This document shows, piece after piece, positions 1 through 20,000 of a stretch of DNA of 20,000 nt; within the stretch, counting starts at the first letter, position 1; the number at the start of each line of letters is the position of its first letter. The stretch is from an uncultured virus (IMG/VR IMGVR_UViG_3300025280_000029) (lineage: Duplodnaviria > Heunggongvirae > Uroviricota > Caudoviricetes): IMG/VR virus record IMGVR_UViG_3300025280_000029. One strand, written 5' to 3'. The notes under the pieces were generated by a model. It was given only the letters and a program-made list of their open reading frames with translations, ran no database searches and had not been told where the DNA came from. The position numbers and the translations under genes are program-made.

Positions 1-1
1 G

Positions 2-694
2 GTTGTCCGCCCGGGCGGTCAAGGTCATGGCTCTGGCTCATATTTAAAATACAAAGGCCGTCATATCGTTGTGACGGCTGCTCACGTTGTGGAAGGCTTT
101 AGGCACATGGTTGTCTCCGGCCGCAACGGAGAGAATGTTATAGGCAGAGTAATCTATGAAGACGAAAGAACCGATCTTGCCGTACTGTCGGTACCGAAGA
201 TCAACAGCCGAGTTCCCATGCCATATCGTGTACGCGGATCCCTAGCTAATAAGAACTTAGTTGGCGCCGGCGTAACTTATACGGGCTTCCCGGGCCGCCA
301 TGACCTTCTAACGATCATGGGCCGAGTCGCCTCTTTGGAAAAGGGCTATATTGTTGTTAACATGTACGGGTGGTTTGGCTCCTCTGGTTCGGGAGTTTAC
401 GATAACCAGGGCCGACTCTTGGGTATTGTGTCTGCCATTGACATAGGTAGCTGGTCTATTCCAATACCTCTAGATAGTTTAGTTTGGGTTGCCCCAATCT
501 GGTCTTTGGATCAGGAAATATTAGACATAAGAATGCAGCTGCAGATCAAAGAAGAAGAAGCTCAGAAAGAGCACAAGCTTCCAGACAGCCCATTGACAAA
601 AGACCCAGCCCCCGACCAGGGCGCTGGAGACCAAACGGAGGAAGATAATGGCGATCTTCCACCACCGATAAGGGCTTTCCCTGGCGGAGAATAA
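2..694 (+). CDS. Trypsin-like (S1/PA clan) serine protease, 5'-truncated by window edge, with acidic Pro-rich C-terminal tail
   Basis: Frame is open from base 2 (VVRPGGQGHGSGSYLKYKGRHIVVTAAHVV). Catalytic triad motifs TAAH (His), DLAVL (Asp) and GSSGSG (Ser) are present. Confidence 0.9.
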   Translation, partial: VVRPGGQGHGSGSYLKYKGRHIVVTAAHVVEGFRHMVVSGRNGENVIGRVIYEDERTDLAVLSVPKINSRVPMPYRVRGSLANKNLVGAGVTYTGFPGRHDLLTIMGRVASLEKGYIVVNMYGWFGSSGSGVYDNQGRLLGIVSAIDIGSWSIPIPLDSLVWVAPIWSLDQEILDIRMQLQIKEEEAQKEHKLPDSPLTKDPAPDQGAGDQTEEDNGDLPPPIRAFPGGE

Positions 695-695
695 A

Positions 696-1700
696 ATGAA
701 ACGTATATTCTCCCTAGTATTAATATTATTAACCATAGGCTGCGAGGGAGATTATACAATCCATGGCGGCTACCAAGATCCGGTCTACATCGAGGTTGAA
801 GTGCCAGTCGAAGTACCAATCGAAGTTCCCGGCGACGGCGGCGATGTCTGGATCGACAGCTTTGATCAACCCTACACGATGGACGGGATTGATATTGTCT
901 GGCTGATTGACAAGTCAGGCTCCATGCACCAGCACTCTCAGTCGGTAGTCGACGGCATTGAACAAATGATGCTTTCCCTTCCGCCGTCCGGTTGGAGATT
1001 GGGAATCACAACTACAGCATGGCAGGACTCCGGTACTACAGCACAATTCCCGTTGGTCCCGGGAGATAGTGTTCAGGATGCTTGGGATGCTTATAACAAC
1101 ACAGGCACCTATGGTTTAGAAGCAGGCTTCGACGCCCTCTATGCCTACTTGGTGGAGAATTCATATAATCAATCGTGGTTACGGCCAAACGCAGGACTCC
1201 TTGTTGTTTTTGTAAGCGATGAGGAGGAACAGAGCAGCCGCGATTTTACTTTTTCACCCGGCGGCCTACAAGATTTTATAAACTGGTACGGTAGCCAGCG
1301 ACCTTCTGTATTCTTGGCTAGCATTGTAAACCTACCAGCCGCAGACTCGCTTTGTAACACGGGACATCACTCCACATACATCAGCCAGCGTTACATCGAT
1401 GCAACTAATGCATTCGGAGGCGTCGTTGTGGATATTTGTTCGACAGATTGGGCCCCCGGAGTTCAGGCCGCGACATCTCAGGTTGAGCCCCATGAAGAAT
1501 GGGAGTTAACTTTTACCCCCATCGAAGACACTTTGATAGTTTTTGTAAACTCTTCAGAATCCAGCAATCTTGATTGGGTTTATAACCCTCTCACCAACAG
1601 CGTAGAGTTCCTTCTTGTCCCCCCTGAAGGTTCGCACGTGGAGATTGGTTACGTTATAGATTATTCACTAGGCGACGATGACGATTCTGCAGTTAATTAA
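696..1700 (+). CDS. VWA-domain lipoprotein
   Basis: Signal peptide with lipobox (MKRIFSLVLILLTIG-C). MIDAS motif DIVWLIDKSGSM and LLVVFVSDEEEQS. C-terminal beta-rich region ends in GDDDDSAVN. RBS GGAG upstream. Confidence 0.85.
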   Translation: MKRIFSLVLILLTIGCEGDYTIHGGYQDPVYIEVEVPVEVPIEVPGDGGDVWIDSFDQPYTMDGIDIVWLIDKSGSMHQHSQSVVDGIEQMMLSLPPSGWRLGITTTAWQDSGTTAQFPLVPGDSVQDAWDAYNNTGTYGLEAGFDALYAYLVENSYNQSWLRPNAGLLVVFVSDEEEQSSRDFTFSPGGLQDFINWYGSQRPSVFLASIVNLPAADSLCNTGHHSTYISQRYIDATNAFGGVVVDICSTDWAPGVQAATSQVEPHEEWELTFTPIEDTLIVFVNSSESSNLDWVYNPLTNSVEFLLVPPEGSHVEIGYVIDYSLGDDDDSAVN

Positions 1701-1707
1701 CTATTTA
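1699..1707 (+). promoter_or_regulatory. AACTATTTA motif, putative phage late-type promoter element
   Basis: Identical 9-mer occurs at 2893-2901 and 12859-12867, each 14-28 nt upstream of a start codon. Confidence 0.5.
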
Positions 1708-1735
1708 ATACAGTTAAACTAAAGAAAGGTTACAG

Positions 1736-1921
1736 ATGAAGAAAAAGAATATTTCTACAGTGGCCTGCAATACAGATGAGCATGAGAATATATTACCCAT
1801 TTCTCTGGAAAAACAAAAGGCTTTGCTCGATTTAATAAATCGAAGAAAGTCTGGTATTATCTCTAGAGAAGAACTTAAGGACTTATTGTTCCCTGATCAG
1901 CAGTCGACACTGTTCCACTAA
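1736..1921 (+). CDS. Hypothetical protein (61 aa, SHOCT-like GIISREE motif)
   Basis: ATG with AAAGG upstream. ORF fills the gap between neighbours. Confidence 0.55.
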   Translation: MKKKNISTVACNTDEHENILPISLEKQKALLDLINRRKSGIISREELKDLLFPDQQSTLFH

Positions 1922-1941
1922 AACATTAGGAAGAAGAAAAA

Positions 1942-2178
1942 ATGAAAAAATTACTCCTGCGCGCCTTGGGCCTCGACAAGTTAGAGCAGAAAATTATTAG
2001 ACTAGAATCTGAGGTAGAGAGATTGTGGGCCATTAATAGAGAGAACGAAGAATTATTAGATTACATTGATCAGGTTCGCAGCCTTGAGAGTCTAATGATG
2101 GGTGATCTTCCGGAAGGATCGTTTGATGAGCTAGCAGCTTTGATTGCCCAGACTTCGGAGCCGATTGGCAATGCCTGA
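1942..2178 (+). CDS. Hypothetical coiled-coil protein (78 aa)
   Basis: AGGAAG RBS, heptad-like pattern, TGATG overlap with the next gene. Confidence 0.7.
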   Translation: MKKLLLRALGLDKLEQKIIRLESEVERLWAINRENEELLDYIDQVRSLESLMMGDLPEGSFDELAALIAQTSEPIGNA

Positions 2179-2906
2179 TGGAGAAAATATATCTTTTCGA
2201 CGTTGATGGGACTTTAACCGAGCCTCGTCAAAAAATCGACGAGGCCTTCGCCGAGATTTTTCTTAAGTGGGCCTCCGACAAGATTGTTTATCTTGTTACC
2301 GGAAGCGATCTGGGAAAGATAAAACAACAGGTCTTTGACGAACTTTTGAATGCATGCACTGGTGTATTTTGTTGTCTGGGGAACACTTTCTACAAAAACG
2401 ACAAGTTGGTTTTCAAGAAAGGTTTTCGGCCGAAGCTTGAACTGACGGAGGACTTGGAAGCATATGTAGAGGCCTCCTCATATCCTGTTAAGACCGGTAA
2501 ACATATTGAAAAAAGAACAGGGATGATAAACTTTAGCGTCGTCGGCCGAAACGCGACGAAAGAGCAGAGAGAGGATTATTACGCCTGGGATCAGAAAAAC
2601 CACGAAAGAGCAGACATTGTTGATTATATTACAAAAGCTTGGCCCAAGTTAGATGTGGCTGTAGGTGGGATGATAAGTGTAGATATTTTTGCCAAAGGGA
2701 GGGATAAGTCTCAAGTCTTAAAGCATCTGAAAAAGGAACACGGCTCAGACTTGAGTATTGTTTTCACTGGTGATAGAATATACCCATCGGGTAATGATTA
2801 TGGTTTGGCTATGGCTCTGGAGAAAATGCCAAACTGCCAACACCTTTCTGTTTTAGGATATGAAGAAACCCGGGCACTAATTGAGTATTCCGAACTATTT
2901 AGATAG
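2178..2906 (+). CDS. Eukaryote-type phosphomannomutase (HAD-IIB, PMM/Sec53-like)
   Basis: Motifs LFDVDGTLT, IEKRTGMINFSVVGRNA, GGMISVDIF and FTGDRIYPSGNDY match those of alpha-PMM. Confidence 0.88.
   Translation: MEKIYLFDVDGTLTEPRQKIDEAFAEIFLKWASDKIVYLVTGSDLGKIKQQVFDELLNACTGVFCCLGNTFYKNDKLVFKKGFRPKLELTEDLEAYVEASSYPVKTGKHIEKRTGMINFSVVGRNATKEQREDYYAWDQKNHERADIVDYITKAWPKLDVAVGGMISVDIFAKGRDKSQVLKHLKKEHGSDLSIVFTGDRIYPSGNDYGLAMALEKMPNCQHLSVLGYEETRALIEYSELFR
2893..2901 (+). promoter_or_regulatory. AACTATTTA motif, putative late promoter element
   Basis: Second copy of the motif, 24 nt before ATG 2926. Confidence 0.5.
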
Positions 2907-2925
2907 ATACTAGAGGGACTTACCG

Positions 2926-3318
2926 ATGAAACATCTTATGGAAAATTGGAAGAAATACGCCTTATCGGAAAGAGATGGGGAATACTTCCAAAAGATTTTT
3001 AAAATAATTGTTAGAGTACACATAAGGAAATCCTCCGCGTCGGATGAAGAGACTATCCGAGGATTTGCAGACAAAGGACAGACTCAGCAAGACATTCGCG
3101 CGATTGCAGACGTACTAACCGTTGCATCCCGCCCCGGCGGGCAGAGGGAAACAGACGAAAAATATATATCAGATATGGAGATAAGGTACAGAGTTTCCAA
3201 GAAAGCTATAGATCCTAGAGTGGCCGCCATCCACTTAAAGGAAAAGATTAAGAACCTGCCCAGTGTTCTAGCAGTGGAGGGTGGCGAAACTCCGGTAGAC
3301 GTTTCAAGGAAAGCATGA
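2926..3318 (+). CDS. Hypothetical protein with N-terminal MKHLMENWKKY tag
   Basis: GAGGG RBS. N-terminal motif is shared with ORF 16474. Confidence 0.75.
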   Translation: MKHLMENWKKYALSERDGEYFQKIFKIIVRVHIRKSSASDEETIRGFADKGQTQQDIRAIADVLTVASRPGGQRETDEKYISDMEIRYRVSKKAIDPRVAAIHLKEKIKNLPSVLAVEGGETPVDVSRKA

Positions 3319-3533
3319 TGAAAATTTCAATTGATAATCTGAGGGAAATTGTTCGCGAAGAGCTAGAGCTTCTAGAAATAGAGAAGATCCAGAAGGCTTG
3401 GCGCAGGAAGCATCCGAGAATGAAGGATCGCATACTTAACCGCGGCCCAAACAAAGAAGATGGCGGTGGCGAAGGTATTAAGACCCACGCTAGTACGAAG
3501 AGGGGCAATGCCCCGCCGGGAGCAGGAAGATGA
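3315..3533 (+). CDS. Hypothetical basic protein (72 aa) with MKISIDNLREIVREEL N-terminus
   Basis: ATGA overlaps on both sides. Confidence 0.7.
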   Translation: MMKISIDNLREIVREELELLEIEKIQKAWRRKHPRMKDRILNRGPNKEDGGGEGIKTHASTKRGNAPPGAGR

Positions 3534-4294
3534 TAAGTATAAAGATCGTCGGAGACGATAGCGGTATTCTCTCTTCTTTTGAAACGAGAGCGGAACTGAA
3601 TCAAGATGTTTGGGAGGGGAAAGCCCTTCGCCCTGAGGTATCCGAGAGGTTGGTTGAAATTGCTGAAGACTTTCTAGAAAGCCTAGGCATGGGTGTTTCC
3701 AATTGGACCTTGACTATTACTGGTTCTTTGGCAAATTATAATTGGTCTAAGTACTCCGACATTGACTTACACATCATTCTCCCCTTCGAAGATATTGACG
3801 AGAATGAAGAATTATTGAGAGAATTTTTTAATGCAAAGCAGGCCGTGTGGAATTCAAAGCACGACATTCTCGTAAAGGAACATCAAGTTGAGATATACGT
3901 GCAGAATGAATCGGAGCCTCACATTTCCACAGGCGTATATTCTATATCCGACAACAGCTGGTTGCTAGAGCCGGTAAGGGAATCATCTGACATAGACCGG
4001 CCCAGCGTAAGAATAAAGTCCGACACCCTGACCAAGCGAATAAGCCAGATAGAAAAAATGTTCAATGAGGGCAAAGATGAAGAAGTTTATTCTGAGGCTA
4101 TGATTCTCAAGGACAAGATAAAGAAGATGAGAAAATGTGGCTTAGACAAGGAGGGCATTTTCTCAGTCGAGAACATATCATTTAAGGTCTTAAGAAGAAA
4201 CGGTTCGATGGGTAGGCTTATTGGCTTAATCAATAGTTCGTATGATAATCTGATGAGCTTAGCGGAATCAGATGATCAAGATAAAGATAACTAA
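3530..4294 (+). CDS. Pol-beta-superfamily nucleotidyltransferase
   Basis: Signature hG[S]x9DhD is present as ITGSLANYNWSKYSDIDLHI, with a third acidic residue in VEIYVQ and a helical C-terminal region. Confidence 0.85.
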   Translation: MISIKIVGDDSGILSSFETRAELNQDVWEGKALRPEVSERLVEIAEDFLESLGMGVSNWTLTITGSLANYNWSKYSDIDLHIILPFEDIDENEELLREFFNAKQAVWNSKHDILVKEHQVEIYVQNESEPHISTGVYSISDNSWLLEPVRESSDIDRPSVRIKSDTLTKRISQIEKMFNEGKDEEVYSEAMILKDKIKKMRKCGLDKEGIFSVENISFKVLRRNGSMGRLIGLINSSYDNLMSLAESDDQDKDN

Positions 4295-4673
4295 CATGAA
4301 GATCAATGGCACAGCCGTCATAATTATTGACGCTGACGACCGCGTACTGCTGCTTCGCAGGGAGCCGACAAGCACATGGATGCCCGACAAGTGGGCCTTC
4401 CCGGGCGGGAAGATAGAGCCCGGCGAATCACCACCTGCCGCGGCCACTAGAGAGACAAAAGAAGAGACAGATCTAGATATAAGAACTTTGCAGGAATTGC
4501 AACCAAGCTATCAAGTACCAGTGTTTCTTTCCGAGGACTGGTCTGGTAAGGTGAAAATAAATGGAGAACATACTGATTTCTCCTGGGTTCACTTAAAGGA
4601 TGTTGCGAAATATGATACAGTACCACATATAGAAGCCCTTATTAGGAGAGCCTTAGATGTCAGAAAAAAGTGA
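4272..4673 (+). CDS. Nudix hydrolase
   Basis: Nudix box GGKIEPGESPPAAATRETKEETDL, preceded by VLLLRR and WAFP. Confidence 0.93.
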   Translation: MIKIKITNMKINGTAVIIIDADDRVLLLRREPTSTWMPDKWAFPGGKIEPGESPPAAATRETKEETDLDIRTLQELQPSYQVPVFLSEDWSGKVKINGEHTDFSWVHLKDVAKYDTVPHIEALIRRALDVRKK

Positions 4674-5031
4674 AATTGAAGAACTGAGTGAGGAGAGCCT
4701 TGCGAGCGAGTCTGCAGACTCTATCGAAGAGGTTGAAAAGCTCAAACCGAAGCCGCCACCGAGACTCGCCCCGGAGGGTATAAGAACATTTACTGTTTGT
4801 CGGCAGTTTGATGAGACTGGCGTCTCCGGCGAAGGAGTCGTAATTGAAGGTGTAACTCTGGCCACAGGGCAGTGTGTTGTACATTGGCTCTTTCCTCCCC
4901 CGCGCGGCGGCATTGCTATATTTGACTCAATGAACGACTTTACTACAGTTCATATCAAACCACACCCCAGCAATAGGACCATCATCACATACGACGACGG
5001 GGAGCAACTGGTCTTTGGCACCGATGAATAG
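4657..5031 (+). CDS. Conserved phage-type hypothetical protein
   Basis: GGAG RBS, acidic N-terminus, then RxxDETGVSGEGVVIEGV..G..VVHW core. Overlaps both neighbours. Confidence 0.7.
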   Translation: MSEKSEIEELSEESLASESADSIEEVEKLKPKPPPRLAPEGIRTFTVCRQFDETGVSGEGVVIEGVTLATGQCVVHWLFPPPRGGIAIFDSMNDFTTVHIKPHPSNRTIITYDDGEQLVFGTDE

Positions 5032-5203
5032 GGCATCTACCGCGATATTCTTGTTACTGGCTGTCTTATGGATAACCTTATCGTATGCTTCATATCACGT
5101 TAACGGAGAGCTAGATCTTAAGTCGGCGCAGCTTCTAATGACTGGAATTCTCTGCCTAGGTATTGGAATCATTGTTGCGCTCCACAAGGACGAAGAAAGT
5201 TAA
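5015..5203 (+). CDS. Small membrane protein with two TM helices
   Basis: Two hydrophobic stretches (AIFLLLAVLWITLS and LLMTGILCLGIGIIVAL). The true start may be ATG 5024. Confidence 0.6.
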   Translation: MAPMNRASTAIFLLLAVLWITLSYASYHVNGELDLKSAQLLMTGILCLGIGIIVALHKDEES

Positions 5204-5207
5204 AAGT

Positions 5208-5609
5208 ATGGAACTAATATCGACACATTTTGTAAAGACTCAGGATGTAGGCTACCACGGCAATTTATTTGGTGGCGTTATGCTAGCATGGTTGGACGAG
5301 GCAGCAGCAGGATTTGCAGCCCAGGTCTGTGACACTCCGCAAGTGGTCACTAGGCACATCGCTGGATTAACTTTTGAGAAGCCAGTTCGTCCCGGCCAAC
5401 TAATTAAGATATATGGAGAAGTTGAGAGGATTGGTAAAACTTCAATAACTTTAAATATTGAAGCTCGCCGTCACAGTGTTTACAACGGAACACAGAAAAC
5501 AGTGGTGGCAACAGAGATGATCTTTGTTCGCATCGACGGCGATGGAGAGTCAATACCAATAAGCGAGCGAGTTCGACAAAAATATAGATGTGATGGAGAT
5601 TTTTCATGA
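5208..5609 (+). CDS. Acyl-CoA thioesterase (HotDog fold, YciA-like)
   Basis: Motifs HGNLFGGVMLAWLDEAAA, FEKPVRPG and IGKTSITL. Start placed at ATG 5208 after the previous stop. Confidence 0.9.
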   Translation: MELISTHFVKTQDVGYHGNLFGGVMLAWLDEAAAGFAAQVCDTPQVVTRHIAGLTFEKPVRPGQLIKIYGEVERIGKTSITLNIEARRHSVYNGTQKTVVATEMIFVRIDGDGESIPISERVRQKYRCDGDFS

Positions 5610-7906
5610 GCTTTCATAATAAATGGAGAGAATTTAAAAAGCAGGGTCCCCTGCTTTTAGAGATAGACGAGACGGAAGTTGACCACATTGCAGACTTCTT
5701 GTCCGGTATGAAATCAGACGATCTTCCATTCAAACATTTGTTTGGTGATCGCATGCGCCTCCGCCTTCCATTTAGGAGATCGCCAAAGGATGCGAAGCTA
5801 TCTGAGTGGGAAGGCTCTTTGCGGAACACATCGTGGGTGGTTGACTGGAAGTCTGGAACAATCTCTAGAGATGTGAAGAGTGCAAGAAATCAGCAAACAA
5901 GAACTGAAAAGATGAAAATTGGCAAGTGGCTAATGAAGTACATAAGGCTTCGGGGAAAATATCAGTTTTCCAGAAGAGATCAGGAATTCGGCATCGCTAA
6001 CGATATATTAGCTATTATAGAACCGGAGGGTGAATTCGGTGATCGTGGCGCCCCCTCCGCGGACGCAGAAGAGGCTAAGAAAAAGCTAGCTAGCTTTGTT
6101 TCTTTCGATTGGGCCAGAGACCACACAGAGGAATACGCAAAGAAGATTTTAAGTGTTTATCAAAAGACTCGCGGCGAGATGCTTAACATGTCTATCGTTG
6201 TGACTCGTCATCCCATCGACGTTTTACGAATGGCCGACTTTGAACACATTCAGTCTTGCCATTCACCCCCCTCTCGCGGCGGCGGCGGTTTCTCCTCATA
6301 CTATCAGTGCGCAGTCGCGGAAGCTCATGGTCATGGCGCTGTTGCCTATATTGTCAATGACGACCAGTTACAAGAGCTTGTAGGTCCGGACGAGGACGTA
6401 AGTGCCCTGGACGATCAAGAATTATTTAGCGACGATGCGCGCGATGTTGAGGGTATTGTGCCGCTCGCGCGCGTCCGAGTGAGAAGGATTGTTTTCAAGA
6501 CATCTCAGGATGGTCCCCAGGTCGATTTGGCTGTACCGGAAGAGAGAATCTACGGCCCCGATCTCGACGGTTTTCATTCAACTGTGGTCAAGTGGCTGCA
6601 CACCGCTCAGGAGGGTAGAGAGAAACTATTTCCGAGAAATTCTGAAGGTCAAATTAATCTAGGTCAGTTTAGCATAGTGGGCGGCACCCAGCAGGACACT
6701 AGTGCGAATGATATGTTTCAAACCTTGTATCCAGAGGCCGGACACAGCCACAGAGCCGGATCGAAATACTATGGAGCCATTGGAACCAACTATAAACTAG
6801 AAGATGAAATCCTAGCAGGCTTGGGCATCGGAACTGCAGCCTTCGAAGCTGAGTTGAAAGATATTGCAATTGTGTGGGACGAGCAAAATTACAATGTACT
6901 TCCGTCCAACTACGAAGATCTAGATCTTAACGATATTTTGCGCAAAATAATCCCTACGATAGAAGTCGAAGTGGGTGTCAACGCCGAGGATGGAACGACC
7001 TGGGCTTCTCTGGCCGCCAGTCAAAAGTTCAGCATTCCCGTGTCTGAATTCAAAGGCCGCGCGACCGCCGGTAGATTATACAATGATCTGGATCATATAA
7101 AAGATGAATTCAACGATATGGGAGTGGATTGGATTGACAGCATTACGGTTGGCCCCCAACGCCGGCACGACGGAGAAGATATGAATAACATTTATATAAA
7201 CTTTAAGATGGGGTCTGAGAGGGTTTCCTACTACCCCTACATCCACGACCCCACGGAACTAGAGAGGGTTTTAGACAACTTGGCAAAATTCCACTCAGAT
7301 CGCGAAGGCTGGAAGTCAGAGCTTGAAATGATGCTCAAGCGGTACGATCTGCTAGAGGGCGCCGAACTTTATCAACTAGCCCAGGAGGTTGATAATGCAA
7401 CCTTTGATGAAAACGGGTGGGACACCGAGGTGGACGATCCGTATAATCCCACAGAGTTGACAGCTGATATATGGGGCATAGAAGTTCGCAAAGACGCTGC
7501 CGGCCCCCAGACAGATCGGATACTTTCCTCGCGCGATTTTAAAATTGCTTTAAAGAAAGCTATAGTCTTATCCGCTACACAGAAAGCTTCAGTTGGCGAC
7601 ATTCAATATCCGCCTTACAGCTTCAGCGCAACACACATAAAAGAAAAGACGTACCAATACAGACTTCATTTTGGAGTCACGGACGATTCTTCGGATGCGC
7701 AGGTGGCTGTCCTAACCGCCGTGCTAAAACATTTAGATGCAGATGATATACAATTAATTGTCGACAGGACTTTATCAGACATAGTTAATACCGATTCCGA
7801 CACTGCTCAGAAAAGGTTGAAGGCCATGACCCAAGACTCTGCAAAAGAGCCAGCTTCGGAAACATCAAAATTGTTCGAAGGCTGGAGAAGGTATGTTAAA
7901 AAATAG
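5606..7906 (+). CDS. Large hypothetical protein (766 aa) with TRHPIDVLRM..SCH motif and W-containing tags at both termini
   Basis: Long uninterrupted ORF with GGAG RBS and ATGA overlap. Function not recognisable. Confidence 0.85.
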   Translation: MSFHNKWREFKKQGPLLLEIDETEVDHIADFLSGMKSDDLPFKHLFGDRMRLRLPFRRSPKDAKLSEWEGSLRNTSWVVDWKSGTISRDVKSARNQQTRTEKMKIGKWLMKYIRLRGKYQFSRRDQEFGIANDILAIIEPEGEFGDRGAPSADAEEAKKKLASFVSFDWARDHTEEYAKKILSVYQKTRGEMLNMSIVVTRHPIDVLRMADFEHIQSCHSPPSRGGGGFSSYYQCAVAEAHGHGAVAYIVNDDQLQELVGPDEDVSALDDQELFSDDARDVEGIVPLARVRVRRIVFKTSQDGPQVDLAVPEERIYGPDLDGFHSTVVKWLHTAQEGREKLFPRNSEGQINLGQFSIVGGTQQDTSANDMFQTLYPEAGHSHRAGSKYYGAIGTNYKLEDEILAGLGIGTAAFEAELKDIAIVWDEQNYNVLPSNYEDLDLNDILRKIIPTIEVEVGVNAEDGTTWASLAASQKFSIPVSEFKGRATAGRLYNDLDHIKDEFNDMGVDWIDSITVGPQRRHDGEDMNNIYINFKMGSERVSYYPYIHDPTELERVLDNLAKFHSDREGWKSELEMMLKRYDLLEGAELYQLAQEVDNATFDENGWDTEVDDPYNPTELTADIWGIEVRKDAAGPQTDRILSSRDFKIALKKAIVLSATQKASVGDIQYPPYSFSATHIKEKTYQYRLHFGVTDDSSDAQVAVLTAVLKHLDADDIQLIVDRTLSDIVNTDSDTAQKRLKAMTQDSAKEPASETSKLFEGWRRYVKK

Positions 7907-7936
7907 TCAGGTTGTATGCCCAAATTGTAAGATGCC

Positions 7937-7965
7937 TTTACAGGACACTGAAGACTGTATATACT
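7937..7965 (+). promoter_or_regulatory. Sigma70-like promoter
   Basis: TTTACA-17 bp-TATACT in an intergenic position upstream of an AAGGAG RBS. Confidence 0.65.
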
Positions 7966-7986
7966 GTGATTACAAGGAGAAAAAGG

Positions 7987-8787
7987 GTGATAAATAAGAT
8001 CTTAGATTGGTTTAGGGGTACTCCCCACCCGGCTACCGCTATTTTATCTGACGATCCGTCTGCGAATTATATCGTATTTTTAGATATGGACGGGGTTTTA
8101 GTTGATATGACTAAATTGACGGTAAAAATTATAAACGAAAATCTAGCCATGCTTAGAGATGGCACACCAGTCGAGGAAATACACCCCAGACCCTCAGAGC
8201 CAACATACAAGAGAACGTCTAGCCTTTATTTGAATGCTAGAAAGCAATTAGAGAAGCTAGCCGCACTCATGGAGGAAGCCGGCGAAGAAACCATCACATA
8301 CGCGAGGTTTGAACACTTAACGTTCCTGAAAGACACCGACGCACTTCGAAGCGGTTTGGAGCTTCAAGTGGGTGAATATTTCTTGTCCATGGCCACTGGC
8401 AACAGGGACTTTTGGATGAACATGGAGGCTCTACCCAATGCTCAAAAATTAGTAGACATGGGGAATCTAGTCTCCGACGCCTCCGGTGGAGTTAGAATTC
8501 TATCCGCGCCGCTGGACAATATAGTTGTTAAAGCGAAGAGAGACTGGGTAAAGGAAAACCTGAAAAACGTACAACCAGAGAATGTTTTCATCGAGAGAGA
8601 CAAAGGTAAGTTCTTATCAGACTACGAGATGCCTGCGGGAACAGTTCCAATACTTATCGATGATCGGGAAAAGTACAGGAGTGCTTTTGAGTCATCCGGC
8701 GGAAAAACGATTCCGTACAATCCGCAAAAAGTTCGCAAATCATTTAAACTAGCCAAGTCCATTCTAAAGAAAATTATCAGCCGCTAG
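7987..8787 (+). CDS. HAD-superfamily 5'(3')-nucleotidase-like protein with a large cap insertion
   Basis: Motif I FLDMDGVLVD, motif II ILSAP, conserved K (KRDW), motif IV LIDDR. Start moved to GTG 7987 behind AAGGAG. Confidence 0.8.
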   Translation: MINKILDWFRGTPHPATAILSDDPSANYIVFLDMDGVLVDMTKLTVKIINENLAMLRDGTPVEEIHPRPSEPTYKRTSSLYLNARKQLEKLAALMEEAGEETITYARFEHLTFLKDTDALRSGLELQVGEYFLSMATGNRDFWMNMEALPNAQKLVDMGNLVSDASGGVRILSAPLDNIVVKAKRDWVKENLKNVQPENVFIERDKGKFLSDYEMPAGTVPILIDDREKYRSAFESSGGKTIPYNPQKVRKSFKLAKSILKKIISR

Positions 8788-8816
8788 ACATTAAATATAT
8801 CTAATTGAGGGGGCAT

Positions 8817-9062
8817 ATGCTACAAAAACAAATGAAGTTTTGTGTTGGCGATTTGGTGAGGTTCGCCGGATGGTCCGATCCTGTCAACGTACTGGACGAT
8901 CATAAGATGGATCCGGGTACCCTTGGCATAGTCATACAAGTTACGCCACCCGTTGAGGGGGAGGGGTATCTTATGGTGGAAGAATATCTCGTTTGTTGGC
9001 CCCGCGACAGCGCGTTCTGGATGTATGAAAACGAAATGGAATTAGTTAACGGTGTCAGATAG
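8817..9062 (+). CDS. Small GDLV-family SH3/KOW-like protein
   Basis: FCVGDLVRF...LGIVI...YLVCW...MELVN. ATG 8817 lies behind GAGGGG. Confidence 0.75.
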   Translation: MLQKQMKFCVGDLVRFAGWSDPVNVLDDHKMDPGTLGIVIQVTPPVEGEGYLMVEEYLVCWPRDSAFWMYENEMELVNGVR

Positions 9063-9255
9063 AAACATTGAGGTGGGCGATCTAGTGTGCCTGTCGCAAC
9101 TTGAGCTTTCATTTTCTGAACAACCGACCGACCGTGGTCTAGTCATTGACATCGACAATGGTTTCTATTTGGTACATTGGTCGATTGGCCCCCCTACTCG
9201 GTCTTGGCAAACCATCGAGGAAATAATCAAATTAAATCAATATTGTCTTGATTAA
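9052..9255 (+). CDS. Small GDLV-family SH3/KOW-like protein
   Basis: IEVGDLVCL...RGLVI...YLVHW. Confidence 0.75.
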   Translation: MSDRNIEVGDLVCLSQLELSFSEQPTDRGLVIDIDNGFYLVHWSIGPPTRSWQTIEEIIKLNQYCLD

Positions 9256-9276
9256 TTCTGCGTTTCTAGTTATAAT
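9248..9276 (+). promoter_or_regulatory. Sigma70-like promoter
   Basis: TTGATT-17 bp-TATAAT. It sits very close to ATG 9278, so its relation to that start codon is uncertain. Confidence 0.5.
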
Positions 9277-9277
9277 A

Positions 9278-9517
9278 ATGGTAAAGAAGAGTAGTAAAAG
9301 TAGATATAACATAGGAGATCTGATAACAATATCAGAGGAATTAAGATCAATAACATCAGATTCCGAACCCCCCTTACTTGGGATAGTTTTTGGTGTTAGA
9401 GAATCCGGCAATTTTGATATGCATGAGTATCAAATTCTTTGGCAGGACCCCGGGGAGAATATGTCGAGCGAGGAACAGTGGTATCCAGAAATGTTTTTAC
9501 AAGGTGTTAAGAAATGA
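9278..9517 (+). CDS. Small GDLV-family SH3/KOW-like protein
   Basis: YNIGDLITI...LGIVF...YQILW. Start codon uncertain. Confidence 0.7.
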   Translation: MVKKSSKSRYNIGDLITISEELRSITSDSEPPLLGIVFGVRESGNFDMHEYQILWQDPGENMSSEEQWYPEMFLQGVKK

Positions 9518-9714
9518 AGAATAGAGAATTTAATTTAGGTGATCTGGTTAAACACGAGCTGAGTGGTTTGGGGATTATCATGGATAGGGCATATGTCGAG
9601 ACAACTGGCGGCGCGCGCTATGCCTATGGCTGGAGAGTATCTTTTCTAAATGGAGAAAACTTTAACGCGTCCAACGACTCGCTGATTCTCATGAACGAGA
9701 AAAAGAAAAAGTGA
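9514..9714 (+). CDS. Small GDLV-family SH3/KOW-like protein
   Basis: FNLGDLVKH...LGIIM...WRVSF. ATGA overlap. Confidence 0.75.
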   Translation: MKNREFNLGDLVKHELSGLGIIMDRAYVETTGGARYAYGWRVSFLNGENFNASNDSLILMNEKKKK

Positions 9715-9929
9715 TAGAAATTGGCGATCTTATCGCCTGGACTACCAACGCTAGCGACTCCGAACAGGTGGGTATCGTTATATCCGATATCACCCTCGAC
9801 CGCAACGCCGTCCGAGTGCGCTGGCTTAGGCCCTATGAGTGCAATGGTGATATCATCTGGGAAGACGAAGTGTGGACCTACAGATGTCGTATGCTCTCTA
9901 GATCTAGGCCGGCCAAAGCTTCAAGCTAA
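9711..9929 (+). CDS. Small GDLV-family SH3/KOW-like protein
   Basis: IEIGDLIAW...VGIVI...VRVRW. GTGA overlap. Confidence 0.75.
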   Translation: MIEIGDLIAWTTNASDSEQVGIVISDITLDRNAVRVRWLRPYECNGDIIWEDEVWTYRCRMLSRSRPAKASS

Positions 9930-9941
9930 ACAGTATATGGT

Positions 9942-10175
9942 ATGCCGTCCCTTCCGAAACTAAAAGCAGGAGATCTTGTAACGCACGTAAGTCAAACGTG
10001 GGTCCTGGGCACGGTCATCATGACAGCCATTACAATTGCCGGCCACTCTGTTTGCGAGGTCGTCGTCATAAGAGACAGACTAGATCCAGAAAATGTAGGA
10101 AAGGTTAAGTACCTTAATCGATGTTATTGGACCCTTGTTGAAGACTCAAAAAAAAATAAAACAAACCTTGACTAA
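9942..10175 (+). CDS. Small GDLV-family SH3/KOW-like protein
   Basis: LKAGDLVTH...LGTVI...CEVVV. Confidence 0.7.
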   Translation: MPSLPKLKAGDLVTHVSQTWVLGTVIMTAITIAGHSVCEVVVIRDRLDPENVGKVKYLNRCYWTLVEDSKKNKTNLD

Positions 10176-10196
10176 TATAGATACACGTGCTAATGT
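10168..10196 (+). promoter_or_regulatory. Sigma70-like promoter
   Basis: TTGACT-17 bp-TAATGT with TG before the -10 box, preceded by an A-rich tract. Confidence 0.55.
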
Positions 10197-10246
10197 AGAG
10201 GAGTGGTGAGTGACTTAAATACTCATCGGCCGAAAGGAGATAAATT

Positions 10247-10426
10247 ATGGAAGAGCTTGTATCTTATATTCGCGATGCACTGGAAGGCAAATGTTCCGCT
10301 CGTAGTCTCGATGACGAAGATGATTTTGAGGCAGTAATGGAAGAAATAACTCAGGCAATATTTGCTTGGGTTGATGATCATGGGGAAGCTGCGTTTGCTT
10401 ATGGTTCGCCTCGCGACGAATGGTGA
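10247..10426 (+). CDS. Hypothetical acidic protein (59 aa, not in ORF track)
   Basis: Strong AAAGGAGA RBS. Translates MEELVSYIRDALEGKCSARSLDDEDDFEAVMEEITQAIFAWVDDHGEAAFAYGSPRDEW*. Confidence 0.75.
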   Translation: MEELVSYIRDALEGKCSARSLDDEDDFEAVMEEITQAIFAWVDDHGEAAFAYGSPRDEW

Positions 10427-10433
10427 ACGAGAT

Positions 10434-10646
10434 ATGATCCGATGCAAAGTGGGCGACTTGGTAGAGTATCAAGGGCAGATAGGACTGGTCGTTGCGCACA
10501 AGCTATATGATGCGAAGCGTGACGGCTACTTAGTTAGATTTAGCAACGATTCCCATATGGGCACAGAGTTGCTTCTGCCGTCTGAAGTAAGAATTATCTA
10601 TATTGCAAAAAACATTGAAAACCCAGTTGACATGCTGAGTTTTTAA
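10434..10646 (+). CDS. Small GDLV-family SH3/KOW-like protein
   Basis: MIRCKVGDLVEY...IGLVV...YLVRF. Start reassigned to ATG 10434 after the stop of the 59-aa ORF. Confidence 0.75.
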   Translation: MIRCKVGDLVEYQGQIGLVVAHKLYDAKRDGYLVRFSNDSHMGTELLLPSEVRIIYIAKNIENPVDMLSF

Positions 10647-10655
10647 TGATAATAT
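10627..10655 (+). promoter_or_regulatory. Sigma70-like promoter for tRNA-Lys
   Basis: TTGACA-17 bp-TAATAT, 25 nt upstream of the tRNA. Confidence 0.7.
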
Positions 10656-10680
10656 TAAGGCATGAGGTTTTGGTTTATGG

Positions 10681-10757
10681 GGGCTGCTGGCCTAACGGGT
10701 AAGGCAAATGGCTTTTAACCATTCGATTTCTGAGTTCGAATCTCAGGCAGCTCACCA
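10681..10757 (+). tRNA. tRNA-Lys(UUU)
   Basis: Acceptor GGGCTGC/GCAGCTC, D stem GCCT/AGGC, anticodon arm AATGG-CTTTTAA-CCATT, T arm CTGAG-TTCGAAT-CTCAG, encoded CCA. Confidence 0.95.
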
Positions 10758-10837
10758 ACCAACATTCTTGTCGTTTTCCTGCGAAGTTAAAAAGGATACG
10801 ATGAGTCAGTTTATTTAGTCAAGGAAAGGAAATTATT

Positions 10838-12025
10838 ATGACTATTGAAATTACATTTAATAAAGTTAGAAACGTGCTCTTTGATCCAGAGGAGGAATAT
10901 TATGAATTCCTGGCCTTGATCGATGAAACGTTTCCAGAATTCCCAAAGGGGAGAAACCCGCGAAGTGTTAACAAGAACACTACGCTTTATAGGGCAATCA
11001 CGCACAGTCTTGAAGTTAACGAGAACTTCCACCACTATAGCCGCGGCATCCAGGGTACAGTCTCTGACGTAATGCAGTGCAGCCGTACCGGACGTTTACG
11101 CGTCTTTCTCGACCCCTCCCGTAAAGATGGCCACTTTGACGGTGGACACAATCTAGCGGCGATTGCTGACCGTAATCCGTTAATTAATGGAACTCGTTGG
11201 GTCAAGTTCAAGATCTTCACTGGAGATTTGACTGACGAGGAAATCCGCCGTCTCGCACATGCAAACAACCACTGCAAGAAGCAGCAGGCGCGCAATGAGG
11301 CCAACATCGATGGTTGTTTTGATATGTTTCATACTGCGCTAGCTGATTATGAAGATAACATTTCATACTTCGACGGTGACGAGGGCTCTTATCGCATCGA
11401 GACTATTATCTCTATGCTCATTTCGGCGACCGGCCCGTTTGCATACAAGTTCTTCACTGAATCAGATGCGCGCAAGAATTCTCACACAAAGTCTGCGCGA
11501 AGCATGTACCGTCGAGGCGTTACTTCGAAGGTTAACTATTTTGTCAAGAGATCTCAGGACTTCGCAAAACTCTGCGAGGGGAAAGATCCGATTCTTAATG
11601 AGTTTGTACAGTTGTGGGATTATATTCTCACTGACACAGAGAGACTGTACGGTGCTAGTCAGCTGCGCACAGGGTCATATCGTCGCCTCAAGATCTTTGA
11701 TTCCGAGAACAACCCACTAACTAAGACTTGCAAGGAAACTTCTTTTACTATTTCTGGTATTGAGAACTCCACCCCAATACCGTCACAGTTTGTAATGATG
11801 ATCATCAGCGCCCTGTTCCGACACGAACTCCGCGTCAGTCGATCCGGTCAGCTGACTTGGCGAGATGATCTTCAAGAGGCAAAGGAGCGCTGGGCCGACA
11901 ACGCGCTAATAACTATGAAATCTCTTTCAGATCGGTGGGCAAGCCATCTAGGTACCGGCGGAGATGTTCGAACGTTTATGGAAGATTCTGATGTCTGGGA
12001 TATGGTTTCTCAGAACCTAGCTTAA
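10838..12025 (+). CDS. AIPR-like (ParB/DndB-related fold) protein
   Basis: NPR..., FHHYSRGI, HFDGGHN, VKFKIF and EEI..LAHANN follow the motif order of AIPR proteins. AAGGAAAGGA RBS. Confidence 0.65.
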   Translation: MTIEITFNKVRNVLFDPEEEYYEFLALIDETFPEFPKGRNPRSVNKNTTLYRAITHSLEVNENFHHYSRGIQGTVSDVMQCSRTGRLRVFLDPSRKDGHFDGGHNLAAIADRNPLINGTRWVKFKIFTGDLTDEEIRRLAHANNHCKKQQARNEANIDGCFDMFHTALADYEDNISYFDGDEGSYRIETIISMLISATGPFAYKFFTESDARKNSHTKSARSMYRRGVTSKVNYFVKRSQDFAKLCEGKDPILNEFVQLWDYILTDTERLYGASQLRTGSYRRLKIFDSENNPLTKTCKETSFTISGIENSTPIPSQFVMMIISALFRHELRVSRSGQLTWRDDLQEAKERWADNALITMKSLSDRWASHLGTGGDVRTFMEDSDVWDMVSQNLA

Positions 12026-12052
12026 CAACTTATATAAAGAAAGGATGTATTA

Positions 12053-12304
12053 ATGACTTATCGAGCACATCAAACAAGTGCTGTACTGCTTATCGCTTTT
12101 ATTGTGTTGCTAGTCGCGGCCACTACCAGTAGCGGATGCCAGTCCGAAGCCGACTGTGTTGAACCCGAATTCATTCGTATCGATGGCGAACGCCTAGGTG
12201 ATTGTGACGACGACGACTCAGCCGACGACGACGACAGCGCAGATGGCTTGTCGTACGACGAACCGATCATCGTGTCTGACGACGACGATTCTGTAGACTT
12301 TTAA
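12053..12304 (+). CDS. Predicted lipoprotein with DDDDS repeats
   Basis: Hydrophobic signal followed by SSG-C, and three DDDDS units. Confidence 0.75.
   Translation: MTYRAHQTSAVLLIAFIVLLVAATTSSGCQSEADCVEPEFIRIDGERLGDCDDDDSADDDDSADGLSYDEPIIVSDDDDSVDF
12206..12241 (+). repeat. Tandem coding repeat (GAC)4-Ser-Ala x2
   Basis: gacgacgacgactcagcc followed by gacgacgacgacagcgca. Confidence 0.8.
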
Positions 12305-12426
12305 CAAACCCAACCCGCAGGGAGGCATGGGGAGATCAGCACAATATTAAAAAATCACTATTTTCTCCTTATTTATGGTGACCGTGCTAGTCTGATAGAT
12401 GCCTCTATATTTTAGAGAAGCAAATT

Positions 12427-12819
12427 ATGAAAAACTTAATCTTTTGTTTATACTGCGTTTTGAACGCATGCTTTTATGTAACTCCAGCCTCTCATAGCCA
12501 CAGCTATCATAGCGGTTACGAGAGCAGTGACCTACGGGTAGAATCTGCGGAGGCTACTTGTGAGTGGAACTCTTTTGTCGGAGAGGCCTACTGGAAATTC
12601 GATGCAGAAGTATACAGTCCTTATTGGATACATACGGTTGATGCTCTTATGACAAACAGTCCAGAATATTCTGATATAACTATACGACTTCACGATATGG
12701 GTGCCGGCCACTGGGGAGACAATGCCTGGATCGCTATCCCTTGCGCCGCAGCATACGATGTTGAATTCATAGCTTACGACGAGAACGGAAACATCGCGAC
12801 AAGATGGGATTTGTGGTAG
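12427..12819 (+). CDS. Predicted lipoprotein or secreted protein, His/Ser-rich linker plus beta-rich domain
   Basis: MKNLIFCLYCVLNA-C lipobox-like sequence, SHSHSYHS linker, C-terminal FIAYDENGN. Confidence 0.7.
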   Translation: MKNLIFCLYCVLNACFYVTPASHSHSYHSGYESSDLRVESAEATCEWNSFVGEAYWKFDAEVYSPYWIHTVDALMTNSPEYSDITIRLHDMGAGHWGDNAWIAIPCAAAYDVEFIAYDENGNIATRWDLW

Positions 12820-12858
12820 GCTACTCCGAAAACCAGTACATCCTTTTGCGCGCCACCA

Positions 12859-12867
12859 AACTATTTA
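12859..12867 (+). promoter_or_regulatory. AACTATTTA motif, putative late promoter element
   Basis: Third copy of the motif, directly before the AGGA RBS and GTG 12882. Confidence 0.5.
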
Positions 12868-12881
12868 GTTAGGACAACATC

Positions 12882-14339
12882 GTGCAAATAAAAATTACAA
12901 AACAATTAATATCAGAAGAGCTTATCAGTGAAATAACCTTCGCGTCGGCCGTGAACAACCTAGGCGGCAAAAAGATGCAGAAAGCTGTTATAGGGTGGAG
13001 TAATCGAGAACACCACGACGACTACGACGGAAGCCGTCTTGCCCACGATCCCAAGCTAATCGCTCGCCGAGTAAAAAAAGTGAAAATTTGGCTTCTTGAT
13101 ATTATTCCCGACGACTTAACCGACAATCAAAAGGGGCTAATTGTAACTTGGCTAGCTAGGCTCACAAGGGATTTATCTACGGGTTACATGACAAGTTTTC
13201 TTGGGGAGCATTACCCGGGCAACGACGCATGGAGCGACTTTGAAATGTTTTTCCACTATCAGCAGTTTATGTCCGAGAAGGATTTAAATAAAGTTGCAGA
13301 TCTAGAACACCTTGAAGAGATCGTCAACGCCGCCCGCCCGCAGATTGAAGCATATCAAGAGAAGCAATCTTATATGGATGCAGAAGAGGGCACTGAGGTA
13401 TTCCGCGACGACGAAGAGTGGTATATTGCAGCCCTCCACAACAAAGGAGCGGCTTGTGAGTTTGGCAAGGGGACAGATTGGTGTACGGCAGCACCCGGCC
13501 TAAATTATTTCGAAGAATACTATGAGGAAGATGATCCACTATTCTTCTTTCAAAAGAGGACCAACGACGAGCGTTGGCAATTCCACTATGGTTCAGATCA
13601 GTTTATGGATGAGGATGATCATCCAATCTCTAAAGATGAAACTGGACTTTTACACGACCTATTGATGCAAACAGATGCACCGACAAAGTATCCTATTTTA
13701 AGGAGTGTCGATGCGCGTTTTAAAGTTATGAATAGGTCGACTTCAGCGGCAGATTTGCATGCACTACTTGATTCTGAAGGAATGGATTACGGCCGCGCCA
13801 TTGCCATCGCAGCACATCCCGGCGCCGGGGACGAAACTCTTAAGGTTTTGATGGATATGGATCCAGTTAAGGAAGGCTGGATAGCTGTTTACCTTCCTGG
13901 CCACTCGCCGGCTGCGCATGGTACTAAATTGAAACAATCCATCGCTGAGAATCCCCACGCTAGCCCAGAAATTTTAGAACGATTGATGCGCCTGATGCGC
14001 GTCGCCGAAGAAGAGTTTGTGAAAAACAAACAAGACGCTGACCGGACCCGCCCGCTTCGCGGCTCGACCCGTGAATATTACAGGGCAATATATAAGGCTA
14101 TCGTATATAACCTTAATGTATCGACAGAGACGCTGAGAGATCTATATGCGTATTACAAGGAGACGAGCGGTGTACGCGGGACATTCATGCTGCTAGTGAT
14201 AGGGGAAAAGATCAGAGCCCGCGAAGAGGAGGGGAGAAATCTCACTCAAGTGGCTCTAGAGGACTATGCGTTTTCTCAAACAAAACTCCCGCCTAGTAAT
14301 GAAAACCTCCTCGCAAGATGGAAAAATATTATAAATTAG
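12882..14339 (+). CDS. Protein with PcfJ-like central domain and LRV-type helical repeats
   Basis: AACEFGKGTDWCTA...YFEEY...PLFFF...WQFH core. Repeat-like segments IAAHPGAGDETLKVL, IAENPHASPEILERL and IVYNLNVSTETLRDL. Confidence 0.6.
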   Translation: MQIKITKQLISEELISEITFASAVNNLGGKKMQKAVIGWSNREHHDDYDGSRLAHDPKLIARRVKKVKIWLLDIIPDDLTDNQKGLIVTWLARLTRDLSTGYMTSFLGEHYPGNDAWSDFEMFFHYQQFMSEKDLNKVADLEHLEEIVNAARPQIEAYQEKQSYMDAEEGTEVFRDDEEWYIAALHNKGAACEFGKGTDWCTAAPGLNYFEEYYEEDDPLFFFQKRTNDERWQFHYGSDQFMDEDDHPISKDETGLLHDLLMQTDAPTKYPILRSVDARFKVMNRSTSAADLHALLDSEGMDYGRAIAIAAHPGAGDETLKVLMDMDPVKEGWIAVYLPGHSPAAHGTKLKQSIAENPHASPEILERLMRLMRVAEEEFVKNKQDADRTRPLRGSTREYYRAIYKAIVYNLNVSTETLRDLYAYYKETSGVRGTFMLLVIGEKIRAREEEGRNLTQVALEDYAFSQTKLPPSNENLLARWKNIIN

Positions 14340-14341
14340 AG

Positions 14342-14370
14342 TTGCTATTCTGAGTATCCTGTGCTATTAT
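14342..14370 (+). promoter_or_regulatory. Sigma70-like promoter, probably giving a leaderless mRNA
   Basis: TTGCTA-17 bp-TATTAT with TG extension. ATG lies 6 nt after the -10 box and there is no SD. Confidence 0.6.
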
Positions 14371-14376
14371 ATACTC

Positions 14377-14574
14377 ATGGATGACGATTGCACTAAATTT
14401 CGCCTAGGCGCTCTAGTAGAACTTAAGTATTATCAAGGAAGCGTGTTGGCAGTTATACTGCAAAACCCCCCTTTTCTGTGGGACAGAATGAAAGTTCAAA
14501 TGATTGGCGAGCCCCGTCCCGAAATAGTAAAATGTAGCGATTGGGTACTGGCATGTACCCATCCCAAGAATTGA
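14377..14574 (+). CDS. Divergent GDLV-family small protein
   Basis: FRLGALVEL...LAVIL...MKVQM. Confidence 0.6.
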   Translation: MDDDCTKFRLGALVELKYYQGSVLAVILQNPPFLWDRMKVQMIGEPRPEIVKCSDWVLACTHPKN

Positions 14575-14595
14575 ATTAAAAAACGATAGTTTTAT

Positions 14596-14672
14596 GGGGG
14601 TGTATCCCAACCGGCAGAGGAAATCGACTTAAAATCGATCAAGTGTGGGTTCGAATCCCACCACCCCTACCA
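14596..14672 (+). tRNA. tRNA-Leu(UAA), short variable arm
   Basis: Acceptor GGGGGTG/CACCCCT, anticodon arm ATCGA-CTTAAAA-TCGAT, T arm GTGGG-TTCGAAT-CCCAC, discriminator A, encoded CCA. Confidence 0.93.
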
Positions 14673-14679
14673 AAATATT

Positions 14680-14865
14680 ATGAAAGACTATAAACCACAT
14701 ATTACAATGCTGAAGGTTGAACTAAAGAACAAAGACGAAAATGTTCTGACGGTAGATCTTAGCGATGACTTCGTTGAGTGGTTCAAGGTAACACACAATT
14801 TGAAACGATGGGCACCAAAGCAGTTTAAGAGTTGGCTCATCAAAGTATTAGAAGGCGACAAATGA
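14680..14865 (+). CDS. Hypothetical protein (61 aa)
   Basis: ORF starts 7 nt after the tRNA CCA and has an ATGA overlap with the next gene. Confidence 0.65.
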   Translation: MKDYKPHITMLKVELKNKDENVLTVDLSDDFVEWFKVTHNLKRWAPKQFKSWLIKVLEGDK

Positions 14866-15080
14866 AACAACATCACGGAATTAAAGTTGGCGATCTAGTG
14901 AAGTTTAAACATCATATATTGAAAGGCGATCATGGTCGTCTAGTCACGGAACTGTGGACTGACGAGGGCCACCTAGCCCAGTTCAAGCAAACAGTAGAGC
15001 ACATTCGCCTTTTAGGTGACTCCTCTGGTCGCTGGTATCTTGCGTCAGATTTCGATGTACTTTCAAGGGGAAGAGAATGA
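14862..15080 (+). CDS. Small GDLV-family SH3/KOW-like protein
   Basis: MKQHHGIKVGDLVKF...FDVLS. Start at ATG 14862. Confidence 0.75.
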   Translation: MKQHHGIKVGDLVKFKHHILKGDHGRLVTELWTDEGHLAQFKQTVEHIRLLGDSSGRWYLASDFDVLSRGRE

Positions 15081-15229
15081 GAACGTACGTGAACATGGAA
15101 AAAGAACAAATTGAAACAATCTTAGATATTTTTGTTGAGATTCAAGTACGCCGCGATCTCAAACCCAGCGAACAATACGTGAAAACTATTTTGCTTGAAG
15201 CACTTGACAGGGCGATCAATAGCTGGTAA
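15077..15229 (+). CDS. Hypothetical helical protein (50 aa, not in ORF track)
   Basis: ATGA overlap and AGGGGAAG RBS. Translates MRTYVNMEKEQIETILDIFVEIQVRRDLKPSEQYVKTILLEALDRAINSW*. Confidence 0.6.
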   Translation: MRTYVNMEKEQIETILDIFVEIQVRRDLKPSEQYVKTILLEALDRAINSW

Positions 15230-15232
15230 TAT
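15204..15232 (+). promoter_or_regulatory. Sigma70-like promoter for tRNA-Ile
   Basis: TTGACA-17 bp-TAATAT. Confidence 0.65.
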
Positions 15233-15305
15233 AAAGGAAGTTAGCTGAGTTAGCCGATGACGATCCTAAGAGCGAGCAAAGAACAAATTTACTGTTATAA
15301 CCTAT

Positions 15306-15382
15306 GCGCGTGTCAGCATAACAGTAAATGCTCCGATCTTATATATCGGCTGATGGGGGTGCAATTCCCTCCACGCGTACCA
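15306..15382 (+). tRNA. tRNA-Ile(UAU), atypical T loop
   Basis: Acceptor GCGCGTG/CACGCGT, D stem GCAT/ATGC, anticodon arm CCGAT-CTTATAT-ATCGG, T arm GGGGG-TGCAATT-CCCTC, discriminator A, encoded CCA. Confidence 0.88.
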
Positions 15383-15409
15383 TTTTATGGCCAATTGGGT
15401 TAACTCAAG

Positions 15410-15631
15410 ATGGTTACAAGAGAGTATATAGAATACGGAGCATCTTTCGAATCTGCTCTGTCCGAGATAAAGAAGGGGAATAATAAGTTAGAGAACCTAC
15501 AGTTTTTGCGCGTAACGTTTCACCCGATCAAAACTAGGTCGACTGAGCTTACGGATGAACAACTAGAACATGTGGTCGGAGGCCGAGCAGTTTGGCTCAA
15601 GCCTCTGCCCATTAGAGGGAGAGAAAGATGA
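15410..15631 (+). CDS. Small protein with a double-glycine leader-like motif
   Basis: ELTDEQLEHVVGG followed by a 15-aa basic tail. ATGA overlap with the next gene. Confidence 0.6.
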   Translation: MVTREYIEYGASFESALSEIKKGNNKLENLQFLRVTFHPIKTRSTELTDEQLEHVVGGRAVWLKPLPIRGRER

Positions 15632-15930
15632 GAGATCGATTGAACGAACCAATTGTGTGTGCTGACGGGTTTCGAATGTCCGTCCAAGGAAACGAGGCCG
15701 CTTACTGCGAGCCACGCCGAGACAATCAAGAAAAGTACATTCGGGTGGAGATTGGCTTTCCGTCTGAAGAAGAACCCCTCATTATGTCATATGCAGAAAA
15801 TCCTAGGGACCCAATCAACACTGTATATGGTTGGGTCCCTGTCCAAGTCGTTACAGACGTTATTGCGAAGCATGGGGGTATTGTAACGGGCGAAGTGCCC
15901 CCCGGCGTCGCGCGCCTTGAAGCCTCATGA
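15628..15930 (+). CDS. Conserved phage-type hypothetical protein (100 aa)
   Basis: GAGGGAG RBS. Motif-rich sequence C.DGF.MSVQ...YCEPR...VEIGFPS...TVYGWVP...KHGG. Confidence 0.8.
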   Translation: MRDRLNEPIVCADGFRMSVQGNEAAYCEPRRDNQEKYIRVEIGFPSEEEPLIMSYAENPRDPINTVYGWVPVQVVTDVIAKHGGIVTGEVPPGVARLEAS

Positions 15931-16130
15931 AAGATATTAAAGTTGGAGACTTAGTTAAGATTCTTCCTGGCACGGAAGACGCTCGCCTTCCTAAGAACAG
16001 AATGGGGGTGGTTATAAATAACGACCCCGGGAAGCAACCCGGCCAAACTACGACTTGGAATGTACATTTTATAAACAATGGGGTTTCAATGAGGTTTCAT
16101 GAAATGTTTATAGAAGTTATAAAGGAATGA
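15927..16130 (+). CDS. Small GDLV-family SH3/KOW-like protein
   Basis: IKVGDLVKI...MGVVI...WNVHF...IEVIKE. Confidence 0.8.
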   Translation: MKDIKVGDLVKILPGTEDARLPKNRMGVVINNDPGKQPGQTTTWNVHFINNGVSMRFHEMFIEVIKE

Positions 16131-16331
16131 ATGTTTGAAGTTGGAGATTTGGTTCGATTAGTTACTAGTCCAAGATATCCGGACAATAGAAATTTAGCAT
16201 TAATAGTTAAAGTTGTATGGGAGAGCCCCATCCCGCACGCGCGCCCCCGACGAGTGGCCTCGTATCGAGCGGCGCTAGTTGGGCACGAGGGTATACATGT
16301 AATATATTCGTGGGAAGTCGAGAGAATATAA
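16131..16331 (+). CDS. Small GDLV-family SH3/KOW-like protein
   Basis: MFEVGDLVRL...LALIV...EVERI. AAGGA RBS. Confidence 0.75.
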   Translation: MFEVGDLVRLVTSPRYPDNRNLALIVKVVWESPIPHARPRRVASYRAALVGHEGIHVIYSWEVERI

Positions 16332-16473
16332 ATCTCAGGTTCCCGTACTACGGAATTCGCTATCGAAAATTTTTTTCCCCTTTCCCTAGTTCGCAATAGG
16401 GCACATATCGATTTTTTCACAACATATATCGAGAATAGATCTAATTAGTATACACCTGCAAGAGAAGGCTACA

Positions 16474-16842
16474 ATGTCACATATGAAACTTATACTAGAA
16501 AACTGGAAGAAGTTTATTAACGAAGGCACACCGTCTGATAGTTGGTCCCCCGAGGAACAGCGCGCCCACGACATAGCCCAACGGGTATACCGCTCCATAA
16601 AACAAGAGGGATATATTGCAGTGCTCCCCGACGACTTCCCAGGTCAGTTCGATGTGTACTCCAACAAAACCCCAGAGCAGGTCGTCTTAGCTAAGCTTAT
16701 GGAACACGCCTTGTTCGACATAAAGTTAGCCCGCCGCCGAGCCGGCGCGCGCCAGCAGCGCGGCCATTGGAGGCATTGGGCACAGGACTTGTATGATGAA
16801 GGGTTCCTCGCGACGTCGCCCCCGGCCCAAGCAAAAAAGTAG
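16474..16842 (+). CDS. Hypothetical protein with MKLILENWKKFINE tag
   Basis: Shares its N-terminal motif with ORF 2926. Preceded by CTAATTAG, a variant of the ACTATTTA motif. Confidence 0.75.
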   Translation: MSHMKLILENWKKFINEGTPSDSWSPEEQRAHDIAQRVYRSIKQEGYIAVLPDDFPGQFDVYSNKTPEQVVLAKLMEHALFDIKLARRRAGARQQRGHWRHWAQDLYDEGFLATSPPAQAKK

Positions 16843-16852
16843 AAAACAGCCC

Positions 16853-16881
16853 TTGACATCCTGTTCCCCGTCACCTATAAT
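16853..16881 (+). promoter_or_regulatory. Consensus sigma70 promoter
   Basis: Perfect TTGACA-17 bp-TATAAT. Confidence 0.85.
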
Positions 16882-16901
16882 ATAACTAAATGGAGACACT
16901 A

Positions 16902-17129
16902 ATGAATACAGCATACCCACCCCATACCCTAGACGACATCGAGCAGGCAGCCCTTGACCGGCTAACTGACGACCGTCGTACGAACGGCCCCCTTCCACCC
17001 GAGGCCGAGGAGTCCCTGCACCTAGCCGGTGTTTTTTGGGATGAAGAGGCAGACGAATATATTTCTATTACGCGCCTCGTCTCTGATCACAACATGAATA
17101 TCCTACAGCAACTACTGCCAGAAAACTAA
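16902..17129 (+). CDS. Hypothetical acidic protein
   Basis: GGAG RBS at 16892 favours ATG 16902 over 16890. Confidence 0.7.
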   Translation: MNTAYPPHTLDDIEQAALDRLTDDRRTNGPLPPEAEESLHLAGVFWDEEADEYISITRLVSDHNMNILQQLLPEN

Positions 17130-17148
17130 AAAAATTCGTAACTGCTAC

Positions 17149-17177
17149 TTGCTTTTCTAACCCAGCTACGCTATAAT
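17149..17177 (+). promoter_or_regulatory. Sigma70-like promoter
   Basis: TTGCTT-17 bp-TATAAT. Confidence 0.7.
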
Positions 17178-17201
17178 TAGAGCATGGAGAGAGACAAAAA
17201 A

Positions 17202-18005
17202 ATGACTCAACTTGCGCAGAAGCTTCAGAGCGTTGTACAGAACCCCTTGCTATCTCAGCGAGATAGGGAGTTTGCTAGGTCCCTGGAAAAGTATTACGAG
17301 AAGAACAGGAAGCTATCTACTGGTCGGCGTCGCTGCTTGGCGCAACTAGAAGCCCGGGCAGAATCACTTAAGTCTGTTAACGTTGATCGGAAGACTCTAG
17401 ATCGTCTCAATCGGCTAGCAGCTAAAGTTGAAAGCAACGCATGGGCCACAGATTTTGTTACGTCCCTTACTGACAGAATTGGTTATGGACGGGAACTCAC
17501 TCCTGCGCAGATTAATCGACTAGGACAGATCGAGGAAGAGTATTCCGATGCAGCTGTTGAAAAGAAGGCAAAGTTTGCTCGCGAGTTTTCCCCCGAGATG
17601 CGCGCTAGAATGAATGTCGCCGCAGAATACTACGTTAACAATCCCCCCTACTATGGTGATCTAATTAAGCAGATTGGTGATGACGAGGATTTCATTCCTT
17701 CCGAGAAGCAGTGGAGATCAATGGTGGAGAACAAGTATGCCAGCAAAGTCTGGGAAAATTACACTTCTCCCCCCAAGTATCCAGTAGGTACATGCGTACA
17801 ATTGCGTAAAAGTTCGCGCGTCCTGTTCTGCCATCAGAGCAAGATGGGTTTTGTTGTCGAGGCCGGCCAAAAGGTGCCGGTTACATCGGCCAAGGGGGGG
17901 AAGATCTATCTCATCCTCCCGGTAGGAGAGATTACTCCCATTTATTGCGAGGAGCGCGATCTTAAACTATATAGAAAGAAGAAGAAAGAAGAAGATATCT
18001 TTTAG
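17202..18005 (+). CDS. Hypothetical protein: repeated helical F..SL....LS/T..Q/R unit plus C-terminal SH3/KOW-like domain
   Basis: FARSLEKYYEKNRKLSTGR and FVTSLTDRIGYGRELTPAQ units. C-terminal PKYPVGTCVQL...MGFVV...YLIL...ERDLK. GGAGAG RBS favours ATG 17202. Confidence 0.8.
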   Translation: MTQLAQKLQSVVQNPLLSQRDREFARSLEKYYEKNRKLSTGRRRCLAQLEARAESLKSVNVDRKTLDRLNRLAAKVESNAWATDFVTSLTDRIGYGRELTPAQINRLGQIEEEYSDAAVEKKAKFAREFSPEMRARMNVAAEYYVNNPPYYGDLIKQIGDDEDFIPSEKQWRSMVENKYASKVWENYTSPPKYPVGTCVQLRKSSRVLFCHQSKMGFVVEAGQKVPVTSAKGGKIYLILPVGEITPIYCEERDLKLYRKKKKEEDIF

Positions 18006-18015
18006 TACACAAGCT

Positions 18016-18180
18016 ACCGGAGGTACTATACATAAAATAAGGGTTCCTGTCTCAACGAACCCGTTCGCCCAAATTTGGTAAAAAGGAAATATATTTTTAA
18101 AGTAATGGGCAACCCGATAGAGGAGTTAACGAGAGGCTGGCAAGTCGGCAGCGAGGACACCCGACACCTCCGGTTTTTTT
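18016..18180 (+). ncRNA. Candidate structured RNA or terminator-like element
   Basis: 9-bp closing stem ACCGGAGGT/ACCTCCGGT encloses three smaller stems and is followed by a T7 run. Confidence 0.3.
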
Positions 18181-18258
18181 ATTTGACAATAAAGTTTTAG
18201 TCATTGACACAGACCCGAATCTCAGGCATAATATACGTATGATGAAACTTGGCGATTT
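18180..18258 (+). promoter_or_regulatory. Array-head promoter module, copy 1
   Basis: TATTTGACAATAAAGTTTT, then TTGACA(18204)-17 bp-CATAAT(18227), 6 nt, ATGATG. Colinear with copy 2 at 19038. Confidence 0.8.
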
Positions 18259-18421
18259 GGTAAGATGTATATATGCTAGCGGGCAGATCGGCTTAATTGT
18301 CGGTGTCGCGACAGACCATGCCCGACCCCTGTATAGTGTCCTCATCGAAGAGGAAGGTGGCAGGTCGCGCGCATACCGCTTCGTTGCAGAGCATCTGGAG
18401 TTATTAAGTGAAGCCGGGTGA
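18239..18421 (+). CDS. GDLV-family cassette protein
   Basis: MMKLGDLVRC...LELLSEAG. Confidence 0.8.
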   Translation: MMKLGDLVRCIYASGQIGLIVGVATDHARPLYSVLIEEEGGRSRAYRFVAEHLELLSEAG

Positions 18422-18626
18422 TCTAGTAAAATTGTGTGGCGCTCTAGACCCCACCGGCAAGGCACTGGGCATTGTAGTATGCCGGCATGCCTCCGAAGCC
18501 ACGCGCAGCGGCACTACCCTCGACACGGTTATCGATGTATATTGGCCAGAGGACGGACATCCCGCCGGCGGCTATAGGCGCACAGAACTATCAGAATTTT
18601 TGGAGGTTGTAAATGAAAGTCGGTGA
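18408..18626 (+). CDS. GDLV-family cassette protein
   Basis: MKPGDLVKL...LEVVNESR. 14-nt overlaps at both ends. Confidence 0.82.
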   Translation: MKPGDLVKLCGALDPTGKALGIVVCRHASEATRSGTTLDTVIDVYWPEDGHPAGGYRRTELSEFLEVVNESR

Positions 18627-18810
18627 CTTGGTGAAAGCAGCAGACAAAACGTTTTATCAGACCATATGGGAAGGTGCAGGTATCCTGCTTCGTCCCGACG
18701 AGGGGCGCACATATGTTGAGTGGTCGAATTCCTGGGAAATTCTCTGTGATGACGGTAAACGTCGAGTTATTGACGGCGAAGATATTGAGGTAATCGGTGC
18801 AACGCGATGA
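18613..18810 (+). CDS. GDLV-family cassette protein
   Basis: MKVGDLVKA...IEVIGATR. Confidence 0.82.
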   Translation: MKVGDLVKAADKTFYQTIWEGAGILLRPDEGRTYVEWSNSWEILCDDGKRRVIDGEDIEVIGATR

Positions 18811-19006
18811 TTCAGAATATCCCAACCTAGGCGATCTATTGTTTATGGAATGTTTGCCCGGGGGACCGTGCCTTTACCTGGGAAAGTATCGAGGTATAGG
18901 AAACCAATTATACTTCACAGTATATCACGGTTCTTCACAAACAATTATGAAGCTTCCAGATTATCACTTTATCGATATTGAGTTGGCCAAAGATTGTGGC
19001 TACTAG
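18797..19006 (+). CDS. Divergent GDLV-family cassette protein
   Basis: YPNLGDLLFM. GAGG RBS and 14-nt overlap with the previous gene. Confidence 0.7.
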   Translation: MQRDDSEYPNLGDLLFMECLPGGPCLYLGKYRGIGNQLYFTVYHGSSQTIMKLPDYHFIDIELAKDCGY

Positions 19007-19037
19007 AGAGAGTGTTAAGATCGGTGATTAAAACTTT

Positions 19038-19116
19038 TATTTGACAATAAAGTTTTCGGAATTGACTTCTTCTAAAATCTCAGGCATAATATATACATGA
19101 TGAAGATTGGCGATTT
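19038..19116 (+). promoter_or_regulatory. Array-head promoter module, copy 2
   Basis: TATTTGACAATAAAGTTTT, then TTGACT(19062)-17 bp-CATAAT(19085), 6 nt, ATGATG. Confidence 0.8.
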
Positions 19117-19321
19117 AGTTCAGGAAGTCGACCCCGAGCGACCGGAGGAGAAGTTTCCCATGGGAATCGTCATTCCTTTCCCGGCCGGCTTTCCCGAATC
19201 CGTCGGCCGCAGCGCCGCCGATTACGAAAACGGCGACATAGTGTGGGTTTCTTGGCCCCAGCTTGGCCAAGAAAACTGGTGCTATATAGATGAATTGAGG
19301 TTGCTGAATGAAAATCGGTGA
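19097..19321 (+). CDS. GDLV-family cassette protein
   Basis: MMKIGDLVQE...LRLLNENR. Confidence 0.85.
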   Translation: MMKIGDLVQEVDPERPEEKFPMGIVIPFPAGFPESVGRSAADYENGDIVWVSWPQLGQENWCYIDELRLLNENR

Positions 19322-19514
19322 CTTGGTAAAATACACCCCCGAAATGACAGGGCTGCAAAATTGTTTTGGAATCGTTATTGGTTTAAACGGAGGAGCGGTG
19401 GAAGTCCAGTGGACTGACCTTCACTCCGCCCCAGCTTTGACGACGCGCACGCGCGGCAAGGAAATCGGAGTCGAACTACCTGATTTCTTGGAGGTTGTAA
19501 ATGAAAATCGGTGA
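19308..19514 (+). CDS. GDLV-family cassette protein
   Basis: MKIGDLVKY...LEVVNENR. Confidence 0.85.
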   Translation: MKIGDLVKYTPEMTGLQNCFGIVIGLNGGAVEVQWTDLHSAPALTTRTRGKEIGVELPDFLEVVNENR

Positions 19515-19722
19515 CATTGTAACGGAAACGGGCACGTGGAGACTACGTACTCCGTACGTCGGTGAACTCGGCATTATAGTGCCACTCCCGGGCAGGTTGA
19601 CTGGAACACAGTTCGAACGGGAAGCTAATGACGGAAACATTGTTTGGGTTCACTGGACTGAATCTGGTGAGGACATCTGGTCCTTCGTTTCAGAGTTGGA
19701 GGTTGTAAGTGAAAATCGGTGA
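19501..19722 (+). CDS. GDLV-family cassette protein
   Basis: MKIGDIVTE...LEVVSENR. Confidence 0.85.
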   Translation: MKIGDIVTETGTWRLRTPYVGELGIIVPLPGRLTGTQFEREANDGNIVWVHWTESGEDIWSFVSELEVVSENR

Positions 19723-19909
19723 CTTGGTAAGATTTCGTTCCTCGTACCCGGATTGGCCTGTAGGAATAGTTGTAGAGGAATTTCATCTGAACTCTGTCGC
19801 TGTGGCACAACCATATACCGAACTGCGTGTTCAATGGCTAGACGATGACAACAAGAATGTTAGCTGGGTAAGGCGGAAAGACTTGGAGGTTGTAAGTGAA
19901 AGTCGGTGA
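19709..19909 (+). CDS. GDLV-family cassette protein
   Basis: MKIGDLVRF...LEVVSESR. Confidence 0.85.
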   Translation: MKIGDLVRFRSSYPDWPVGIVVEEFHLNSVAVAQPYTELRVQWLDDDNKNVSWVRRKDLEVVSESR

Positions 19910-20000
19910 CTTGGTAATGAAGGCCAAAACCAGCGGTGTCCGCGATGCGGCGGGTTTTGGAATTGTGATAGATACTGTGTATAAATCGGGCGGTCAGTAC
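19896..20000 (+). CDS. GDLV-family cassette protein, 3'-truncated by window edge
   Basis: GTG 19896 lies within the junction repeat. Translates MKVGDLVMKAKTSGVRDAAGFGIVIDTVYKSGGQY... Confidence 0.8.
   Translation, partial: MKVGDLVMKAKTSGVRDAAGFGIVIDTVYKSGGQY

Follow-up and report, generated by a model that had tools for sequence, protein, structure and literature searches.

The 35-bp repeat at the end of the window (the whole 20,000-nt stretch of DNA that was analysed) is the junction of tandem paralogous genes of 60-74 amino acids, and the chains formed by these SH3-like mini-genes, linked at this joint, have probably been shuffled by homologous recombination within it. The carrier is an uncultured large marine phage. 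All ORFs of the array lie on the plus strand, with the reading frame shifting by +1 at each joint. Each joint holds the C terminus of one protein (LEVV-S/N-E-S/N-R-stop), an internal GGAGG Shine-Dalgarno sequence 6 nt 5' of a start codon (ATG or GTG), and the N terminus of the next protein (M-K-V/I-G-D-L-V); each ORF reaches its TGA 11-13 nt into the ORF that follows, so that neighbours overlap by 14 nt. The features of the window are as follows.

8805..10646, plus strand: cluster of seven more diverged superfamily members, from profile-profile comparison.
14377..16331, plus strand: four more diverged members (14377, 14832, 15927, 16131), from ORFs and profile comparison.
18177..18232, plus strand: predicted promoter block A, in which an 8-bp AT-rich inverted repeat flanks a first TTGACA; hexamers -35 TTGACA (18204-18209) and -10 CATAAT (18227-18232) around a 17-nt spacer, scan score 11/12.
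18239..18421, plus strand: cassette A1, 60 aa, opener of chain A, from the ORF list and sequence; starts 6 nt past the -10 hexamer and lacks a Shine-Dalgarno sequence.
18395..18429, plus strand: joint A1/A2, diverged, reading L-E-L-L-S-E-A-G-stop over V-K-P-G-D-L-V.
18408..18626, plus strand: cassette A2, 72 aa, GTG start, an ORF whose G001 counterpart is within alignment A1.
18600..18634, plus strand: joint A2/A3, a consensus match with 1 mismatch.
18613..18810, plus strand: cassette A3, 65 aa, from the ORF list.
18784..18818, plus strand: joint A3/A4, diverged with the 14-nt overlap retained, from sequence and ORFs.
18797..19006, plus strand: cassette A4, 69 aa, last gene of chain A, from the ORF list; N terminus divergent, no S/N-E-S/N-R tail.
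19035..19090, plus strand: predicted promoter block B, -35 TTGACT (19062-19067) and -10 CATAAT (19085-19090).
19097..19321, plus strand: cassette B1, 74 aa, opener of chain B, from the ORF list.
19295..19329, plus strand: joint B1/B2, 6 mismatches, from sequence.
19308..19514, plus strand: cassette B2, 68 aa, group g6, from the ORF and relatives.
19488..19522, plus strand: joint B2/B3, a consensus match with at most 3 mismatches.
19501..19722, plus strand: cassette B3, 73 aa, from the ORF list.
19696..19730, plus strand: joint B3/B4, a consensus match with 0 mismatches.
19709..19909, plus strand: cassette B4, 66 aa, group g18, the structure-modelled cassette, from the ORF and model.
19883..19917, plus strand: joint B4/B5, a consensus match with 0 mismatches.
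19896..20000, plus strand: cassette B5, group g1, an ORF truncated at the window edge (67 aa in G001).

The repeat had been reported in a sequence-only reading of this DNA, and most of that description stands. The consensus 35-mer occurs at 18600, 19488, 19696 and 19883 with at most 3 mismatches each, four matches against none in 200 shuffles; the copy at 19295 (position 59247 in G001) departs from it at 6 positions, and diverged copies are visible at 18395 and 18784. The spacings given, 205, 184, 193, 208 and 187 nt, are correct, the Shine-Dalgarno sequence, start and upstream TGA claimed for every repeat, with their fixed 14-nt overlap, are present in the sequence and ORFs, and the two dual-frame peptides, LEVV(S/N)E(S/N)R* and MK(I/V)GDLV, were found as conserved gene ends. 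The stretches between repeats, described as largely unrelated, are so as DNA but not as proteins, which are homologous. An Rfam scan of the window returned three tRNAs only.

The array had also been said to run off the window edge, and its continuation was found in G001, a 71.6-kb record that is 99.94% identical to the window over 20,000 nt and represents about 39% of the genome. Beyond the window end lie two further genes with the canonical overlap, then three more family genes with joints of another type, up to G001 position 61208, and a second chain of five genes at 62703-63642; in its 71.6 kb the record carries at least 16 family members by a strict pattern and about 30 by a looser one. 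A consensus sigma-70 site precedes both chains, whose interiors contain no conserved block of this kind. The promoter block has 36 invariant columns across nine aligned copies, seven of them in G001, scores 10-11 of 12 for its -35/-10 hexamers in the promoter scan and in some copies carries a GC stem-loop 3' of the -10. Each chain is probably an operon-like unit under its own conserved sigma-70-type promoter block, the activity of which is predicted.

The frame rotation of +1 at each joint could also be read as programmed +1 frameshifting that yields a single poly-SH3 protein, and 5 of the best 150 database representatives do have two domains. Among the two-domain representatives inspected, however, one is an in-frame fusion across the joint and the others are upstream-cassette starts or linker-joined domains, such that these rare fusions are, as predicted from their sequences, in frame in the DNA and not products of frameshifting. 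Every joint moreover supplies its own well-spaced GGAGG and ATG or GTG start, the chain-opening cassettes stand alone behind promoters, and the overlap has no visible slippery heptamer, making frameshifting a highly implausible account of the array. In a chain of separate genes, the last strand of gene n contains the Shine-Dalgarno GGAGG of gene n+1, and the start of gene n+1, with its opening four and two-thirds codons, serves in the other frame as the S/N-E-S/N-R-stop tail of gene n, an arrangement predicted to give tight translational coupling with zero intergenic space.

The cassettes belong to a large family that is represented in neither Pfam nor PHROGs and goes unnamed in its source databases. 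Alignment A1 comprises 58 sequences with the consensus MKVGDLV...GI...V.W...LEVxSESR, and the window cassette shares 21-44% identity with the 57 others; a word-indexed search gave 342 matches, and the size of the family was put at 5,744 representative clusters at E <=1e-3. The profile-profile comparison of alignment A1 with alignment A3 gave a probability of 96.8% (E 2.3e-10), and the diverged ORFs at 8805..10646, as listed, are separated by overlaps of 4 to 11 nt or short gaps and lack the 14-nt joint. No cassette of 23 reached the Pfam gathering score (best match PWWP, with 21.2 bits where 25.6 are required), PHROGs gave no family match beyond weak ones for 2 of 23 cassettes (E about 2e-3), and a family scan of the 58 members of alignment A1 listed eight families, each matched by one member only. 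Cassette B4 had no tblastn match at E 1e-3 in 50,697 phage records, and the 273-aa gene preceding the array had no relatives among viral contigs. The replicative polymerase of the carrier is DnaE-like and about 30% identical to those of cultured phages. A literature search that covered sources outside subscription journals found no account of the cassette family or the joint.

The SH3/KOW-like nature guessed for these proteins is supported at the level of the predicted fold. An AlphaFold2 model of B4 (pLDDT 91.7) has five strands arranged as an SH3-like barrel, with HspQ, tandem Tudor, PWWP and PetP as the closest solved folds (TM 0.54-0.72, E >=0.015); these fold matches are generic and their E-values weak. 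The best BFVD matches are unnamed viral proteins (top E 5e-4, TM 0.77), and look-alikes in the atlas are unnamed viral clusters only, the nearest named ones being DsrB, R67 DHFR and SH3-C_UBE2O with scores <0.9. Each gene is predicted to specify an SH3-like beta-barrel of roughly 60-75 aa with hypervariable loops and a conserved core made up of the N-terminal strand M-K-V-G-D-L-V, G-I-V, a Trp and the C-terminal strand L-E-V-V/I. Interior dN/dS was 0.07-0.46 in all 20 evaluable ortholog pairs (21 tried), and because this indicates purifying selection the cassettes can be taken as real genes. Promoter type, fold and rapid turnover together suggest, as the most likely role of these proteins, that of binding modules expressed early and directed against host or phage targets.

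Evidence for shuffling comes from relatives at some distance. The window, G001 and L027 are at least 99.7% identical and have identical arrays; recent turnover within this phage is therefore not seen, three near-identical records sharing one array. Among more distant relatives, a collinear backbone in L013, L026, L014, L020 and L024 is interrupted by whole-cassette indels and replacements, and 13 of 22 homology-block ends between L013 and L026 fall in the interval -15..+27 nt around a cassette start. In the alignments homology switches on or off inside the joint, as it does at every breakpoint examined. An extra cassette in L026 is bracketed by a duplicated joint, and L015 and L024 share 99.78% identity over 4,065 nt starting exactly at a joint, upstream of which their cassettes differ. 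In five relatives the cassette to the left of g18 is a different one each time; in L032 a homologue of B1, 61% identical, lies immediately 5' of g18. Adjacent cassettes of one genome pair range in dS from 0.045 to 2.2. Of 195 ortholog pairs, only 19 also have homologous genes next downstream, such that cassette order is poorly conserved. Because the relatives compared show whole-gene differences, exchange appears to have occurred repeatedly in the past. The idea of modular recombination is thus supported in part, for distant relatives, in which whole-cassette gain, loss and replacement break inside the joint, but neither for recent turnover nor for the likeness to CRISPR arrays or integrons that had been drawn. 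The contention that a crossover in the repeat would leave genes intact also fits the joint, which acts as a universal linker that keeps both genes whole.

Breakpoints at gene boundaries are also expected from selection for intact genes after illegitimate recombination. A competing account holds that coding and translation alone conserve the joint, that the differences reflect such selected illegitimate events or, in part, mis-assembly, and that the joint plays no causal role. The comparisons rest throughout on metagenome assemblies, in which misjoins are possible at a shared 35-nt repeat, and short-read Logan contigs from four runs do break at joints: the 15 joints listed, of 77, have sides of 21-34 nt within the repeat, indistinguishable from the cassettes of other phages (loose-end agreement 0.42-0.60). 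In other phages, conserved boundary sequences are missing at most mosaic junctions, according to the available text of a Hatfull laboratory paper (PMC3029335). Yet each breakpoint examined lies within the shared joint and not just near a gene end, the extra L026 cassette between direct-repeat joints has the form that homologous unequal exchange classically leaves, and the same cassette orders are reproduced in independent records. Taken together, these points render the non-causal account unlikely, and homologous recombination within the joint is the preferred explanation of the differences.

The canonical 14-nt overlap is present in 410 of the 628 unique cassettes in the loci examined. Across the family, free third positions vary (-5 T 0.37, -2 A 0.52, +14 T 0.63, +17 G 0.54, +20 A 0.60), unlike the GGAGG at -11..-7, which is conserved. 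The S/N-E-S/N-R-type tail depends on overlap, occurring in 84% of the 284 cassettes that a downstream cassette overlaps versus 19% of the 344 others, and starts without an upstream overlap use GGT in 61% versus 100%, and ATG in 89% versus 52%, of overlapped starts. Since free sites vary and the tail tracks the overlap, most of the conservation is accounted for by coding, by ribosome binding and by the stop codon. Directly flanking the overlap, codons are nevertheless more uniform than the encoded amino acids demand: in G001, TTG is used at 7 of 10 joints versus 0.08 in interiors and GTA at 9 of 11 versus 0.20, and family means are 0.64 versus 0.33 for TTR and 0.60 versus 0.19 for GTA. This excess uniformity, stronger in G001 than family-wide, leaves some RNA- or DNA-level constraint unexplained. 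On the question whether synonymous positions are conserved beyond the needs of dual-frame coding, the outcome is therefore mixed: special conservation of the DNA is not supported, as free sites vary family-wide, but some residual codon bias is seen.

Free-site similarity is barely higher within genomes (0.48) than between them (0.416), a value reached by none of 500 permutations; genomes show no significant difference in their preference for TTG or TTA (p 0.098), and use of GAC at the joint follows interior codon bias (rho 0.53). These values suit conservation by coding alone. Concerted evolution or gene conversion was considered and, given the TTG/TTA result and the GAC tracking, is not demonstrated. 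That the joint is kept uniform because it makes cassettes interchangeable, over and above being a by-product of coding, is thus a possible but doubtful proposition; if true, the excess codon uniformity outside the overlap would be a trace of selection for recombination compatibility.

Integrons have an IntI tyrosine recombinase and an attI site adjoining the array, with attC sites that are imperfect inverted repeats folding as hairpins; CRISPR arrays consist of non-coding direct repeats and non-coding spacers of foreign origin, with cas genes nearby. The array resembles integrons in its layout of same-orientation, apparently promoterless cassettes behind a predicted common promoter and exchanged as units, but no IntI match occurs in the ORFs scanned, there is no attC hairpin, and its cassettes are all paralogs of one family. 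The five window joints showed no hairpin or inverted repeat, folding with RNA parameters no better than shuffles (z 0.89, -0.39, 0.16, 1.98 and 0.45). The earlier observation that no recombinase is visible extends to the flanks: neither the 51 larger ORFs scanned against PHROGs in G001 (a record covering about 39% of the genome) nor the 18 ORFs within or close to the arrays scanned against Pfam matched an integrase, invertase, transposase, Cas or reverse transcriptase family. Recombination- or nuclease-related matches were to endonuclease VII, an exonuclease and SSB, all far from the array; an ORF located some 3 kb beyond the second chain carries the PHROGs label HNH endonuclease, but is DUF2201 metallopeptidase/VWA-like according to Pfam. 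An integron was rejected as there is no IntI match and no attC-like hairpin, and a CRISPR array as repeats and 'spacers' lie within ORFs, the spacers are homologous proteins and no cas genes occur in the ORFs scanned. The comparison with either system is thus not supported, since the repeats are part of coding sequence, purifying selection acts on the paralogous genes that form the 'spacers', and the joint lacks a hairpin.

A dedicated integron-, shufflon- or CRISPR-like system, in which a recombinase or nuclease recognises the repeat and perhaps releases circles of roughly 200 bp, would account for the repeat and variable-unit layout, the cassette-level turnover and the excess codon uniformity at the G001 joint. 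The unsampled part of the G001 genome leaves room for a distant enzyme, and mini-circles are documented for PeSL cassettes in T4-type phages (PMC2839356, available text). Against such a system stand the translated nature of the repeats, the joint devoid of inverted repeats and the absence of recombinase-type families from both ORF sets, and we regard it as very improbable; ordinary homologous recombination in the joint remains the favoured reading.

Closer parallels exist among phages, here as described in the available text of the sources. In hyperplastic regions of the genomes of T4-type phages, PeSL (promoter-early stem-loop) cassettes mediate modular shuffling (Arbiol et al. 2010, PMC2839356; Comeau et al. 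2014, PMC4122927). The PeSL motif combines an AT-rich region, a sigma-70-like promoter and a stem-loop, followed by the Shine-Dalgarno sequence and start, and its mini-circles arise by exchange between neighbouring motifs (PMC2839356). In both cases short conserved units recur among small non-essential early genes and bound the indels and replacements of related phages, apparently with no dedicated recombinase. The promoter blocks of the window match the composite PeSL motif but the coding joint does not, and both types of boundary are in use: L029 and G001 differ at promoter blocks (g18 stands directly behind a block in L029, and about 4.6 kb is missing between blocks), and other relatives differ at the coding joint. 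Unlike PeSL, the 35-nt joint encodes protein in two frames within operons and is neither intergenic nor regulatory; the cassettes it links are all mutually homologous; and the carrier is not T4-type, having a DnaE-like polymerase and no T4 core gene named among its PHROG matches.

Short boundary 'linker' sequences have been proposed to underlie lambdoid and mycobacteriophage mosaicism (PMC3029335), likewise by homologous recombination that swaps whole genes at short shared gene-boundary sequences. In the available text such linkers are rare and confined to few junctions; here one joint, enforced by dual coding, recurs in 410 of 628 cassettes. T4 GoF, MotB.1 and Frd.2 form tandem arrays of small SH3/LSm-like early proteins (Kim et al. 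2025, PMC12152347), and by description these too are small early phage barrels expanded as paralogs. The available text describes no universal 14-nt overlap joint for GoF arrays (PMC12152347), and the one window cassette compared with the cultured-phage records (50,697) has no detectable sequence similarity to them.

The mechanism we propose starts from the joint itself. As all members of the subfamily carry it, any two would share 25-35 nt of homology, and ordinary homologous recombination there would delete, insert or replace whole genes while frames stay intact. On the further, doubtful reading that the joint is kept uniform for interchangeability, a whole lineage of large marine phages would maintain a recombinase-free, homology-driven combinatorial library of SH3-like binders, with thousands of cassette types, any of which could be placed behind any other and expressed immediately via the built-in ribosome site. 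Phage genomes are known to be mosaic, and conserved 'linkers' that would explain clean gene-wise exchange are seldom found. With one dual-coding joint in hundreds of cassettes and many contigs, and with the breakpoints of relatives falling within it, this array would be an unusually clear natural case of homology-guided cassette exchange that is predicted to preserve expression. It also draws attention to a very large family (the 5,744 representative clusters) of small barrels with variable loops and a predicted SH3-like fold, in which this phage lineage invests heavily, making its members candidate host-targeting or counter-defence binders.

The consensus 35-bp repeat that joins consecutive cassettes (the joint) matches the window at four positions with at most three mismatches (18600, 19488, 19696 and 19883) and nowhere in 200 shuffles. 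Together with one six-mismatch copy and two diverged ones, it recurs at spacings of 205, 184, 193, 208 and 187 nt, so that motif search, shuffles and the sequence itself uphold the positions and spacings of the sequence-only reading. The ORF listing yields nine plus-strand ORFs of 60–74 aa, the cassettes, arranged head to tail in two chains:

18239–19006, plus strand: first chain of cassettes (ORF listing)
19097 to the window end, plus strand: second chain of cassettes (ORF listing)
19295, plus strand: joint copy with six mismatches (mismatch search)
18395 and 18784, plus strand: diverged joint copies (sequence inspection)

The N-termini mostly read M-K-(V/I/L/P)-G-D-L-V, and the C-termini of most internal cassettes L-E-V-V-(S/N)-E-(S/N)-R. 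As had been claimed, the joint supplies GGAGG and the start of the downstream gene as well as the TGA of the upstream gene: sequence and ORFs place GGAGG 6 nt 5' of each next start and the TGA 11–13 nt into the next gene, giving a fixed 14-nt overlap and a reading-frame shift of +1 per joint. No RNA structure was detected at five joints (z -0.39 to 1.98 against shuffles).

The array had been expected to run off the window edge, and it does. In G001, a near-identical viral record of 71,601 nt (99.94% identity over all 20,000 nt, with 12 mismatches and 1 gap), the second chain extends past the window by two more canonically overlapped genes, followed by three family members with other joints, up to 61208. 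This record carries 10 joints that differ from the consensus at no more than 8 positions, and about 30 family members by a loose motif count or 16 by a strict codon pattern, 11 of these 16 having the canonical upstream overlap. Further members lie at:

G001 62703–63642: five-gene chain with the same joint (ORFs, joint search)
window 8805–10646 and 14377–16331: more diverged superfamily members (profile-profile probability 96.8%, E 2.3e-10), their ORFs separated by overlaps of 4 to 11 nt or short gaps

Each chain opens with a conserved block of ~60 nt comprising, in order, an AT-rich 8-bp inverted repeat, a -35 element (TTGACA or TTGACT), a 17-nt spacer and CATAAT, with a GC stem-loop 3' of the -10 in some copies. 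Seven copies in G001 and two in L029, a locus from a related phage, align with 36 invariant columns among the nine sequences, and rearrangements between L029 and G001 are bounded by these blocks. Block-to-cassette junctions in the block alignment are:

window 18227–18241
window 19085–19099
L009 (a fetched locus within G001) 10452–10590
L029 1860–1990

In all four blocks that run straight into a cassette, the -10 hexamer is followed 6 nt later by an ATG that lacks a Shine-Dalgarno sequence; translation of each chain's first gene may use a leaderless mRNA. Abutting the second chain's block, just after the stop of the last cassette of the first chain, window 19017–19034 appears to be what is left of a joint or of a cassette's beginning, having ATCGGTGA in common with the joint core, and looks like a cassette truncated where the promoter block starts. 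Between a 273-aa gene and the first chain's block, window 18016–18174 is predicted to form a 9-bp terminal stem (CCGGAGGU...ACCUCCGG) with a run of U after it. The stretch, which gave no Rfam match and whose fold scores z -1.82 (11 of 200 shuffles fold equally well), could be a long terminator or a small structured RNA.

Aligning 58 canonical cassettes gives the consensus MKVGDLV...GI...V.W...LEVxSESR; between these anchors, length and sequence are highly variable. AlphaFold2, run on this alignment for cassette 19709–19906, confidently predicts five strands (pLDDT 91.7, pTM 0.75), and by Foldseek the model groups with SH3-like barrels (HspQ, UHRF1 tandem Tudor, PWWP and PetP; TM 0.54–0.72, E at least 0.015); a viral structure library gave unnamed viral proteins as top matches (lowest E 5e-4, TM 0.77). 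None of 23 cassettes reaches a Pfam family cutoff, only two have PHROG matches, both weak, and an Atlas look-alike search returned unnamed viral clusters only. All 342 matches in a word-indexed search are unnamed or 'hypothetical', and an exhaustive search with E up to 1e-3 recovers 5,744 representative clusters. Among the best 150 representatives, five are two-domain proteins (P0121, P0125, P0133, P0155 and P0204): P0121 fuses two domains in frame across a joint, P0125 resembles a gene call starting in the upstream cassette, and P0133 and P0155 connect their domains via a linker. Because dN/dS at interior codons is 0.07–0.46 in all 20 evaluable pairs of orthologous cassettes (of 21 tried, one was dropped for saturated dS), the cassettes would appear to be expressed, constrained proteins and not filler. 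A tblastn search with one cassette against 50,697 phage records found no sequence link to cultured phages, and we found no published description of the family or the joint in the literature searched.

At the strain level nothing moves: the window, G001 and L027 (99.69% over 7,641 nt) are collinear. Among more distant relatives the picture is one of turnover. The exact joint core occurs in 14 viral contigs, and a probe with the cassette of ortholog group g18 (B4, window 19709..19909) recovered 79 metagenome loci. This cassette has three different right neighbours, and its left neighbour differs among all five relatives:

G001: a cassette
L029: a promoter block
L030, L031 and L032: three other cassettes

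Loci L013, L026, L014, L020 and L015/L024 share a collinear backbone with whole-cassette insertions, deletions and replacements. Over all loci, ortholog pairs in different loci have a same-group neighbour downstream in 19/195 cases and upstream in 19/121 (at 75–90% interior identity, 4/20 and 7/21), counts in which pairs inside large groups are non-independent. Between L013 and L026, 13 of 22 homology-block ends fall within -15..+27 nt of a cassette start, against about a quarter expected by our estimate from a ~50-nt window and ~190-nt units. Alignments contain a single 96%-identical cassette between unrelated ones, identity switching inside the joint on both sides, and the extra cassette of L026 has the joint on both flanks as a direct repeat. 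L015 and L024 share 4,065 nt at 99.78% identity, a stretch that starts exactly at a joint; upstream of that joint lie cassettes of two different types. Within one genome pair, dS between adjacent cassettes spans 0.045 to 2.2, in line with separate cassette histories. These loci are metagenome assemblies, in which misjoining at a shared repeat is possible; however, the same cassette orders recur in independent records, counter to misassembly. Block ends, alignments and the L015/L024 pair thus support the predicted gain, loss and replacement of whole cassettes with breakpoints in the joint, a placement that selection for intact genes would likewise favour.

Is the joint conserved as DNA? Among 628 unique cassette starts in the retrieved loci, 410 with the canonical overlap, family-wide conservation covers GGAGG (-11..-7), start codon and overlap, and third positions beyond the overlap are variable (-5 T 0.37, -2 A 0.52, +14 T 0.63, +17 G 0.54, +20 A 0.60). 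Starts without an upstream overlap have GGT in 61% versus 100%, C at +8 in 42% versus 77% and ATG in 89% versus 52%, the relaxed positions being exactly those forced by the overlap. Of 284 cassettes that stop inside a downstream cassette, 84% have the S/N-E-S/N-R-type tail, versus 19% of 344 others; the tail is therefore mostly what the next gene's N-terminus spells in the other frame. Thus protein ends, ribosome site and stop explain most of the repeat. The suggested check for conservation beyond dual-frame coding leaves an excess at two residues just past the overlap, where codon choice is narrower than the amino acids demand. In G001, TTG encodes Leu at 7/10 joints versus 0.08 in cassette interiors, and GTA encodes Val at 9/11 versus 0.20; across 17 genomes, joint and interior frequencies are 0.64 versus 0.33 for TTR and 0.60 versus 0.19 for GTA. 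TTG/TTA heterogeneity among genomes has p 0.098, GAC use tracks interior codon bias (rho 0.53), and the bias is common to genomes and not genome-specific; free-site similarity shows a modest excess within genomes (0.48) over between genomes (0.416). The simplest reading is a start-proximal translation constraint, and selection for shared homology is possible.

The window also encodes three phage tRNAs, Lys(UUU) at 10681–10757, Leu(UAA) at 14596–14672 and Ile(UAU) at 15306–15382, which read AAA, UUR and AUA; AAA and UUR are favoured at the joint, as Lys codon 2 and Leu codon 6.

A recombinase or reverse transcriptase had been suggested as something to seek in the flanks, and no integrase, invertase, transposase, Cas protein or reverse transcriptase was found among 51 larger G001 ORFs (PHROG scan) or 18 ORFs in and around the arrays (Pfam scan). 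Genes neighbouring the array encode a zinc-finger protein, an AAA_5 ATPase and a DUF2201 metallopeptidase/VWA protein. The AAA_5 (MoxR-like) and DUF2201/VWA genes lie in that order downstream of the second chain (L009:13543-16307, or G001 65542–68306); the former is conserved in L029 (3635–4705, 59% identity), and the latter is labelled 'HNH endonuclease' by PHROGs, a label without Pfam support. Upstream of the array, the C-terminal ~90 residues of the 273-aa protein (window 17184–18005) match a free-standing 91-aa protein (L029:197-472) at 45% identity, which suggests a small domain occurring both fused and alone.

G001, estimated at 39% of a genome, encodes in the PHROG scan a DnaE-like polymerase, DnaB-like helicase, ribonucleotide reductase, GroEL, two ClpP-like proteases, Hsp20, endonuclease VII and a PurZ-like enzyme. 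Identity of the polymerase to its cultured-phage counterparts is only about 30%, which makes the carrier an uncultured large-phage lineage, not T4-type; the sequencing runs containing the stretch are marine metagenomes. The PurZ match (L011:12630-13625, or G001 24630–25625) is to a family annotated as PurZ-type adenylosuccinate synthetase (E 6e-69), a hint that the phage DNA may carry 2-aminoadenine in place of adenine.

Of the modular-recombination reading, exchange at the joint is supported and the likening to a CRISPR or integron system is not: the region lacks the hallmarks of a CRISPR array and those of an integron. It behaves like the modular shuffling mediated by promoter-early stem-loop (PeSL) cassettes in T4-type phages (PMC2839356, PMC4122927), whose published description the promoter blocks fit (PMC2839356). 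It also resembles the 'short conserved boundary sequence' account of phage mosaicism (PMC3029335). Unlike the linkers in those systems, the joint is a dual-coding gene junction, links homologous genes and is universal within a very large family. T4 itself has small SH3/LSm-like early proteins (PMC12152347). The region thus shows phage genome plasticity of a known kind, tied to a large, uncharacterised protein family.
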